A DNA stretch of 64,000 nt, from contig CAXXYH010000004.1 in NCBI GenBank assembly GCA_963677925.2, positions 1,888,001-1,952,000 on the forward strand, given 5' to 3'. Positions 1 to 64,000 of the stretch are shown here, one piece after another. A program made the position numbers and the translations under genes. Each line of letters starts with the position of its first letter. Position 1 is the stretch's first letter. The notes under the pieces are model-generated. The model did not search any database. It had not been told where the DNA came from and worked only from the letters and a program-made list of their open reading frames with translations. The DNA comes from Spirochaetia bacterium. GTDB lineage: Bacteria; Spirochaetota; Spirochaetia; UBA9216.

Positions 1-1
1 G

Positions 2-544
2 ACAGAGAAGGGAGCGGTTTTCCTCGATCCGAAAATGTTCAGCCCATATGAGTTTTTCCAGTACTGGAGAAATGTAGCTGATGCCGATGTTGGAAAGTTT
101 CTGAAGTTCTTTACATTCCTGCCTATCGAAGAGATTAACGAGCTTGAAAAGCTTGAAGGTTCCGATATCAACAGGGCAAAGGAAAGACTTGCCTATGAGC
201 AGACAAAGCTGATACATGGTGAAGAAGAGGCTGACAAGGCACTGGAGGCAGCAAAGGCCGCATTTACAAGCGGAGGCGGGGCTGCTGACAAGGATGCCAT
301 TCCTTCTGTTTCGATTCCGATGTCAGAGCTTGAAGCCGGAATCGGTATTATGGATCTCTTTGCAAAAACCGACCTTTGTTCATCAAAGGGGGAGGCCAGA
401 AGACTTGTTCAGCAGGGCGGCGCCAGAGTCAACGAGGTTCAGATTACCGATATCGATGCTGTAATCAATGCTGATTCAGTTGAGGATGGTGAGATACTGC
501 TGAAAGCCGGAAAAAAAAGATACTACAGGGTAATTGCCGGTTAG
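2..544 (+). CDS. tyrS: Tyrosyl-tRNA synthetase, C-terminal part (truncated by window start)
   Basis: TEKGAVFLDP..SPYEFFQYWRNVADADV motif and C-terminal S4-like domain (SSKGEARRLVQQGG..LLKAGKKRY). Confidence 0.96.
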   Translation, partial: TEKGAVFLDPKMFSPYEFFQYWRNVADADVGKFLKFFTFLPIEEINELEKLEGSDINRAKERLAYEQTKLIHGEEEADKALEAAKAAFTSGGGAADKDAIPSVSIPMSELEAGIGIMDLFAKTDLCSSKGEARRLVQQGGARVNEVQITDIDAVINADSVEDGEILLKAGKKRYYRVIAG

Positions 545-570
545 TAAATTAGATAGAATGTTAATATAGG

Positions 571-605
571 AGAAAGAGCAGCCTTATGACGGGGCTGCTC
601 TTTCT
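571..605 (+). terminator. Intrinsic terminator after tyrS, probably bidirectional
   Basis: AGAAAGAGCAGCC / GGCTGCTCTTTCT inverted repeat between convergent genes. Confidence 0.75.
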
Positions 606-669
606 ATTTGGATATGTTCTCAGAGGTGCGAGGGTCTGAAAACGGATGGCCATGTAATTAGGGCTGGTT

Positions 670-1071
670 TCAGCTTCGGGTCTGCTCAAGCAGTTCCACA
701 AAATCAGACTGAGGTTTCGGTCCAACAATAAAATCACGGATTATTCCATCCTCAACTACCGCGGTTGAGGGGGTCGCCATTATTCCGAAGGCTGAAGCCG
801 TTTTTGAATCTTTGGTTATGTCGATTTTGAAGCAGCGCGGGTTGTTTTTCGTATACTGCTCAACAAGCGGAGTCATGGTCCGGCAGGCTCCGCACTGGGG
901 ACTGTAAAAGTAAAACAGCGATGTCTTTTTATTCTTTACAGCCTTTCCGTATATTCCACTCAGTTCCGGTGCGGATTTGCCCTTTTTAAGTTTCATCTTT
1001 AAAACGATAAGATATTGTGAGCCGAAAAAAAGTATCGCAATTCCGGCTATTACAGCAAGTATGGCAGTCAT
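670..1071 (-). CDS. Membrane-anchored thioredoxin-family protein
   Basis: N-terminal hydrophobic segment; FYSPQCGAC CxxC motif; FGIMATP cis-Pro loop. Confidence 0.85.
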   Translation of the reverse strand: MTAILAVIAGIAILFFGSQYLIVLKMKLKKGKSAPELSGIYGKAVKNKKTSLFYFYSPQCGACRTMTPLVEQYTKNNPRCFKIDITKDSKTASAFGIMATPSTAVVEDGIIRDFIVGPKPQSDFVELLEQTRS

Positions 1072-1156
1072 ATTTAAATACTCCTATATATAACAATAAT
1101 AATATATAGGAGAGTGGAGAGCTTGTCAAACAATATTTATCTGATTATTCAATACA

Positions 1157-1795
1157 CTAAATTATTCCGGCCGGGATAAGTACTGCAAGAAGCAGAGCAT
1201 CTATTACAGCTGCAGAAATAATAAATTTTCTCTGTTTATTTCCGGGAAGATCAAAAACAAGGAATGAAGCCAGGAAAAAAGGTATGTAGGTAGTTATAAA
1301 TACCGGAACAGCTCCCCACCAGGGATAAACCCATATGAATGCCGGAGTAGATGCAAGGAAGACTTCAAATATCGAGAAAAATGCGGCATTTCCGACGGCA
1401 AAGGCTATTCGGTTGTTTATGCCGAGTATTTTCATATTCCTGTCTTCAGGAAGCAGTTTTGACAGTGCTATGCCTGCTACACTGAACATCATTGAAAGTT
1501 CCCAGCTTACACCTATTAAAAGAATGAAACTTGTGCTTTCCGGAGATACTGTCCACAACGCATAGCCGGAGAAGTGTGCAATTACAGCATTAAGGATTTC
1601 ATAGAACCAGTGTACAGTGTACAGGGCCAGTCCCGCAGCAACTGAGCGGTAATTTTTATTTTTGATCTCTGTCGCATAGATATATACAACCACGGCGAAT
1701 ATTGCGATAAATGTCCAGTTGAAATTTGAAGTGTCGCGTACTGCCTGATTTGCAATATCAGCAGCAGCAGTATTGGCGGAAGTTCCGAACCACAT
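1157..1795 (-). CDS. Hypothetical multi-pass membrane protein
   Basis: 212-aa ORF, about 6 hydrophobic segments, GGAGG SD, starts right after the upstream stop. Confidence 0.75.
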   Translation of the reverse strand: MWFGTSANTAAADIANQAVRDTSNFNWTFIAIFAVVVYIYATEIKNKNYRSVAAGLALYTVHWFYEILNAVIAHFSGYALWTVSPESTSFILLIGVSWELSMMFSVAGIALSKLLPEDRNMKILGINNRIAFAVGNAAFFSIFEVFLASTPAFIWVYPWWGAVPVFITTYIPFFLASFLVFDLPGNKQRKFIISAAVIDALLLAVLIPAGII

Positions 1796-1796
1796 T

Positions 1797-2732
1797 TTAT
1801 CCTCCCAGCAGAGTTCCCATCTTGTTGATGAAGGTCTGCTGGATAGAGCTGGCCATTAACAATGCATGAGTTTTTCTCTGATTATACTTTTTATTCCAGA
1901 ATCGGCTTTTTTTAAGTTTTCGTCTTTCATCGGGCGACAGGACAATCCCGAAATTATCATACAAAAGGGTTATATAATGGTGAAAGTTATCAATTTTACG
2001 CTGGGATCGCTGTGAGCCGTTTGTAATCATTAATTTTGACTGTTTTAATGAAACCCGGCCGTCCCGCTTTTCTATGGAGCATATAAGATTTTTATGAAAA
2101 GGTGAGGAAGGATCAGTAGTGTAGAAGATTCTCCGCTCGGTAAAGTCTGAGGGCTTACGGATGTTTAGTGTGAAGGTATAGCCTTTGACCGGTTTTCCCG
2201 GGGCCATCTTCCACAGCGCATAATAACCGCCGCCCTCATAGTCTATAATGAAATCGCCTTTGGGATCTTTATGAAGCAAATCAGCTTCAAATTTCATCGG
2301 ATACATGAAATTATCACCAAAACCAACGTCAGTAATGTATTTGATTCCGTCAATTTTAGCAATTATAAAAGTGTGATCAAAGAAGGTCCCTTCGTCTGTA
2401 ACCCGGCCGCCGTGATATGTTACATCGTAACCGATTTTCTGCAGCAGAAGCATATACATCAGGTTAAGTTCATAACATATACCGCCCCGCCTCTGCAGTA
2501 CTATTTTCTCAAACAGTTCCCGGGGATCCTGTGATAATCGGTTATAAATATGTATATTCAGATTTTCAAAGGGGACGTTAAGCAGGTGACTGCTTTGAAG
2601 CAGCCTCAGATTCTCAAGAGAAGGATCTGGAATTTCACTGATGCCTATTCTTGCAAGGTAGGCTTTTACATCCAGGTAAGTCTTATCCTGCCTCTCAATG
2701 TTAAAACGAATAATTTCCTGCTTCACATTCAT
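1797..2732 (-). CDS. Arylamine N-acetyltransferase family protein
   Basis: HLLNVPFENL, RRGGICYELN (catalytic Cys), DH, DVGFG (Cys-His-Asp triad). Confidence 0.92.
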   Translation of the reverse strand: MNVKQEIIRFNIERQDKTYLDVKAYLARIGISEIPDPSLENLRLLQSSHLLNVPFENLNIHIYNRLSQDPRELFEKIVLQRRGGICYELNLMYMLLLQKIGYDVTYHGGRVTDEGTFFDHTFIIAKIDGIKYITDVGFGDNFMYPMKFEADLLHKDPKGDFIIDYEGGGYYALWKMAPGKPVKGYTFTLNIRKPSDFTERRIFYTTDPSSPFHKNLICSIEKRDGRVSLKQSKLMITNGSQRSQRKIDNFHHYITLLYDNFGIVLSPDERRKLKKSRFWNKKYNQRKTHALLMASSIQQTFINKMGTLLGG

Positions 2733-2948
2733 TATTATAAAAAAAATATAGCATTTGTCTACTGTTTTCGTCTATTTTGATGTCCTGAGTTGCTCCTGCT
2801 AACGTTAAATGCCGAGCCTTTTTTAACCTGCCGCATGGATATAAATTATGATTGGGCTGAGTTAAAGAGCTTCAGAAACATGACCAGTCTGTGCTAAATT
2901 GTTAACAGTTGATTATTGACATGTTATTTTAAAAAATTAGGAGTTGAA

Positions 2949-3668
2949 ATGAATAAAAATCTTTTATTCTTAGTTTTTCTATTTTTCACAATTGATGTGA
3001 ATGCAGAACAGGCAAGGGTATCGCCTGGCGGATATAATATCCCTGAGGGGCGTTTAGATGTAAATGATTTTTATTATTTTTCTGAGATTGTGAATTCAGA
3101 TGATTATGGAGGGAGTCTAATCAGAATTAATATTATAGTAAATTTAGATATGGACGATTATGATTCTTATCGGGATATTACTGATCTGCTTTATGATTTT
3201 GAATCATGGCCTGATTATGTGAATTTTTATGATGGCGGAGATACCGTTTATTTTGAAGGTGATGATTCACTCTGTCCAACAGGCTCCTGTTTGAGCTCTG
3301 AAGTAATTCAGGGTAAAAATGTGTATGTGCATCATGCATTATATAATATTCCTGCGCCGTGGCCTCTTAAAAGGCAAAGAGTTAAAGAAAAAACGGTTTA
3401 TGAAGAGACTGAAACTGCTGTCAGCGGTATGGCTGTGAGTATAATATTTTATCCTCATCCTGATTTTACTGAAACAGAGGGATTTGTTTATAAAAAGGGA
3501 TGGATTAGTATTAAGCAAAATAATGAGGATAATTTATATACAATTTTTCTGACAGTTGATGTCAAAACCGAATTCGGACTGTATGGTTTAGAACTATCCA
3601 AAATGCAAAAACCATTAACTGAAACATTTCTCGCTATTTTTAAAGGGATGTACGGGATTGAAGATTAA
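2949..3668 (+). CDS. Secreted hypothetical protein, possibly START/SRPBCC-like fold
   Basis: Signal peptide MNKNLLFLVFLFFTIDVNA; AGGAG SD before ATG 2949; DFESWPDY and APWP motifs. Confidence 0.6.
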   Translation: MNKNLLFLVFLFFTIDVNAEQARVSPGGYNIPEGRLDVNDFYYFSEIVNSDDYGGSLIRINIIVNLDMDDYDSYRDITDLLYDFESWPDYVNFYDGGDTVYFEGDDSLCPTGSCLSSEVIQGKNVYVHHALYNIPAPWPLKRQRVKEKTVYEETETAVSGMAVSIIFYPHPDFTETEGFVYKKGWISIKQNNEDNLYTIFLTVDVKTEFGLYGLELSKMQKPLTETFLAIFKGMYGIED

Positions 3669-3716
3669 AGTGTAAGTATGTTCCTGCTGTAATTATTTAC
3701 TGATATAATACCGACC

Positions 3717-5249
3717 ATGAATTTTCAGAACTACCTGAATGAGCTTGTATTAAAGACAGAAAATAATAAACGCGACAATCTCAACATTGAAAGGGATATA
3801 TCGATTGTAGCCATGTTTTTTGGATTCTCCGATAACCGTTACCCAAACGGACAGACTGTGGGAGATGAATTCGGCGTCTCCAGAGAATATATACGGCAGA
3901 GAATACAGAGCAAAGTTTCAAATGCCGTTTCAGAAGCAGCCCGGGGCAGGTTTGAAAAGTTTTTTACGGCTGTCAAAGAACGCGATATTTATACTTTTAA
4001 AGATATCAAGGATATTTTGCTAAATGAAGGTTTTGATGTCAGCGAAATGAATGCCTATGGGTTTAATAATTTCTTAACATATTTTGATATTAACTACCCA
4101 TATGAAATCTTTAATTTTGAAATGAAGAAGGCTGATAGAAAAGATTTTTACAGTCTTGATGATTTTCTACTGATTAAAAGAGATAAAGTTAACCATTTTA
4201 AAAAAATCCTGAAGCAGGTTTTCACCCTTCCAGGACATTCAGGCTTGATAAATCTTTCAGAAATATTTGATCCGAAAAACGGAATGCCCTATGAAATGAT
4301 TAAATATATAATAATGCAGTACAGAGGTTCGTATACATATTCTGACGGACTGAGTTTGTGGTACACCTTTGAGAACAGGGACAATGTTTTAATTAATAGC
4401 ATAGGAAAAATCAAATCACAGATTTCCAACTGCAATATTGATAAGCTTGCTGACATCCTGCATGAGATTGTCACTGCCAGAACTTCAAAATACGAATATC
4501 CGTCAGTTCGAGTAATAAGGAAGTATCTGGAAAGCTCGGTTTATACTGATGTCAGGGAGGATACTCTTTATTTTAAAGAGAATCTTGAAATACCGGCTTT
4601 ATCTGAATCCGATAATATAATAATAAGCTACTTTAAAGACGAAAATATTTCTGAAGCAGTCTATAATGATTTGAAGCAAATGTTTTTACTCAATAATTAT
4701 TCGGATGCAAATGCGGTTAAAAACTGCTATCACTCCCCGTTTATTTTTGTTGATAAATCAGGCGGACGGAAAAATTACAGACTTATATTTGTTTCAGAAT
4801 TTGAGATAGAAGATAAGCTGGTTGAAGATAAGTATATACTTTATCGCAATAGATTGATTAAACACTTCAATAACACCGACAAAGAAATTAATTCTTTCAG
4901 GCGTGCTGAACAGAGAATACTGCAGGATTATCTTTTTAAGGATGCTGATGAAGTGGAATGTGCAATCTGCGGGAAAAAATTTAAAACAAAATCTCTTGTA
5001 ACCGCACACAAGAAAAAAAGATCCATGTGCAATGAGAATGAAAGAATCGACCCGAGAATAGTATGGCCATTATGCAAATTCGGATGTGATTACCTGTATG
5101 AGGAAAGGTATATCAAGGTAAATAATGGAAAGATCTGCAGTGATAGGCTGAATGAATTAACTGACTCAGAAAGGAAGTATATTCTTGCCCTTGAAGGTGA
5201 TAATATTTCTGAGGAGTGGCTGTACAAATCTGAACAGTATTTTGAATAA
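3717..5249 (+). CDS. Protein with N-terminal sigma70-r4-like HTH and C-terminal HNH-type nuclease-like domain
   Basis: VGDEFGVSREYIRQ HTH; CAICG...LVTAHKKKRSMC...PLCKFGCDYLYE zinc/HNH-like motif. Confidence 0.7.
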   Translation: MNFQNYLNELVLKTENNKRDNLNIERDISIVAMFFGFSDNRYPNGQTVGDEFGVSREYIRQRIQSKVSNAVSEAARGRFEKFFTAVKERDIYTFKDIKDILLNEGFDVSEMNAYGFNNFLTYFDINYPYEIFNFEMKKADRKDFYSLDDFLLIKRDKVNHFKKILKQVFTLPGHSGLINLSEIFDPKNGMPYEMIKYIIMQYRGSYTYSDGLSLWYTFENRDNVLINSIGKIKSQISNCNIDKLADILHEIVTARTSKYEYPSVRVIRKYLESSVYTDVREDTLYFKENLEIPALSESDNIIISYFKDENISEAVYNDLKQMFLLNNYSDANAVKNCYHSPFIFVDKSGGRKNYRLIFVSEFEIEDKLVEDKYILYRNRLIKHFNNTDKEINSFRRAEQRILQDYLFKDADEVECAICGKKFKTKSLVTAHKKKRSMCNENERIDPRIVWPLCKFGCDYLYEERYIKVNNGKICSDRLNELTDSERKYILALEGDNISEEWLYKSEQYFE

Positions 5250-5250
5250 A

Positions 5251-5805
5251 TTATCGATCCAGAATTTTCCCTAAAACTATCTCCGGCTGAAGTTCCGGGA
5301 ACATATCGGCAGATTCTGAAATATCCATATAATCAAGTTTTACGCCTGCCTCATCTGCCATCTTCATCAGCTCCTGCATGAAAACTGCCGGACCGGGAAC
5401 TATCTCAAGCGGCGGAGCTTTTTTTTCAAGTACTGGACCGCCCCAGTCGGGATTTGAGGGATTGAACTGGGTTCCGCAGCATGGACTGAAAGGTACACCG
5501 ATAACCGCGTATATCTTATCACCGGCTTTCTGGTGCTCAAGCAGCTGGTCAATGTATGGCTGCAGGATAGATCTGCAGTGACGCCTGAAGCCCGGGTTAT
5601 CATACTGCTCTGTGACAGCTTCCCAGCGGTTTAAGCCGCATCCTGTTGTTTCGGGGCAGGGAAGCTGGATGATACCAAAATCGTTGCTTATTAATGGTTC
5701 CAGCAGAGCTTTAAAAGCACCCTTATGAGCAGCATACGGTCTGACTCTGGCATTCTGATTTAAGTAGCAATGTGCGATAACAACTATTTTTTTCCCTCTA
5801 TTCAT
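5251..5805 (-). CDS. TudS-related (DUF523/CD3072-like) putative Fe-S desulfidase
   Basis: HCYLNQN, QLPCPE and SPCCG cysteine motifs typical of the DUF523/TudS family. Confidence 0.8.
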   Translation of the reverse strand: MNRGKKIVVIAHCYLNQNARVRPYAAHKGAFKALLEPLISNDFGIIQLPCPETTGCGLNRWEAVTEQYDNPGFRRHCRSILQPYIDQLLEHQKAGDKIYAVIGVPFSPCCGTQFNPSNPDWGGPVLEKKAPPLEIVPGPAVFMQELMKMADEAGVKLDYMDISESADMFPELQPEIVLGKILDR

Positions 5806-5935
5806 CTTTTACTCCAAAAAATGGTGCGGTAAATTACGTAAAACATATTTTAAATACTTTCAATAATAATTACAATAAACTGAGGGCATATAGAATTAAA
5901 AAAGTGTATTATACTCTTATACAGAGGATATTATT

Positions 5936-6439
5936 ATGGATGTAGATGAGATTGCTTGTAGAATCGGCATATCCGGATCATATCGAATTCTGGGAATGGA
6001 TACTCATGAAACTATATTTTATTTCGGAGGAAGGAATAAGCTTAATAGTAAAATTGAACTTGGTTTCGGATATCAGGATATAACAGATAAATTCTTTCAT
6101 AAGCATGTACCAGGAGAATCAGAGATCGAATATGCAATAAATTATATTGAAGATGAACTGATGAGTAATGATGAGCTGGTTAATGTTGAAGATGCCTTAT
6201 ATATGGATGAAAAACAAATTGCAGATCTGCTGAATCCTTTTCAGTTGCAGAATAATAAAGTTTCCAGAGAAGAAATTGAGGAAATATTTACAAAATATGC
6301 TTTTATATCCATGAGCCGGCTCCCGGTTTACGGGGATGAGCAGATGAGTAATGAAAAATATGCCAAAGTCCTGTTGTTACGTGAAATAATGCATCATCTT
6401 AACTTTTTAAGTATTAATATTATACCTGAACAGCTATGA
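5936..6439 (+). CDS. Hypothetical protein
   Basis: 167-aa ORF with GAGG SD; EIEYAINYIEDELM...LLLREIMHHLNF looks like a conserved uncharacterised family. Confidence 0.65.
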   Translation: MDVDEIACRIGISGSYRILGMDTHETIFYFGGRNKLNSKIELGFGYQDITDKFFHKHVPGESEIEYAINYIEDELMSNDELVNVEDALYMDEKQIADLLNPFQLQNNKVSREEIEEIFTKYAFISMSRLPVYGDEQMSNEKYAKVLLLREIMHHLNFLSINIIPEQL

Positions 6440-6451
6440 AGCCGCAGCTGA

Positions 6452-7564
6452 TTAAGCTTCAATCAGCTCAATCTGTCCATATTCTCCGCTGAACATCCAG
6501 TCAGTTCTGACTCTTGAAGGGATTATTTCTGCTGTCAATCCCGCAATTATTTCAGATTTTAGTATACGGCTTATTAAAACATCTGTTGAAAAGTATTTAA
6601 GAAGTGAGGATGTTTCAGTTTCGTAGGGACGATAGTAGTCATCAATAAGTCTTCTGTAGTTTAAATCGCCCTTAAAAATAAGAAGATCTGATGAGGCTAG
6701 TTTATCCTTCAGATCTTCCGGCATTTGGGAAAAAAGTTTTCCGCTTGAGAAAAATGGTTCTGCACAGAGTTCCAGCCTTCCCTCAAATTCAAAATTATTC
6801 ATATCATCAGTGAACCATTGTAATTCTCTGTTTTGGGACAGACTGCCGAGTAAAAAACGATAATCCATGATTAATGCGTCAGAGACGAAGTAGGGCATTT
6901 GTTTGAAATGCAGCTTGATTTTCTGAACGCCGGTATTTTTTAGCAGCCAGTGAGCCATCATCAAGTCAAAGAACAGCTCTTCACCTGAGTTATCCAGTAT
7001 AAAATCTATTCTGCTGCAATTGCGGACTTTTACATCTGCTTTCTCACGGTGATCTATGAGAAGTTCGAAGGCGGATCCGGATGAGTAATAGGATGAGCTT
7101 TGACTCAGATCTGATTTGTTTCCCATCAGATTGAGCAGGCATATTTCAGAAAAGGAAGTTATAGAGTTCAGCTTTTTGAGGCTTTCAGAGAACTTTTTCA
7201 TGCCTTTTATAATCTCCGCCTCTTTTTTATAACTGAAAAAATCAAAACCGTTTGAATAGTAGCCGCAGACATCACAAATTCTATGATACAGATAGTTTTC
7301 AATGAACAGGAAAGGAGCATTAAGCCAGGTGTAATGGGGATTATTCTCGATAACCCGGTTTATATCAGAAGCAAAGGGATATTCATTACTTAGCGGGGTT
7401 AAATTATTTTCAGGTATTGAGCTTAACAGCCCCATGAGTCCTTTTTCTATTCCGGAATGAAACTTGTTTCCTGCTATCAGATCTTTAAGAATATAGGGGA
7501 ATCTGTTGAGAACTGTAAACCTTGCAAAGGAGCCTTCTTTTGATGTCATTATTTCCTGCTGCAT
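6452..7564 (-). CDS. Damage-control phosphatase, ARMT1/DUF89 family
   Basis: LDNSGEEL..DL, KQMPYFVSD and FKGDLNYRRL motifs. Confidence 0.88.
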   Translation of the reverse strand: MQQEIMTSKEGSFARFTVLNRFPYILKDLIAGNKFHSGIEKGLMGLLSSIPENNLTPLSNEYPFASDINRVIENNPHYTWLNAPFLFIENYLYHRICDVCGYYSNGFDFFSYKKEAEIIKGMKKFSESLKKLNSITSFSEICLLNLMGNKSDLSQSSSYYSSGSAFELLIDHREKADVKVRNCSRIDFILDNSGEELFFDLMMAHWLLKNTGVQKIKLHFKQMPYFVSDALIMDYRFLLGSLSQNRELQWFTDDMNNFEFEGRLELCAEPFFSSGKLFSQMPEDLKDKLASSDLLIFKGDLNYRRLIDDYYRPYETETSSLLKYFSTDVLISRILKSEIIAGLTAEIIPSRVRTDWMFSGEYGQIELIEA

Positions 7565-7645
7565 AAGTTTCTCCTGAAAATGAATTGTACAGTATTATAT
7601 AAAGAATTATAAATATATTCAGCATAAAAGGTTGTATAATATTGG

Positions 7646-8425
7646 ATGAGTTATAGAAATCACTATCAGATACTCGGCGTTTCTGAAAATTCAGATTTAT
7701 CAATGATAAAGCAGGCATTCCGCAGGCTCTCAATGAAATATCATCCTGATAAAAATGACGGTTCATTGAAATCAAATCAGATATTCAGAATCATTCTTGA
7801 CGCCTATCAGGTTCTTTCTGACAATGAAAGAAGAAAGGAATATGATGTATTTCTGAGTAAAAGTACCTATCTCAAGCGCGGCAGGGCGCCGGGACGTCAG
7901 GGAACGGCCGTGCTTTCCGGTAAGGCTGAATTCAGCAGTGAAGAAATACTTGAGCGGATCAATATCATCCTCTGGGAAGTCCATGGACTGGTGGAAGGAA
8001 AGCCTGAAGATCCGGATGTCCGGCGAGTAATTCTGATTATTCTTACCTTCCTTGATAAGTGGATCCTGGAACCTTACGGATTCCCTGACTACTTTATGGA
8101 GGCCCGTAAACTTGGAAAAACTGATCCAAGAATGCTTGTACATCTGCTTGGAAAAACCAGCAGGCCTTATGGACATACGCCTTACAGCAGTGTTGCAGAT
8201 TATTTTTATGATATTCGAAAAAGAGCAGACAAGCTCATAGAAAAACTTACACGTTCAGGCCTTCCTTCAGAAATTATTGCAGATGAACCGGGATTCATTG
8301 ACAGGTTGACGGAATATGATAAGATGGCCATCTACTATCTGAGCCGTGTTCTTGATGACAGGATTCCTACGGAAGGCTTTCCTATGTTTGAATTTTCAGA
8401 TATGGCTTATAATTATGGTTATTAA
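7646..8425 (+). CDS. J-domain (DnaJ-like) protein with unknown C-terminal domain
   Basis: HYQILGV...KYHPDKN...AYQVLSD..RRKEYD. Confidence 0.88.
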   Translation: MSYRNHYQILGVSENSDLSMIKQAFRRLSMKYHPDKNDGSLKSNQIFRIILDAYQVLSDNERRKEYDVFLSKSTYLKRGRAPGRQGTAVLSGKAEFSSEEILERINIILWEVHGLVEGKPEDPDVRRVILIILTFLDKWILEPYGFPDYFMEARKLGKTDPRMLVHLLGKTSRPYGHTPYSSVADYFYDIRKRADKLIEKLTRSGLPSEIIADEPGFIDRLTEYDKMAIYYLSRVLDDRIPTEGFPMFEFSDMAYNYGY

Positions 8426-8470
8426 TTTATAAAAATATTAAAAACTGTATTCTAAAAAGGGAAATTAAAT

Positions 8471-9565
8471 ATGGAAAGAAAAAATCGAATCTTCTTGAGA
8501 AAATTATTAATTCTACTCATATCAACTGTTTGGCTTGTGTCATGCATGACTTCCAATAAGCTTGATACGGAACAGAAAAGTATCAGAGATTATTATGCTG
8601 ATAAAAATTACCAGGAAACTATCCGGCTCTCTCTTGAATATCTGAAACAAAACCCTGATGACGCTTTTGTTAATCATATTCTTGGAAGAGTTTTGTCTGA
8701 TTCATTAAGAGGAGACGAAGCTGTTGCATACCTGGAGAAAGCAATTAAGCTTGATAATGAAAAAAGCTACATTTCAAGCTGGAGCTATCTGTATCTGGGA
8801 AGCTATTATTCTGAGGCTGACAGAGCCCGGGCATTGCAGATGTACGACAAGGTCATAGAACTTAATAAAACCTCTAATTCCGTAAACTGGGCAAAAATTG
8901 AAAAATTGCAGCTTGCTCAGAATAAAGCGGATTTTACATTCATCGGAACAGAACACATCAACTTCTATTTTGATGATATTCAGAGCATCGGCAATCCTGC
9001 TGCATATACGGAAGTTAGAGAGGCCGCCTTTGTTAAAATATGTTCAACTCTGAAAGTGGAGCCTGATTTTAATATTGATTTTTATGTCTGGCATGATCGG
9101 AATAAGTTCTATGAAGAATACGGTAAGACGCTTGGCTTCAGTATCTCAAGCAGAGGGATAATTCATTCGGCTGATAATCAGTCTGCAGGTCATGAAATAG
9201 CTCATTCGATCATATATCACCTTTATAAAAACGGCGGCGAAGCAACCGGTCTGATAAATGAAGGCGGAGCCGTATATTTTGATCAGAATACAGGATTTTC
9301 TTTTGAGGAAAGAGTAAAAAAAGTCAGTAAAAATGCACGAAGGAATCTTGATATAAAGGATATGTGGGCAAACTGGGGAGGCTATACCGAGAATGTTGGA
9401 TATCCTGTTGGTGGAGCTTTTATTGATTATCTTGTTAAAAAGGAAGGGTTTGATAAGCTTATTCTGCTGCTGGGTGATCAGAGCTATGAAAATGCTTTAG
9501 ACATCTACGGAAATAATCTTGAATTATATATAGCCGATTTTGAGAACTGGGTTGATAGTATCTGA
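8471..9565 (+). CDS. TPR-containing lipoprotein with gluzincin (peptidase MA-like) domain
   Basis: Lipobox WLVSC; TPR-like helices; HEIAH...NEG zinc motif. Confidence 0.75.
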   Translation: MERKNRIFLRKLLILLISTVWLVSCMTSNKLDTEQKSIRDYYADKNYQETIRLSLEYLKQNPDDAFVNHILGRVLSDSLRGDEAVAYLEKAIKLDNEKSYISSWSYLYLGSYYSEADRARALQMYDKVIELNKTSNSVNWAKIEKLQLAQNKADFTFIGTEHINFYFDDIQSIGNPAAYTEVREAAFVKICSTLKVEPDFNIDFYVWHDRNKFYEEYGKTLGFSISSRGIIHSADNQSAGHEIAHSIIYHLYKNGGEATGLINEGGAVYFDQNTGFSFEERVKKVSKNARRNLDIKDMWANWGGYTENVGYPVGGAFIDYLVKKEGFDKLILLLGDQSYENALDIYGNNLELYIADFENWVDSI

Positions 9566-9577
9566 TGATCGGATAAG

Positions 9578-9805
9578 TCAGTAGCTTTTCTTAATTAGAG
9601 GCCGTATCAGTTTTTCAAGTCCGTTTATCTTGATTTCCACCAGTATTGCCATCAATTCTCCAAGCCGGCCGCCCGGCAGGCCCTTATCCCTGAACCAGAG
9701 TACATAAGTTTCAGGTAAATCAATCAGGTACCGTCCTGAATATTTTCCGAAGGGCATTTTAGTATTTGCAAGTTCAAGCAGTGTTTCAGCTTCTTCATAT
9801 TCCAT
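9578..9805 (-). CDS. DUF3820 family protein
   Basis: MPFGKYSGRYLIDLPETYVLWF...EIKINGLE signature. Confidence 0.85.
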   Translation of the reverse strand: MEYEEAETLLELANTKMPFGKYSGRYLIDLPETYVLWFRDKGLPGGRLGELMAILVEIKINGLEKLIRPLIKKSY

Positions 9806-9891
9806 AATTAAGTTTAGCAGAAAAATAAGGATTAAAGTAATAGCTCTTTGATGATTTATAGCTTGATTATATGTTTTGTTTTCTTCATAAT

Positions 9892-9909
9892 TAGTCTGAA
9901 AACAGACTA
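9892..9909. promoter_or_regulatory. Putative MarR operator
   Basis: Palindrome TAGTCTG-AAAA-CAGACTA just upstream of the marR-MATE pair. Confidence 0.55.
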
Positions 9910-9945
9910 TCTGATTTACGACTAAATACTTTAAGCGATTTATAA

Positions 9946-10410
9946 ATGAAATATATAACGATGGATGAGGCTCTATTACTTATCCGGACCCCATACAGAT
10001 TTTATAATGCTATGAAAAAGAATCTGACTCTCCCGGATGATATATCTGTGAACCAGACGCAGGCTCATACACTCCTGATACTTCGGGAGCAGGGGGCTGT
10101 TTCAATGCATGTACTCGGCCGGCTCACAGGGATAGTGAAAGGGTCTCTGACCCAGGTTGTTGATGCACTGGTTGAAGCAAATCTTGTTGAGCGTAAAAGA
10201 GCCACTGATGACAGGCGTGCAGTGCTTGTTTCCATTACAGCAGAAGGGCTGAGTATGACAGACAGGCTCGATGAGAATCTAATCGAGCATACTGAATCCA
10301 TATTGAGTGTTTTTTCTGAGGAACAGAGACGGGGCATTATGAAAGCACTTAAAGTTATTGATGACAGTCTTAACCTTATGGAAAAGAGAGAAGATAATGC
10401 AGCAGAATAA
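9946..10410 (+). CDS. MarR family transcriptional regulator
   Basis: wHTH (KGSLTQVVDALVEANLVER) and DRRAVLVSITAEG wing motif. Confidence 0.92.
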   Translation: MKYITMDEALLLIRTPYRFYNAMKKNLTLPDDISVNQTQAHTLLILREQGAVSMHVLGRLTGIVKGSLTQVVDALVEANLVERKRATDDRRAVLVSITAEGLSMTDRLDENLIEHTESILSVFSEEQRRGIMKALKVIDDSLNLMEKREDNAAE

Positions 10411-11755
10411 ATCGTCCTTTCTCGGGACAGAAAAACTATTTCCTTTACTAATGAAAATGTCTGTACCTGCAATAATTGGTATGATGGCCGCGGCACTTTA
10501 CAATGTTGTTGATACGATATTTGTAGGGCGTGGTGTCGGACCGCTTGGTATTGCCGGGCTTTCAATAGCTTTTCCTATTCAGATGATTGTTCAGGCTGTA
10601 GGTCAGATGATCGGCATAGGCGCTGCTTCAATTATTTCCCGAAAGCTCGGTGAAAAGAATTACGATGAAGCTTCCCTTGCTCTTGGGACAGCTATTCTTT
10701 CTATCGCCATATTTTCTATTGTGATTGTTATTGGTATTGCTGCCTTTTTCAGACCGATACTATCGCTTTTCGGCGCTACCGAAACTATTATGCCTTATTC
10801 TGTTGAATATCTGCGCAATGTTATTTTCGGATTTCCCTTTATTGCTATTTCTATGGCTGGTAATAATATGATCAGATCCGAAGGGAAGGCCAGAACTGCC
10901 ATGGGTACCATGCTCATAGGTATGGGGCTGAATATAATCCTCGACCCGATTTTTATTTTTGTACTTGATATGGGAATTCAGGGTGCCGCCCTTGCAACTG
11001 TGATTAGCCAGTTTTGTTCGTTTGTCTGGGTTGCTCTTTTTTATCTCACAAAGAAAAGCTCTATTCGACTTGATCGCGGCCATATGCATATTAAAGGAGC
11101 TTTTCTGCGTGAAATGCTGGTGCTGGGGCTACCTAATGCGGTTCAGTCTGCAGGGATAAGTATACTAGCGGTGATAGTAAACAATACACTGGGGCTGCTT
11201 GGAGGAGACCTGGCGATATCTACATATGGAATGCTTCACCGGCTGCTCTCATTTGTTTTTATGCCGATGATTGGTCTGGCCCAGGGATTCCAGCCAATAG
11301 CGGGATATAACTTCGGTGCCCGTGAGTACGGAAGGGTAAAACGGATTCTTTTTCTGGCTGCCGGAACTTCCATATCAGTGTCATCCTTTTTCTTTTTCTT
11401 AATAAGAACGTTTCCGGATTTTTTTATAGGATTATTTACCGTGGATGCTGATCTTATAGCAAGCAGTTCCAGGGCTCTTAAAATCATGTCGCTTGCTATG
11501 CCGTTGATGAGTATACAGATCATTGCAAGCGTATATTTTCAGGCAATCGGGAAGGGAATTGCATCGTTGCTTCTGGGTCTTTCAAGGCAGTTTCTTCTGC
11601 TTATCCCAATTGTCCTCATCCTGCCGAGGTTTATAGGTGTTGACGGGATCTGGGCGGCCTTTCCTTCATCTGATTTCTTATCGATCACAATTTCACTTGT
11701 TGTAATGTCTTTTGAGTTGAGGCAGCTGAAACGGCTCGAAAGCGGTAAATTATAA
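10397..11755 (+). CDS. MATE family efflux transporter (MepA-like)
   Basis: ALYNVVDTIFVG and NIILDPIFIF motifs, about 12 TM; likely start ATG 10397 overlapping the marR stop. Confidence 0.93.
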   Translation: MQQNKSSFLGTEKLFPLLMKMSVPAIIGMMAAALYNVVDTIFVGRGVGPLGIAGLSIAFPIQMIVQAVGQMIGIGAASIISRKLGEKNYDEASLALGTAILSIAIFSIVIVIGIAAFFRPILSLFGATETIMPYSVEYLRNVIFGFPFIAISMAGNNMIRSEGKARTAMGTMLIGMGLNIILDPIFIFVLDMGIQGAALATVISQFCSFVWVALFYLTKKSSIRLDRGHMHIKGAFLREMLVLGLPNAVQSAGISILAVIVNNTLGLLGGDLAISTYGMLHRLLSFVFMPMIGLAQGFQPIAGYNFGAREYGRVKRILFLAAGTSISVSSFFFFLIRTFPDFFIGLFTVDADLIASSSRALKIMSLAMPLMSIQIIASVYFQAIGKGIASLLLGLSRQFLLLIPIVLILPRFIGVDGIWAAFPSSDFLSITISLVVMSFELRQLKRLESGKL

Positions 11756-11890
11756 TACCATTTCGCCGGATGTTTTATGGAATCGGTTATCTTAGAAAAG
11801 AATATGGTGCTCTGTCGGCAGAATCAAGTTATATGAAAAATTTAAAAAGAGCTCAGCCGTAATAATCTAAATAGGGATATAATAATCCCT

Positions 11891-12640
11891 ATGCGGATTG
11901 GAATAATAAGTGATATTCACGGTAATATCTATGCATTTGAAAAGGCTGCAGCGGAATTAACAGCATATAAACCCGATTTTATAGTCTTTCTGGGGGATCT
12001 TGTTTTCAACGGCCTTTATCCTCTGGAATGCTATGATCTGCTGAAAAGTCTTAACCCTAATATATGCATCAAGGGAAATACCGATTCAAATATTGAAGAG
12101 TTCCCTGACTTCAAGCCTCAAAACGATTTTGAAAACAGCCTGTATTCGATGATAGAATTTACAGATGCACGGATAAACAGTGAGTGCAGGGCTGAGCTTA
12201 AAAGCTGGAAAATCTCTGAGAAACACATATTTGATAATACTGCTATACTCTTCTGTCACGGCAGTCCCTGGTCATTCAAGGATAAACTGACCCTCGAAGA
12301 CAATGATCTCAGAATACTTTTAAATCAGCTTGAGAATGAACCCGGTCATCATATCATCTGCGGCCATACCCACATAAGTGAGCAGTTTGATTATGCCGGA
12401 AAACGAATCACCAACTTCGGTGCGGTCGGCTACCACTATGATAAATCGGATATGACAAGGTATGGTATAATCGAAACAGGCCGAAAGACTGAATTTATAT
12501 TCAGGGAAGCAGCATATGATGTTGAAAAATATAAGGCAGATATCAGGAAACAGAATTCTGTATTTGCGGATGATTTGCTGATGCTTCTTGAATATGGAAT
12601 GAGAAAAACAAATGAATTGAAGTACAAGAATAAAAGTTAG
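11891..12640 (+). CDS. Metallophosphoesterase family protein (YfcE-like)
   Basis: SDIHGN, GDLV, GNTD, HGSP and GHTH motifs. Confidence 0.9.
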   Translation: MRIGIISDIHGNIYAFEKAAAELTAYKPDFIVFLGDLVFNGLYPLECYDLLKSLNPNICIKGNTDSNIEEFPDFKPQNDFENSLYSMIEFTDARINSECRAELKSWKISEKHIFDNTAILFCHGSPWSFKDKLTLEDNDLRILLNQLENEPGHHIICGHTHISEQFDYAGKRITNFGAVGYHYDKSDMTRYGIIETGRKTEFIFREAAYDVEKYKADIRKQNSVFADDLLMLLEYGMRKTNELKYKNKS

Positions 12641-12643
12641 GAT

Positions 12644-14059
12644 ATGTTTATGGATTTCAAAAAGGTTATTCTGATGCTGGTAGCAGTACTGCTGTTTCAC
12701 GGTTGTGAGAAAGAAGAGTTTCAGTATGTAAGCAATGTAAATATCATCGATGTTAAAACCGGAAATATTATTACAAATCAGTTTATTGAAATAAATCACG
12801 GAATCATAAGCAGAATCGGCAATATGGCTGAGCTTCCCGTGAAACACGCAGAAATAACTGACGGTAAATCAATGTATGTTACCCCCGGACTTACCGACAT
12901 GTATGTATACTTCAACAGTAAATCTGCAGACCTTGATTTCTGGAAAATTCACACAGGTGATCGGCTGATTGCTGCAGGGGTTACCGGCATAAGGGAAGGC
13001 GGTCTTAAGGGGATATCAGCTGATTTTATAGAAAATATTGATGAGTATTTGGGGGATAAAACATCAGGTCCGGATATTGTTCCGTGCCTGTATGTGAACT
13101 ACAGTACGGCAAAATATTATGAGTCGGTCAATGATGCAATGGAAGCTCTAAATGCCGGTTATATGAAACTTCAGAGAAAGATAGGTTCTCCTGAGTTTGA
13201 GAATATTCTGAAGTACGCGGAAGAATACAATATTTATTCCTCGGCTACCTTGTATTCGATTGAAGAGTTTTACACTGCCGTATCACTTGGGCTTGATGAG
13301 ATTAATAAGACTGCAATTATTGGTTTGTTTTTAATGGACCAGGAAACTTCAGATAATCTGAACTGGATAGATGAGAGAGAAACCTGGCCGGCAATGGATG
13401 AATACTTTTCGAAGTATTATCAGCTATCCAATGCTGAACTCACAGAAATTATTAAGGATGAGCTGGACGAAGTGCTCAAAATCATTGCTGCAAATGATAT
13501 TGTCTTATCTACCTGTCTTGCGGCAGATGAAATATCTGCGATGAAAATTACATCACCGGATGAATATCTTGAATATGCGGAGAAAAATAAAATTCCCAAG
13601 TATCGTGACCGAATTTTTATTTTTAACAGACAGGTCTATGGTGATCATTTCAGACTTGAGGCTGTCCCTGAGCATGTAATCTTCCGTTACAGACTCGACA
13701 GACTCCTGCTGAAACTATTTCTTGAATATGAAATTACATTACTTGCAGGGACTGAACTTTCCCAGCAGTCCTGGTATGGGCTGGCCCCAGGGATCTCGCT
13801 TCACGATGAGATGCGCATACTGACTGAAAACGGGTACAGTAACCTTCAGGCCCTGCAGACTGCAACGCTTAATCCGTCTGAGACTTTTATAAAGATGGGT
13901 GTTGAGCAGAAGCGGGGGCTTATTGAAGCCGGATATGCAGCAGATCTTGTTTTCACAGTTGAAAACCCGCTTGAGAATCTGAGCATTCTCAGAGAGCCTG
14001 TTCGGGTAATGAAATCCGGAGACATATATGATGAAGATATTCTTCAGTTACTTCGCTGA
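12644..14059 (+). CDS. Amidohydrolase-family lipoprotein with degenerate metal-binding motif
   Basis: Lipobox LFHGC; PGLTDMYVYF at the HxH position; ALQTATLNP and GLIEAGYAADLV. Confidence 0.78.
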   Translation: MFMDFKKVILMLVAVLLFHGCEKEEFQYVSNVNIIDVKTGNIITNQFIEINHGIISRIGNMAELPVKHAEITDGKSMYVTPGLTDMYVYFNSKSADLDFWKIHTGDRLIAAGVTGIREGGLKGISADFIENIDEYLGDKTSGPDIVPCLYVNYSTAKYYESVNDAMEALNAGYMKLQRKIGSPEFENILKYAEEYNIYSSATLYSIEEFYTAVSLGLDEINKTAIIGLFLMDQETSDNLNWIDERETWPAMDEYFSKYYQLSNAELTEIIKDELDEVLKIIAANDIVLSTCLAADEISAMKITSPDEYLEYAEKNKIPKYRDRIFIFNRQVYGDHFRLEAVPEHVIFRYRLDRLLLKLFLEYEITLLAGTELSQQSWYGLAPGISLHDEMRILTENGYSNLQALQTATLNPSETFIKMGVEQKRGLIEAGYAADLVFTVENPLENLSILREPVRVMKSGDIYDEDILQLLR

Positions 14060-14598
14060 GATGGCAGCATTGTAATCGGGAACCTGTACTGCATATACAG
14101 CAGCGAAATATTGATGATAATGCAGAGTGCAAGGCATACTGCATAGATTATTTCGGTCCCAAGTTGGTAATCGGTGGCGGTAATTAGAAAAAATACCTGT
14201 CCCGCCAATGCGAGTGTGCAGAATATTAATGAGAAGACTGCAGAAAATTTTATTCTTCTGAATGCACCACGAACATCCCGGTAGGTCATTTTGTCTTTAA
14301 CAAAAAGAAGACTTGTCCCCCCGATGAATAAATATATGAGAGGGATGATATTTAGAAACCACGCCGCTCCTGTATAAGCTTTTTCAATTCCGGTGCTTGC
14401 CTGAAGACTTGCAAATACCCACAGTGCTGCAAATATAAGGATAAGTGAGATATTTATAATTTTAAACGGAAATACCCCTGATTCTGTATTTGCCAGCTTG
14501 TAGTATTCACCTGTATAAACATACCTGTAGCGCAGTTTACCATTATCGTTATCGTAAGGCTGTTTCTGCCATCCCTGAAAATACCAGTTTTGTTTCAT
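14044..14598 (-). CDS. Hypothetical membrane protein
   Basis: Four hydrophobic segments; YRYVYTGEYY; start 14598 preferred over 14634. Confidence 0.65.
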   Translation of the reverse strand: MKQNWYFQGWQKQPYDNDNGKLRYRYVYTGEYYKLANTESGVFPFKIINISLILIFAALWVFASLQASTGIEKAYTGAAWFLNIIPLIYLFIGGTSLLFVKDKMTYRDVRGAFRRIKFSAVFSLIFCTLALAGQVFFLITATDYQLGTEIIYAVCLALCIIINISLLYMQYRFPITMLPSQRSN

Positions 14599-14714
14599 GC
14601 TTATCAGTATACCTGTAATCGACCGGCTGTCCAATAAAGAAGCCTGATTCTCCGTTATTAGGACCGGGTGATATTGGAAGAATCAGGCTGGATAGATGGC
14701 TGAATTAATATATT

Positions 14715-16634
14715 TTAAATCTGGCTTGCTGCAGCATAGGCTGAACGCATCGATGTCATAATTGTTCCTCCCTGCTCACAGTCGCCTATAATGTAGTAAT
14801 CGGCTTTACCGTTATAGAAAGCCAGAGCCTTTTCTGTTAAGGGTTTTGTTCCGGCCGCAGATATTACTGTATCAGCTTTCAGGCTGAGTTCCTGGCCCGC
14901 TTTCTGATACAGCACAACATTATCTCTGATTTCAGTTACTGAAGCCTCTGTGATTACGCTGAGATTTTTCTTGTTTTTCCATTCTTCGTCAAACGTTTCA
15001 CGGTAGTGTATCGGATTAACCTCGGGTGCAATCTCATTCCTCATTTCGAGTACAGTTACATTATGTCCCTTATCTGCCAGAAACATTCCGGTTTCCATTC
15101 CGACTTCTCCTGCTCCGATGATTACAACATCACCCCTTACTTTTTCAGGAGCAACAAGTGCTGAATGTGCCGTAATAACATTGGCGGATTCTATGCCTTT
15201 AACCGGAGGCATTACCGGAACAGTTCCGAGTGCAATAAATACGGTATCAAATCCTTCTTTTTCAAGCAGTTCGGGAGTTGCTTCAGTGTTAAGTCTTACA
15301 TCAATTACTTTTTTTTCAGTCTGATTGACCATGTAATTTAGGAAATCTTTAATCGGCCATTTGAAAGCAGGCATTGAGCCTGGAATCATCTGCCCTCCGA
15401 GGCTTCCGGATTTCTCGAACAACGTGACGCTGTTTCCGCGTTTTGTTGCAACAAGAGCTGCTTCCATACCTGCAGGACCTCCTCCGATGACGGCTATTTT
15501 CTTCGGTGCCGAAATCGGAGCCTCCTTTCTATGGAGATATGAGCTTATACCGAATTGCGGATTTACTGTACATGCGCTGCGGTAGGGGACATGGTGTCCG
15601 ATAACGTGACACTTGTTGCAGCGCACACAGGGAACAATGTCTTCTTTTCTTCCTTCTCGCATTTTTATGCCGTACTCATCATCACAGACAAAGGGCCTGG
15701 CCATTCCAATGAGATCCGCTTTTCCGGAGGCAAGAGCCTCTTCCATTACATCAGGATCCTGAAACCCTCCTATCGGCTCGATTAGAGTTTTAAGGTTAAG
15801 AGCTTTAAGTTCTTCTGCATATTCAAGAGTCGGATTGGGAATATGAAAACCCATCGGGTGGGAGATATCACCGTCCTCCATTCTGAGCTGAAGAATATCA
15901 ATCAGTCCCTCCGACATCTTTGCAAATTTCTTTGTATCTTCAAAAGTGTATCCGCCGGGAAGATCCTTAACGCTTAAAAGCCCTTCAAGTACAAAATCCT
16001 CTCCGACTTCAGCCTTTATTCTTCTGAATATTTCAAGAATAACCTTTGATCTGTTTTCCAAACTTCCGCCGTATTCATCGGTCCTGGTGTTTGTGATTGC
16101 AGAGAAGAATGCTCCTGCAAAAGAACTTCGGTATGCAAAATGGATCGACCCCATATCAAACCCGAGTTTTCTTGCAATCACAGCCTGCTCAACATAGGCA
16201 TCTATAAACTGATCGATAATTTCTTTTGTATAAGCCTTTGCCTTCCTTTCCGGACGGTCTATCACATCCCACTCGGGCATAATCGGGCGTGTAATATTCA
16301 AAGATGCTTTTCCGCCGTAATAGTGTATTGCATCACAGAGCATAATCAGATAGTTCTGGTGGGTCGGCTCATACATATCAAAAACCGGAAAGTGGTCGGT
16401 ATCAAATCCTATTTTCATTCCCTTCATTCCTATCGGTGCGTAGGTGTGTGCAAGGGTGACAACGGCTGCTCCGTTTTTTGCTCTGTTAGCCAGGAGCTCA
16501 ATAAGGTCTGTTGTAGGGTATTTTTCCGGCCCCATTAGAAAGTGGGGGAGGGAGTTTGAAGCAACGATTCTGTTTTTCAGAATCATATTTTTAACCTTAA
16601 TCGGTGAAAAGATATTTGAATAGTTTACGCTCAA
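14715..16634 (-). CDS. NADH:flavin oxidoreductase (old-yellow-enzyme TIM barrel + Fe-S + FAD/NAD domains; FadH/BaiCD-like)
   Basis: IFSPIKV..LKNRIV, NTRTDEYGGSLENR, CVRCNKC..C Fe-S motif, IGGGPAGME; TTG start at 16634 after AGGAGG. Confidence 0.9.
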   Translation of the reverse strand: MSVNYSNIFSPIKVKNMILKNRIVASNSLPHFLMGPEKYPTTDLIELLANRAKNGAAVVTLAHTYAPIGMKGMKIGFDTDHFPVFDMYEPTHQNYLIMLCDAIHYYGGKASLNITRPIMPEWDVIDRPERKAKAYTKEIIDQFIDAYVEQAVIARKLGFDMGSIHFAYRSSFAGAFFSAITNTRTDEYGGSLENRSKVILEIFRRIKAEVGEDFVLEGLLSVKDLPGGYTFEDTKKFAKMSEGLIDILQLRMEDGDISHPMGFHIPNPTLEYAEELKALNLKTLIEPIGGFQDPDVMEEALASGKADLIGMARPFVCDDEYGIKMREGRKEDIVPCVRCNKCHVIGHHVPYRSACTVNPQFGISSYLHRKEAPISAPKKIAVIGGGPAGMEAALVATKRGNSVTLFEKSGSLGGQMIPGSMPAFKWPIKDFLNYMVNQTEKKVIDVRLNTEATPELLEKEGFDTVFIALGTVPVMPPVKGIESANVITAHSALVAPEKVRGDVVIIGAGEVGMETGMFLADKGHNVTVLEMRNEIAPEVNPIHYRETFDEEWKNKKNLSVITEASVTEIRDNVVLYQKAGQELSLKADTVISAAGTKPLTEKALAFYNGKADYYIIGDCEQGGTIMTSMRSAYAAASQI

Positions 16635-16783
16635 GGCGGTTACCTCCTGAGAAATTTCAGACATCATTCTATAGGCATTTCGGGAATAGTTGAAATATAA
16701 ATTTGTACCATTTGTTATGCAGAATTAGAATAAAGATTGAAATAATATACCTGCTCTGATAGAATCTCAGTCAAGGTTAAGGG

Positions 16784-17677
16784 ATGACATTAGAACATAT
16801 ACGATATTTTCTTGAAGTTTCCTCATGCAAAAGTTTTTCAAAGGCGGCTCAGAATTTATTCATTTCACAGCCTAATCTCAGTAAATACATCAAAGCTCTT
16901 GAGAATGAACTTGATTTCAAATTGTTTGATAGAAGTACTCATCATGTAAAACTTACTGATGACGGTAAAAAGTTTTTTAATTCCACTCATGATCTTTATT
17001 ATATTTTTACAAGCGCAATAGACAAGGTAAAGAAAAGCTCACAGCTTAATTATGAAATGTTGAATGTCGGGCTGTCTTTCGGCGAATGTTTATCTGATGA
17101 GCTGTACGAAATCTTTAATCAGTATAACAGTATCCCGGACGGAAAACAGAGGTATAAATTTTCGTATGACAATTTTGTTCCGTTGATAAATAAGCTGAAA
17201 TCAGGTGAATATGATCTGGCAATTACCACAGATCATAATATAAGAATGGATAAAAATATTAATTTTATAGAATTAACTCCTGTAAAACATGTTCTTGCAA
17301 TTAACAAGAATCATTATTTAGTTGATAAACCGGATTTGCTGCCCTCAGATTTTAAAGATGATATTTTTTATATGATTCGTCCTGATGAAGATGAACCCAA
17401 ACTTTATAATGTGGACTGGAAGGGTTTTTCAGAAATGTTTTACGGATTGAATATTGAACATGTAAGGACCTCGCTCGATGTCCTGCTTAATGTCCAGGCA
17501 GGCTCGGGAGTAGGTACTGTTCCTTCGAGTGTATTAACTGCATCATACCCGGATGTAGTTTTAAAACCATACAAAAATCCTACAAAGCACTCAATGCAGT
17601 GTCTAGCCTGGCATTCTGGTAATAATAGTCCTCAGATAAAATCACTTATTGCAAAGATAAAAACAATACTTTTATAA
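16784..17677 (+). CDS. LysR family transcriptional regulator
   Basis: SFSKAAQNLFISQPNLSKYIKALENELDFKLFDR HTH; divergent from the oxidoreductase. Confidence 0.93.
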   Translation: MTLEHIRYFLEVSSCKSFSKAAQNLFISQPNLSKYIKALENELDFKLFDRSTHHVKLTDDGKKFFNSTHDLYYIFTSAIDKVKKSSQLNYEMLNVGLSFGECLSDELYEIFNQYNSIPDGKQRYKFSYDNFVPLINKLKSGEYDLAITTDHNIRMDKNINFIELTPVKHVLAINKNHYLVDKPDLLPSDFKDDIFYMIRPDEDEPKLYNVDWKGFSEMFYGLNIEHVRTSLDVLLNVQAGSGVGTVPSSVLTASYPDVVLKPYKNPTKHSMQCLAWHSGNNSPQIKSLIAKIKTILL

Positions 17678-17814
17678 TAGATTTTTATTATTCGATATTG
17701 GAATAATATCCTGCCGAATTTTATATTTCCATCCTTGAAGAACTCAAGATAAGATATGGAAACAATGTTAAATACATTATTTTTTATCTAATCAATGTTT
17801 TCCAGGGAGGAAGT

Positions 17815-19395
17815 ATGAAATTCTATAAGAAGGCCTCTGTCCTTGCGGCCCTGATTCTGCTTACTGCAGTTTTATTCACTGGCTGCTCTAAAGAAGATGC
17901 ATCATCAGCAAGTGCGAAAGACTTCGGAGACGGCAATGGCGCTAAAGTACTGAAAATCGCTATGGATTCAGAGCCCAAATCCATGAACCCTGTACTCGCT
18001 TCAGGCGGCGGTAATTCTGTTATTAATAATGCAATCTACGGTTGTGTCTGGACTATTACCTGTGACGGTGAAACTAATTTTCAAATCGCAGAAAGTTATG
18101 AATATACCAACGATGAAAAAACAGAAATGGTGATCAAGCTGAGAGAAGATTCAAAATGGGAAGATGGAACCCCCATCACACCTGAAGATATTCTTTTCAG
18201 TTATGAATACTATAAAGAAGGACCTGCAGCCTTCCGTGTAATGAACATCGATTTTGAAAACTGTGCTGCAATTGATGAACACACACTGAAAATCAAAATT
18301 CACCGACCCTGGCCTACATTCCATGAAGATCTTGCCCTCATGCACATTATAAGCAGGGACCTTTTTGATGAAGGCGGCGTTGATGCGATCGGGCTGAATC
18401 CTAAAGCATCAGGTGCATATAAAATAAAGAGCTGGTCTCCCGGCAAGCCTATTGTGCTTGAAAAGAACCCGAACTACTTTGAGAAAGATAAACTTGAGTT
18501 TGATGAAGTTGAAGTTATCTGCCTTCCGGATGAAACTACCAGAATGCTTGAATTTGAAAGCGGAAGCTATGATGTTGTTTATCTGACCGCCAGGGATAAC
18601 ATAGAAAAGATAAGTAAGGGCAATGTTAAAGGAACACATATCCAGTACGGTAATATTCAGCAGGTTACATATATCGTTGTAAATACAATCGACTTTGAAA
18701 AGTTTCAGAACCTTAACATCAGAAGAGCTATTGCCCATGCTGTAGACTGGAAAACAATTGTAGAGGTTATCTGCGGAGACGGTTACACAATGCAGACCAG
18801 CCCGCTTTTTCCTTCAGCCAACTGGGCGTACAAGAACGAGGGTGTTTACGAATACAATCCTGAACTCGCCAAAAGATATCTTGCCGATGCCGGTTACGGT
18901 CCGAACGAGTTCCTCTTCACGATGAGAATAAGTAATGAAGATTTTAATTCTCAAATAGCGGAATCAATGCAGGCATATCTGGCAGAGGCAGGAATCAGGA
19001 TGAATGTCAGTCTTGGAGATACGCCTACTGTCCGTGAGGAAAACAGAAATAATACAATTGAGATGAGTTTTTCAAAAAGTATGGGGGCAGAGGATCCAAG
19101 CGGTGTTGTTAATGCAAGAATGAGTAATGCTAAACCCAATATTACCAAGTTCGGCGATCCTGCCATTCAGGCAGATTTTGATGCAGCCTGCACAAGCAGC
19201 GCACCGAAAGAAGAAAGGAAGAAGGTTTTCCAGGATCTACAGGACAGGATCTGGGAATGGACAAGCACATACCCGCTGTATGAATCAAAGGTTTGTTTCG
19301 GAGCCAAAGATTCAATTGGAGCATTCGACGGCGGAATTGATGCAAGCTCCGGATATCTCCACCTTGCAAAGTTCTATACCGGCCTCGCAAAATAG
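17815..19395 (+). CDS. Dpp/Opp-type ABC transporter substrate-binding lipoprotein (SBP family 5)
   Basis: Lipobox LFTGC; KWEDGTPITPEDI, GAYKI, IRRAIAHAVD motifs. Confidence 0.92.
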   Translation: MKFYKKASVLAALILLTAVLFTGCSKEDASSASAKDFGDGNGAKVLKIAMDSEPKSMNPVLASGGGNSVINNAIYGCVWTITCDGETNFQIAESYEYTNDEKTEMVIKLREDSKWEDGTPITPEDILFSYEYYKEGPAAFRVMNIDFENCAAIDEHTLKIKIHRPWPTFHEDLALMHIISRDLFDEGGVDAIGLNPKASGAYKIKSWSPGKPIVLEKNPNYFEKDKLEFDEVEVICLPDETTRMLEFESGSYDVVYLTARDNIEKISKGNVKGTHIQYGNIQQVTYIVVNTIDFEKFQNLNIRRAIAHAVDWKTIVEVICGDGYTMQTSPLFPSANWAYKNEGVYEYNPELAKRYLADAGYGPNEFLFTMRISNEDFNSQIAESMQAYLAEAGIRMNVSLGDTPTVREENRNNTIEMSFSKSMGAEDPSGVVNARMSNAKPNITKFGDPAIQADFDAACTSSAPKEERKKVFQDLQDRIWEWTSTYPLYESKVCFGAKDSIGAFDGGIDASSGYLHLAKFYTGLAK

Positions 19396-19405
19396 TTCTG
19401 ATAAT

Positions 19406-19431
19406 GCAGAAGCCTTCGGGCTTCTGCTTTT
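19406..19431 (+). terminator. Stem-loop/attenuating terminator between SBP and permease
   Basis: GCAGAAGCC-TTCG-GGCTTCTGC followed by a T tract. Confidence 0.7.
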
Positions 19432-19487
19432 AATTTTCAAAGGGCTGTAAGCTTCACTCAAATTTATTTTAATAACAGGATACTATA

Positions 19488-20471
19488 ATGCTTAAATACA
19501 TTATACGAAGGCTTCTGCTGATGATCCCGGTGCTTATCGGGGTTGTTGTCGTAGTTTTCACTATCAATTATTTTGCTTCCATCAGTCCGGCTTCTGTTAT
19601 ATGCGGATCAATGGCTACGGATGAACAGATCGCACAGAAAGAGCACGAACTTGGCCTGGATCAGCCGTATATTGTCCAGCTGGGTTCTTATTTCTGGAAT
19701 ATTATCTCGAAGGGCACCCTGGGAAAATCATACATCTACCAGACACCCGTTCTGGATACTATCCTTGAAAGACTTCCTGTCACAGCCAGAATAGGTCTGT
19801 TTGCCTCCATGTTTTCCGCAATAATCGGTATACCGCTTGGAATTCTGGCGGCTATAAAACAGAATAGTCCGGCCGACTATGGTTCAACTTTCTTCTCAAT
19901 ATTAATGGGTGCTGTACCACCATTCTGCCTATGTCTGCTTCTGCAGCTGATATTCGGCGTAAAACTCAAAATACTTCCCATATCCTCTCTCAACAGCTGG
20001 AAGGGCTACGTAATGCCGATAATTGCCGTCGGGATGATGCCGATTGCTATGACGATGCGTATGACAAGATCTGCAATGCTCGAGACTATCCGGCAGGATT
20101 ATGTACGGACCGCCAGGGCAAAGGGACTGCCTGAGAAGACGGTAATTCTAAGACATACTCTTAAAAACGCGCTTATCCCGATTGTTACAGTAGTAGGAAT
20201 GACAATAGGTTTTTCAATGACCGGTTCAATCATTGCTGAAACAATCTTCAACATACCCGGAATGGGTTCGCTCATGAATATAAGTATCGCATCGAAAGAT
20301 TTCATAACTACACAGGGCTGTGTTCTTGTCGCCGCTTTTATTATTTCATCAATGACGCTGATAACCGATTTGGTTTACGCCTTTGTTGATCCGAGAATCA
20401 AGGCCCAGTATGCCGGGACGAAAAAGGTTAAAAGAACAAGCTCTAAAACAGTTGAAGGAGCGACGGCATAA
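19488..20471 (+). CDS. ABC permease (DppB/OppB-like)
   Basis: LGLDQP; QDYVRTARAKGL EAA loop; DPRI. Confidence 0.93.
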   Translation: MLKYIIRRLLLMIPVLIGVVVVVFTINYFASISPASVICGSMATDEQIAQKEHELGLDQPYIVQLGSYFWNIISKGTLGKSYIYQTPVLDTILERLPVTARIGLFASMFSAIIGIPLGILAAIKQNSPADYGSTFFSILMGAVPPFCLCLLLQLIFGVKLKILPISSLNSWKGYVMPIIAVGMMPIAMTMRMTRSAMLETIRQDYVRTARAKGLPEKTVILRHTLKNALIPIVTVVGMTIGFSMTGSIIAETIFNIPGMGSLMNISIASKDFITTQGCVLVAAFIISSMTLITDLVYAFVDPRIKAQYAGTKKVKRTSSKTVEGATA

Positions 20472-21346
20472 TGATTGTACTTGATAAACCTGTTAAAAGG
20501 AAAAAACAGAGTTTTGCCGGACTGATGCTCCGCCGGTTTTTCAGAAACAAGGCAGCGGTTGTTGCTATGTGTTTTCTGTTTGTGCTTTTTTTCTGTGCGA
20601 TATTCTCTGATTTTATTACACCATATGATTATGCAAAGCAGTCTCTTGCAGACAGGCTTCAGTATCCAAGTCTCCAGCATCCCTTCGGAACTGATAACTT
20701 CGGAAGGGATATTCTAAGCCGTGTGCTTCGCGGCGGCCGGGTTTCGCTTCTTGTCTCCGCATCTGCTGTAGCCATTGCTACACTTGGTGCTGTAATTGTC
20801 GGTTCTGTTGCCGGATATCTCGGCGGCACTGCTGATAATATAATAATGAGAGTCACTGATATTTTCATGTCCATCCCGGGTATGCTTTTTGCTATGACTG
20901 TTTCAGCCGCCCTTGGTACGGGTATGGTGAATACGGCTATAGCGCTCGGGGTCACCTCGATAGCGCCTCTTGTAAGACAGATCCGTTCCTCGATTCTTCT
21001 AATCAAGGACCAGGAATTTATCGAGGCGTCAAAAGCTTTCGGCTGCAGTGACGCGACAATTATAATCAAGCATGTAATTCCGAATACAATAGCGCCAATG
21101 ATAGTTCAGATGTCTCTGCGTCTGGGAGATACCATTATGGCCATTTCAGGTCTGAGCTTCCTCGGTCTGGGTATTCAGCCTCCTATTCCCGAATGGGGCA
21201 ATATGGTTGCTGTAGGAAAAGAGTACCTTACTACATTCTTTCCTATGGTGCTGTTTCCCGGAGTAACGGTAATTCTGGCGATGCTTGCATTCAACCTTCT
21301 TGGAGACGGTCTTCGTGATGCGCTTGATCCAAGGATGAAAAGATAA
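20471..21346 (+). CDS. ABC permease (DppC/OppC-like)
   Basis: HPFGTDNFGRDILSR, EFIEAS, FNLLGDGLRDALDP. Confidence 0.93.
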   Translation: MIVLDKPVKRKKQSFAGLMLRRFFRNKAAVVAMCFLFVLFFCAIFSDFITPYDYAKQSLADRLQYPSLQHPFGTDNFGRDILSRVLRGGRVSLLVSASAVAIATLGAVIVGSVAGYLGGTADNIIMRVTDIFMSIPGMLFAMTVSAALGTGMVNTAIALGVTSIAPLVRQIRSSILLIKDQEFIEASKAFGCSDATIIIKHVIPNTIAPMIVQMSLRLGDTIMAISGLSFLGLGIQPPIPEWGNMVAVGKEYLTTFFPMVLFPGVTVILAMLAFNLLGDGLRDALDPRMKR

Positions 21347-21361
21347 GGGTAGAGCTGAAAT

Positions 21362-22372
21362 ATGAAACTTCTTGATATAAAAGATCTTTTTATTAGATTC
21401 AATACGGATATGGGCGTTGTCCATGCTGTAAACGGTGTGAATCTGACAATTAATGAGGGAGAGACCCTTGGTCTGGTTGGCGAGACCGGAGCTGGTAAAA
21501 CCACCACCGCACTCAGTATTCTTGGACTTGTTTCCATTCCCCCCGGAGAAATTACAAAAGGTGAAATCATTTTCAAAGACCGTGACGTAAGAAATATGAC
21601 AACCTCAGAACTTCAGAAGATCCGCGGTGCCGAAATATCCATGATATTCCAGGACCCCATGAGTGTTCTGAACCCTGTCATGACAATCGGCGATCAGATT
21701 ACCGAGGTTATCAGCCTGCACCAGAAATGTTCTGCGGCGGAAGCTGAAACTCAGATGATGGCAATGCTGGAGAAGGTCCGTCTTCCGGCAGAGAGAGCAG
21801 GGGAGTATCCGCACCAGTTTTCGGGAGGCATGAAGCAGAGGGTTGTTATTGCTATGGCCCTTGCCTGTAATCCCAAGCTGCTGATTGCGGATGAACCTAC
21901 AACCGCGCTCGATGTTACCATCCAGGCCCAGGTACTCGAGATGATTAATAAGCTTAAGAAAGAAAATAATACATCCATGCTGCTCATTACACATGACCTC
22001 GGAGTTGTTGCCGAATCATGTGAAAAGGTTGCAATTATGTATGCGGGAGAAATAGTTGAAAGCGGGAGGGTAGAGGATATTTTTAACCGGACTGCCCATC
22101 CGTATACAATCGGACTTTTTAATTCCATCCCCGCAATGGATGGTGTAAAATGCCGGCTGAAACCGATTCCCGGAATGATGCCTAATACGCATGACATGCC
22201 TGAGGGCTGTAAATTCAGCAACAGATGTCCCTATGCTTCAGAAATAGAAAAATGCACCATGGAAGAGCCGAAGGCTGTTGAACTTACACCGGGACATTTT
22301 GTCAGATGCTTCAAATGTGAAATGGATGACAAAGCCGGACTGACACTAAGAGAGGGATGCCTGGATGAGTAA
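21362..22372 (+). CDS. ABC ATPase (DppD/OppD-like)
   Basis: GETGAGKT, YPHQFSGGMKQR, ADEPTTALD, Cys-rich C-terminus. Confidence 0.94.
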   Translation: MKLLDIKDLFIRFNTDMGVVHAVNGVNLTINEGETLGLVGETGAGKTTTALSILGLVSIPPGEITKGEIIFKDRDVRNMTTSELQKIRGAEISMIFQDPMSVLNPVMTIGDQITEVISLHQKCSAAEAETQMMAMLEKVRLPAERAGEYPHQFSGGMKQRVVIAMALACNPKLLIADEPTTALDVTIQAQVLEMINKLKKENNTSMLLITHDLGVVAESCEKVAIMYAGEIVESGRVEDIFNRTAHPYTIGLFNSIPAMDGVKCRLKPIPGMMPNTHDMPEGCKFSNRCPYASEIEKCTMEEPKAVELTPGHFVRCFKCEMDDKAGLTLREGCLDE

Positions 22373-23330
22373 TTATCTGCTTGAAGTTAAAAATCTGATG
22401 AAATTCTTCAAATCACCCAGGGGAATGCTGCACGCTGTTGACGGTGTGTCTTTCGGGATAGAAAAGGGAAAGACTCTTGGAGTCGTTGGTGAATCAGGCT
22501 GCGGAAAGTCGACGCTCGGCCGCGCCATCATAGGTCTTAACGAGGCTACAGGCGGGCAGGTATTCTTCAAGGAGCGTGAAATAACACATCTGCGTGGACG
22601 GGAAAGAAAAAAATCAAAACGTAATATGCAGATCATCTTTCAGGATCCCTTTTCATCGCTTGACTCCAGAATGAATGTGCTTCAGCTTATCGCAGAACCA
22701 CTTAAGGTAACCCGTGCTGTAAAGGGCAAGGCTGCAATTGAGAAAAAGGTAGCCGAGCTTATGGATACAGTCGGGCTTGATGAAAACTACAGATACTCCT
22801 ATCCGCATGAACTTGACGGCGGAAGACGTCAGAGAATAGGTATTGCAAGAGCTCTGGCGCTTGAACCTGAGTTTATTGTCTGCGATGAGCCGGTATCGGC
22901 GCTTGATGTGTCCATACAGGCTCAGATTCTGAACCTTATGAGTGACCTGCAGAAGGAAAAGGCTCTCACATATATTTTTATCACGCACGATCTATCGGTT
23001 GTCCGGCATATATCTGATGATATTCTAGTAATGTATACAGGCTGTCTGATGGAGAAGGCTGAGGTTGAAGACCTTTTTAAAAATCCGCTCCATCCATATA
23101 CAAAGGGCCTTCTCTCAGCGATACCGATCCCCTCTCTAAATGTTAAACGCGAACGGATACTGCTTGAAGGTGAAATAACTTCTCCTGTCAATCCTTCACC
23201 CGGATGCCGGTTCTGTTCAAGATGCATTTACGCTAAGGATAAATGTAAGATGGAAAATCCGCCTACAGAAGAGGTTTTACCCAATCATTTTACGGCATGT
23301 CATTACGTCAGGGAGATAAACGGATTTTAA
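22365..23330 (+). CDS. ABC ATPase (DppF/OppF-like)
   Basis: GESGCGKS, YPHELDGGRRQR, CDEPVSALD, HPYT. Confidence 0.94.
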   Translation: MSNYLLEVKNLMKFFKSPRGMLHAVDGVSFGIEKGKTLGVVGESGCGKSTLGRAIIGLNEATGGQVFFKEREITHLRGRERKKSKRNMQIIFQDPFSSLDSRMNVLQLIAEPLKVTRAVKGKAAIEKKVAELMDTVGLDENYRYSYPHELDGGRRQRIGIARALALEPEFIVCDEPVSALDVSIQAQILNLMSDLQKEKALTYIFITHDLSVVRHISDDILVMYTGCLMEKAEVEDLFKNPLHPYTKGLLSAIPIPSLNVKRERILLEGEITSPVNPSPGCRFCSRCIYAKDKCKMENPPTEEVLPNHFTACHYVREINGF

Positions 23331-23426
23331 GTCTGCAATTCACAATATTTTTCTTTTATTTAATTATAATACTTGATTTTACGGTTCATTGAAATCATAG
23401 TTTAGGTTATATAAAGGAGAAAAAAT

Positions 23427-25382
23427 TTGCTGATAAAAACAAAATTTTCGATTATTGTAGCGATACCAATTATTTCAATATTCGGAATTTTTATGATTGG
23501 TATCATTAACTTCCTGAATATACAAACAGATATTCAGGAAGTGCTGGCTCTTCAGAATGACCGCATTATGATCAGTGAAGCTGACCGCGATGCATATCAG
23601 GCGTTAGTATCTGAAATGAACAGTACAGGAGCTCTTAGTGTTGCAGAAGCTGAGCAGGCGTTGTCGGATTATGAGGAGAACGCTGAACAGACACTAAACA
23701 GGGTTGGTACAGGTGAATCCAGGTTCAGTCCTGGAATGGTAGCTATCTTTAGTGCTTTTAAATCTGACTTTGGAAAATGGAAGGATATCAGTTCACAGAT
23801 AATCAATAAGGCGCTGAATGTATCTGAAGCGAATCAGAGGCGGGATGAACTTGAGTCAGAGGCGATCAAATCGTTTGACAATGTACGGAATATCATAAAT
23901 CAGCTTGGTGAATTAATAGATCAGCAGCTCACCGGGAACCTCTCAGCGTCAAGACGCAGGGCGCTTGAACAGGCGTTATCGCTTGTTTTAAACGGAGACC
24001 GTGACCTTTATCAGGCATATACGGCTGCACTGCTTATGGGCCGTGCAGAGAATGATGCGGAACTTGCCCGGTATCTTGCTGACTATTCTGAAAATGTAGA
24101 CCAGGTTCTTGAAAGAGTTTCCAGTTCTGCAGATATCTACGGAGCGTCCGTTGTGCAGCTGTCCAATGATTTTGATAAGGAAATTGCCCAATGGAAGCTG
24201 CTGACGGATGAGATAGCTTCCATAGCGGATGCTAACTTTGATGATAATTTTTTCATCAGTTCACAGGCCGGAACCATGATGGAATTCTTTGAGTCAATGA
24301 GGGAGAAGATTAATCAGCTTGGCGAGGCTGAACAGGAAAAGATTGAGTCAATAATAAACGAGCTGTTTAGAGGAATACGCACTTCAATCATGCTCTATAT
24401 AATTTTTATCTCAGCAGCTGTAATTCTTACAACAGTTTCTGTTGTCCTGATTGCTCTTGGTATTAATCGTAATATTTTGAAGGGATTGAAACTTTCGCAG
24501 GAACTTGCTGCGGGAGATCTGACAACATATGATGATATAGATCGGATTTCAAGTGATGAAATTGGAAAGCTGGTCGTATCTGAAATCTCAATGGCAAGAA
24601 AATTCAGGGAAATCATATCCAATATAATTATTACTGCCGGGAATGTGGCGTCAGCAAGTCAGCAGATAAGCTCAAGCTCCGAGATTGTTTCTTCAGGCTC
24701 GGAACAGCAGGCTTCGGGAATTGAGGAAGTCTCCGCTTCAATTGAGCAGATGAGTTCCAATATTAAACAGACTGCTGAAAACGCCTTTGTTACGGAAAAA
24801 TTATCAAATAAGGTGGTTGAGAACGCCGGAAGTACCAAGAAGTCGGTTGATAATACAATCGATATGATGGACAGAATTTTAGAAAAGACCGAACTGATAG
24901 AAAGTATTGCCAATCAGACGAACCTTCTGGCACTTAATGCTGCGATTGAAGCTGCAAGAGCCGGCGATACCGGAAAGGGATTTGCAGTAGTCGCCAGTGA
25001 GGTTAGAAAACTGGCGGTTAACAGTAAAACTGCTGCAATCGAAATCAGCCAGCTTTCTGCTGATGCGGTAAATGTCTCGAAAGAAGCAGGTGAAAATCTT
25101 GATATTCTTGTTCCTGATATTAAAAAGACATCAGAACTGATTAACGAGATGAGTTCGGCAATGAGAGAACTCGAAATTGGAACAAACCAGATAAGTGAGA
25201 GCATAGTTCAGCTGGATACCGCTGTTCAGGCAAATGCCGCTTCATCAGAGGAACTTGCTGCAACTGCAGAAGAAATGAACGCCCAGGCTCAGGAATTAAG
25301 AGATCAGATGGATTTTTTCAATACAGGAGACAGCGGCCGGAATAGAGAGGATGAAAGACTAAGCCTTCCTGAACGCGTTTAA
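23427..25382 (+). CDS. Methyl-accepting chemotaxis protein
   Basis: Two TMs, [39 protein letters not shown]. Confidence 0.96.
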
Positions 25383-25408
25383 GTATTATTTATCGTCTAT
25401 TATAATAT

Positions 25409-25441
25409 TTACCGGAACCTGGCTCATGCAGGTTCCGGTAA
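25409..25441. terminator. Bidirectional terminator hairpin
   Basis: TTACCGGAACCTG / CAGGTTCCGGTAA inverted repeat between convergent genes. Confidence 0.7.
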
Positions 25442-25449
25442 TATAGCTT

Positions 25450-25647
25450 CTAACGGGAATGTGTATTGATTTTAAACGGAATATACAATGGGCAGAATGA
25501 AAGGGCGGAGGTGCCTAGCATAATCAGTCCGAGTATCCCAATCCACCAGAGTCTGCCTGTACTTATCTGCAGCACTATTGCAGCCGCAACAATAATAAGT
25601 CCCAAGAACAATCTGATTATTCTGTCTGTTTTACCTATGTTTTTCAT
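25450..25647 (-). CDS. DUF2892 (YgaP-like) small membrane protein
   Basis: KNIGKTDRIIR...FCPLY..F.INT. Confidence 0.88.
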   Translation of the reverse strand: MKNIGKTDRIIRLFLGLIIVAAAIVLQISTGRLWWIGILGLIMLGTSALSFCPLYIPFKINTHSR

Positions 25648-25714
25648 TTAGAACTCCTATATATACAATATAATATATTAAAATGAAAAAGCTAAGTAAA
25701 AAATATTCAGGAGT

Positions 25715-26218
25715 TCATAAAGAAAAATTCTCTCTGACAGAATTAAATAATGCTTCAAAAAAAGGACTCTTTTCTGATTTTATCTTGTGTTCAGAGAGAA
25801 CCTCATCTCTTTCATTCAGAAAATACTGATAAAGAAATTTCAGTGCTTTGCTTTTTGTCGGTGGACGGTAGCATAGTTCCACAATTTTCTTTGTCTCAGC
25901 AACGTCCATGAAATGTTTTCTGCCGTTAACTGTAAAATAATATGTTTTTCCATTTTTGGAGCGATCTATTTCAATTTCAAAGCCTATGTTCTCGCCGGTA
26001 TTTTTTTTCGAAGAAGAACTGCTGTTTACTGCATTCTTCTTACTGCTGATTTTCTCAAGATCCCTGTTCAGTTCAACCACCCTCTGGTTGTGAATAATCG
26101 TATTTGCCTGCTGAAGCAGAAATACCAGACCTTCTTCATCTATCTGAGGTACGAGTTCAATAAGTTCATTACGAAGTTTTCCAGCCAGGCTGTTTTTTGA
26201 TTCTTTGCTTTCCGCCAT
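25715..26218 (-). CDS. Hypothetical protein
   Basis: ORF with GGAG SD before ATG 26218; no recognisable motif. Confidence 0.65.
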   Translation of the reverse strand: MAESKESKNSLAGKLRNELIELVPQIDEEGLVFLLQQANTIIHNQRVVELNRDLEKISSKKNAVNSSSSSKKNTGENIGFEIEIDRSKNGKTYYFTVNGRKHFMDVAETKKIVELCYRPPTKSKALKFLYQYFLNERDEVLSEHKIKSEKSPFFEALFNSVRENFSL

Positions 26219-26406
26219 TTTTGTCTCCAACGAAAATGTAGCACAATAGAAGCAATTTTATACAAATTTACGCTTAATTTACATTCTGTTTACACTAAAA
26301 TTGTGAATTGAGTATATATTATTCTCAGCATTGCTAAGTGGTAATGCGCATACGATTTTTCTTTCAATCGGGCTTGGCGCCGTGAAAGAAATAGTTTTTC
26401 TCCTGA

Positions 26407-26433
26407 CAGGCGGCCTTCGTTGATGGCCGCCTG
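26407..26433. terminator. GC-rich terminator-like hairpin
   Basis: CAGGCGGCC / GGCCGCCTG inverted repeat just past the aldolase stop. Confidence 0.65.
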
Positions 26434-26452
26434 GCTTATTTAAAGATTCATG

Positions 26453-27736
26453 TTATAATCCGAATGCAGATTTAAGATCTTCAACCTGTTCATCACTGAT
26501 GAAAACTATCTCTCCCAGTTTTTTTGCGGCCAGAACAGCTTTTGCACTGAACTCTGCAACTTCAAGGCGGTCAAAGGCATTGAGAAGATTGCTTCCGGTA
26601 ACAAGAAGTGAATTATTTCTGAATATAATAAGCGGAGATTTTGTTGAGATTTTATCGGCAACTCCCTCCCTGTCGGTAAAAGATGAACCGTAGGGCATCA
26701 GCGGAATATCTCTGAGCATTACATAACACTCTGGAATAGTTCTTGTATCAAATTCGGTGTTGGTAATGCCGAAAGCCATTATATTCGGCGGATGAGCAAT
26801 TATAATCGAGTTTATTTCAGGATTCTTCTGATAAATCAGTCTGTGCAGGGCTGCTGAACGGCTTGGACTCTTTCCGGATTCTCTTTTTCCTTCATTCACA
26901 AGTACGAGATCATCAATTTCCATATACTTTCTGTCCATATTGTAAGGAGTGATGATAAATGAATCATTTCCGGTTCTTGATGAAAAGGTGCCCTCAGTAC
27001 TTGTAAAAAGTTTCTGATCATAAGCCCGGTGTATCAGCGTGATCATCTCTCGCCGCAGCCTCTTTTCCTCTGAGCTGTGATAATCCGGAGTAAATTCGGG
27101 AAGAACTGCTAATTCCGCCTTATTCATTGATAGCTGTTCATCAGTAAGATCTACTGCTTTACCCATCCGGGCGGCTTTAATCTGAAGCCGTGCACAGAAG
27201 TCCAGGGTCTCAAACCTTTCAAAGGCCTGAAAGAGAGTGTCTCCGGCAATCAGGACTCCATGGTTCTCCAGCATAATTATATTAGCACCGGTTTCAAGTT
27301 CGGCGGCTATATTCTTTCCTAGTTCTTCAGTACCGGGGGTGGCGTAGGGCGCCATTCGTATATCTCCGCAGACCCTGTAGGCTGTCGGGTTTATGCGGGT
27401 ATTGGGAATTGTCCTGGTTATACTGTAGGCGACAAGTGCCGGCGGGTGGGCATGAAGCACAGCCTTGATTTCGGGTCTGCTTTTATAGGCCGCCAGGTGA
27501 AACGGATACTCGGAAGACGGTCTTAAAGCTCCGATAAATTTTCCGTCGGGTTTTATACAGACTATATCTTCAGTTACCAGAGAACCCTTGTCCTTCCCGG
27601 CAGGAGTTATCCAGACATCGCCGTTTTCATCCATAATGGAGAGGTTTCCTCCGGATGTTGTGGTCATACCGTATCCGTAGATTCTGTCCATTATCATTAT
27701 AAGCTGTTCTGCGGGATGGTGAAGGCTGAAATCCAT
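26453..27736 (-). CDS. Class II aldolase/adducin family protein with two tandem domains
   Basis: TTSGGNLS, PSSEYPFH, HAHPP, LENHG in domain 1; degenerate repeat (STEGTFS, IAHPP, FRNNS) in domain 2. Confidence 0.88.
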   Translation of the reverse strand: MDFSLHHPAEQLIMIMDRIYGYGMTTTSGGNLSIMDENGDVWITPAGKDKGSLVTEDIVCIKPDGKFIGALRPSSEYPFHLAAYKSRPEIKAVLHAHPPALVAYSITRTIPNTRINPTAYRVCGDIRMAPYATPGTEELGKNIAAELETGANIIMLENHGVLIAGDTLFQAFERFETLDFCARLQIKAARMGKAVDLTDEQLSMNKAELAVLPEFTPDYHSSEEKRLRREMITLIHRAYDQKLFTSTEGTFSSRTGNDSFIITPYNMDRKYMEIDDLVLVNEGKRESGKSPSRSAALHRLIYQKNPEINSIIIAHPPNIMAFGITNTEFDTRTIPECYVMLRDIPLMPYGSSFTDREGVADKISTKSPLIIFRNNSLLVTGSNLLNAFDRLEVAEFSAKAVLAAKKLGEIVFISDEQVEDLKSAFGL

Positions 27737-27809
27737 GTTATGCTCCTTAATACTTTATATAAAAAGATTAAATGATACGGAAGCTGTTATCAAGTTTCCG
27801 CCCGTCCAT

Positions 27810-28799
27810 TCAGACTATTCCGTAACTGATCACAGTGTATGCAACATAAAGCGCTAAAAGCAGTAAACCGTGCCACCTCTTCACGTGGGTCTTTGAGAAT
27901 AATGTAATGAGCCTGAATACCAGAAGGATTCCAATCATTACAGGAAACTGCAGTTTGAAAAAGTATACCGGAACATGAAGACCTGCCGGTGTTACCGACG
28001 CAGCAGCGCCCACAACAAAGAGGACGTTGAGTATATCCGCGCCTATGACATTTCCGATAGCCAGGTCTCCATGGCCTCTTCTTGCTGCCGATATAGCAGT
28101 GACAAGTTCAGGGAGTGAGGTCCCGAAGGCGACAAGGGTTGCTGCTATTATGCTGTCGGGAATTCCTATTCTTTTTGCTGTTTCTTCAACTGTGGGAATC
28201 AGAACTTTTGATGAAATAATTATGAGTGCCGCACCAAGAGCTAGTTTCAGTAGTACTATCAGTACGGGTGATGCATCGGCTGTTTCGGTACTCACTTCAT
28301 CAACAGTGCCGTTCTTTGACCATTTGATGGAAATAACCATGTAAATAACTAGCAATGCGATAAGTATAAATCCGAATATCTGCGATATATTTCCAGCTAT
28401 AAGGCCTGTCGCCGCAAGCAGCAGTCCGGCTCCGAACTGAATCCAGCCCTGTCGGTTTACAATCCGTCTATCAAGAACAAGCGGAGAAATAAGTGCTGCA
28501 ATACCTATTATCAGTCCTGTGTCACAGATAATGGAACCGACAGCGTTTCCAAGTGCAAGATCGGGATTTCCCTGCAGTGCTGCTAATACAGATACGGATG
28601 CTTCCGGCAGGGTAGTGCCCAGGCTTACTATAGTAGCCCCTATCAGCAGTTTGGGAATGCCCCATCTGACTGAAAGGCTGACAGCCTCATCAACCAGAAT
28701 ATCAGCACCCTTTCCCAGCACATACAGTGTTGCAGCTATGATGATAAACAGGACTACAACAGCCTGTCCGTGGATAAAAGACGCCAGAAATTCTTCCAT
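27810..28799 (-). CDS. Calcium/sodium antiporter, CaCA (YrbG-like) family
   Basis: Alpha repeats SLGTTLPE and AFGTSLPE; GNAVGS and GNVIGA. Confidence 0.92.
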   Translation of the reverse strand: MEEFLASFIHGQAVVVLFIIIAATLYVLGKGADILVDEAVSLSVRWGIPKLLIGATIVSLGTTLPEASVSVLAALQGNPDLALGNAVGSIICDTGLIIGIAALISPLVLDRRIVNRQGWIQFGAGLLLAATGLIAGNISQIFGFILIALLVIYMVISIKWSKNGTVDEVSTETADASPVLIVLLKLALGAALIIISSKVLIPTVEETAKRIGIPDSIIAATLVAFGTSLPELVTAISAARRGHGDLAIGNVIGADILNVLFVVGAAASVTPAGLHVPVYFFKLQFPVMIGILLVFRLITLFSKTHVKRWHGLLLLALYVAYTVISYGIV

Positions 28800-28841
28800 A
28801 AAAAATTACTCCCTCTCTCTAATATTAGCTTTTTAATACCT

Positions 28842-28893
28842 AAAAAAAAAGACCTTTATCCCTGCACAAATCTTATGCATGGATAAAGGTCTT
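28842..28893 (-). terminator. Riboswitch expression-platform terminator
   Basis: Minus strand AAGACCTTTATCC...GGATAAAGGTCTT followed by a T run; overlaps the aptamer 3' strand. Confidence 0.8.
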
Positions 28894-28985
28894 GCATTTC
28901 CTGAATAAGGAACTAACTGCCCGGGCTTTTATTGCCGTATTGACGAACAGTTAAAACAGTCACCTGTCAGCTACTCCCCTTTATT
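28883..28985 (-). ncRNA. yybP-ykoY (Mn2+-sensing) riboswitch
   Basis: Minus strand reads UAAAGGGGAGUAGC...UCGUCAAUACGGC...GCAAGACCUUUA, matching the yybP-ykoY consensus, upstream of a cation exchanger. Confidence 0.88.
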
Positions 28986-29066
28986 ACTTTGGATAATTTA
29001 ACAGAAAAATTAATATTAGTCCAATATTAATTTGCTAAGCAGATCTGTTTTTCATACTCTATATAT

Positions 29067-29813
29067 ATGGATGATTTTTCAGGAAAAAAAATATTTATAC
29101 TTTACCCGGATAAACAGTTAAGAGATAAAATATTTCACGGCTATTTGAGAGACCAGTTTGAAATATATTATCTTTCAGACCATGAAAAAATACGTGCTTT
29201 GATGGAATTCTATCCGGGCAGTATTCTATGTATAAATCTGATTAAAAACGATTTCAGCTGGCTTGCGAAGGATGTTTACGAGCAGCTATCCGATTTAGAA
29301 TATGAGCATAAGATTACCATGATTTCTCTATATGAGGATCTGCCTCCAGAAACCGATTTCTGGGATGCTTCAGTCTGCTGTCATGGGGAGTCCGAAATCG
29401 TTATAGAGGACCTGCGCAATACTTTCACAAGGTTCGGGGGCAAGGGCAGGAGAAATTTTGTAAGATACGGAGGGTACGGAGAAACTGTAGCCGGAATCAA
29501 GGTTATTCTGCCGGCAATGGTTGCGGAAGGCCATGTTCATGATATAAGCGCTCTCGGATTATCCTGCAGTCTTCCGGATCAAAGCGAGATCCCCGTCTCT
29601 GATGAACTTTTGGAAATAAGATTGGATCTTGGCGCTGAGCACCTCTATCTTAAAGCAATGAAGAACCTTGAACGCAAGATCACAGGCCGAAAAATACATG
29701 TCATGATATTTGATCGTAACATGGATTCTGAAAATCAGAGAGCCTTGTATAATTTTATACACAGCTCGCTTGATGCCGGTATGAATGAATTTATAAAAAA
29801 TCTATCTGATTGA
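29067..29813 (+). CDS. Protein with C-terminal PilZ domain
   Basis: RRNFVR (RxxxR) and DISALG (DxSxxG) motifs. Confidence 0.75.
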   Translation: MDDFSGKKIFILYPDKQLRDKIFHGYLRDQFEIYYLSDHEKIRALMEFYPGSILCINLIKNDFSWLAKDVYEQLSDLEYEHKITMISLYEDLPPETDFWDASVCCHGESEIVIEDLRNTFTRFGGKGRRNFVRYGGYGETVAGIKVILPAMVAEGHVHDISALGLSCSLPDQSEIPVSDELLEIRLDLGAEHLYLKAMKNLERKITGRKIHVMIFDRNMDSENQRALYNFIHSSLDAGMNEFIKNLSD

Positions 29814-29838
29814 CAGATACAGTTTTAGATAATATTCT
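29810..29838 (+). promoter_or_regulatory. Sigma70-type promoter for the TM1266-ABC operon
   Basis: TTGACA (29810-15), 17 nt, TATTCT (29833-38). Confidence 0.65.
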
Positions 29839-29921
29839 GTAGAGGCTCTGATGGAAGGTTTTACTGACCTGAGGTGTAAAATGAACATCACTTCAATAAC
29901 CTTCCTCCAGAAGGAGGACAG

Positions 29922-30194
29922 ATGAGCCAGACAGAAAAACGATACGCATTTACCGGAATTATAATCCAGGAGCGCGAAAAAAGTGCATCTGCGGTGCAGC
30001 AGATAATTTCTGAATATTCTACTATTATAATGGGTAGAATGGGCCTTCCTAATATAGACAACGGAAAACTTTCAATAATTACTCTTATCCTCCATGCCAA
30101 TACAGACGAAATAGGTGCATTTACAGGTAAACTCGGAAGAATTGACGGGGTAACTGTTAAAACCGGTATCAGCAAAACGATTGAACCGGAATAA
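29922..30194 (+). CDS. TM1266-family (ACT/NikR-C-like) putative regulator
   Basis: VQQIISEYSTIIMGRMGLP...DEIGAFTGKLGRIDGVTVK. Confidence 0.82.
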   Translation: MSQTEKRYAFTGIIIQEREKSASAVQQIISEYSTIIMGRMGLPNIDNGKLSIITLILHANTDEIGAFTGKLGRIDGVTVKTGISKTIEPE

Positions 30195-30214
30195 AATTTT
30201 TAAAGGATGATCGA

Positions 30215-31198
30215 ATGACACGAGGAGAAACAGGTATTAAAAAAGTAATACTAACTGTTCTGCTGACTGCAGTTCTTTCTGCTGCAGCTGTATTGCCCGC
30301 TGCTGCAGAGGATATTACAGTGACAGTGGCTGCATTAAAGGGGCCTTCAGGTTTTGCTGCTGCAGGGCTGCTGAAAGAGAATTTCCAGCCGGGCTACGGA
30401 GTACGGGCCGAATACATAATTGTATCATCGCCTGTTGAAGCTATAGCCAAAATGACAAGCGGCCAGGCCGATGCTGTATTTCTGCCGGTAAATACCGCAG
30501 CAAAGCTCTATTCAAAGGGCCCAGGTTTTAAACTTGCTGCTGTAAGCGGTCTTGGCTCACTATACATGGTTTCATCGGACCCTGCCGTTAAGGAGTGGGC
30601 AGATCTCAAAGGAAAGAAGATTTTTATAACAGGTAAGGGCGCAACCCCCGACTATCTGCTGCGGTATATTCTTGAAAAGAACGGGCTTAATCCCGATAGT
30701 GATGTTACACTTGATTTTACGGCTCAGGCTCCGCAGGTTGCCCAGCTGCTGATCGCCGGAAAAGCTGATACTGCTTTTATTCCGCAGCCCTTTGTCATGC
30801 AGACTGGTATGAAAAATCCTGCAGTTAAAATTGTTCTTGACCCGCAGGAAGAACTCATGGATATCAGAGGAGGGGATGAAGCCTTTCCTTTCACAGCCTT
30901 CGTAATTAGTCCAAGACTTGCGGTTGAAAACACCGGGGCAGCGAGGGCACTTTCTGCAGCACTTGAGCGTTCGATAAACTGGGTTATTGAAGATCCAAAG
31001 GCAGCCGGAATGGTTATCGAAGAATACGGTATAATGGCAGCAGCAACTGCTCAGAGTGCAATTCCTCTAACGGGCATCAAGTACATCTCAGCACAGGATG
31101 CAAAATCCGATGTGGTTGACTTTCTTGGTATGTTCATGGAAATGGATCCTGTATCCCTTGGAGGCTCCCTGCCTGATGAAGGTTTTTACTTCAAGTAA
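30215..31198 (+). CDS. NitT/TauT-type ABC substrate-binding protein
   Basis: Signal peptide; VAALKGPSG, GKGATPDY, PQPF and C-terminal GGSLPDEGFY. Confidence 0.85.
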   Translation: MTRGETGIKKVILTVLLTAVLSAAAVLPAAAEDITVTVAALKGPSGFAAAGLLKENFQPGYGVRAEYIIVSSPVEAIAKMTSGQADAVFLPVNTAAKLYSKGPGFKLAAVSGLGSLYMVSSDPAVKEWADLKGKKIFITGKGATPDYLLRYILEKNGLNPDSDVTLDFTAQAPQVAQLLIAGKADTAFIPQPFVMQTGMKNPAVKIVLDPQEELMDIRGGDEAFPFTAFVISPRLAVENTGAARALSAALERSINWVIEDPKAAGMVIEEYGIMAAATAQSAIPLTGIKYISAQDAKSDVVDFLGMFMEMDPVSLGGSLPDEGFYFK

Positions 31199-31937
31199 AA
31201 AGAAATTTATACCCGGAATTCTGACCGCTGCCGTTCTGCTTGTCATATGGAAGCTTGCTGCGGTCAGAATCAATATCCCCATCATTGTTCCGGCTCCGGA
31301 AGCTGTTATCTTGAGGTTCTCGGAAATTGCAGTTACTGCTGAATTCCGTGAAGCCCTGGGGCATACAGCCCTGAGAACACTGCTGGGCTTTGTCATTTCA
31401 TTCACTGCCGGCTTTGTAACCGGAATAGCCTGCGGTTCAAACCGGACTATTAATTCTGCTCTTTCGCCTGTAATAACCATAATCAGAACTGTTCCAGTGA
31501 TGTCGGTCATAATTCTGGCAATGATATGGTTTAAAACTGATATGGTTCCGGTTTTTGTCTGTTTTCTGATGGTATTTCCAATAATAACGGCCAATGTAAC
31601 CGAGGGTATAAGGAGCATTGACCCGGCACTGGTAGAGATGGGCCAGGTTTTCAGGCTCTCCTCCCGGGACATTCTTTTCCATATAACTGTTCCATCGGTG
31701 GTTCCCTTCATCCTTTCAGGTGTACGGGCCAGTGTGGGCGTTGCCTGGAAATCAGTAATTGCCGCTGAGGTCTTAAGCCAGCCGGTAAGGGCTATAGGCT
31801 CCGGGATGCAGTTTGCCCAGATGAACCTTGAAACTGCCGAGGTAATTGCCTGGACATTGACTGCAGTTATTTTAAGCTGGCTGAGTGAAAGAATACTTGA
31901 TTTCATTTCGGCAGGATTTATCAGGGGAGGTGCATGA
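31176..31937 (+). CDS. NitT/TauT-type ABC permease
   Basis: IRTVPVMS; GIRSIDPALVEMG EAA-like loop; start ATG 31176 after GGAGG. Confidence 0.88.
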   Translation: MKVFTSSKKKFIPGILTAAVLLVIWKLAAVRINIPIIVPAPEAVILRFSEIAVTAEFREALGHTALRTLLGFVISFTAGFVTGIACGSNRTINSALSPVITIIRTVPVMSVIILAMIWFKTDMVPVFVCFLMVFPIITANVTEGIRSIDPALVEMGQVFRLSSRDILFHITVPSVVPFILSGVRASVGVAWKSVIAAEVLSQPVRAIGSGMQFAQMNLETAEVIAWTLTAVILSWLSERILDFISAGFIRGGA

Positions 31938-32665
31938 TGGATGCTGCAGTGAAGATTTCAGATGTCAGTTTTAAGTATCCCGGCAGTAAAGAGCCGATAT
32001 TCAGCGGCTTCAGCATGAATCTTAAAGCATCATCTGTGACAGCTATCCTGGGGCCTTCCGGCTGCGGAAAGTCCAGCCTTCTTAATCTCGTTCACGGTCT
32101 CCTTCAGCCTCAGAAAGGAAATATAGAAGTCGGTGCTGAATCGATCTGTAAAAGCTATCTGTTTCAGGAGCCGAGGCTGCTTCCCTGGCGGACTGCAATG
32201 CAGAATATTGAACTGGTGCTCAAAGCAGATCACTCGCCAAAAGAATCCAGGGAGATTGCTCAAACCTTTCTTGACGCAGTAGGATTATCCGGGTTTGAAA
32301 AGTACTATCCGGCAAGACTTTCAGGCGGTATGCGTCAGCGTGTGGCCATTGCAAGAGCCTTTGCTTATCCGGCCGGTATGATTCTTATGGACGAGCCCTT
32401 TCAGGCTCTGGATCTCCGTCTTAAGCTGGAACTGACCAGTTTATTTCTGAAGCTCTGGACGGCTGATAACCGGACCGCAGTCTTTGTTACCCATGACATC
32501 AATGAGGCTCTGATTCTTGGCGATGAAATTATCGTTCTGTCTGGAAGCCGCCCGGCCGTCATCAGAAAGATCATTGAAAACCCGCTGAAAATATCTGAAC
32601 GAAATCCGGATCATCCGGAACTCATGGCTATCGAAGCTGAACTGTACCGGCTTCTCACAGATTGA
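31934..32665 (+). CDS. NitT/TauT-type ABC ATPase
   Basis: GPSGCGKS, FQEPRLLPW, LSGGMRQR, MDEPF. Confidence 0.92.
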   Translation: MMDAAVKISDVSFKYPGSKEPIFSGFSMNLKASSVTAILGPSGCGKSSLLNLVHGLLQPQKGNIEVGAESICKSYLFQEPRLLPWRTAMQNIELVLKADHSPKESREIAQTFLDAVGLSGFEKYYPARLSGGMRQRVAIARAFAYPAGMILMDEPFQALDLRLKLELTSLFLKLWTADNRTAVFVTHDINEALILGDEIIVLSGSRPAVIRKIIENPLKISERNPDHPELMAIEAELYRLLTD

Positions 32666-32667
32666 AC

Positions 32668-32696
32668 TTGACAGCTTTTGAATATGCACATATAGT
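32668..32696 (+). promoter_or_regulatory. Sigma70-type promoter for leader-RNHCP-rsgA
   Basis: TTGACA (32668-73), 17 nt, TATAGT (32691-96). Confidence 0.7.
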
Positions 32697-32727
32697 TAAT
32701 TATCTTAAATTACCTGAGGAGGCGTTA

Positions 32728-32781
32728 ATGTTGGATATTGTTGTTAAAGATGTTCCTGTTCAGGGAAATTTTGACTGCTGA
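32728..32781 (+). CDS. Putative leader peptide MLDIVVKDVPVQGNFDC
   Basis: GAGGAGG SD shortly before ATG 32728; 17 sense codons then TGA; lies between the promoter and the RNHCP gene. Confidence 0.6.
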   Translation: MLDIVVKDVPVQGNFDC

Positions 32782-32891
32782 AAATTTTAAAGCACCAGTC
32801 TAAGCATCCCTCCGGAAAAATCTTTTTAAAACCAAATTTCTAATCGAACAGGACATCACGTACATTTATCTCAATCTTTAAAAGGGAATGT

Positions 32892-33266
32892 ATGTCGAGA
32901 TCTATCCAGAATAATATTGAGTATCATGAAACTTTTATCTGCAGCAACTGCGGAACCGCAGTAAGTCCTCCGGTATACGGTGGAGAACATCGTAATCACT
33001 GTCCGCACTGCCTGTACAGTCTCCATGTTGATTTAAAGAAGGGAGACAGACGCTGCGGCTGCAGGGGATTAATGGAGCCTATTTCAATCTGGTGCAGACC
33101 TTCAGGAGAATGGTCTGTGATTCACAGATGTATTAAGTGCGGATTTATCCGCCTTAACAGGATAGCGGGAGATGATAATGATGCAATGCTTCTGAAACTG
33201 GCTGTAAAGCCGATTTCAATGCTTCCGTTTCCTGTTGAGCAGTTATGGAGAAGTAAATATGAATAA
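32892..33266 (+). CDS. RNHCP domain-containing protein
   Basis: FICSNCG...HRNHCPHCLYSLHVD...C.GLMEPI...HRCIKCG...NRIAGDD. Confidence 0.92.
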   Translation: MSRSIQNNIEYHETFICSNCGTAVSPPVYGGEHRNHCPHCLYSLHVDLKKGDRRCGCRGLMEPISIWCRPSGEWSVIHRCIKCGFIRLNRIAGDDNDAMLLKLAVKPISMLPFPVEQLWRSKYE

Positions 33267-34341
33267 TTTCAAATGGGGCTGGAACAGCCTCCTTGAAGAA
33301 GAATATGCTCCTTTCAGGGAGCAGGGCCTGCATGCGGGCCGTGTTGTAAAAGAAAGCCGCCATATCTATACGATAGCCGATATTGAGCAGGAGGCAGCTG
33401 ATAATTTTCTTACCGGAGAGGTCTCCGGTTCTTTTAAGTACAGGACCGCGGTGCCGTCTGATTTTCCGGTCACAGGAGACTGGGTGGCTTTCAGACCTGC
33501 GTCAGAATCAACTGCTGTCATAGAGCATGTACTTCCGCGGAGGACAAAATTTTCACGAAAGACCGCAGGAACCCGTACCGATGAGCAGATTGTGGCTTCT
33601 AACATCGATGTCATATTCATTGTTTTTGGACTGGATGGGGGGCGCAACTATACCTCCGGAGGTCTGGAGCGTTACGTTACGCTTGCCTGGAACAGCGGTG
33701 CGGTCCCTGTGATTATCCTGAACAAAGCGGACCTGTGCAGCGATGAATACCGTGAGCAGGTGATTGCTGAGGCTCTAAATGCAGCGCCAGGTGTAGACAT
33801 CTACCATGTAAGTGCAGTGACCGGTGAGGGGCTGGCCAATCTTGCCGGCTCTGTAAAGCCCGGCTCTACGGTTGCGCTCACCGGGCCGTCGGGGGTAGGG
33901 AAGTCGACAATAATAAACTACCTGCTTGAGAATGATCTTCAGAGGACTTCCGCTCCCAGAGCGGGGGATCTGCGAGGCAGACATACCACAACACACCGTG
34001 AGATGTTTCTGCTGCCATCCGGGCTTATCCTTATCGATACTCCGGGGCTGAAAGAGATTCAGCTATGGGCTGGTGAGGATTCGCTTAATGAAACCTTTCA
34101 GGACATCCTTGAACTTGCTTCTGAATGCCGTTTCAGCGACTGTTCACATCAGGCTGAACCGGGCTGTGCCGTTCAGCTTGCACTCGCTTCCGGTGAGCTT
34201 GATTCCCGCAGGTATGACAGTTTTCTGAGTCTTCAAAAGGAAATACGTTATCTGAACAGAAGAACAGATGAAAAACTTGCCAGAGAAGAGAAGGAAAAGT
34301 GGAAAAATATTGCGAAACTTGCCAGGCAGTTCAAGAAGTAA
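33259..34341 (+). CDS. rsgA: Ribosome small subunit-dependent GTPase A
   Basis: PVTGDWV OB fold; circularly permuted GTPase (NKAD, GPSGVGKS, GRHTTT, DTPG); CRFSDCSH..EPGCAV zinc finger. Confidence 0.93.
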   Translation: MNNFKWGWNSLLEEEYAPFREQGLHAGRVVKESRHIYTIADIEQEAADNFLTGEVSGSFKYRTAVPSDFPVTGDWVAFRPASESTAVIEHVLPRRTKFSRKTAGTRTDEQIVASNIDVIFIVFGLDGGRNYTSGGLERYVTLAWNSGAVPVIILNKADLCSDEYREQVIAEALNAAPGVDIYHVSAVTGEGLANLAGSVKPGSTVALTGPSGVGKSTIINYLLENDLQRTSAPRAGDLRGRHTTTHREMFLLPSGLILIDTPGLKEIQLWAGEDSLNETFQDILELASECRFSDCSHQAEPGCAVQLALASGELDSRRYDSFLSLQKEIRYLNRRTDEKLAREEKEKWKNIAKLARQFKK

Positions 34342-34774
34342 ATGAATTGGTCTTCTGTTCCATGATTTCTACGGGGCTGCCCGTCGGGGCGGCCTCATTT
34401 TTCTCACATGCTGCGGAGTTTATGGCATACAGCAGCTGCTTGTTCCCTAGAGGTTTGCTTAGAACCGCGTAGGGAGCGGCCTGCTGTGCTTTTTTCAGGA
34501 AATCCGGATCGGAAGTTCCTGTTATAAAAATAATCTGAACAGCAGGATTCAGCTCTTTCAGCTTCATCCCTGTGTCTATCATTGCAGTTTCAGCCGCTTT
34601 TTCAGCCTCAATTAATACTATGTCAGGAAAGTGTCTCGATGAATATTCAACTGCAGCATCACTGTCTGAAAAGATTTGGTTTACCCTGTATCCGTAATTA
34701 TAGAGTTTTACTTTTAATTCTATGGCGAACATAATATCAGTCTCAGTGATTATTATCATGGATGTGATGTTCAT
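34331..34774 (-). CDS. Stand-alone response-regulator receiver domain (atypical)
   Basis: PDIVLIE, IIFITG and KP motifs; phospho-Asp position appears to be Glu; AAGGAG SD before ATG 34774. Confidence 0.7.
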   Translation of the reverse strand: MNITSMIIITETDIMFAIELKVKLYNYGYRVNQIFSDSDAAVEYSSRHFPDIVLIEAEKAAETAMIDTGMKLKELNPAVQIIFITGTSDPDFLKKAQQAAPYAVLSKPLGNKQLLYAINSAACEKNEAAPTGSPVEIMEQKTNSFTS

Positions 34775-34809
34775 GTCCGGATCTCCTTTTATACGAATGC
34801 CGAATAACA

Positions 34810-35337
34810 TTACGTTATATTAATGTTAGGAGATGATGATGCGGAAGTCAAATATCTGTATGTTTTTAGCGATTTGAATGTAACACATTTTTTTCTACCG
34901 TTGCTAAGGTCGAAATCAAGAACCAGGTCGGTGTTCAGGCTGAAGCTGATGTCAGAAAAATTTGGAATCTTTTTAGTATTTACTCCCTCCTTCCACGATA
35001 AGGCCCATGGTTCAGTCGGCCCAAAGAGTCCTCTGTTAAGTTTTTTATTACCGTCAGAATCCTGAAAAATTCTGACGGCATATTCTCCTTCGGGTATGTT
35101 TTCAAATTTAAAAGCGATATTTTCTGAAGAAGGATATACAAGCAGTGTTTTAATGCCGCTTGCCTGAGTTTTCATATCAGCTTCTTCTATAAGAAATATA
35201 TACACAGGAGCCTGAGTTTCTTCCACATGGATGCTTCCTGATATTTGATGGAATGCATTGTCTTCCGCAAATGAAGAGTATGCGGTGAATAGAATGAATA
35301 TGAAAATTGTACAGGTGAGTATTGACTTCTTTATCAT
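34810..35337 (-). CDS. DUF2141 family exported protein
   Basis: Signal peptide; GEYAVRIFQDSDGNKKLNRGLFGPTEPWALS. Confidence 0.8.
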   Translation of the reverse strand: MIKKSILTCTIFIFILFTAYSSFAEDNAFHQISGSIHVEETQAPVYIFLIEEADMKTQASGIKTLLVYPSSENIAFKFENIPEGEYAVRIFQDSDGNKKLNRGLFGPTEPWALSWKEGVNTKKIPNFSDISFSLNTDLVLDFDLSNGRKKCVTFKSLKTYRYLTSASSSPNINIT

Positions 35338-35805
35338 CCGCCTGACCTTATCTCATCCATAATGCTGTGAGACTGTTTGAAAATTAAGGGCTTCAGAAGC
35401 CTTTTGAAAAACGGAACATTCTGTCTATCGAACTCCATAAGCGGGCTTAAATCATCTCCGTAAAAATCTTCAAGTGCGTTCTTATGTACATAAATGAAGT
35501 GAAATCTGGTTTCAAAACCGGCTTCCCGGGGCTATTGCAGAAAATAGATTAGCTTTCTGCATGCATACTCCGTAGCTATTGTTGATAACTTCTTCAACGC
35601 TTATGTCCTGAGGATAGATCCAGTTGAATTCTATTTCATCTCTGACAAAGTAAAAAATTGCTTCCAGTTTTTCCTCTTCGTTTTCGGTTCCTGATAGGAT
35701 TTCCGCTGTCTTTGACTTTACAGCTGTTTCAGTTTTTTCATCTTCCGCAGGAGTAATACAGCCCATAATACTGATTGCCGCAAGTACTGTGAATAAATTC
35801 TTCAT
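35334..35805 (-). pseudogene. Frameshifted transglutaminase-like lipoprotein
   Basis: IFYFVRDEI...GVCMQKANLFSAIA, then an extra C in GCCCCGG; the shifted frame continues REAGFETRFHF... to a TGA overlapping the next ATG. Confidence 0.72.
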
Positions 35806-36443
35806 TCAATATCTCCTTTAAACATTTTGATTCCAAGAGGTAAATAGCAAATGCACATAAGCACAGCTCCTGCGCTGCTGATTATTTCAATATCAGGATT
35901 ATTTAAAAGAAGCAGACCTATAATTCCGGTAAGGCCGATTATTTTCCTGATTTTTCCTGCCCTTATAATCCCTATAAGCTGTGCGGCGGCGCCCAGGGGC
36001 AGGAGAGGCAGAAGTATAAACAGGCTTAGCAGGCCTTTCCGCTGCAGGATTGTTCTGAGAGCCGGTTCGATTATCTGAAATTCATGTTCGGGCAGGGTAT
36101 TGAATGCAGAGAGCACTATGCATAAGGCACCCTTGTCTCCTGCGAGGATTACCGCACCGGTTACCGCTGCTATTCCTCCGTAAATTATCCATCGGGATCC
36201 TTTCCCTGTTTCAATCAGTATGAGTCCGGTAACTGCAATTATGATAAAGGGTACAGCAGCAAATACAATCAGATGGCCGACGTGGAAAAGCGGCTGATGA
36301 TGGAAATTCCTGACAAGTTCGGCTACTGTTTCAGTAATTTTTAAAGAAAGAATGTCAGGATGCATTAAGAATCCCGTGAGCAGCATGAACGGGAAGACTA
36401 TCATTGAAATTCCCGATGCCTTTTTTAAGAAATTCTGATTCAT
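35802..36443 (-). CDS. Hypothetical membrane protein
   Basis: About 6 TM segments; AGGAG SD; downstream of marR. Confidence 0.7.
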   Translation of the reverse strand: MNQNFLKKASGISMIVFPFMLLTGFLMHPDILSLKITETVAELVRNFHHQPLFHVGHLIVFAAVPFIIIAVTGLILIETGKGSRWIIYGGIAAVTGAVILAGDKGALCIVLSAFNTLPEHEFQIIEPALRTILQRKGLLSLFILLPLLPLGAAAQLIGIIRAGKIRKIIGLTGIIGLLLLNNPDIEIISSAGAVLMCICYLPLGIKMFKGDIE

Positions 36444-36457
36444 TTCGATCTCCTATA

Positions 36458-36472
36458 GTTAACCAGGTTAAC
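36458..36472. promoter_or_regulatory. Putative MarR operator, copy 1
   Basis: Palindrome GTTAACC-A-GGTTAAC upstream of the membrane-protein gene. Confidence 0.7.
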
Positions 36473-36487
36473 AAAAAAATAAAAAAA

Positions 36488-36922
36488 TCAGCTGATTAGT
36501 TCATTCAGCTTTTTAAAATACTTAAGTACGGTAAGATAATCCTGTTCAGAGAACTCTTTTTCAATCTCTCTAAGCGGTCCGAAATTCTTCCTGTCAAACT
36601 GATGATGAAACTCTGCAGCTGCTTTTCCCTTCCCGGTCAGATGGAAGATCACTTCCTTTGCATTAGCAGCAGGACGGTTTTTTGTTATATAACCAAGTTT
36701 CAACATTTTTGATGTAAACTTGGATACTGCAGCTTTTGATACATCCAGATATTCAGCAAGCTGAGTGAGGTTGGCTCCGGGGTGCTGTTCTATTGCAGTT
36801 ACAGTGTGTATGTCGGAAGAGTAGAGTACGTCGCCTGTTCCGTAGTCCCTGGGTGAACTCTCGAGATTCCGCAGGTACTGATGAGCTGTGTATATGTAAT
36901 GAAGCAGAGATTCTCTTTCCAT
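36488..36922 (-). CDS. MarR family transcriptional regulator
   Basis: NLTQLAEYLDVSKAAVSK wHTH; NAKEVIFHLTGKG wing. Confidence 0.9.
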   Translation of the reverse strand: MERESLLHYIYTAHQYLRNLESSPRDYGTGDVLYSSDIHTVTAIEQHPGANLTQLAEYLDVSKAAVSKFTSKMLKLGYITKNRPAANAKEVIFHLTGKGKAAAEFHHQFDRKNFGPLREIEKEFSEQDYLTVLKYFKKLNELIS

Positions 36923-36932
36923 ATTTTTATAA

Positions 36933-36946
36933 TTAACCAGGTTAAC
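36933..36946. promoter_or_regulatory. Putative MarR operator, copy 2 (autoregulation)
   Basis: TTAACCAGGTTAAC immediately upstream of the marR start. Confidence 0.7.
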
Positions 36947-37013
36947 AAAAAAGTCAATATTAATTTAAAAAAAAGACTAACCAGGACATTTCCTGATTAG
37001 CCTTTGATTATAT

Positions 37014-37086
<73 letters not shown>

Positions 37087-37184
37087 AATGGAGTAATTTA
37101 TACTTAAATGCAGAAAAAATGTCAATAGATTTAGACTATAAAACTTTGCTTTATAATTTATGAAGCTTCGGTTATAATCCGCCT

Positions 37185-37955
37185 ATGAACGGCAGCTCCT
37201 TATCCTCTGATCAGTCATCGCTTGATATTATAATTCCTGTATTCAACGGTGCGGAATATTTAAGGGAAACTCATAAGCAGCTTACTTCAGTACTTATCAG
37301 CATTACTGAGAACTACCGGATTATTTTTGTTGATGACGGCAGTTCTGACGGCAGTAATTCGGTGATGAAGGAGATATCAGCTGCAGACCCCTGTTCAGGA
37401 TGGATAAGGCTTGAGCATAATTTTGGACAGCAGCCTGCTACGGTCAGCGGAATAAGACAGGGCCGGGGCGTGCCGGTGCTGACAATGGACGATGATCTTC
37501 AGCATCCACCAGAACTTATTCCTGACATGCTTAAGCTCCTGGGCCTGGGGTATGATGCAGTTTTTGCTGTGAAGGGGATAAATGAAAAAAGGGCATTCGG
37601 CAGCAGAATGCGTGATCTCTTTTTTTCGGCCATTACAACTTCCGGCAGTGTTAAGGTTTCAAGCTACCGTCTTTTAGGAAAAAATGCTGTAAATAAATTA
37701 CTTGATATAGATGGTGATGAATTCTACATCTCCGCAGAAGTCCTCAGAGATAATAAACTGAAGGCGTCCAATGTGTACTACACCGGAACAGAATTACGGG
37801 GCCGGCGGGGCAGATATTCTGTTTTGAGCAGACTTATGCTGTTTGCCGGACTGTTATCAAAATATACATTCAGAAATAACCGAACTAGTGCCGGAAATAT
37901 TACCTCCGGTTCTGTTCAGTGCAAAATAGCTGATAAGGGAGGATTTCTTTGCTGA
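37185..37955 (+). CDS. GT2 glycosyltransferase (ArnC/GtrB-like, lacking C-terminal TMs)
   Basis: IIIPVFN, FVDDGSSD, NFGQ, MDDDLQHPPE. Confidence 0.88.
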   Translation: MNGSSLSSDQSSLDIIIPVFNGAEYLRETHKQLTSVLISITENYRIIFVDDGSSDGSNSVMKEISAADPCSGWIRLEHNFGQQPATVSGIRQGRGVPVLTMDDDLQHPPELIPDMLKLLGLGYDAVFAVKGINEKRAFGSRMRDLFFSAITTSGSVKVSSYRLLGKNAVNKLLDIDGDEFYISAEVLRDNKLKASNVYYTGTELRGRRGRYSVLSRLMLFAGLLSKYTFRNNRTSAGNITSGSVQCKIADKGGFLC

Positions 37956-39223
37956 TTCATATTCTGGGCGGAGGCTCAGGCCAGCTCAGCCTGATAAACA
38001 GATGCCGTGAGCTAGGTTTCAAAGTCTCGGTTTCCGATAAGAATCCGGAAGCTCCGGGCTGCCTGCTTGCTGATTATTTTATTGAGGCTTCAACCTTCGA
38101 CGCTGAACGGACCGCAGATGCACTATCTGCTTTTATGAGCGAGACCGGTGAACATATCGACGGTATTATTGCCGCTGCAACCGATCAGCCTGTACTGACT
38201 GCCGCAATTGTTTCAGAATCACTCGGTATTGCCTATCATCTAAACCGGAGGCAGGCAGAGCTTGTAACAGATAAAATCGAGCAGAAAAATTTTCTGAACA
38301 GCCGTGGAATTCCTCTCCTTCCTTACCGTGTTATCGAAAAAGGTTTCAGTCCCGGGGATCTTGATGGGATGATGTTTCCAGTTGTCTGCAAACCGGCAGA
38401 TTCCCAGGGACAGCGCGGAGTTGTGGTAGCGGATAGTCCGGAAGAGGTGAGTGACTTCTACCAGGAAGTAGAATCGCACAGCCGCCGGCAGGGTATCCTT
38501 GTTGAGGAGTACTACGATTCAGAAGAAGTTACTCTGAGCGGATGGGTTGAAAACGGTAAGCTGCATGTATTGTCTCTGACAGACAGGGTTACCACACAGA
38601 ATCTCCCTCATATCGGAGTCTGCATTGCACATCATTATCCATCGAAACATATGGATAAGCTTCAAGAGATTCGGAATATCGCCTCCCGTGTAATTGAATT
38701 TACAGGGATTAAATCCGGTCCGGCATACATGCAGTTTCTCTGCGGCGGGCGCGGAGTTTTTCTGAATGAAGCGGCAGCCCGGCTGGGCGGGGCATATGAA
38801 GACCGTTTTATACCCTTTATCTGCGGAACGGATCTTCTTGATCTGAGTATAAGCCTTGCAACCGGGCAGCCGGCAGGGAAGAGCATTATAAATAAGCCTG
38901 ACTTCAATAAGATTGACAGGGTTGTTTCACTGCAGATGTTTTACTGCTGTGAAGGTGTGATTAAATCATGCTCCGGTATGAATGAGGTTCTAAGCCTTGA
39001 TGACGTTACTGCCGGAGGTTTTCTTCAGTCTGAAGGAACTGCAATAAGGCCGATGCAGGATTCGACTCAGCGTGCAGGGTATTTCCTTGTCTGTACAGGA
39101 ACCATGAAGAAAGCGGATGCTGCAGTTTCAGCAGCATATAAAAATCTTGAGATCCGCGACCTGCATGGGAAAAATATGATAATCTTTGACAATAAAATGC
39201 TTTTCGGGGGCTATAGTGGCTAA
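37949..39223 (+). CDS. ATP-grasp domain protein
   Basis: ILGGG, VCKPADSQGQRGV, VEEY, NEAAARLGG. Confidence 0.85.
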   Translation: MLIHILGGGSGQLSLINRCRELGFKVSVSDKNPEAPGCLLADYFIEASTFDAERTADALSAFMSETGEHIDGIIAAATDQPVLTAAIVSESLGIAYHLNRRQAELVTDKIEQKNFLNSRGIPLLPYRVIEKGFSPGDLDGMMFPVVCKPADSQGQRGVVVADSPEEVSDFYQEVESHSRRQGILVEEYYDSEEVTLSGWVENGKLHVLSLTDRVTTQNLPHIGVCIAHHYPSKHMDKLQEIRNIASRVIEFTGIKSGPAYMQFLCGGRGVFLNEAAARLGGAYEDRFIPFICGTDLLDLSISLATGQPAGKSIINKPDFNKIDRVVSLQMFYCCEGVIKSCSGMNEVLSLDDVTAGGFLQSEGTAIRPMQDSTQRAGYFLVCTGTMKKADAAVSAAYKNLEIRDLHGKNMIIFDNKMLFGGYSG

Positions 39224-40151
39224 AAAATTTATTCTGCTTATTTTACTTGCGACAGCTGTTCTTTCGGTTTCATGCTCAAAAGAAGCCTCTATAACAATAG
39301 CAGAGCAGTACGGGCTTGCCTATGCTCCGCTTCAGATAATGAAAGCAAAGGGATTTCTTGAAAAAGCAGTGCCCGGTCTCACGGTTAACTGGGTAAAGCT
39401 TGGAAATACTGCTGCTATAAGAGAAGCCGTACTTGCCGGTGATGTTGATGCCGGTTTTATGGGAATTCCCCCCTTTCTAATCGGCTACGATAAGGGTATG
39501 GAGTGGCAGCTTGTCACCGGCCTCAGTATCTGCCCTGTAGGGCTTGTTGCAGATCCCAACAAGATTCCGGATCTTTCTGCACTCGAACCGGGGCAAAGGA
39601 TTGCGCTTCCCCAGCCGGGCAGTATTCAGCACATCCTGCTGTCGATGGCGTCCGAGCGTGAGTTTGGAAATGCCGCCAGATTTGATTCAAGCCTTGTAAC
39701 GATGAAGCATCCTGACGGTGAGACTGCTCTTTTCTCGGGCTCTGTTGACGCTCATTTTACCTCTCCTCCGTACATCTTTGACGAAACAAGCGGGAACAAC
39801 GGTGCATTTGAGATTATCCTCACGGGTGAGGAAGCTTTCGGCGGGGAGTTCACCTTTATTGCAGGTATGGCATCAAATGCATTTATAGAAGAAAAGCCGG
39901 AACTGCTGAACGCATATTTAAGTGCACTGGATGAATCGATTGCTTTTCTCAGTACAAATGCAGCCGAGGCTGCAGAGATTCTCTCTAAATTATATGACAT
40001 CCCAGCAGATACGGTTCTTGCATATCTGTCTGAACCGGGTTTCCTCTTCACCACCGAAGTCAAAGGATATGAGCGCTTTGTTGCTTTCATGATTGAGCAG
40101 GGATACCTTTCCGGCGGCAGCTCTTATGAAGAGGCTGTTTATCAAAGATGA
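39216..40151 (+). CDS. NitT/TauT-type ABC substrate-binding lipoprotein
   Basis: Lipobox LSVSC; IAEQYGLAYAPL, IALPQPGSIQ, HFTSPPY; GTG start 39216. Confidence 0.85.
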   Translation: MAKKFILLILLATAVLSVSCSKEASITIAEQYGLAYAPLQIMKAKGFLEKAVPGLTVNWVKLGNTAAIREAVLAGDVDAGFMGIPPFLIGYDKGMEWQLVTGLSICPVGLVADPNKIPDLSALEPGQRIALPQPGSIQHILLSMASEREFGNAARFDSSLVTMKHPDGETALFSGSVDAHFTSPPYIFDETSGNNGAFEIILTGEEAFGGEFTFIAGMASNAFIEEKPELLNAYLSALDESIAFLSTNAAEAAEILSKLYDIPADTVLAYLSEPGFLFTTEVKGYERFVAFMIEQGYLSGGSSYEEAVYQR

Positions 40152-40927
40152 AAATCAGCCGGTATACATTAAGCAGTGTCCTCTGGTTCATTATACTGCT
40201 CGCTGCCTGGGAGGCTGCTTCACGAAGCGGGCTTATTTCTCCGCTTATACTGCCGAATGTTGAAGATACTCTGAGCAGCTTTTTAAAGAATCTTGTCTCG
40301 GGTGAACTTGCAGCAGGTACTGCAGTCTCACTGCTTTTTGTTCTCACCGGTATATCTGCCGGCATATTTGTCTCGATCCTGCTTGCTTCGCTTTCTTTTC
40401 AGTTTAAATTAATCAGGAGTCTCGGAAATCTTCTTACTGCAGTTTTTCATCCGCTTCCCGGAATTGCACTTATGCCGCTGTTTATCCTTTTTTTCGGTAT
40501 TGGACGGCTTACTGTTCTGATGGTTATCCTGCATTCTGTTTTATGGCCTTTGTTCATCAATATAAGTGCGGGATTTAATTCAGTTCCTGAGCTGTACAAA
40601 AAAATAGGATATAACTACGGATTCAGCCGGACTCAATTTTTTTTCAGGATAATGGTTCCTGCTGCATTTCCTCATATTTTCGCCGGCCTCCGAACCGCAT
40701 GGGCAAGAGCCTGGCGTGCTGCTATCAGTGCGGAAATGCTTTTCGGAATCACCGGAAGCGGGGGAGGTCTTGGCTGGTATATATTCAGCCGGCGGATCTT
40801 CATGGATACCCAGGGGATGTACGCCGGTATAATCATGCTTGCATTGATAGGACTTCTTGTGGAAAGTGTGCTGTTCAGGAAGATTGAGCTTAGAACACTG
40901 GTAAAATGGGGGATGTCGGAGAAATGA
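40148..40927 (+). CDS. NitT/TauT-type ABC permease
   Basis: HPLPGIALMP; GLRTAWARAWRAAISAEM. Confidence 0.9.
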   Translation: MKISRYTLSSVLWFIILLAAWEAASRSGLISPLILPNVEDTLSSFLKNLVSGELAAGTAVSLLFVLTGISAGIFVSILLASLSFQFKLIRSLGNLLTAVFHPLPGIALMPLFILFFGIGRLTVLMVILHSVLWPLFINISAGFNSVPELYKKIGYNYGFSRTQFFFRIMVPAAFPHIFAGLRTAWARAWRAAISAEMLFGITGSGGGLGWYIFSRRIFMDTQGMYAGIIMLALIGLLVESVLFRKIELRTLVKWGMSEK

Positions 40928-41661
40928 ATAAACCTGAATCTGAAAATCCCGTTCTTAGTCTTAATAAAGTCAGTTATAAATATCCGGATGGCCCTCATGT
41001 CCTGAATGATGTTTCCATATCACTTTTTAAGAGGGAGATTGTCTGTATTCTCGGTGCTTCGGGCTGCGGCAAAACAACACTTCTCAATATAGCCGCAAGT
41101 TTTCTAAGGCCTTCAGACGGCAGAGTTTTCTTTCTTGGCAAGCCTGATTCCTCTCCGGGGCCGGGACGGATTATGGTTTTTCAGGATATGAACCAGCTTT
41201 TCCCCTGGCTTGATGTGAAATCAAACATCCTGCTGCCTGTCAGGAGCCGCGGTCTATATTCAGAAAAGGCTGAGATGCTGCTTGAACTGGTGGGCCTTAC
41301 AGGTTTTGCTGATTACTATCCTGCACGGCTTTCAGGAGGGATGAAGCAGAGAGCCGTGATTGCGAGGGCTCTTATATCGGACCCGGGGGTTCTTCTGCTT
41401 GATGAACCTTTTACCGCTCTTGATGCACCAACCAGGAAGGAGCTTCAGAAGATGATACGTTCGCTGAAAAAAGGCGTAGATTCATCAGTAATGTTCGTGA
41501 CTCATGATATCCGGGAAGCAGTGCATATAGCAGACAGGGTGGTGATTATGGGCGTGGAAAGGCCTGAAGAAATTGATGTAAACATTGAAGACCGTGATAA
41601 TGAGTTTTCGGATGAATTTATCGCTCTCGAAAGAAAACTCTATTCCCTGCTGATGAAATAA
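40924..41661 (+). CDS. NitT/TauT-type ABC ATPase
   Basis: GASGCGKT, LSGGMKQR, LDEPF. Confidence 0.92.
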   Translation: MNKPESENPVLSLNKVSYKYPDGPHVLNDVSISLFKREIVCILGASGCGKTTLLNIAASFLRPSDGRVFFLGKPDSSPGPGRIMVFQDMNQLFPWLDVKSNILLPVRSRGLYSEKAEMLLELVGLTGFADYYPARLSGGMKQRAVIARALISDPGVLLLDEPFTALDAPTRKELQKMIRSLKKGVDSSVMFVTHDIREAVHIADRVVIMGVERPEEIDVNIEDRDNEFSDEFIALERKLYSLLMK

Positions 41662-43196
41662 TTATGCTTTACCTCATAGATACGGAAACTGCCGCTGCCG
41701 TTCCGTCTGTGAACCAGCCTTTCTGCATAGCCCGGACTTTTAAGCTCTCTTATCAGTACACAGTTGGCGGAAATGAAATCCTGAAGTTTCGGATACCATC
41801 CTGAAGGGTTGCCGTACATAATATTCCATACCGGTCTTGAAGCATATATATAATCTATTTCATCGGTCATGAAGATGTATCTGATCCGGTTCTTTTCTAT
41901 ATAAGCCGAGATATCCATCCCTGCATCATCCAGATGTTCCAGGTTCCGCCAGTCAAAAAGCTGACTGTCCGGAAGGACAAAGCTCAGCTGAAGTCCGCCG
42001 AGAACTGCTTCTCCCTGTTCTGTGGCGGCTGCGAGAGTTTTGCAGAAATCAGAATAGCTTTCCCTTTCATTTCTTATATCCTTCGCGATTCCGGTGATTG
42101 AATTGACTGCAAAAACTGCAATTATTATACCTGCAGCAGCTTTTAGATAAATGCCTTTCAGGCAGTTCAAAGCACCGCCAATCAGAAGCACCAGAAAGGG
42201 AACTGCAAACAGGACCGATACCGGGCTGTATTTGCCGATAAGCATGATTCCGGCATTTACAACGACCAGGCCCGTCAAGGCTTCCAGGTACAGGCTGCTC
42301 TTTCTCAGATTTCTGCAGAAGAGTCCTGTTGCAAAGGCTGCTGCTCCGGAAATAAAAAGCGGCCGTATCTCCGGAATATAATAGGTTCCGCTTATACGCA
42401 GAAAGAGTTTACGGTAAAAATCATCGAAGCCCAGAAGCTTTACAGATAGCGCATCGGATACACCTTCACTTGAGCCGTAAATTGGATATTCCGAAATGAA
42501 GTTCAGATTCATCAGCAGGCTCACAGATACAACAGCCGCAGCAGCAGCTGCTGTTACTGCAGCATAGCCGGCAAGCTCCTGTACCTTATGTTTACCCTGT
42601 ATCAGCCCGGTTATAATCATGAGTCCGGGGGGCAGGGCTGCAAGAGCCCCATACGGATGGATAAAAAATGACAGTGCTATCGGAATACCCGAAATAATTC
42701 CATTTTTAAAAGAAGTCGATTTCGCAGCTGAAACAAGATAAATTCCGGCAAGCATGAGCAGAAGGATGATAATCTCCTGCCTTGCCATATGAGCGGAATA
42801 GATAAACTGCATATCTACTGAAAGAAGGATAACCGAAGGCAGTCCGGGGAGTCTGTAGTTTTTTGCAATGCGGTAGAAGAGGTACAGACAGATGCTTGCC
42901 GAAAGCAACGATAATGTTCTGACTGCCCCTAAAGAAAAACCTCCGGACGCAATAAACAGCCCCTGCATAGCATGAAAGAAAAGCCGGACCGCGTGAGGAG
43001 TACGGTACAGCAGATCGAAAAAAGGTTCAGTTGCAGCGGCGTTCCCAGTTGAGATCATCTCTCTGCTCAGTGCTGCAAGCCAGGATTCATCGGTATGCAT
43101 GAAAGGCCAGACTGTAAGGATGAAAAAGTTAATTAACGTCCAGGCAATAATATATATGACTAAAATACTATGATATTTATCGGCATTCTGCTTCAC
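41640..43196 (-). CDS. ArnT/PMT-like (GT-C fold) membrane glycosyltransferase
   Basis: HTDE after TM1; R.LS and ARQE motifs; more than 10 TM segments; soluble C-terminal domain. Confidence 0.75.
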   Translation of the reverse strand: MKQNADKYHSILVIYIIAWTLINFFILTVWPFMHTDESWLAALSREMISTGNAAATEPFFDLLYRTPHAVRLFFHAMQGLFIASGGFSLGAVRTLSLLSASICLYLFYRIAKNYRLPGLPSVILLSVDMQFIYSAHMARQEIIILLLMLAGIYLVSAAKSTSFKNGIISGIPIALSFFIHPYGALAALPPGLMIITGLIQGKHKVQELAGYAAVTAAAAAAVVSVSLLMNLNFISEYPIYGSSEGVSDALSVKLLGFDDFYRKLFLRISGTYYIPEIRPLFISGAAAFATGLFCRNLRKSSLYLEALTGLVVVNAGIMLIGKYSPVSVLFAVPFLVLLIGGALNCLKGIYLKAAAGIIIAVFAVNSITGIAKDIRNERESYSDFCKTLAAATEQGEAVLGGLQLSFVLPDSQLFDWRNLEHLDDAGMDISAYIEKNRIRYIFMTDEIDYIYASRPVWNIMYGNPSGWYPKLQDFISANCVLIRELKSPGYAERLVHRRNGSGSFRIYEVKHNYFISRE

Positions 43197-43362
43197 AGAA
43201 TTATATTATTGGCGCCCGGTGCTGCTGTCAAGTATAGTTTTTTATCGATATTTATAAAACTTTATATTGTCTTCTGCATATTTATGGCTTATAATGAATC
43301 CGAAAACGGGCATACAACAGAATGGTTTTAAATGACATAAAATCACAATAAAACTATGTTCG

Positions 43363-43378
43363 TGTGAATTAAGTCACA
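43363..43378. promoter_or_regulatory. TGTGA-N6-TCACA palindrome (Rex- or Crp/Fnr-type box)
   Basis: TGTGA-ATTAAG-TCACA about 25 nt upstream of the first yeeE-like gene. Confidence 0.55.
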
Positions 43379-43402
43379 ACAAAAAGGATAGGAGGTGAGT
43401 TA

Positions 43403-44110
43403 ATGAGCGATGCTTCTAATAAAGATGCATCAACCGGCGGAATCCAGCGGTCTGCCCGGACCAGGACCAGAAAGAAGAAGAAAAATCAGATTCCATTCGG
43501 TATAGGTACCGGTGTAATCATGTTCATTCTCGGTGCACTTCTGTGGCTGAAGAATCCTAATCTTGGTCTTTTCTGGTTTACAGGAATTATCTTCGGATTC
43601 ATCCTGCAGAAAGCGCGGTTCTGTTTTACAGCAAGTATGCGTGATCCATCGCTTACTGGAAGTACAACGGTAACACGTGCAGTACTGATAGCCTTTGCCC
43701 TGACTTCAATCGGTTTCTGGGCAATCAAATACGGGGCTTTCAGACAGGGACTTCCAATACCGGGTCAGTCTTACGTTGTTCCTGTGAGCCTTGCAACGGC
43801 TGCGGGTGCATTTATTTTCGGTATAGGAATGGTTATCGCCGGAGGATGTGCTTCGGGAACACTTATGAGAGTAGGTGAGGGATTTATGATGCAGATCCTT
43901 TCGCTGGCTTTTTTCGTTATCGGCTCCCTTTGGGGTGCTCACGATTTCGGATGGTGGAAACTTAATGTAATAAGCAACGGCAAGGCTATATTCATGCCTG
44001 ACGTCCTTGGATGGGCAGGTGCGCTTGTAGTCCAGCTGCTTATAATTGCCTGCCTGTTTATCGCTGCGGATAAATGGGAAAACAGAAAAAATGAATCTTC
44101 GCAGCATTAG
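43403..44110 (+). CDS. YeeE/YedE (TsuA) sulfur-compound transporter, first half
   Basis: GFILQKARFCF; GAFIFGIGMVIAGGCASGTLMRVGEG. Confidence 0.88.
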   Translation: MSDASNKDASTGGIQRSARTRTRKKKKNQIPFGIGTGVIMFILGALLWLKNPNLGLFWFTGIIFGFILQKARFCFTASMRDPSLTGSTTVTRAVLIAFALTSIGFWAIKYGAFRQGLPIPGQSYVVPVSLATAAGAFIFGIGMVIAGGCASGTLMRVGEGFMMQILSLAFFVIGSLWGAHDFGWWKLNVISNGKAIFMPDVLGWAGALVVQLLIIACLFIAADKWENRKNESSQH

Positions 44111-44139
44111 AATTAACACTATATTAGAGGAGAAATAAA

Positions 44140-44367
44140 ATGGCAGAATATGAACTTGATTGTTTGGGAGAAGCTTGTCCGGTACCCCTGGTAAAGGCAG
44201 AAAAAAAACTTGCGGAACTCGCAGTAGGCGATCTGCTGATCGTTCAGATTGATCACAGCTGTGCAATGAAGAACGTTCCGGAATGGGCCAGAAAAGAGGG
44301 TCACAACGTTGAAATTGAAGAAGTTGATGACGGCGAATGGGAAGTTGTTATTGAGAAAGTAAAATAA
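44140..44367 (+). CDS. TusA/YeeD-family sulfur carrier
   Basis: LDCLGEACPVP (CPxP) motif, 75 aa. Confidence 0.92.
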   Translation: MAEYELDCLGEACPVPLVKAEKKLAELAVGDLLIVQIDHSCAMKNVPEWARKEGHNVEIEEVDDGEWEVVIEKVK

Positions 44368-44369
44368 TT

Positions 44370-44903
44370 ATGGCTTTAAAAGATAATAAATTTTATAAGC
44401 TCTGGTTCAAGGATGCCTGGCCCTATATTACGGGCGCAGTACTTTTATCAGTATTTCAGATATATACACTGGCGGCAACAGGAAGCCCTTGGGGTGTATC
44501 CGGGGTTCTCGCAAACTGGGGAGCATGGATATATGAGGCTGTCGGCGGAAGTGTTGAAAAATGGTACTACTTTGCATCCGAAGGTGCCCAGAGAACGCTT
44601 GAAAACGGATTTCTGAACCATCCGGGCAGCATGAGAAATATCGGAATTATCATAGGCGCGCTTTTTGCCAGTCTGATGGCAAGTCAGCTGAAGATAAAGA
44701 AGATTAAAACCTGGAGACAGGTCGTTGCGGCTATCCTGGGCGGACTTGCCATGGGATACGGGGCCAGAATCGGTTTCGGCTGTAATATCGGTGCGCTTTT
44801 CAGCGGTATCGCTTCATTCTCAGTTTCAGGCTGGGTTTATGCAATATTCCTCTTTGCGGGGGCATTTGTGGGAAGCAAGCTGCTTGTAAAGTTCTTTATG
44901 TAG
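44370..44903 (+). CDS. YeeE/YedE sulfur-compound transporter, second half
   Basis: PWGVS; GGLAMGYGARIGFGCNIGA..SG. Confidence 0.88.
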   Translation: MALKDNKFYKLWFKDAWPYITGAVLLSVFQIYTLAATGSPWGVSGVLANWGAWIYEAVGGSVEKWYYFASEGAQRTLENGFLNHPGSMRNIGIIIGALFASLMASQLKIKKIKTWRQVVAAILGGLAMGYGARIGFGCNIGALFSGIASFSVSGWVYAIFLFAGAFVGSKLLVKFFM

Positions 44904-44997
44904 GAAAGCTGAAAACCCTTGTCGGGATTTAAGGCTTTTTCCGGAGTTTATTTATTTTATTTAAATAAATAAACATCCACTATTATCTGGAGAAAAA

Positions 44998-46221
44998 ATG
45001 GCTAGAGAGAAGCAGATAGAAGATTATGATGTAGTGATCATCGGCGGAGGGGCCGGAGGCCTTACTGCCGGAATCTACTGCGGAAGAGCCCGGCTCAAGA
45101 CCCTTCTTATTGAAAAGGCACTTGTGGGCGGACTTGCTACATATACTAATGAGATTGAAAATTACCCCGGATTTCCGGACGGAACAACGGGTCTCGGGCT
45201 GATGAAGCTGTTTGAACAGCAGGCCAAGAAATTCGGTGTAAAATTCAAGGGTACTGACGTTAAATCCGTTGATTTCAGCGGAGAAGTCAAAAAAGTTGAG
45301 ACATTCAGAAACATCTTTCAGGCAAAGGTTGTCATTATTGCTTCCGGCGGAAGGCCCAGAACAACCGGAGCTGAAGGTGAAGAAGAATTTCTTTTTGATA
45401 AGGGAATTTCATTCTGTGCAACATGTGATGCTGCGGCTAATACAGGAAAGGATGTTCTTATCATCGGTTCCGGAGATGCCGCTATCGAAGAGGGTATGTT
45501 CCTTACAAAATTTGCAAACAAGGTCTATGTTTCTGTTATTCATGATGACGGTAAAATGGACTGTAATGAGATTGCAAAGGCTGAGGCGCTTGCCAATCCG
45601 AAAATGGAATTTCTGTGGAATACAGTTGTGAAACGGTTTGAAGGCGGAGATCACCTTGAAAATGTGGTTCTTACCAACCTGAAGACAAAGGAAGATATAA
45701 ACGTAAAGGTTCCTACCTGTTTTGAGTTTATCGGATATCTTCCAAACACTGAAATTTTCAAAGAAAAGATTACAATCACCGAGAAGGGTTATATTCCGGT
45801 ATCTGTTAACATGGAGACTACCGCACCGGGTGTTTATGCTGTTGGTGATGTTACTGATAAATTTCTGAAGCAGGTTGCTACTGCAGTAGGCGACGGTGCG
45901 ATTGCCGGCTACGCAGCTGAAAAATATATTGCTGAAGAAGAAATCTATCACAGCCAGATTCTCGGCAGGGACGGACTGGTTTTTGTTTACGATGCTTCGG
46001 AAGAAGGATGCCGTGAATGTCTTCAGGAAGTTGAAGTCCTTGAAAAGCTTCTTGAGAAGAATAATAGTCTTACCAAGATTGATATCTACAAATCAAAGGG
46101 GCTTTCAAACAGGATGAATATCACTGAGGTTCCGAAACTCGCTATTGTCAAAGGCGGAAAGATTATTAAGGTCCTTGATCAGGGATTTGATCGGGACGAT
46201 GTTCTTTCCCAGCTGAACTGA
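44998..46221 (+). CDS. trxB: Thioredoxin reductase with C-terminal thioredoxin-like extension
   Basis: IIGGGAGGLTA, IENYPGF, CATCD, GVYAVGD; extra ~95-aa tail containing CREC. Confidence 0.85.
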   Translation: MAREKQIEDYDVVIIGGGAGGLTAGIYCGRARLKTLLIEKALVGGLATYTNEIENYPGFPDGTTGLGLMKLFEQQAKKFGVKFKGTDVKSVDFSGEVKKVETFRNIFQAKVVIIASGGRPRTTGAEGEEEFLFDKGISFCATCDAAANTGKDVLIIGSGDAAIEEGMFLTKFANKVYVSVIHDDGKMDCNEIAKAEALANPKMEFLWNTVVKRFEGGDHLENVVLTNLKTKEDINVKVPTCFEFIGYLPNTEIFKEKITITEKGYIPVSVNMETTAPGVYAVGDVTDKFLKQVATAVGDGAIAGYAAEKYIAEEEIYHSQILGRDGLVFVYDASEEGCRECLQEVEVLEKLLEKNNSLTKIDIYKSKGLSNRMNITEVPKLAIVKGGKIIKVLDQGFDRDDVLSQLN

Positions 46222-46234
46222 TGGAGTTAATATC

Positions 46235-47152
46235 ATGAAGAAAAGACTGATTATACTGTCTGTTCTGTCTGTTTTACTTATTCTTTTAAGTTCGGGCTGT
46301 GGAAACGGCAAGTATGAGGAATCAGGCACGCTGATAATTGATGCTGATGATGCGCTTAAACTGGCTGCAGGCGGAGACTGGACAGTTATTGATGCACAGA
46401 AGAAGACTTCGTTCGAGAAGGAACACCTTGAGGGCGCAGTAAATATTGAGCGTGCCCAGATAACCGTATCAAAGCCAGTCGCTAATTCTCTTGCACCGGC
46501 CTTGGATATTGAAGCAGCTGCTTCTGCTGCAGGCCTGACTGCTGACTCAAATGTTATTATTTATGATGATAACAGCAACATGGATTCCGGCCGACTGGCC
46601 TGGACGCTGATGTTCTATAGTCACAAGGGACAGGTTAAAATTGTTTCAGGCGGTCTTGCTGCATTGAAGGCAGAGAGGGCATCGATTGTTTCAGGCAGGG
46701 CGACAGCTGCAAAAACTTCCTACAAGGCCGGCTCCGCTATTGAGACATTACTTGCTGATAAAGCAGAATTAGTGAAGCAGATCGATAATCCGGAAGCAGA
46801 TGTAGTTATCCTCGATGTAAGAACAGATGAAGAATATAATGCCGGAACCATACCGGGATCAATTCACATTGACTATGTTCAGAATAATTTTAAAGACGGT
46901 ACGTATAAACCGGTACAGCATATCCGCATTTTATATAAGGATGCCGGTATAATGCCTGAGGATACCATAATAATGTACTGTAAAACATCAATCAGAGCTG
47001 CAGAAACCTATGCCGCACTCTACAATGCCGGTTACCGTAACCTGAAAATATATGACGGAGCATGGCTGGAATGGAGTTCTGATAAATCTTTACCAGTGTA
47101 TATACCTGAAGTTCCGGGTAATGTCCGGATAGAAGTACAGGATGCTTCATAA
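46235..47152 (+). CDS. Tandem-domain rhodanese/sulfurtransferase lipoprotein
   Basis: Lipobox LSSGC; HLEGA, GTIPGS, YCKTSIRA active-site loop, YDGAWLEW. Confidence 0.9.
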   Translation: MKKRLIILSVLSVLLILLSSGCGNGKYEESGTLIIDADDALKLAAGGDWTVIDAQKKTSFEKEHLEGAVNIERAQITVSKPVANSLAPALDIEAAASAAGLTADSNVIIYDDNSNMDSGRLAWTLMFYSHKGQVKIVSGGLAALKAERASIVSGRATAAKTSYKAGSAIETLLADKAELVKQIDNPEADVVILDVRTDEEYNAGTIPGSIHIDYVQNNFKDGTYKPVQHIRILYKDAGIMPEDTIIMYCKTSIRAAETYAALYNAGYRNLKIYDGAWLEWSSDKSLPVYIPEVPGNVRIEVQDAS

Positions 47153-47183
47153 TTTCAGGATAAAATTAAAGGAGAAATTCGAG

Positions 47184-48107
47184 ATGAAAAAATTAACAGC
47201 TTTTTTGATTCTGCTTGCAGTACTCTTTGTTCCTGCAGCAGTGTTTGCAAACGGCGATCAGGAAGCCGCACCTGCACCCGCAGCTGAAGTAAAGGCTGCC
47301 CCGCAGGTTGATACTGTAGCTGAAGCCGCTAATGCTTATTTTGCGGAAATGCCCGGTTCAAGAATAATCGCATCAGCAGATTTATTTGCAAAAATGGATG
47401 CCGGTGAAGACATGCTTATTGTTGACATCAGAAGTGCAGCAGATTATGAAAAAGGTCACCTCAAAGGTGCAGTTAATGCTCCCTGGGGTCCTGCAATTGC
47501 AGACGCTCTTGCATGGCTTCCCGATGATAAGCCTGTTTATGTAAACTGCTACTCAGGTCAGACTGCAGGACAGACTGTTGCAGTTCTTAATGTAGCCGGA
47601 ATCCAGGCTCAGTCAGTTAAATCAGGTTGGAACTTCGGTATCTCAAAGACTGAAGGATATGAAGCCTATACAACTACTGATGCCGCCCTCACACCGGATG
47701 CTTCAGGTGTTAAATATGATGCAGCAATAAAAGTTGCTGCTGAAGAATACTTCAAGGCTATTCCTGATGCGGGCAGCAACATCTGGCCAGCTTCAAAGGT
47801 TAAAGAAGCTCTTGATGCCGAAGATGATATTACTATAGTTTCAATCAGACAGCCTGATGCATATGCCGGCGGACATGTTGAAACAGCTATTAATATTCCC
47901 TGGGCAAAGGGAATGCAGGAAAAATTCACTGCGCTTCCCAAGGATGAAGTTATTGTAGTTTACTGTTATACAGGTCAGACTGCAGGCCAGACTGTAGGTA
48001 TACTCAGACTTCTGGGATACAATGCCGTATCAATGAAAAGCGGTATGGGTTCTGCTGCAACCGGCGGAACAGGCTGGGGAGAAGAAGGTTTTCCTGTAGT
48101 TCAGTAA
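47184..48107 (+). CDS. Exported tandem rhodanese-domain protein
   Basis: Signal peptide ending FANGDQE; two domains with CYSGQTA and CYTGQTA; AAGGAG SD before ATG 47184. Confidence 0.88.
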   Translation: MKKLTAFLILLAVLFVPAAVFANGDQEAAPAPAAEVKAAPQVDTVAEAANAYFAEMPGSRIIASADLFAKMDAGEDMLIVDIRSAADYEKGHLKGAVNAPWGPAIADALAWLPDDKPVYVNCYSGQTAGQTVAVLNVAGIQAQSVKSGWNFGISKTEGYEAYTTTDAALTPDASGVKYDAAIKVAAEEYFKAIPDAGSNIWPASKVKEALDAEDDITIVSIRQPDAYAGGHVETAINIPWAKGMQEKFTALPKDEVIVVYCYTGQTAGQTVGILRLLGYNAVSMKSGMGSAATGGTGWGEEGFPVVQ

Positions 48108-48146
48108 TCAACCGCTTAAAATCGATTACAAATAGTCAGAATAGAT

Positions 48147-48180
48147 GCTGTCCGGGGATTTCCCCGGCAGCTTTTTTTTT
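48147..48180 (+). terminator. Intrinsic terminator of the sulfur operon
   Basis: GCTG(T)CCGGGG..CCCCGGCAGC followed by a long T run. Confidence 0.8.
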
Positions 48181-48278
48181 GCCGGAAACTAATTTATAAA
48201 GAAAAGTGTAAAATGTTAAAAAAAGCTGTACTTAAAGGTTAGTTTTACTTACAATAAAAAAGTTGAAAAGGAAAGGAA

Positions 48279-49805
48279 TTGGAAAACCATCTAACTGATT
48301 TAAGCAGAATTACCAGCCTTGAACAGGCACGCGATCATATCCTCAACCTTCTTGAAGAAAAGGACATTCTACTTGAAAAGGTCCGTGAACTTCTTAACAG
48401 ACTGGATCACGCCGAACGCCGGGAAGAAAACATCAGTTCAAAACTGATGTATAATGAAATTTCAGGTCTGCCCAATCACCGTAAAATGGACTCGGATATA
48501 GGTCCTCTCCTATGGGGTTTTTTTAATTTATCAAATCCTCCCCAGATTTCAGTAATGCTGATAAAACTTGATGAAAATTTCGACCGCTGCCGCCAGACTT
48601 TCAATAATGATGTGTTCAATAATATTCTTTATACAATTTCGAGCCGGCTTAAAGAACTTCTAAACCATAAGGGTCTTCTTTATCACCCCAGAACCGAGGA
48701 ATTTGCTGTTTTTATTTTCGACAGCCTTCAGCCTGACAGTCTTAGAGAGATTGCAGATGAAATACTTAAATCTGTGGAGCAGGTAATAGAGGGAAACATT
48801 TACAAAGTAAAAGTCGGTGCAAATGTAGGTATTGCATCTTTTCCGGACGACGGACTGAATAAAAGGATTCTGCTTTCAAATGCTGATATGGCATTGAAAC
48901 AGGCCGTTCACCGCAGCCTTCCAATTATTTTCTTCGATGAAGAAATGAGGAATACTGTTATCGGAAATATTGAGATGCAGAATAATCTTCTTTCTGCAAT
49001 GGAAGTCCGCAATGAAAGTATTCTGAGCGACAGGTTTACGTTGTTTTTTCAGCCTATAATCTCTGTCTCCCGTCTTGAAAGCGACAGAATTATGGTTGAT
49101 AAAATCAAGGCCGAGGTTCTAATAAGATGGTGCGATGAAAACCGCGGAAGTCATCTGCCTCAGAATCTGATTGAAGTTGCCGAAGAAACCGGTCTGATTC
49201 TGCCGATCGGGAGATGGCTTATAAAATCAGCAATGGAGCAGCTTCGTGAATGGCAGGAAAAATTTCCGAATCTTCAGCTATCCATCAATATTTCTCCCCG
49301 GCAGTTTTTTCATAAGCGCTTTGCAGAAGACCTTTCAGAACTACTGAATGAGACAGGGGCTAATTCCTCTGATATCTTTCTGGAAATAACTGAAACATGT
49401 CTATTTGATGATCAGGATCATGCTGTAAATGAGATTGAACGCCTGAATGATATGGGTTTCCGTATATCGCTGGATGATTTCGGCACCGGATATTCTTCGC
49501 TGGGGTATCTTAACCGATTCAGAGCGCAGGTTCTTAAAATCGATAAGGTTTTTACAGAAGGTCTTCAGTCTGAGGGTAAAAAGAGAGATGTAATCCAGTC
49601 CATAGTAAGAATCGGTAAAGAACTCAATATGGATGTTGTTTTTGAGGGCATAGAGAACTTAAATCAGTTGAAATCTGCAATAAAACTTGGATGTTCGACA
49701 TTTCAGGGATACCTTTTCAGTAGACCGCTCAAGATGGAAGACTTTTTCAGCTTCCTGAATGATACCAGTGACGGTATTATTTCCTTGAATGGAACTGAGA
49801 ATTAA
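48279..49805 (+). CDS. GGDEF(degenerate)-EAL c-di-GMP phosphodiesterase
   Basis: SGLPN; RTEEF in place of GGDEF; EVLIRW, INISP, EITE, DDFGTGYSS, LKIDK, EGIE, QGY. Confidence 0.9.
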   Translation: MENHLTDLSRITSLEQARDHILNLLEEKDILLEKVRELLNRLDHAERREENISSKLMYNEISGLPNHRKMDSDIGPLLWGFFNLSNPPQISVMLIKLDENFDRCRQTFNNDVFNNILYTISSRLKELLNHKGLLYHPRTEEFAVFIFDSLQPDSLREIADEILKSVEQVIEGNIYKVKVGANVGIASFPDDGLNKRILLSNADMALKQAVHRSLPIIFFDEEMRNTVIGNIEMQNNLLSAMEVRNESILSDRFTLFFQPIISVSRLESDRIMVDKIKAEVLIRWCDENRGSHLPQNLIEVAEETGLILPIGRWLIKSAMEQLREWQEKFPNLQLSINISPRQFFHKRFAEDLSELLNETGANSSDIFLEITETCLFDDQDHAVNEIERLNDMGFRISLDDFGTGYSSLGYLNRFRAQVLKIDKVFTEGLQSEGKKRDVIQSIVRIGKELNMDVVFEGIENLNQLKSAIKLGCSTFQGYLFSRPLKMEDFFSFLNDTSDGIISLNGTEN

Positions 49806-49806
49806 T

Positions 49807-50994
49807 ATGAAAAAAATAGACAGAGCATTAAACGCATACAAACAGAATGTCTCCGGTGACAGGACTGAAGGATTTATAAAGACCTCTGAAAAAAGCGGAA
49901 CCGTTATGCCTGAAAAGTCGGGATCTTCAAAGCCGCCTCAGAAACCGAATTCGAAGAAGGCTCCTCCTTCATCCGGTGCCGATGCGGGCTACGCAAAGGC
50001 TGCCAAGTTTCTTCTGCTGGTAGGGCCTCAGCAGGCTGCAGAGGTTCTTAAACATTTTTCAGCAGAGGATGTAGAAAAGATTGTCCGTGAAATCACTGCA
50101 GTAAGAAAAATTTCAAAATCAGAATCTGCTGAAGTGCTGAAAGATTTCGGACATCTTGACCGCAAGGCGGCGGCATCAGCAAAAAAAGATTTCAACACTG
50201 AATATTCAGAAAGCGGCCCTGATAAGGCACTCAGAATGCTGACAGCTGCTTTCGGAGATGAGAAGGGCCGGCAGATTTTTGATAAGGTACTGCCCTTCGG
50301 AGGAAGGCGGCCGTTCGACTTTCTGGACGAACTTGAGCCTGAGCAGATACTGATGGTTATTAAGAATGAACCTCCGTATGTTCTGAGTGTTGTGCTTTCT
50401 TTTTTAGAACCGCAGCTCTCATCGGCTATCATAAGTAAGCTTCCGGAAACAAGCCGGAAAGAGATAATTATTAGAATTGCAAGACAGGGTGAAATAGCCC
50501 CTGGCGTTGTTTCGAAAATGGAAGCAATTTTTCAGGAAAGAATCCGTGCACAGGGGAGGGTCGTAACCGAAGAAATAGATGGTAAATCGATTCTTGCCGG
50601 AATTCTCAAACACATGCCGCTTTCTTTTGAGGATGAAATACTTGATGACCTCTCGGATCACAACCGTGAACTTGCCGATGAGATAAAAGAGCGTATTTAT
50701 ACCTTCGAGCTGGTTGAGCATATTGATGACCGCGATATGCAGTACCTGCTAAGAGATTTTGAAAACTCAGAACTTGCCGTGATAATCAAGGGAAAAAATT
50801 CGGAAAAACGGGCCAGAATCCTGGATAATCTTTCTGAACGGCGGAAAGAGATGATTTTAGAAGAATCTGTCTACCTTGGAGAGATGAGAAGAGCAGATGT
50901 TGATAAATCTACCCGCGAATTTGTCGATTATATAATAGACCTCGAACAGAAAGGTGAAATTACCATTATGCGGGGCGATGACGAATTTATTTAA
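49807..50994 (+). CDS. fliG: Flagellar motor switch protein FliG paralog with N-terminal extension
   Basis: KAAKFLLLVG, PFDFL..L, IIIRIA, YTFE, ILDNLSERR, EQKGEI. Confidence 0.85.
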   Translation: MKKIDRALNAYKQNVSGDRTEGFIKTSEKSGTVMPEKSGSSKPPQKPNSKKAPPSSGADAGYAKAAKFLLLVGPQQAAEVLKHFSAEDVEKIVREITAVRKISKSESAEVLKDFGHLDRKAAASAKKDFNTEYSESGPDKALRMLTAAFGDEKGRQIFDKVLPFGGRRPFDFLDELEPEQILMVIKNEPPYVLSVVLSFLEPQLSSAIISKLPETSRKEIIIRIARQGEIAPGVVSKMEAIFQERIRAQGRVVTEEIDGKSILAGILKHMPLSFEDEILDDLSDHNRELADEIKERIYTFELVEHIDDRDMQYLLRDFENSELAVIIKGKNSEKRARILDNLSERRKEMILEESVYLGEMRRADVDKSTREFVDYIIDLEQKGEITIMRGDDEFI

Positions 50995-51009
50995 AGTCTG
51001 CGGGGGCGT

Positions 51010-51207
51010 ATGGAAATTGAAAAGTTAATCGACGGCAGAATCGGCGACGGCATGGTTAAATTGGGAGAGATGACCTCGGAACAGGTCATAGAAGTTCTTC
51101 AGCGGCAGAAGGATGGAGACAGCCGACTTTTTGGAGAGATAGCAGTAGACCTTGATTATATTGATATAGGCAGTGTAATAAGGTATCTGGAGCAGTCCGC
51201 GGTTTAG
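51010..51207 (+). CDS. Small stand-alone MshEN-like protein
   Basis: RIGDGMVKLGEMTSEQVIEVLQRQ...RLFGEIAVDLDYI resembles tandem RLGxxLxxxG..LxxQ motifs. Confidence 0.65.
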   Translation: MEIEKLIDGRIGDGMVKLGEMTSEQVIEVLQRQKDGDSRLFGEIAVDLDYIDIGSVIRYLEQSAV

Positions 51208-51210
51208 CGC

Positions 51211-51663
51211 TTATTCCGGATTTTTTGAATCAAGGATGATTGTAACCGGTCCGTTATTTTCCAGCTCAATCTGCATATCGGCACCGAATTCTCCGGTAGC
51301 AATCTTTTTACCAAGCAGCTTTTCCGTTTCAGAAACAAGTTTCTCATACAGAGGCACTGCCTGCTCAGGAGCGGCTGCAGGGCTGAATCCGGGTCTGTTA
51401 CCCTTTTTTATGCTTGCATAAAGAGTGAACTGACTGACTATCATTATTTCACCTGCAGTATCAAGGACGGACAGATTCATAAGCCCCTTGTTATCTTCAA
51501 ATATACGCATATTCAGCGCTTTGCGGATCATCCACTGAAGATCTTCTTCTGTATCATCCCTGCCGATTCCGGCAAGTATCATCAGTCCTCTGCCTATTTT
51601 TCCGCCTTTAACACCATTTATAGTTACTTCGGCATAGTTAACTCTCTGAATCACAAATCGCAT
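51211..51663 (-). CDS. dtd: D-aminoacyl-tRNA deacylase
   Basis: MRFVIQRV, VSQFTL, GNRPGF, GEFGADM, NNGPVT. Confidence 0.96.
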   Translation of the reverse strand: MRFVIQRVNYAEVTINGVKGGKIGRGLMILAGIGRDDTEEDLQWMIRKALNMRIFEDNKGLMNLSVLDTAGEIMIVSQFTLYASIKKGNRPGFSPAAAPEQAVPLYEKLVSETEKLLGKKIATGEFGADMQIELENNGPVTIILDSKNPE

Positions 51664-51773
51664 GGACGGATATTAACATTTTGATGTGGATTTAAACAGT
51701 GGAATTCAAGTAATAATCAACATCGTTCAAGACTCAATACTGCCAGGCCGACAGATAAATAGAGGCATAAAAT

Positions 51774-52736
51774 ATGAGTAATTTCCGAGTAATTGTTACA
51801 GACGACCGGCATGGTGAATATTCAATTGAAAAAGATATATTAAAGGAATGCGGTGCAGAGCTTGAGATCTTTGACTGCAGAACAGAAGCAGAGGTGCTTG
51901 ACGCCTGCAGCGGAGCAGACGGTGTTCTTCTTAATCTTGCGCCGATGAGTAAAGATGTTATAAAAAAACTCGACACTGTCCGTGTAATTTCCCGCTATGG
52001 TGTCGGTTATGATAACGTGGATCCGGCTGCCTGCACAGAAAGGGGGATCTATCTTTCAAATGTCCCGGACTATTGTTTCGAAGATGTTTCAGACCTTGCT
52101 GTTGCGCATATCTTTTCATCACTGCGTCAGCTCTCCCACCGTGACAGGATGATAAGAAACGGAGAGTGGAATATCGGCCGCAAAAATAATACAAGGATCA
52201 GGGGGAAGGTTCTTGCCATTATAGGTTACGGACGAAGCGGGAGATGTCTGCACAGAAAGATGTCCGCCATGGGCCTCTCACGTGTTCTTGTTTATGACCC
52301 CTATGTACATGAAGAGGAAATCAGAATAAATCAGGGTGAACCGGCAGACTTTTCAACAGCTGTAACAGAAGCCGATATTATTTCAATTCATGTACCTCTT
52401 AGCACTGAAACCCTCGGCCTTTTTTCGGAAAAGGAATTCAGGATGATGAAACCGGGTGCGATAATTATCAATACTTCACGGGGAGGGATAATTGAACATC
52501 AATCGCTGGTCGAAGCTCTTACACAGAACAGAATAGCTTTTGCCGGGCTTGATACCCACCATATAGAACCTCTGCCGGCTGATGACCCTCTGCTTCAGCT
52601 TTCAAACTGCGTTCTAAGTGATCACTGCGGTTACAATACTGTAGAGGGATTTGTCGAACTAAAAAGCAAGGCCGCTAAAAACATAGTGAAGGTTCTGACA
52701 GGCGGTGTTCCCGATTACTGGCTAAATCCGTTTTAA
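51774..52736 (+). CDS. D-2-hydroxyacid dehydrogenase (CtBP/SerA-like)
   Basis: RYGVGYDNVD, NVPDYC, IIGYGRSG, INTSRG. Confidence 0.9.
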   Translation: MSNFRVIVTDDRHGEYSIEKDILKECGAELEIFDCRTEAEVLDACSGADGVLLNLAPMSKDVIKKLDTVRVISRYGVGYDNVDPAACTERGIYLSNVPDYCFEDVSDLAVAHIFSSLRQLSHRDRMIRNGEWNIGRKNNTRIRGKVLAIIGYGRSGRCLHRKMSAMGLSRVLVYDPYVHEEEIRINQGEPADFSTAVTEADIISIHVPLSTETLGLFSEKEFRMMKPGAIIINTSRGGIIEHQSLVEALTQNRIAFAGLDTHHIEPLPADDPLLQLSNCVLSDHCGYNTVEGFVELKSKAAKNIVKVLTGGVPDYWLNPF

Positions 52737-52773
52737 ACGCTTATAATTTTAAATGTAAGAAAGGGGCTGAACA

Positions 52774-53139
52774 GTGAAAAATTATAGTGGAAGCAATAGA
52801 AGAAAAGAACCTCGTTATATCGTTGATAATCTAAGAGTTACTGAACAGGGCGGAATATCATTAATCGGTAAGCTCAGGGATATTTCGGAAAGCGGGCTGA
52901 TGATACTATCCGAAGAGGTCCTCTGCACAGGTGAAGAACTTCTGGTCTGGGTGGAACTTCCTGAAGATCCCGGATTCTCATCAGGCTATATGGAGATGAC
53001 GATGGTATTGCTCTGGTCACGCATAGATGAAGATCCGAAGCTATATGCACATGGCGGAAATATCATAAATTTATCTGAGACGGCACGTCAGGATGTCCAG
53101 CTGATGATGAAAAAATTCGGACTAGAAGAAACCTTCTGA
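52774..53139 (+). CDS. PilZ domain protein
   Basis: RRKEPR (RxxxR) and DISESG. Confidence 0.85.
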   Translation: MKNYSGSNRRKEPRYIVDNLRVTEQGGISLIGKLRDISESGLMILSEEVLCTGEELLVWVELPEDPGFSSGYMEMTMVLLWSRIDEDPKLYAHGGNIINLSETARQDVQLMMKKFGLEETF

Positions 53140-53350
53140 TTTGTAATTTAATATTTGATCCACGATACTTATTTATTATCAGGCAGGAGAACAGGATTTT
53201 AAATTGTTTAAAAAAGTAACAGCTATTTCATTTTCCTCCGGTTCAGAGGAGGATTATGAAGTTTTTATTTTCTTCCTGGAATAAGCCTGCTTGAGAGCCG
53301 GGATGAATCTCCTGTTCCTGATTTACAATATTAACTTCCGGAGGGCATAT

Positions 53351-53707
53351 ATGAATGATGAATCCGGACAAAACATTATACTCTGCCCGAAAATCTTTTC
53401 CGAAAAGGACGGTCCGCAGATAGGCTGGCTGGGCGATTTATCTGAGACCGGTATCATGATCATAAGCATAGACCCCTTTGAATCAGGGATTAAAAAGAAA
53501 GTATTTCTTGAGCTTCCGCGAGGAGGGCGATATCTTCTTGAATATGCTGAATTGGAAATCCAGTTCCTGTGGGCAAAAAAAGACAGGAATCCCGGATATT
53601 ATACAAATGGCGGAGTTATAACTGATGTTTCTGAACAGAGTAAATACGAGCTGGAAACACTTATTGCGGTCTTCGGACTTGCGGATAACCGGGAACTGCA
53701 GGATTAA
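53351..53707 (+). CDS. Degenerate PilZ-like protein (paralog of the upstream gene)
   Basis: IGWLGDLSETG, ELP, LW and GG align with the previous ORF; no RxxxR; GGAGG SD before ATG 53351. Confidence 0.65.
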   Translation: MNDESGQNIILCPKIFSEKDGPQIGWLGDLSETGIMIISIDPFESGIKKKVFLELPRGGRYLLEYAELEIQFLWAKKDRNPGYYTNGGVITDVSEQSKYELETLIAVFGLADNRELQD

Positions 53708-53714
53708 ACAGACT

Positions 53715-55160
53715 TCAGGGGCTTCTCTGACTGAAATCCCAGTTTTCTTTGATTACCTTTCCCAGCAGTTCAATCTTATCTTCGAGTGACGGTGTGTAAT
53801 AACCTGCACTTAAGCGTATACAATTATTCCAGCGGCCTTCAAGACTGAATAGTCTGCCCGGTGAAAATATCATATCGCCCTCTTTGCAAATTTCATAAAT
53901 CCGATCCATATCTCCGCTTCCCGGAAGTGTCAGCCATAGAATAAAGCCTCCTGAAGGATCTGTAACCTTCACCTCAGAAGGAAGATGCCGGTATACAGCT
54001 TCTCTGAGTTCAGCAAGCCGCTCAGCTGCCTTTTTACGCAGCTGACGCAGATGCCTGTCATAGTAGCCGCTCTGCATGAAATGAAGGGCTATCATTTGAG
54101 AGGGGAGGGCCGTTGAGATGTTTGTCATTGTTTTTAATGCCAGTATTTTCTCTTTCCAGATTCCCGGAATCATCCAGCCCAGTCTCAGACCCGGCGAAAG
54201 ACTCTTGGAGAAGGATGAGCACAGAATCATCCGTCCTGATTTATCAAAAGCTTTGCAGGCAGGTTCCCTTTTTTCGGTAAAGCTTATATCACCGTAAATG
54301 TCATCTTCAAAAAGAAGGATGTCCCGGGACTGCAGAAGTTCAACAAGCCGCTTTTTATTTTCAACAGGCATCGTGAAGCCCAGGGGGTTATGATTTGTCG
54401 GAACAGTGATCACTGCTTTTACCGGGTGTCTGTTTATTACAAACTCGAGAATATCAAGATTCATCCCTATTGCCGGATCCGTCGGAATTTCAATAACCTT
54501 AAGACCATATTCTCTGAGCAGATAGAGAAAATTGTAGTAAAATGGACTTTCAAGAGCCACGGTATCACCGGGTTTGGTATGCAGTTTTACTGCCAGCGCA
54601 ATGGCGCTCATACTTCCCTCGGTAATTATAATGTCCTCAGGATCTGTCATGATACCTGCATCAATACTGCGCCTTGCAATCTCTGTTCTGAGTTCCGCCA
54701 GTCCCTGGGGCGATGGATAGTTGAAAATATCCATACGATTCTGCTCTTCCCGGCTCAGCGTCATTCTGTCGGTGTAAGGCAGAACTTTAAGATCAAAGAG
54801 CGCACAGGCAAAGGGTGACTTATCCGGATAGAGGCTGTTTTCGATCATTGTGTTGTACCAGCTGAGGAAATTATCTGAAACATACTCCGGTCTTTCAATG
54901 CTTGAAAGGCGCTCTCCCTGTTTATGATCAGTTACATAGTAGCCAGACTGTGGAATGCCTCTGATTATTCCGCTCATTTCCAGATTTCCGTAAGCCTCGC
55001 GTGCAGTATTTATGCTGACACCCAGGCGTCTGCTGAGTTCCCGAAGTGATGGCAGTTTTTCCCCGCGCTTGTATACTCCGGAAACTATCTGAAGTTCCAG
55101 TTTTGAAGCAACTTCTGAGTACAGGGTCTCTTTTCTTCTCTCATAATGTGCGGTTTTCAT
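53715..55160 (-). CDS. MocR/GntR PLP-dependent aminotransferase-family regulator
   Basis: GEKLPSLRELS..LGVSINTAREAY wHTH; EDDIYG; SSFSKSLSPGLRLGW. Confidence 0.93.
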   Translation of the reverse strand: MKTAHYERRKETLYSEVASKLELQIVSGVYKRGEKLPSLRELSRRLGVSINTAREAYGNLEMSGIIRGIPQSGYYVTDHKQGERLSSIERPEYVSDNFLSWYNTMIENSLYPDKSPFACALFDLKVLPYTDRMTLSREEQNRMDIFNYPSPQGLAELRTEIARRSIDAGIMTDPEDIIITEGSMSAIALAVKLHTKPGDTVALESPFYYNFLYLLREYGLKVIEIPTDPAIGMNLDILEFVINRHPVKAVITVPTNHNPLGFTMPVENKKRLVELLQSRDILLFEDDIYGDISFTEKREPACKAFDKSGRMILCSSFSKSLSPGLRLGWMIPGIWKEKILALKTMTNISTALPSQMIALHFMQSGYYDRHLRQLRKKAAERLAELREAVYRHLPSEVKVTDPSGGFILWLTLPGSGDMDRIYEICKEGDMIFSPGRLFSLEGRWNNCIRLSAGYYTPSLEDKIELLGKVIKENWDFSQRSP

Positions 55161-55338
55161 TACTTTCCAATTATAGCTTTAATCTTCTGCTGTATAAAGA
55201 TACAAAAGAACCGCAGACGACGGGCACAGTTTGGTTCATATCTCTGCTGTGTCCGCTTTAAAAACTGCAACTGAAGCTTTTATTGCCTCAACAATTGGAT
55301 AGGATGTAAAACAAGAACATACAACAGGCAGGAGCAGA

Positions 55339-55653
55339 ATGATGCTGAACGAAAAAAAGAAATTGAAACAAATAGACTGCAGATATGCGGAAGAACTCAG
55401 ACTTAGAAGAGGGGATTTAATTCAATGTACCGAAGGCAGGGTCTGGATAACAGCTGACGGAAGCGACTATATAATCAACAAGGGCGAGACTCTGGGGTGG
55501 AAAGCACGTTCTTCAAACGCCGTTATCTGGACGCTCCTGTCAAACTCTGCAGAGGTTTTGATTGAGCCGGCGGCTGCTACCTCTCGATTATCTTTCCGTT
55601 TTTCACATAAAGATCGGTTTTTGAGGTCCCCTTTGTCGGGGAGTCCCACCTGA
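55339..55653 (+). CDS. DUF2917-like small protein
   Basis: CTEGRVWIT..G.DYII..GE; divergent from the MocR regulator; AGGAG SD. Confidence 0.7.
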   Translation: MMLNEKKKLKQIDCRYAEELRLRRGDLIQCTEGRVWITADGSDYIINKGETLGWKARSSNAVIWTLLSNSAEVLIEPAAATSRLSFRFSHKDRFLRSPLSGSPT

Positions 55654-57181
55654 GGCTTCCGAAGAAAACATAGACCTTGCCGAATATCATCTGATCCACT
55701 GCTACTGAAGAGGCTTCATTTGCTGTAAGGTCTTTTTTAAGCTCATGAAGATCTCTGAGTTCATTGCTGAGCCTTTTATTTATTTCTTCAGACTCTGAAG
55801 TAAGCTGTTCTATGGCTGTTAAAACCTTCTTGCGGGGGATTTCCTGATCTTCAACTTTTACCAGGGCATTCTTAAGCTGCCTCAGCGTTGTGTCGAGTTC
55901 GTTCAATTTTTTATTCATCGAACTCACCGCATCCTGATGCTCTTCAAGCAGACTGAACCTCTCTATGTCTACACCTGGAAAAACTTCGGTCACCGGTTCG
56001 TTTATGGACCCCAGTTTCTTGCATTTGATATTGCCTCCGGCGCAGATTCTTCCCCCGAATATTTCAGCCCTTTTACCGGTAAGCAGGATGTCCCCGTCAG
56101 CCTTTATCCGTGAGTGCATGATTGCTTCTTCCACTATTATATTTCCTCTGCAGGTAACATTAGCGCTTTCTATATATTTTGCGTACAGGTTTCCGCCGCA
56201 GTAAATTCTGCCCTCATCATTACCAGAAATCCCTGCCTTAAGGATAAGATCACCCTCGCACGATATATCAACTCTGCTTAAAGACTTTCCTATCTGTACA
56301 TCACCTGCAGCTTTCACAGTGAAACCGTCTGCAATTCTTCCGCTTATATCAATTGAGCCGTTGAAGTCCATGTTCCCGTTTGAATAATCTACATTCTCAA
56401 CTGCAATGAGTTTATCAACGGTCACAGCGCCTTCGGACAGCCTCACATTCCCGTCAATTTCAGCTGTGATGGCTTTCCCGTCCTCAGCAAGCAGAGTCCC
56501 CTCTCCGGCTTCAAAGTTTTGGGCAACAGCGCCTCTCGCCGGTTCAAGCACTGTCCCTGTAATGTCGCGTCCCTCTTTAGCTTTGACAGGGGCACCCAGA
56601 ACTGCGAGTACGTCGCCTTCCTGCTTGTTCTGGATGAAATTAAGTTCCTTGAGATCTATACGGTGAAATTCGAGCTCACGGAAGGGCTTAAGCCTGTCTG
56701 TTACGAAGTAATATTCAGGTTCAGCTGCTTTTTCATCGACAGCTTCAGTGCCGTGGGCAGCTGCAATTTTCTGATCATAGATACCCCGGAAGGCTATAGT
56801 CTGAAGTACATCGTTATCAATGCCGTATACAACCTCGGCTTCTTTAAGTGCGGCTTTCAGCATTTCAAGGCTCAGCGGTTCTCCGCCCTGTTTTCCGGCT
56901 TTCACCATTATCCATGCAGTCATGAGGTCCTCGGAGCATTCAACTGTAATCTCCGGGGCGAGATGCCGGCCTTCGGGCCACTCAGTGAGCTGGTGGGGTG
57001 TTCCGTCTCCTGAATCAATGATATCAATTATCACCTGGCGCCGAACATTATTTATACCAAGAAGATGCAGCCTTCCGGTAATATCTTCCGGATACACAGT
57101 TCTGGCATCATCTCTTGGATACACTGTAAGCCAGGCGTAGCCGTTTTTATAGTAAATATCAAAAATACCTTCAGTTTTCAT
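55577..57181 (-). CDS. FapA (DUF342) family protein
   Basis: VVYGID, GRDITG, VDYSNGNMDFNG, beta-helix repeats and a coiled coil. Confidence 0.88.
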   Translation of the reverse strand: MKTEGIFDIYYKNGYAWLTVYPRDDARTVYPEDITGRLHLLGINNVRRQVIIDIIDSGDGTPHQLTEWPEGRHLAPEITVECSEDLMTAWIMVKAGKQGGEPLSLEMLKAALKEAEVVYGIDNDVLQTIAFRGIYDQKIAAAHGTEAVDEKAAEPEYYFVTDRLKPFRELEFHRIDLKELNFIQNKQEGDVLAVLGAPVKAKEGRDITGTVLEPARGAVAQNFEAGEGTLLAEDGKAITAEIDGNVRLSEGAVTVDKLIAVENVDYSNGNMDFNGSIDISGRIADGFTVKAAGDVQIGKSLSRVDISCEGDLILKAGISGNDEGRIYCGGNLYAKYIESANVTCRGNIIVEEAIMHSRIKADGDILLTGKRAEIFGGRICAGGNIKCKKLGSINEPVTEVFPGVDIERFSLLEEHQDAVSSMNKKLNELDTTLRQLKNALVKVEDQEIPRKKVLTAIEQLTSESEEINKRLSNELRDLHELKKDLTANEASSVAVDQMIFGKVYVFFGSLRWDSPTKGTSKTDLYVKNGKIIER

Positions 57182-57262
57182 TTTATCTACAGTTTATCCG
57201 GAGCTTTTTTTTAAAACAACCCGAGTTTTAAAAAAAGCTCAACCATGTCTTTGTAATCAATC

Positions 57263-57291
57263 TTGACACTGGGGGCCAACATAAATACTAT
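57263..57291 (+). promoter_or_regulatory. Sigma70 promoter of alaS (predicted leaderless)
   Basis: TTGACA (57263-68), 17 nt, TACTAT (57286-91), 6 nt before the ATG; no SD. Confidence 0.65.
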
Positions 57292-57297
57292 CTTAGC

Positions 57298-59091
57298 ATG
57301 ACTGGAAATGAACTTCGAACCAAATATTTAGAATTCTTTAAATCAAAGAACCATAAGGAAATATCGGGAAAATCACTGATACCGGAAAACGATCCGACAG
57401 TGCTTTTCACAACCGCCGGAATGCATCCGCTGGTGCCTTATATTCTCGGTGAAACACACCCGGCAGGCACAAGACTGGTAAACTTTCAGAAATGTATCAG
57501 AACTGGTGATATCGATGCTGTCGGCGATCCCCATCATCTTACATTCTTCGAAATGCTGGGAAACTGGTCGCTAGGCGACTACTTCAAGGAAGAAGCAATA
57601 CGCATGAGCTATGAATTTCTTACAAGCTCCGATTGGCTGGGGATTGATGTAGATAAACTCTCGGTAACCGTATTTGCAGGTGATGAAACGGTTGAACGTG
57701 ATGATACATCAGCAAATGTATGGCGTGAACTGGGAATTCCCGAGGACCGAATATATTTCCTCCCACGTGAAGATAACTGGTGGGGGCCTGCCGGCCAGAC
57801 CGGTCCCTGCGGACCTGATTCCGAGATGTTCATTGATACCGGCCGTGATTCCTGCGGAGACGACTGCCGCCCGGGATGTTCCTGCGGAAAGTATTTTGAA
57901 ATCTGGAACGATGTTTTCATGCAGTACAACAAGCAGGAAGACGGAAGCTATGTCCAGATGAGCAGACAGTGTGTGGATACCGGCATGGGTATTGAGCGAA
58001 CCTCAGCTATTCTGCAGGGCAAGAAATCAGTATACGAAACCGAAACATTTACACCGCTCATTGCTGCTGTAGAAAATGTTTCCGGTAAAAAATACGGTAA
58101 AGATGAGGATACTGATGTTTCAATCAGGATCATCACAGACCATGTAAAGACTTCGACCATGATTCTCGGAGATGATCGCGGTATTGCTCCTTCAAATGTA
58201 GGGCAGGGGTATATCCTCCGCAGGCTCATCCGCCGGGCAATGAGACATGGACGTAAACTCGGTATAGACGGAACTTTCCTTACCGCTATTGCGGCGATGG
58301 TTATCGATACCTATAAGGGCATTTATCCTGAACTCGAGAGAAACAATGACTTCATTCTCAGAGAAATGAAGGATGAAGAAGAAAAATTTCTTAAAACCCT
58401 CCAGAAGGGCGAGCAGGAGTTTGAAAAGCTTCTTCCGAACCTGATGAAGAGCTCTAAACGGATTATTCCCGGCCGTCTGGCATTCAAGCTTTATGATACC
58501 TACGGTTTCCCGGTAGAAATTACCGAGGAGCTTGCGGCTGAACATGAGTTTACCGTTGATCGTGAAGGGTTTGACGCTGCTTTCAAAAAGCATCAGGAAC
58601 TCTCCAAGCAGGGCGCCGAGAAGTCTTTCAAGGGAGGGCTTTCTGACCATTCAGAGCTGACCACTGCTCTTCACACTGCAACCCACCTTCTGCACAAGGC
58701 TCTAAGGACCGTTCTCGGTGAGCACGTACAGCAGAAAGGCAGTAACATTACAAGTGAGAGACTCCGCTTTGACTTCAGTCATCCTGAAAAGATGAGTCCT
58801 GAAGAGATTCAGAAGGTTGAAGACATGGTTAATGAGCAGATTAAACGTGATCTGCCTGTCAGTATGGAAATTATGGATCTTGAGAAGGCAAAGAACGAAG
58901 GTGCTATAGCGTTCTTCGGTGACAAGTACGAGGAAAAGGTCAAGGTGTACACTATTGGAGATTATTCCAAGGAAGTATGCGGAGGCCCCCACGTAGAACA
59001 TACCGGCAGTATGGGCCATTTTAAAATACAGAAAGAACAGTCCTCGTCATCAGGAGTGCGGAGAATCCGGGCGGTTCTTGAGCAGGGCTGA
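57298..59091 (+). CDS. alaS: Alanyl-tRNA synthetase (short form without C-Ala domain)
   Basis: DPTVLFTTAGM, HLTFFEMLGNWS, GPCGPDSE, DTGMGIER, GYILRRLIRR, HTATH, CGGPH, GVRRI. Confidence 0.97.
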   Translation: MTGNELRTKYLEFFKSKNHKEISGKSLIPENDPTVLFTTAGMHPLVPYILGETHPAGTRLVNFQKCIRTGDIDAVGDPHHLTFFEMLGNWSLGDYFKEEAIRMSYEFLTSSDWLGIDVDKLSVTVFAGDETVERDDTSANVWRELGIPEDRIYFLPREDNWWGPAGQTGPCGPDSEMFIDTGRDSCGDDCRPGCSCGKYFEIWNDVFMQYNKQEDGSYVQMSRQCVDTGMGIERTSAILQGKKSVYETETFTPLIAAVENVSGKKYGKDEDTDVSIRIITDHVKTSTMILGDDRGIAPSNVGQGYILRRLIRRAMRHGRKLGIDGTFLTAIAAMVIDTYKGIYPELERNNDFILREMKDEEEKFLKTLQKGEQEFEKLLPNLMKSSKRIIPGRLAFKLYDTYGFPVEITEELAAEHEFTVDREGFDAAFKKHQELSKQGAEKSFKGGLSDHSELTTALHTATHLLHKALRTVLGEHVQQKGSNITSERLRFDFSHPEKMSPEEIQKVEDMVNEQIKRDLPVSMEIMDLEKAKNEGAIAFFGDKYEEKVKVYTIGDYSKEVCGGPHVEHTGSMGHFKIQKEQSSSSGVRRIRAVLEQG

Positions 59092-59108
59092 ACTTTAAAC
59101 TGATACTG

Positions 59109-59140
59109 AAAAAGGCTGATTTAACAATCAGCCTTTTTTT
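59109..59140. terminator. Bidirectional intrinsic terminator (alaS/rlmN)
   Basis: AAAAAGGCTGAT / ATCAGCCTTTTTTT. Confidence 0.8.
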
Positions 59141-59174
59141 TAATCTTATCCCTGCAGGTGAATGTTTGTAGTGT

Positions 59175-60191
59175 TCATGTCGCAAGCTGACCGCAGGCGG
59201 CATTGAGTCCCCGTCCCCGGCGGTATCTTCTGGTAACAGGGATGCCGGCTTTTTCCAGTACAGCACAGAATGCTTCAATTGATTTCTCATCAGGCTCTGA
59301 AAAATCGATATCATCAGCCCTGTTCCAGGGAATTACGTTTACTATGGCATTGAGTCCCGATACCCAGCGGGTAATTACTGCTGCATCCGCAACAGAGTCG
59401 TTGATACCGCCCATTATTGCACATTCAAGGGTCAGCCTCTTTCCTGATGCCTGCTGAAATACCATCAGCGCCTCTTTAAGCTCATCCAGGCTGTTTCCTG
59501 CGGTTACAGGCATCAGAGACAGTCTTTTCTGCGGATCAGCGCTTACAAGTGATACTGCAAGCCTCAGAGCCGGCAGTTCAGCTGCAAGATTCTTTATTCC
59601 TGCTGCTATGCCGCAGGTTGAAACTGTTATCCGCCGCGGACTGAGCCCCGGCAGTCCCTTCCTGGTAAATAGTGCCACCGACTTTTTAAATTCGCCGTAG
59701 TTATTAAGCGGTTCGCCCATCCCCATGTAGACTATATTGCTGATATCACCATAACTGTTTTTCAGGTGAAGAAACTGCTCGATTATTTCTTCAGAATGAA
59801 GGTTGCGTTTCAGGCCCATCAGCGCAGTGCGGCAGAATTTACAGCCCATAGCACAGCCGACCTGGGAAGACAGGCAGGCAGTCTTTCTTCCTGTCTCATC
59901 TGTAAGCAGCACGGTCTCAATTCTTGCACCGTCGTAGAGCTCTATCAGAAGTTTTACTGTATTGTCATTGTCTTCATGCTTTTCGAGAATTTTTGAGGAA
60001 TACAGTGAAAGTCTGTCGTCAAGATCGGATCTAAGTCCGGCAGGCAGGTTGGTCATCTCGGTAAATGTCTGAGCGCCCTTCCAAATCCATTCAAATATCT
60101 GACGGCCTCTGTAGGCAGGGCCGCCTCCGGTTATTCTGCTTATCTGCTCCGGCATACTGCCGGCAGCAGAATTAAATTCAAATTCTGTCAT
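59175..60191 (-). CDS. rlmN: 23S rRNA (A2503-C2) methyltransferase
   Basis: CLSSQVGCAMGCKFC radical SAM motif, MGMGEP, AACGQL. Confidence 0.95.
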   Translation of the reverse strand: MTEFEFNSAAGSMPEQISRITGGGPAYRGRQIFEWIWKGAQTFTEMTNLPAGLRSDLDDRLSLYSSKILEKHEDNDNTVKLLIELYDGARIETVLLTDETGRKTACLSSQVGCAMGCKFCRTALMGLKRNLHSEEIIEQFLHLKNSYGDISNIVYMGMGEPLNNYGEFKKSVALFTRKGLPGLSPRRITVSTCGIAAGIKNLAAELPALRLAVSLVSADPQKRLSLMPVTAGNSLDELKEALMVFQQASGKRLTLECAIMGGINDSVADAAVITRWVSGLNAIVNVIPWNRADDIDFSEPDEKSIEAFCAVLEKAGIPVTRRYRRGRGLNAACGQLAT

Positions 60192-60196
60192 TCAGA

Positions 60197-61372
60197 TCAG
60201 AAATTACCGCCTCTGAGCCTGTCGAGAAGATTGGAAACAAAGGCGTTTCTCAGGCCGAGTTTCTGAAATTCAGCAAGGGTTTCAATAGCCTTGTTCTTGT
60301 CTCCAAGATGCATATAGCATTCGGCAATTTCAGTATAAAGCCGGTGGTTTTTCGGATCATTTTTAAGAAGGCCTCGCAGACTTTCTATAGCATTCTCGTA
60401 GTTGCCTCGAAGCTTGTTAATAAGAGCAAGTCCTAAAATAGCATATACATCGAACTCTATATTCAGAGCACGGCTGTAGTAGTCTTCTGCAAGATCGAAC
60501 TCTTCAAGATTTCGATAGGCATCTCCGGCTCTGGTCAGGATAACCTTGTTTTCCGGGTCTTTCTTAAGAATCTTGTCCCAGTATTCAAGTGATTTTGCAT
60601 GGGCATTCATACCGCGGTAGCAGTCGGCCATTCCGAAAAGGGCATAGAAGTTATTGGGTTCAAGTTCCAGCGCCTTGTCAAAATACTGGGTTCCCTTTTC
60701 AAAGGTTCTCAGTTTTCTGTGACAGTTACCAAGAGAAGTCAGTACTCTTATATCAACATTATCCTTGTTGATTTCGTACATTCTCTCCCAGTATTTCAGA
60801 GCATCACGGTATTCTCTGAAATCATAGTGCAGGTGCCCCAGGCCGATAAGTGCATAGGCGTTATTTTCTTCCATTTCAAGAACTTTAAGATAGATTTCTC
60901 TGGATTTCTTGAAATCCCTTACCTTTCGGTAGGCATCTGCGACTCTGGTTAATACTGTTATATTTGAATCATCGTGCTGAAGATATTCTTCCCAGATTTT
61001 AATAGCCTGATTGTATTTGTTAAGGGCTTTGTAGCAGTCAGCAAGACCGAATAATGCATAATTGTTTCCTGGATGGTTATCAAGACATTTCTGGTAGTAT
61101 ACTATTGCCTGCCTGAAATCACTTTTCTTTCTGGCTGAATCTCCAAGACCTACAAGCGCGTAGTTGTTAAGCTCATCCTTATCAAGAATCTGATAAAAAC
61201 AATCCTCCGCTTCCTCAATCAGGTTTTCCTTAAGAAGCTGGTAACCTCTTTTGGAAAGTTCCGAAATTTCATTTAGAATTTCATTTTCCGGATCATTGGT
61301 TTCTGTGAAATTCTCCTCCATGAAATCAGGTTCATTTGATAGTGCTGACATCTTACCATCCTTATTATTCAA
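60197..61372 (-). CDS. Tetratricopeptide-repeat protein
   Basis: Multiple TPRs (NNYALVGLGD, NNYALFGLADCY, NFYALFGMADCY). Confidence 0.88.
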   Translation of the reverse strand: MNNKDGKMSALSNEPDFMEENFTETNDPENEILNEISELSKRGYQLLKENLIEEAEDCFYQILDKDELNNYALVGLGDSARKKSDFRQAIVYYQKCLDNHPGNNYALFGLADCYKALNKYNQAIKIWEEYLQHDDSNITVLTRVADAYRKVRDFKKSREIYLKVLEMEENNAYALIGLGHLHYDFREYRDALKYWERMYEINKDNVDIRVLTSLGNCHRKLRTFEKGTQYFDKALELEPNNFYALFGMADCYRGMNAHAKSLEYWDKILKKDPENKVILTRAGDAYRNLEEFDLAEDYYSRALNIEFDVYAILGLALINKLRGNYENAIESLRGLLKNDPKNHRLYTEIAECYMHLGDKNKAIETLAEFQKLGLRNAFVSNLLDRLRGGNF

Positions 61373-61713
61373 TAATCATCTTTAATCCATTTTTTTAAAG
61401 CATTGGCAACTTCTCTGGTGCATTTTTCAACCTTGTCAGGAGCCGGTGCTAGCCAGTACATCCGGAGTGCTTCAAGATGGTCCTTTTTTTCATAGTACCA
61501 GTCACCGATCCTGATCAAACCATCTGAATATCCGGTGGTTATAAATACTCGCTTTGCCTTCTCAAATTCACCGCTGTTAAAAAAATCGTTGCCTTTTCTG
61601 ATCAGTGCAGCTTTCTGTTCGCTGGTAATCGCTATTGGATCATCTTTGGTGAGTTTTAAAAAACCCTCTTGCGGTATATTTTTCAATATACGTTCAAAAT
61701 TACCCGGCATCAA
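61369..61713 (-). CDS. Hypothetical protein (TPR-like helices)
   Basis: LIRKGNDFFN..AKRVFITTGYSDGLIRIGD; stop overlaps the TPR gene start. Confidence 0.72.
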   Translation of the reverse strand: MMPGNFERILKNIPQEGFLKLTKDDPIAITSEQKAALIRKGNDFFNSGEFEKAKRVFITTGYSDGLIRIGDWYYEKKDHLEALRMYWLAPAPDKVEKCTREVANALKKWIKDDY

Positions 61714-61767
61714 TTTAAACTATAGTAAATATTCAATATAAAATCAACAATTAACTATAATCGGCTA

Positions 61768-62364
61768 CTATTTTGATAAGGTACCTTTAGTGGAAAGTTC
61801 CTCGCCGCTTCCTGACAGGGCGTAAGCATGCCCAAGTGCTTTTCCAAGTGCCTTGAACAGGGCTTCGGCCATGTGATGTCCATTTTCACCGTATCGGCAT
61901 TCCGCATGCAGGTTAAGTCCTGCTCTGTCCGAAAATGCCTTCATGAATTCTTTAACAAGACTGAGATCAAAGCTCCCTGCCAGCTGCTGCGGATACTCTG
62001 CCCTGTAAACAAGGTAGGGACGGCCGCAGGCATCAACTGTTACTTCAGAGAGCGAATCATCCATCGGAACAATAAAATGTCCGAACCGGCTTAAGGGGCC
62101 GCCTTTTTCCGCCGCCTGGCGAAAGGCGTCACCAAGAACAAGTCCGGTGTCCTCAACAAGGTGGTGAGGATCGACATCAATATCACCGACAGCTTCTATT
62201 TTCAGAAAAAAACCGCCGTGATAGGACATTGAGTAAAGAATATGGTCAAAAAACGGTACACCGGTACTTATTTCAGGTTTAGTTCCCTTTAAATCAAGAT
62301 CAACAGTTAGTTTGATATCTGTTTCTTTGGTTTTTCTTATTACTTCCGCTTTTCTTCCAGCCAT
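61768..62364 (-). CDS. hisB: Imidazoleglycerol-phosphate dehydratase
   Basis: R.TKETDI, TGVPFFDH, DPHHLVED, PMDD, NGHHMAEALFKA, STKG. Confidence 0.96.
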   Translation of the reverse strand: MAGRKAEVIRKTKETDIKLTVDLDLKGTKPEISTGVPFFDHILYSMSYHGGFFLKIEAVGDIDVDPHHLVEDTGLVLGDAFRQAAEKGGPLSRFGHFIVPMDDSLSEVTVDACGRPYLVYRAEYPQQLAGSFDLSLVKEFMKAFSDRAGLNLHAECRYGENGHHMAEALFKALGKALGHAYALSGSGEELSTKGTLSK

Positions 62365-62993
62365 CGAGCTTCCCCTTTGATAATATCATCGACAAATTTG
62401 TTTATCCGCTTATAGTTAAGTTTGTAATAAGCAGGATTTGCAATAAGATGAACACTGATAGGGGCAAGCTCCCTGATAACCTCAAGATTATTAGCTTTAA
62501 GAGTGTTACCTGTTTCAACAAGGTCCACTATATACGGAGCAAGACCTAAGACAGGACCCAGTTCTACAGAACCGTTGAGTTTTATTACCTGTACCGGTTT
62601 GCCGGCTTTGTGATAGTAGTCACTTGTGAATTTTGTGAATTTTGTTGCAACTTTCAGCGAGGCTTCATTCCCTGAACTATGGTTATCCTTCAGTCCCGCA
62701 AGGCACATCTTTGTTCCGCCGAAGGAGAAGGTGTGGAGTTTGTAAAAATCATGACCCGATTCGTAGATGACATCCGAACCGCAGATTCCGAGTCCTGCAA
62801 TACCGTGGTTAACATAGGTAGGGAGATCCGAGTTTTTTACAAGGAAAAATCTGAGATTTCCATCTTTGTCATCGGCAACAAGCTTTCTGTTGTCAAAAGA
62901 AAAATTGATGCCCATAGTGGCAAGCATTTCCTGTGTCTGTTCCATAAGTCTGCCTTTAGGCAGTGCAAAAAGTAATGGCTGGTTAGTGTTCAT
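62340..62993 (-). CDS. hisG: ATP phosphoribosyltransferase, short form
   Basis: ALPKGRL, VATKF, LNGSVEL, IVDLVETGNTLKANNL. Confidence 0.95.
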   Translation of the reverse strand: MNTNQPLLFALPKGRLMEQTQEMLATMGINFSFDNRKLVADDKDGNLRFFLVKNSDLPTYVNHGIAGLGICGSDVIYESGHDFYKLHTFSFGGTKMCLAGLKDNHSSGNEASLKVATKFTKFTSDYYHKAGKPVQVIKLNGSVELGPVLGLAPYIVDLVETGNTLKANNLEVIRELAPISVHLIANPAYYKLNYKRINKFVDDIIKGEARWLEEKRK

Positions 62994-64000
62994 ATTACTG
63001 CTATTTTCCCCTCTTTCCGGAGTTCAAGCGCCTTTTTGAAGGCTTCCATAACGTTTTCATCATCCGCGACAAAGATATCTGCCGGCGGTGCAAAGCGTTT
63101 TCTGTTTCCTATACCGGGTTCTATCTTTCTCTGAAGCATCGAAAATCCTACCGACGGGGCGTTGATTCCGAAGTTCAGGAGCAGATTATCATATCTACCT
63201 CCGGAAATAACTGCAGAGTCAACTTCATCCATATAAACCTGAAACACGATGCCGGTATGGTATGCCTGGTTTCCTATCTCTGAGAGATCCAGAGTGAAAA
63301 GATCAGTAAAGCCGGCGTTTTCAAGCGATGAAACAAGGCTGTTCAGGTATTTGAGTTCGTCAGAGATATCGATATGAAAGCTGTCTTCATTTTCATTAAT
63401 GAACTCAGTGAACTCTTTGACGCCGCCGATGAAGCCGAAAAGTTTTGCAATCTTTTTGCTTCCGTATTCTCCGGTTTCTTCACCTGTAATTTCTGCAACC
63501 TTTTCAAAATCGCGCAGGCTGATGGCTTTTTGAAGACCGAGTCTCTTTTTTTCGGAAAATCCGGCAAACATCAGATTGAACAGGGCATGTGAACCCAGAT
63601 GAACCCTGACAGGTATTTCTAGCAGTTTCACAGTTTCTGCAAGAAGCAGGAGTATCTCCATATCTCCGCGGAAACCGCCTCTGCCGATCAGCTCTACGCC
63701 GGTCTGGTAAAACTCGTTATGCGAGATGTCTTCTGAATCCTGATGCCTGAGTATGCTGTCTGAGTAGCAGACTCTGACAGGCAGATCCTCCTCTGACAGG
63801 ATGAGCCCCATCTGTCTTGCAAGAAAAAGTGTGACATCCGAACGGAGCATAAGAAGATCCCCGTCCCGGTCTATCAGTCTGTAAATCCTTTCATCATCTC
63901 CGGAGGGAATGAGTTCCCTGTAGACATCATAAAGATCGAAAACCGGGGTTTCTACCGGCAGATAGCCCCAGGCATTATACAGGTTCTGGAGGGTTTCTGT
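62990..64000 (-). CDS. hisZ: ATP phosphoribosyltransferase regulatory subunit (5' end beyond window)
   Basis: Frame stays open to the window end (WGYLPVETPVFD...LRSDVT); EFYQTGVELIG, YHTG, GGRYD; coupled to short hisG. Confidence 0.9.
   Translation of the reverse strand, partial: TETLQNLYNAWGYLPVETPVFDLYDVYRELIPSGDDERIYRLIDRDGDLLMLRSDVTLFLARQMGLILSEEDLPVRVCYSDSILRHQDSEDISHNEFYQTGVELIGRGGFRGDMEILLLLAETVKLLEIPVRVHLGSHALFNLMFAGFSEKKRLGLQKAISLRDFEKVAEITGEETGEYGSKKIAKLFGFIGGVKEFTEFINENEDSFHIDISDELKYLNSLVSSLENAGFTDLFTLDLSEIGNQAYHTGIVFQVYMDEVDSAVISGGRYDNLLLNFGINAPSVGFSMLQRKIEPGIGNRKRFAPPADIFVADDENVMEAFKKALELRKEGKIAVI

What the first reader, a model, noticed from the sequence alone, without database searches (positions are those of the whole stretch)
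29845..32665. Unrecognised riboswitch-like translational switch ahead of a TM1266-family regulator and ABC importer
Seen: between a consensus promoter and the ATG lies a ~77-nt leader with mutually exclusive folds. In the OFF fold, UCCUCC-AGAA-GGAGGA sequesters the SD while the 5' part forms a nested hairpin UGAUG-[GAAGG]-UUUUAC-(UGACCUGAGGU)-GUAAAA-[UGAA]-CAUCA with a purine-rich internal loop. In the ON fold, 5' UCUG.UGGAAGGUU pairs with AACCUUCC.CCAGA and frees the SD. I cannot match it to a known riboswitch class. TM1266-type ACT-fold proteins are usually described beside [FeFe]-hydrogenase maturases, but here one heads a NitT/TauT importer of unknown substrate. Inference: a new cis-regulatory RNA that senses the imported cofactor, or a site bound by the small ACT-fold protein itself.
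Basis: partly seen in the sequence, partly recalled or inferred. Interest (0 to 1): 0.75.

Follow-up and report, generated by a model that had tools for sequence, protein, structure and literature searches.

The report
New leader RNA for hydrogenase-cofactor genes
The leader holds a small, conserved RNA hairpin, found in several bacterial phyla and absent from the RNA family library, that sits before genes for building or possibly importing the iron cofactor of [FeFe] hydrogenases and probably switches them off.

Summary
At 29848-29874, at the predicted RNA 5' end, lies a pseudo-symmetric hairpin. Both strands read CUGA-N3/4-RAGG: two tandem purine mismatches flank a covarying core.

The same hairpin precedes TM1266-like genes in Spirochaetota, a Bacillota-type phylum, Bacteroidota, WOR-3 and a Proteobacteria MAG. 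It also lies directly before hydG and before an ECF S-component gene. Rfam 15 has no match.

Three expression platforms occur: anti-sequestor/SD sequestor (this window, 7 of 7 long-form orthologues), SD and AUG inside the hairpin, and an intrinsic terminator. All imply that a stabilised hairpin means OFF.

The effector is unresolved. I favour the TM1266 protein (0.45) over a direct metabolite riboswitch (0.33). No clear motif was found near hydG in 16 fetched hydG regions or in one genome scan, all from genomes without TM1266.

The window's genome has nine [FeFe]-hydrogenase genes but no HydE, HydF or HydG. In maturase-less genomes of three phyla, TM1266 heads importer genes (ABC, TonB receptor). 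This suggests, unproven, uptake of a cofactor precursor.

The parts
29810..29838 (+). Promoter-like site: TTGACA (29810-29815), 17-nt spacer, TATTCT (29833-29838). The predicted transcription start is about 29845.
   Evidence: 10 of 12 matches. TTGACA plus a TAAxCT-type -10 recurs at the same distance before the motif in the orthologous leaders printed. The start site itself is inferred, not shown.
29848..29858 (+). 5' strand of the conserved hairpin: CUGA, core UGG, AA, GG.
   Evidence: Model R1 matches 29844-29878 at 14.7 bits.
29859..29863 (+). Top of the hairpin: third inner pair U-A (29859 with 29863) and a UUU loop.
   Evidence: Read. The third inner pair varies across orthologues (U-A, A-U, C-G, G-C), as read from the rows.
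29864..29874 (+). 3' strand of the conserved hairpin: CUGA, core CCU, GA, GG.
29853..29860 (+). GGAAGGUU, the 5' arm of the anti-sequestor. It overlaps the hairpin, so the two folds exclude each other.
   Evidence: kept in 7 of 7 long-form leaders.
29898..29905 (+). AACCUUCC, the 3' arm of the anti-sequestor.
29903..29908 (+). UCCUCC, the anti-SD (sequestor) arm. It overlaps the anti-sequestor arm.
29913..29918 (+). GGAGGA, the Shine-Dalgarno sequence, paired in the sequestor hairpin. The start codon is at 29922-29924.
29922..30194 (+). TM1266-like protein, 90 aa, with a stand-alone ACT / NikR C-terminal-domain-like fold.
30215..31198 (+). Substrate-binding protein with a signal-peptide-like N-terminus; NMT1 / Phosphonate-bd / SsuA-like (NitT/TauT type). 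Ligand unknown.
   Evidence: nearest solved chain 3hn0, E 3.1e-28.
31176..31937 (+). ABC permease (BPD_transp_1). The start at ATG 31176 is my reading; the mechanical ORF starts at 31098.
   Evidence: best NCBIfam SaoP 123 bits, cut-off 295.
31934..32665 (+). ABC ATPase.
   Evidence: best TauB-type 168 bits, cut-off 357.

Best explanation
The leader carries one copy of a widespread, undescribed cis-regulatory RNA. It is a 27-40 nt hairpin whose two strands both read CUGA-N3/4-RAGG. Folded, it stacks an outer C-G/U.G pair set, a tandem G.A/A.R mismatch, a 3-4 bp covarying core, a second tandem mismatch, and an inner G.U/G-C helix. The result has near two-fold symmetry.

I propose that a homo-oligomer of the TM1266-like protein, loaded with a small ligand, clamps this hairpin. 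TM1266 is encoded as the first gene behind the motif. In this window the clamped hairpin locks up GGAAGG. CCUUCCUCC is then free to pair with the Shine-Dalgarno sequence, and translation of TM1266 and the coupled ABC importer stops. Without the clamp, GGAAGGUU pairs with AACCUUCC and the SD is free. The circuit is feedback repression of genes that supply the [FeFe]-hydrogenase cofactor.

Shown: the motif, its covariation, its gene associations and the competing pairings. Inferred: the direction of the switch, the protein as effector and the nature of the ligand.
For: Structure. On 44 matches aligned by model R1, 94.6% of cells pair against 67.1% in shuffles (0 of 500 reach it) and 41-62% when partners are slid. 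The four core pairs each show 5-6 pair types. An unbiased flank-only scan agrees.

Three platforms with one logic. (a) Anti-sequestor/sequestor in 7 of 7 long-form leaders. (b) Short forms whose 3' RAGG is the SD itself (L005, L006, L010, L107), and spirochaete hydG-type leaders where the hairpin holds both the SD (GAGG) and the AUG (CUGAUGG). (c) Bacillota-type leaders followed by a terminator whose 3' half is complementary to the motif's 5' strand (L125, L132; my reading).

Protein as effector. TM1266 is the first gene after the motif in nearly all cases. The motif also lies between TM1266 and hydG (L061, L127). It lies before unlinked hydG (L145, L146, L147, L150, L154) and before an ECF S component (L149), in genomes that all carry TM1266 elsewhere. 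Tandem copies occur in L128, L145 and L150. For 16 HydG-positive genomes without TM1266, no match above 13.8 bits was found in the fetched regions upstream of hydG (12; 4). The 13.8-bit match lies 1.3 kb upstream and reads like coding sequence. In a 17th such genome, G011, a whole-genome R2 scan found only an 18.4-bit match far from hydG, and the region before hydG is coding. The RNA's two-fold symmetry fits a homo-oligomer, and the solved TM1266 entry 2nzc has four chains. R7 and R39 are invariant and K80 nearly so in 14 homologues.
Against: TM1266 has no known RNA-binding fold. Its nearest structures are the Ni-binding C-terminal domain of NikR and ACT domains, which bind small ligands or metals. 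By my count from the sequence it has about ten basic and ten acidic residues, so it is not basic overall.

The regulon looks like a classical riboswitch regulon: a biosynthetic enzyme plus ABC, ECF and TonB-dependent uptake genes. The TM1266/motif co-occurrence could arise because they travel as one cassette, and related genomes are not independent. In several TM1266-less genomes hydG sits inside an operon, and I did not inspect the operon start.

Standard energy rules give the hairpin plus SD hairpin only -15.3 kcal/mol, against -25.9 for the MFE, which already contains the SD hairpin. The direction of switching is therefore not settled by energies. Many TM1266 loci show no motif. In one spirochaete-phylum set, 28 of 40 loci have an R1 match of at least 14 bits upstream, counting a doubtful one in L074. 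In the Bacillota-type set the figure is about 8 of 30. The window's own copy scores weakly (14.7 bits with R1) and is not reported at E<=1 by R2 in its own genome.
Confidence: 0.45

Rival explanations
1. A true riboswitch. The symmetric hairpin itself binds one or two molecules of a small ligand in its two purine-rich internal loops. The ligand would be an H-cluster precursor or a related metabolite made through HydG or taken up by the importers. Binding has the same OFF outcome. TM1266 would be a regulated carrier or chaperone, not the sensor.
For: The structure is conserved and covaries. It is joined to both terminator and SD-sequestering platforms in different phyla. The regulon mixes a biosynthetic enzyme (HydG) with NitT/TauT ABC, ECF S-component and TonB-dependent uptake genes. 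The motif occurs before hydG with no TM1266 gene between them (5 loci). TM1266 has a ligand- or metal-binding fold rather than an RNA-binding one.
Against: The RNA is a simple hairpin with no junction or pseudoknot to enclose a ligand. No clear copy was found near hydG in 17 HydG-positive genomes lacking TM1266. Every genome with a hit I judged real has TM1266. Two-fold symmetry and tandem or triple sites are more typical of oligomeric protein sites.
Confidence: 0.33
2. The switch works. A nested 5' hairpin (UGAUG/CAUCA with UUUUAC/GUAAAA) and its purine-rich internal loop form the sensing domain of the OFF state.
For: The pairings exist in the window and give -24.3 kcal/mol together with the SD hairpin, close to the MFE of -25.9.
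Against: The 3' arms of that hairpin are not kept in the orthologous leaders L003, L004, L007, L008, L011 and L102. These do keep the CUGA/RAGG hairpin and both SD-related pairings. Short-form leaders lack the region altogether (L005, L006, L010, L107).
Confidence: 0.03
3. A DNA operator. The two CTGA-N3-RAGG direct repeats just after the -10 are bound by a DNA-binding repressor, and the RNA folds are incidental.
For: In this window and its family the element starts 7-9 nt after the -10 hexamer. At the DNA level it is a direct repeat.
Against: The two cores covary to stay complementary, which a direct-repeat operator does not need. The element is always on the sense strand. It lies at variable distances from promoters, overlaps start codons, sits between genes of an operon, or precedes terminators. 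TM1266 has no DNA-binding domain.
Confidence: 0.03
4. A site for a general RNA-binding factor (a CsrA-type GGA binder or an L7Ae-type k-turn binder), or for a dedicated factor other than TM1266.
For: There are repeated RAGG(A) elements, one of them at the SD, and tandem G.A mismatches.
Against: In the supported fold the GG of RAGG are paired rather than presented in a loop. There is no 3-nt bulge as in a k-turn. The invariant CUGA is unexplained by these binders. The motif is single-copy in the window's genome and confined to TM1266, hydG and importer leaders. The consensus features of CsrA sites and k-turns are recalled, not tested.
Confidence: 0.06

Closest known systems
PyrR-type attenuation in Bacillus pyr operons (recalled, not tested here)
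   Same: A small regulatory protein is encoded as the first gene of the operon it controls. Its RNA binding loops lie in the 5' leader, between cistrons and before unlinked transporter genes. Binding favours a terminator or blocks the SD. The end result is feedback repression.
   Different: The RNA sequence and shape are unrelated. PyrR has a phosphoribosyltransferase fold, whereas TM1266 has an ACT / NikR C-terminal-like fold with no known RNA binding. Binding is not shown here.
LicT/SacY CAT domain with the RAT hairpin (recalled)
   Same: A short hairpin with two similar internal loops of non-canonical pairs has quasi two-fold symmetry. It is clamped by a protein homodimer and competes with a terminator.
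   Different: There the clamp stabilises an antiterminator (ON). Here the clamped hairpin frees a sequestor or terminator (OFF). There is no sequence likeness and the protein family differs.
Cobalamin riboswitch regulon (recalled)
   Same: One RNA class stands before biosynthesis genes and before TonB-dependent receptors, ABC importers and ECF components for a metal-containing cofactor. It works as an OFF switch with both terminator and SD platforms.
   Different: The cobalamin aptamer is several times larger, with junctions and a kissing loop. There is no Rfam match here, and direct ligand binding is unknown.
Small hairpin riboswitches: NMT1 motif (xanthine) and mini-ykkC (guanidine-II) (features recalled)
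   Same: These are very small aptamers built from a hairpin with conserved internal loops or loop nucleotides. NMT1-motif RNAs also precede NMT1-type binding-protein genes.
   Different: No Rfam family, including any for these classes, reaches E<=10 in the window leader or E<=0.1 in 17 related loci. The conserved nucleotides differ.
NikR (Ni-responsive repressor), C-terminal domain
   Same: After 2nzc itself it is the best structural match of the TM1266 model: Foldseek E 4e-06, TM about 0.8, in a tetramer-forming domain.
   Different: TM1266 lacks the ribbon-helix-helix DNA-binding domain. No His or Cys is among the invariant residues, so nickel-type binding is unlikely.

Membership tests
Any Rfam 15 family (known riboswitch or leader classes) | A covariance-model match at or near the family's gathering score | tested here: not met
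   Window 29600-30100 at E<=10 gave only two chance-level matches, mir-1468 (17.2 bits, gathering 95) and SNORD45. Seventeen related loci (53,202 bases) at E<=0.1 gave one unrelated palindrome match.
Riboswitch (direct metabolite sensor) | A conserved aptamer-like structure supported by covariation | tested here: met
Riboswitch (direct metabolite sensor) | The same sensing domain joined to different expression platforms in different taxa | tested here: met
   SD sequestration, anti-sequestor and intrinsic-terminator forms. The terminator reading is by eye.
Riboswitch (direct metabolite sensor) | Binds its ligand without protein | not testable with these tools
   Needs in-line probing or ITC.
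Riboswitch (direct metabolite sensor) | Occurs independently of any dedicated protein factor | tested here: not met
   No clear copy near hydG in 17 HydG-positive, TM1266-negative genomes. All 12 hits judged real lie in TM1266-positive genomes. Caveat: related genomes are not independent, and only hydG-proximal DNA was scanned at full sensitivity.
Protein-dependent RNA attenuation (PyrR/TRAP/LicT kind) | The regulator gene is present wherever the RNA site is present and is often encoded in the controlled operon | tested here: met
Protein-dependent RNA attenuation (PyrR/TRAP/LicT kind) | The regulator binds the RNA | not testable with these tools
   Needs EMSA, footprinting or a co-crystal.
Protein-dependent RNA attenuation (PyrR/TRAP/LicT kind) | The regulator has a recognised RNA-binding fold | tested here: not met
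   The nearest folds are 2nzc, the NikR C-terminal domain and ACT domains. The beta-alpha-beta-beta-alpha-beta topology is shared with RRM-like domains (recalled), so this does not exclude RNA binding.
TM1266 family (PF21699 / TIGR03959) | A profile match over the curated cut-off and a fold like 2nzc | tested here: met
   PF21699 90.1 bits (cut-off 27); TIGR03959 91.5 bits (cut-off 60.8). phmmer to 2nzc E 6.4e-13. Foldseek TM 0.84-0.94.
NitT/TauT-type ABC importer with a named substrate (Ssu, Tau, Nrt, Sao) | An equivalog-level NCBIfam score over the cut-off | tested here: not met
   SBP: SsuA_fam 43.3 bits (cut-off 163.5). Permease: SaoP 123.2 (295). ATPase: TauB-type 168 (357). Family-level domains are present, but the substrate is unknown.
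Kink-turn / box C/D | A 3-nt bulge followed by tandem sheared G.A pairs (recalled definition) | tested here: not met
   The internal loops are symmetric 2x2 with no bulge, as read from the rows.

The most novel reading that the evidence does not exclude
The motif and TM1266 mark a supply regulon for the [FeFe]-hydrogenase active-site cofactor. In lineages that keep several hydrogenase genes but have lost HydE, HydF and HydG, the genes behind TM1266 are importers, and in the window's family and the Bacteroidota MAG the motif precedes them. These are a NitT/TauT ABC system in this spirochaete family and in a Bacillota-type genome, a TonB-dependent receptor with a divergent ABC system beside a hydrogenase gene in a Bacteroidota MAG, and a PiT-type carrier in another genome. 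On this reading the importers scavenge a ready-made H-cluster precursor, such as the [2Fe] subcluster or a HydG-type iron-carbonyl-cyanide unit, released by neighbouring cells. TM1266 would bind it inside the cell. That would be a natural salvage route for an organometallic cofactor. It would answer how maturase-less organisms obtain active [FeFe] hydrogenases.
Probability: 0.2. Interest if true: 0.95.

Novelty: new variant of a known kind. Interest (0 to 1): 0.85.

Why it matters
This is a compact RNA element shared by at least four or five phyla of anaerobes and absent from Rfam 15. None of my six literature searches, nor three discovery papers checked by term search, mention it. It gives the first concrete regulatory handle on [FeFe]-hydrogenase maturation genes. 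It also gives a testable role for the TM1266 family, which has carried the label 'putative regulator' without evidence.

It exposes a clean genomic pattern. The window's genome (99.6% complete, no N) has nine hydrogenase catalytic-domain genes and none of the three maturases. Its only copy of the motif controls TM1266 plus an importer.

How organisms without HydEFG activate [FeFe] hydrogenases is an acknowledged open question. Passages of PMC11216029 propose an 'alternative pathway'. PMC3226654 notes species with the hydrogenase but no maturases. The importer and TM1266 are now specific candidates that can be deleted, expressed and assayed.

Tried and rejected
  - The single-protein scan of genome contigs gave only 5 loci.
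  - The metagenome scan with A3 gave 3 loci.
  - Diversity therefore came from the genome search and the fetch from genomes.
- The pdb_via_wide library was not available.

RNA evidence
- The look-up of sequencing runs listed no RNA holder.
- The transcription start and the leader transcript are therefore unverified.

Model limits
- R2 is not more sensitive than R1 for the 3-nt-core class.
  - It does not report the window's own copy at E<=1 in the genome.
  - Its single hit there (C4:1104924, 19.6 bits) lies in sequence that reads as coding.
- In one search I judged 8 of 20 places to be chance.
  - Seven lie inside long ORFs: L148, L151, L152, L153, L155, L156 and L158.
  - L157 lies at the start of an unrelated ORF.
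- The doubtful weak hits L074, L109, L110 and L127 (-255) were left uncounted as real.

Leaders with no clear motif
- G422 (TM1266-ABC), G407, G344, G486, G034 and G026 show no clear motif with R2 or by eye.

Energies and alignments
- Thermodynamic folding does not single out the conserved hairpin.
- An alignment of the 11 close 3-nt-core copies has too little variation to test on its own, and L006 is misaligned. I did not run pair counts on it.

Other readings and literature
- CsrA-site, k-turn and DNA-operator readings were considered and rejected (see rivals).
- The nearest solved structure to the SBP (3hn0, 'nitrate transport protein') gives no ligand clue.
- Supplementary tables of the papers cited were not seen. 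Table S3 of PMC11216029 may list bacterial or archaeal maturase-less genomes that bear on the salvage idea.
Full report
**What is in the window.**
A sigma-70-like promoter, TTGACA-17-TATTCT, lies at 29810-29838. It is followed by a leader of about 77 nt and then four co-directional genes:
- a 90-aa TM1266-like protein at 29922-30194 (PF21699 90.1 bits; TIGR03959 91.5 bits, cut-off 60.8);
- a substrate-binding protein of the NMT1 / Phosphonate-bd / SsuA kind at 30215-31198;
- a permease, which I read as starting at ATG 31176;
- an ABC ATPase at 31934-32665.

No equivalog-level transporter model reaches its cut-off, so the substrate is unknown. An Rfam scan of 29600-30100 at E<=10 found only two chance-level matches.

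The SD hairpin UCCUCC-AGAA-GGAGGA (29903-29918) is part of the minimum-free-energy fold. The 86-nt fold gives -25.7 kcal/mol (z = -2.3) and the 121-nt fold gives z = -2.6.

| Fold | Energy (kcal/mol) |
|---|---|
| Minimum free energy (contains the SD hairpin) | -25.9 |
| GGAAGGUU:AACCUUCC enforced (anti-sequestor) | -22.4 |
| Conserved hairpin plus SD hairpin | -15.3 |

Energies alone do not say which matter.

**Comparison with relatives.**
- Searching the TM1266 protein in 41 genomes (the window's own plus 40 relatives) gave matches in 19, including 9 of 10 other members of the window's family f1.
- Printing the 160 nt before each gene showed an obviously conserved block starting 7-9 nt after the -10 hexamer.
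- Its consensus is CUGA, N-G-G, AA, GG, a short variable loop or hairpin, CU, GA, C-C-N, RAGG.
- In 7 of 7 long-form leaders (L001, L003, L004, L007, L008, L011, L102), GGAAGG plus 0-4 further bases pairs with a downstream CCUUCC. This gives 6-10 contiguous pairs, including a compensatory UA/UA in L102 and U.G in L004 and L007.
- In the same 7 of 7, CCUUCCUC pairs with the SD region, at -7.2 to -12.5 kcal/mol.
- Short-form leaders (L005, L006, L010 and the WOR-3 MAG L107) lack these extra elements. There the 3' RAGG of the block is the SD itself.

**The motif is much wider than the ABC operon.**
- PF21699 occurs in 91 of 301 sampled genomes of the window's phylum.
- It occurs in 112 of 251 genomes of the phylum of a Caldicoprobacter genome reached through.
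- In most loci TM1266 is followed by HydG (radical SAM plus BATS).
- In spirochaete hydG-type leaders there are two modules.
  - The first is a CUGA-hairpin-YRAGGA module with a freely covarying stem.
  - The second is CUGA-UCCR-GA-GG-N4-7-CU-GA-UGGA-RAAG. Its 5' strand holds the SD (GAGG) and its 3' strand holds the start codon.
- In the Bacillota-type phylum the same two-strand element, (C)CUGA-N4-RAGGGG twice, lies 70-150 nt upstream and is followed by a terminator-like hairpin and U-run.
- In L125 and L132 the 3' half of that terminator is complementary to the motif's 5' strand. That is my reading, not a computed result.
- A Porphyromonadaceae MAG (L059/L106), a WOR-3 MAG (L060/L107) and a Proteobacteria MAG (L057/L105) carry it too.
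- An AT-rich genus of the window's phylum (L026-L054) has a variant with CUAA and RAAGG flanks and an A.A/U.U inner loop.
- Seventeen such loci gave no Rfam match at E<=0.1.

**The fold.**
Both strands read CUGA-N3/4-RAGG. Paired antiparallel they give the following stack:
- C-G and U.G pairs;
- a tandem G.A / A.R mismatch;
- a 3-4 bp core;
- a second tandem mismatch;
- G.U and G-C pairs, then the loop.

This is a hairpin with near two-fold symmetry. I built model R1 from 19 copies with four-nucleotide cores. I had chosen those copies with a pattern that demanded core pairing, so they are biased.

**Tests of the fold.**
- R1 then found copies that were not in its seed: L134, L061, L127, L143-L147, L150 and L154.
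- On 44 matches aligned by R1, 94.6% of cells pair. Shuffles give 67.1% (0 of 500 reach the observed value) and slid partners give 41-62%.
- The four core pairs show 5-6 pair types each. That alignment is fitted to the model and leans towards it.
- As an independent check I scanned for the flanks alone, with no pairing demanded.

| Sequence scanned | Four-nt-core matches | Perfect pairing | At least 3 of 4 | Three-nt-core matches |
|---|---|---|---|---|
| TM1266 leaders (about 38 kb, one strand, start-codon module excluded) | 15 | 6 | 9 | 11 |
| Window's 5.04 Mb genome, both strands | 46 | 2 | 8 | 14 |

- The window's genome has one strict copy, the one in the finding.
- The window's copy has a 3-nt core with a U.U at its outer position and scores only 14.7 bits with R1.
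- Its kinship to the general motif rests on three things. The flanks are identical, the position is the same, and 3-nt-core copies also precede TM1266-hydG operons (L010, L107).

**What the motif controls.**
- A whole-genome R1 search of 151 genomes of the Bacillota-type phylum gave 20 places at E<=0.01.
- The six best all lie just upstream of TM1266, by comparison of coordinates.
- Five more lie directly before genes that score over the HydG cut-off, with no TM1266 between them (L145, L146, L147, L150, L154). Several have terminators, and two have tandem motif copies.
- One lies before an ECF transporter S component (L149).
- I judged eight to be chance: seven inside long ORFs and one at an unrelated start.
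- In L061 and L127 the motif lies between TM1266 and hydG.
- In the Porphyromonadaceae MAG the order is: a hydrogenase gene, a divergent ATPase-permease-SBP set, the motif, TM1266, then an 809-aa TonB-dependent receptor.

**Riboswitch or protein site?**
I cross-read the lists for the same 151 genomes. This was done by hand, not by script.

| Genome class | Genomes (of 151) |
|---|---|
| HydG and TM1266 | 65 |
| HydG only | 12 |
| TM1266 only | 4 |
| Neither | 70 |

- In the 12 HydG-only genomes, about 800 nt upstream of hydG holds no match above 10.9 bits (R2, filters off, 11,652 bases).
- In a Bacteroidota-type sample only 4 of 151 genomes have HydG. None of the 4 has TM1266. Their upstream regions give at best 13.8 bits, in sequence that reads as coding.
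- G011, a spirochaete-class genome, has HydG, no TM1266 and no motif near hydG.
- All 12 hits judged real are in TM1266-positive genomes.

Three things fit a small autoregulated RNA-binding protein:
- TM1266 is the first gene behind the motif.
- There are intercistronic and tandem copies.
- The RNA is two-fold symmetric.

Two things count against it:
- The TM1266 model (pLDDT 92.4) resembles 2nzc, the nickel-binding C-terminal domain of NikR and ACT domains, not a known RNA binder.
- The regulon (an enzyme plus ABC, ECF and TonB uptake genes) looks like that of a cofactor riboswitch.

I put the protein model at 0.45 and a direct riboswitch at 0.33. All three expression platforms imply that a stabilised hairpin means OFF, but this direction is inferred.

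**An unexpected genomic pattern.**

| Genome(s) | Fe_hyd_lg_C genes | HydG | HydE | HydF | TM1266 is followed by |
|---|---|---|---|---|---|
| Window's genome G000 (99.63% complete, four contigs, no N) | 9 | none | none | none | ABC importer |
| G001, G004-G007 (family f1, 96-100% complete) | 5-9 each | none | none over cut-off | none | ABC importer |
| G344, G407, G422, G486 (the four TM1266-only genomes) | 4-5 each | none | not tested | none | G422: SBP-permease-ATPase; G407: PHO4/PiT carrier plus PhoU_div |
| Porphyromonadaceae MAG G339 | 5 | none | not tested | none | TonB-dependent receptor, with a divergent ABC set |

- For G000, a local tblastn with a HydG and a HydF query agrees. HydG gives nothing and HydF gives only GTPase-domain fragments.
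- HydG was found in 0 of 10 family members of f1, while 9 of 10 have TM1266 followed by the binding-protein gene.
- Among the 30 class relatives outside f1, HydG occurs in 10. TM1266 occurs in 9 of those 10 and in none of the 20 without HydG.
- Exceptions exist. G026 and G034 have both HydG and a TM1266-SBP operon.
- Completeness of the MAGs and of the Bacillota-type genomes was not given.
- Passages I read in PMC11216029 say that most archaea with [FeFe] hydrogenases lack HydEFG and that an alternative pathway is likely.
- PMC3226654 notes a few species with the hydrogenase but no maturases.
- The importer-plus-TM1266 operons under the hydG-type leader are therefore candidates for uptake of a cofactor precursor. 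This is a hypothesis only.

**Novelty.**
- Searches for 'TM1266' (9 papers), 'iron-only hydrogenase system regulator' (5) and hydG with riboswitch (7) listed nothing relevant by title or abstract.
- Three further searches also listed no paper on the motif.
- Three Breaker-laboratory discovery papers contain none of 'hydG', 'hydrogenase', 'TM1266' or 'ACT domain' in their main text. Their supplements were not seen.

Noticed in passing
whole genome G000 (window = C4:1888001-1952000): There are nine Fe_hyd_lg_C ([FeFe]-hydrogenase catalytic domain) genes but no HydE, HydF or HydG in a 99.6%-complete, N-free assembly. The same pattern holds in five other genomes of the family.
   Followed up: yes
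window 29067-29813 (+): A 248-aa ORF with no Pfam or NCBIfam match lies directly upstream of the promoter. It is syntenic (42-95% identity) before the TM1266 operon in 6 of the other family loci (L002-L004, L006-L008).
   Followed up: partly
window 32668-32696 and 32892-33266 (+): A strong promoter-like site (TTGACA-17-TATAGT, 11 of 12) lies right after the ABC ATPase stop. It is followed by an RNHCP-domain zinc-ribbon protein (PF12647, 122.5 bits).
   Followed up: no
G000:C4:602946-603179 (outside the window): A second, very distant TM1266-like frame in the same genome (E 5.4e-4, 31% identity). Its upstream region shows no motif.
   Followed up: partly
L107/L108 (G340:C20:18436-18957): The WOR-3 MAG has two adjacent TM1266-like frames in tandem behind one motif copy, followed by HydG and HydF. 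A hydrogenase gene lies just upstream on the same contig.
   Followed up: no
L184 380-2809 (G339:C36): In a Porphyromonadaceae MAG, TM1266 is followed by an 809-aa TonB-dependent receptor. It is flanked by a divergent NitT/TauT-type ABC set and a hydrogenase gene. This MAG showed no HydG or HydF.
   Followed up: yes
L176 1177-2907 (G407:C33): In a HydG- and HydF-less genome, TM1266 is followed by a PHO4/PiT-family carrier and a PhoU_div (DUF47) protein. No motif was detected upstream.
   Followed up: partly
L026-L054 (one AT-rich genus of the window's phylum): The TM1266-hydG leaders share a variant hairpin (CUAA flank, AUGA/UCAU core, A.A/U.U inner loop, RAAGG flank). They also share a conserved AUCUGAUUU close to a start codon that has no obvious SD.
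   Followed up: partly
L009 and L020 (G005): One family member carries two TM1266-ABC operons. Their motif copies have long (33-38 nt) structured insertions in the loop and leaders of about 150-170 nt.
   Followed up: no
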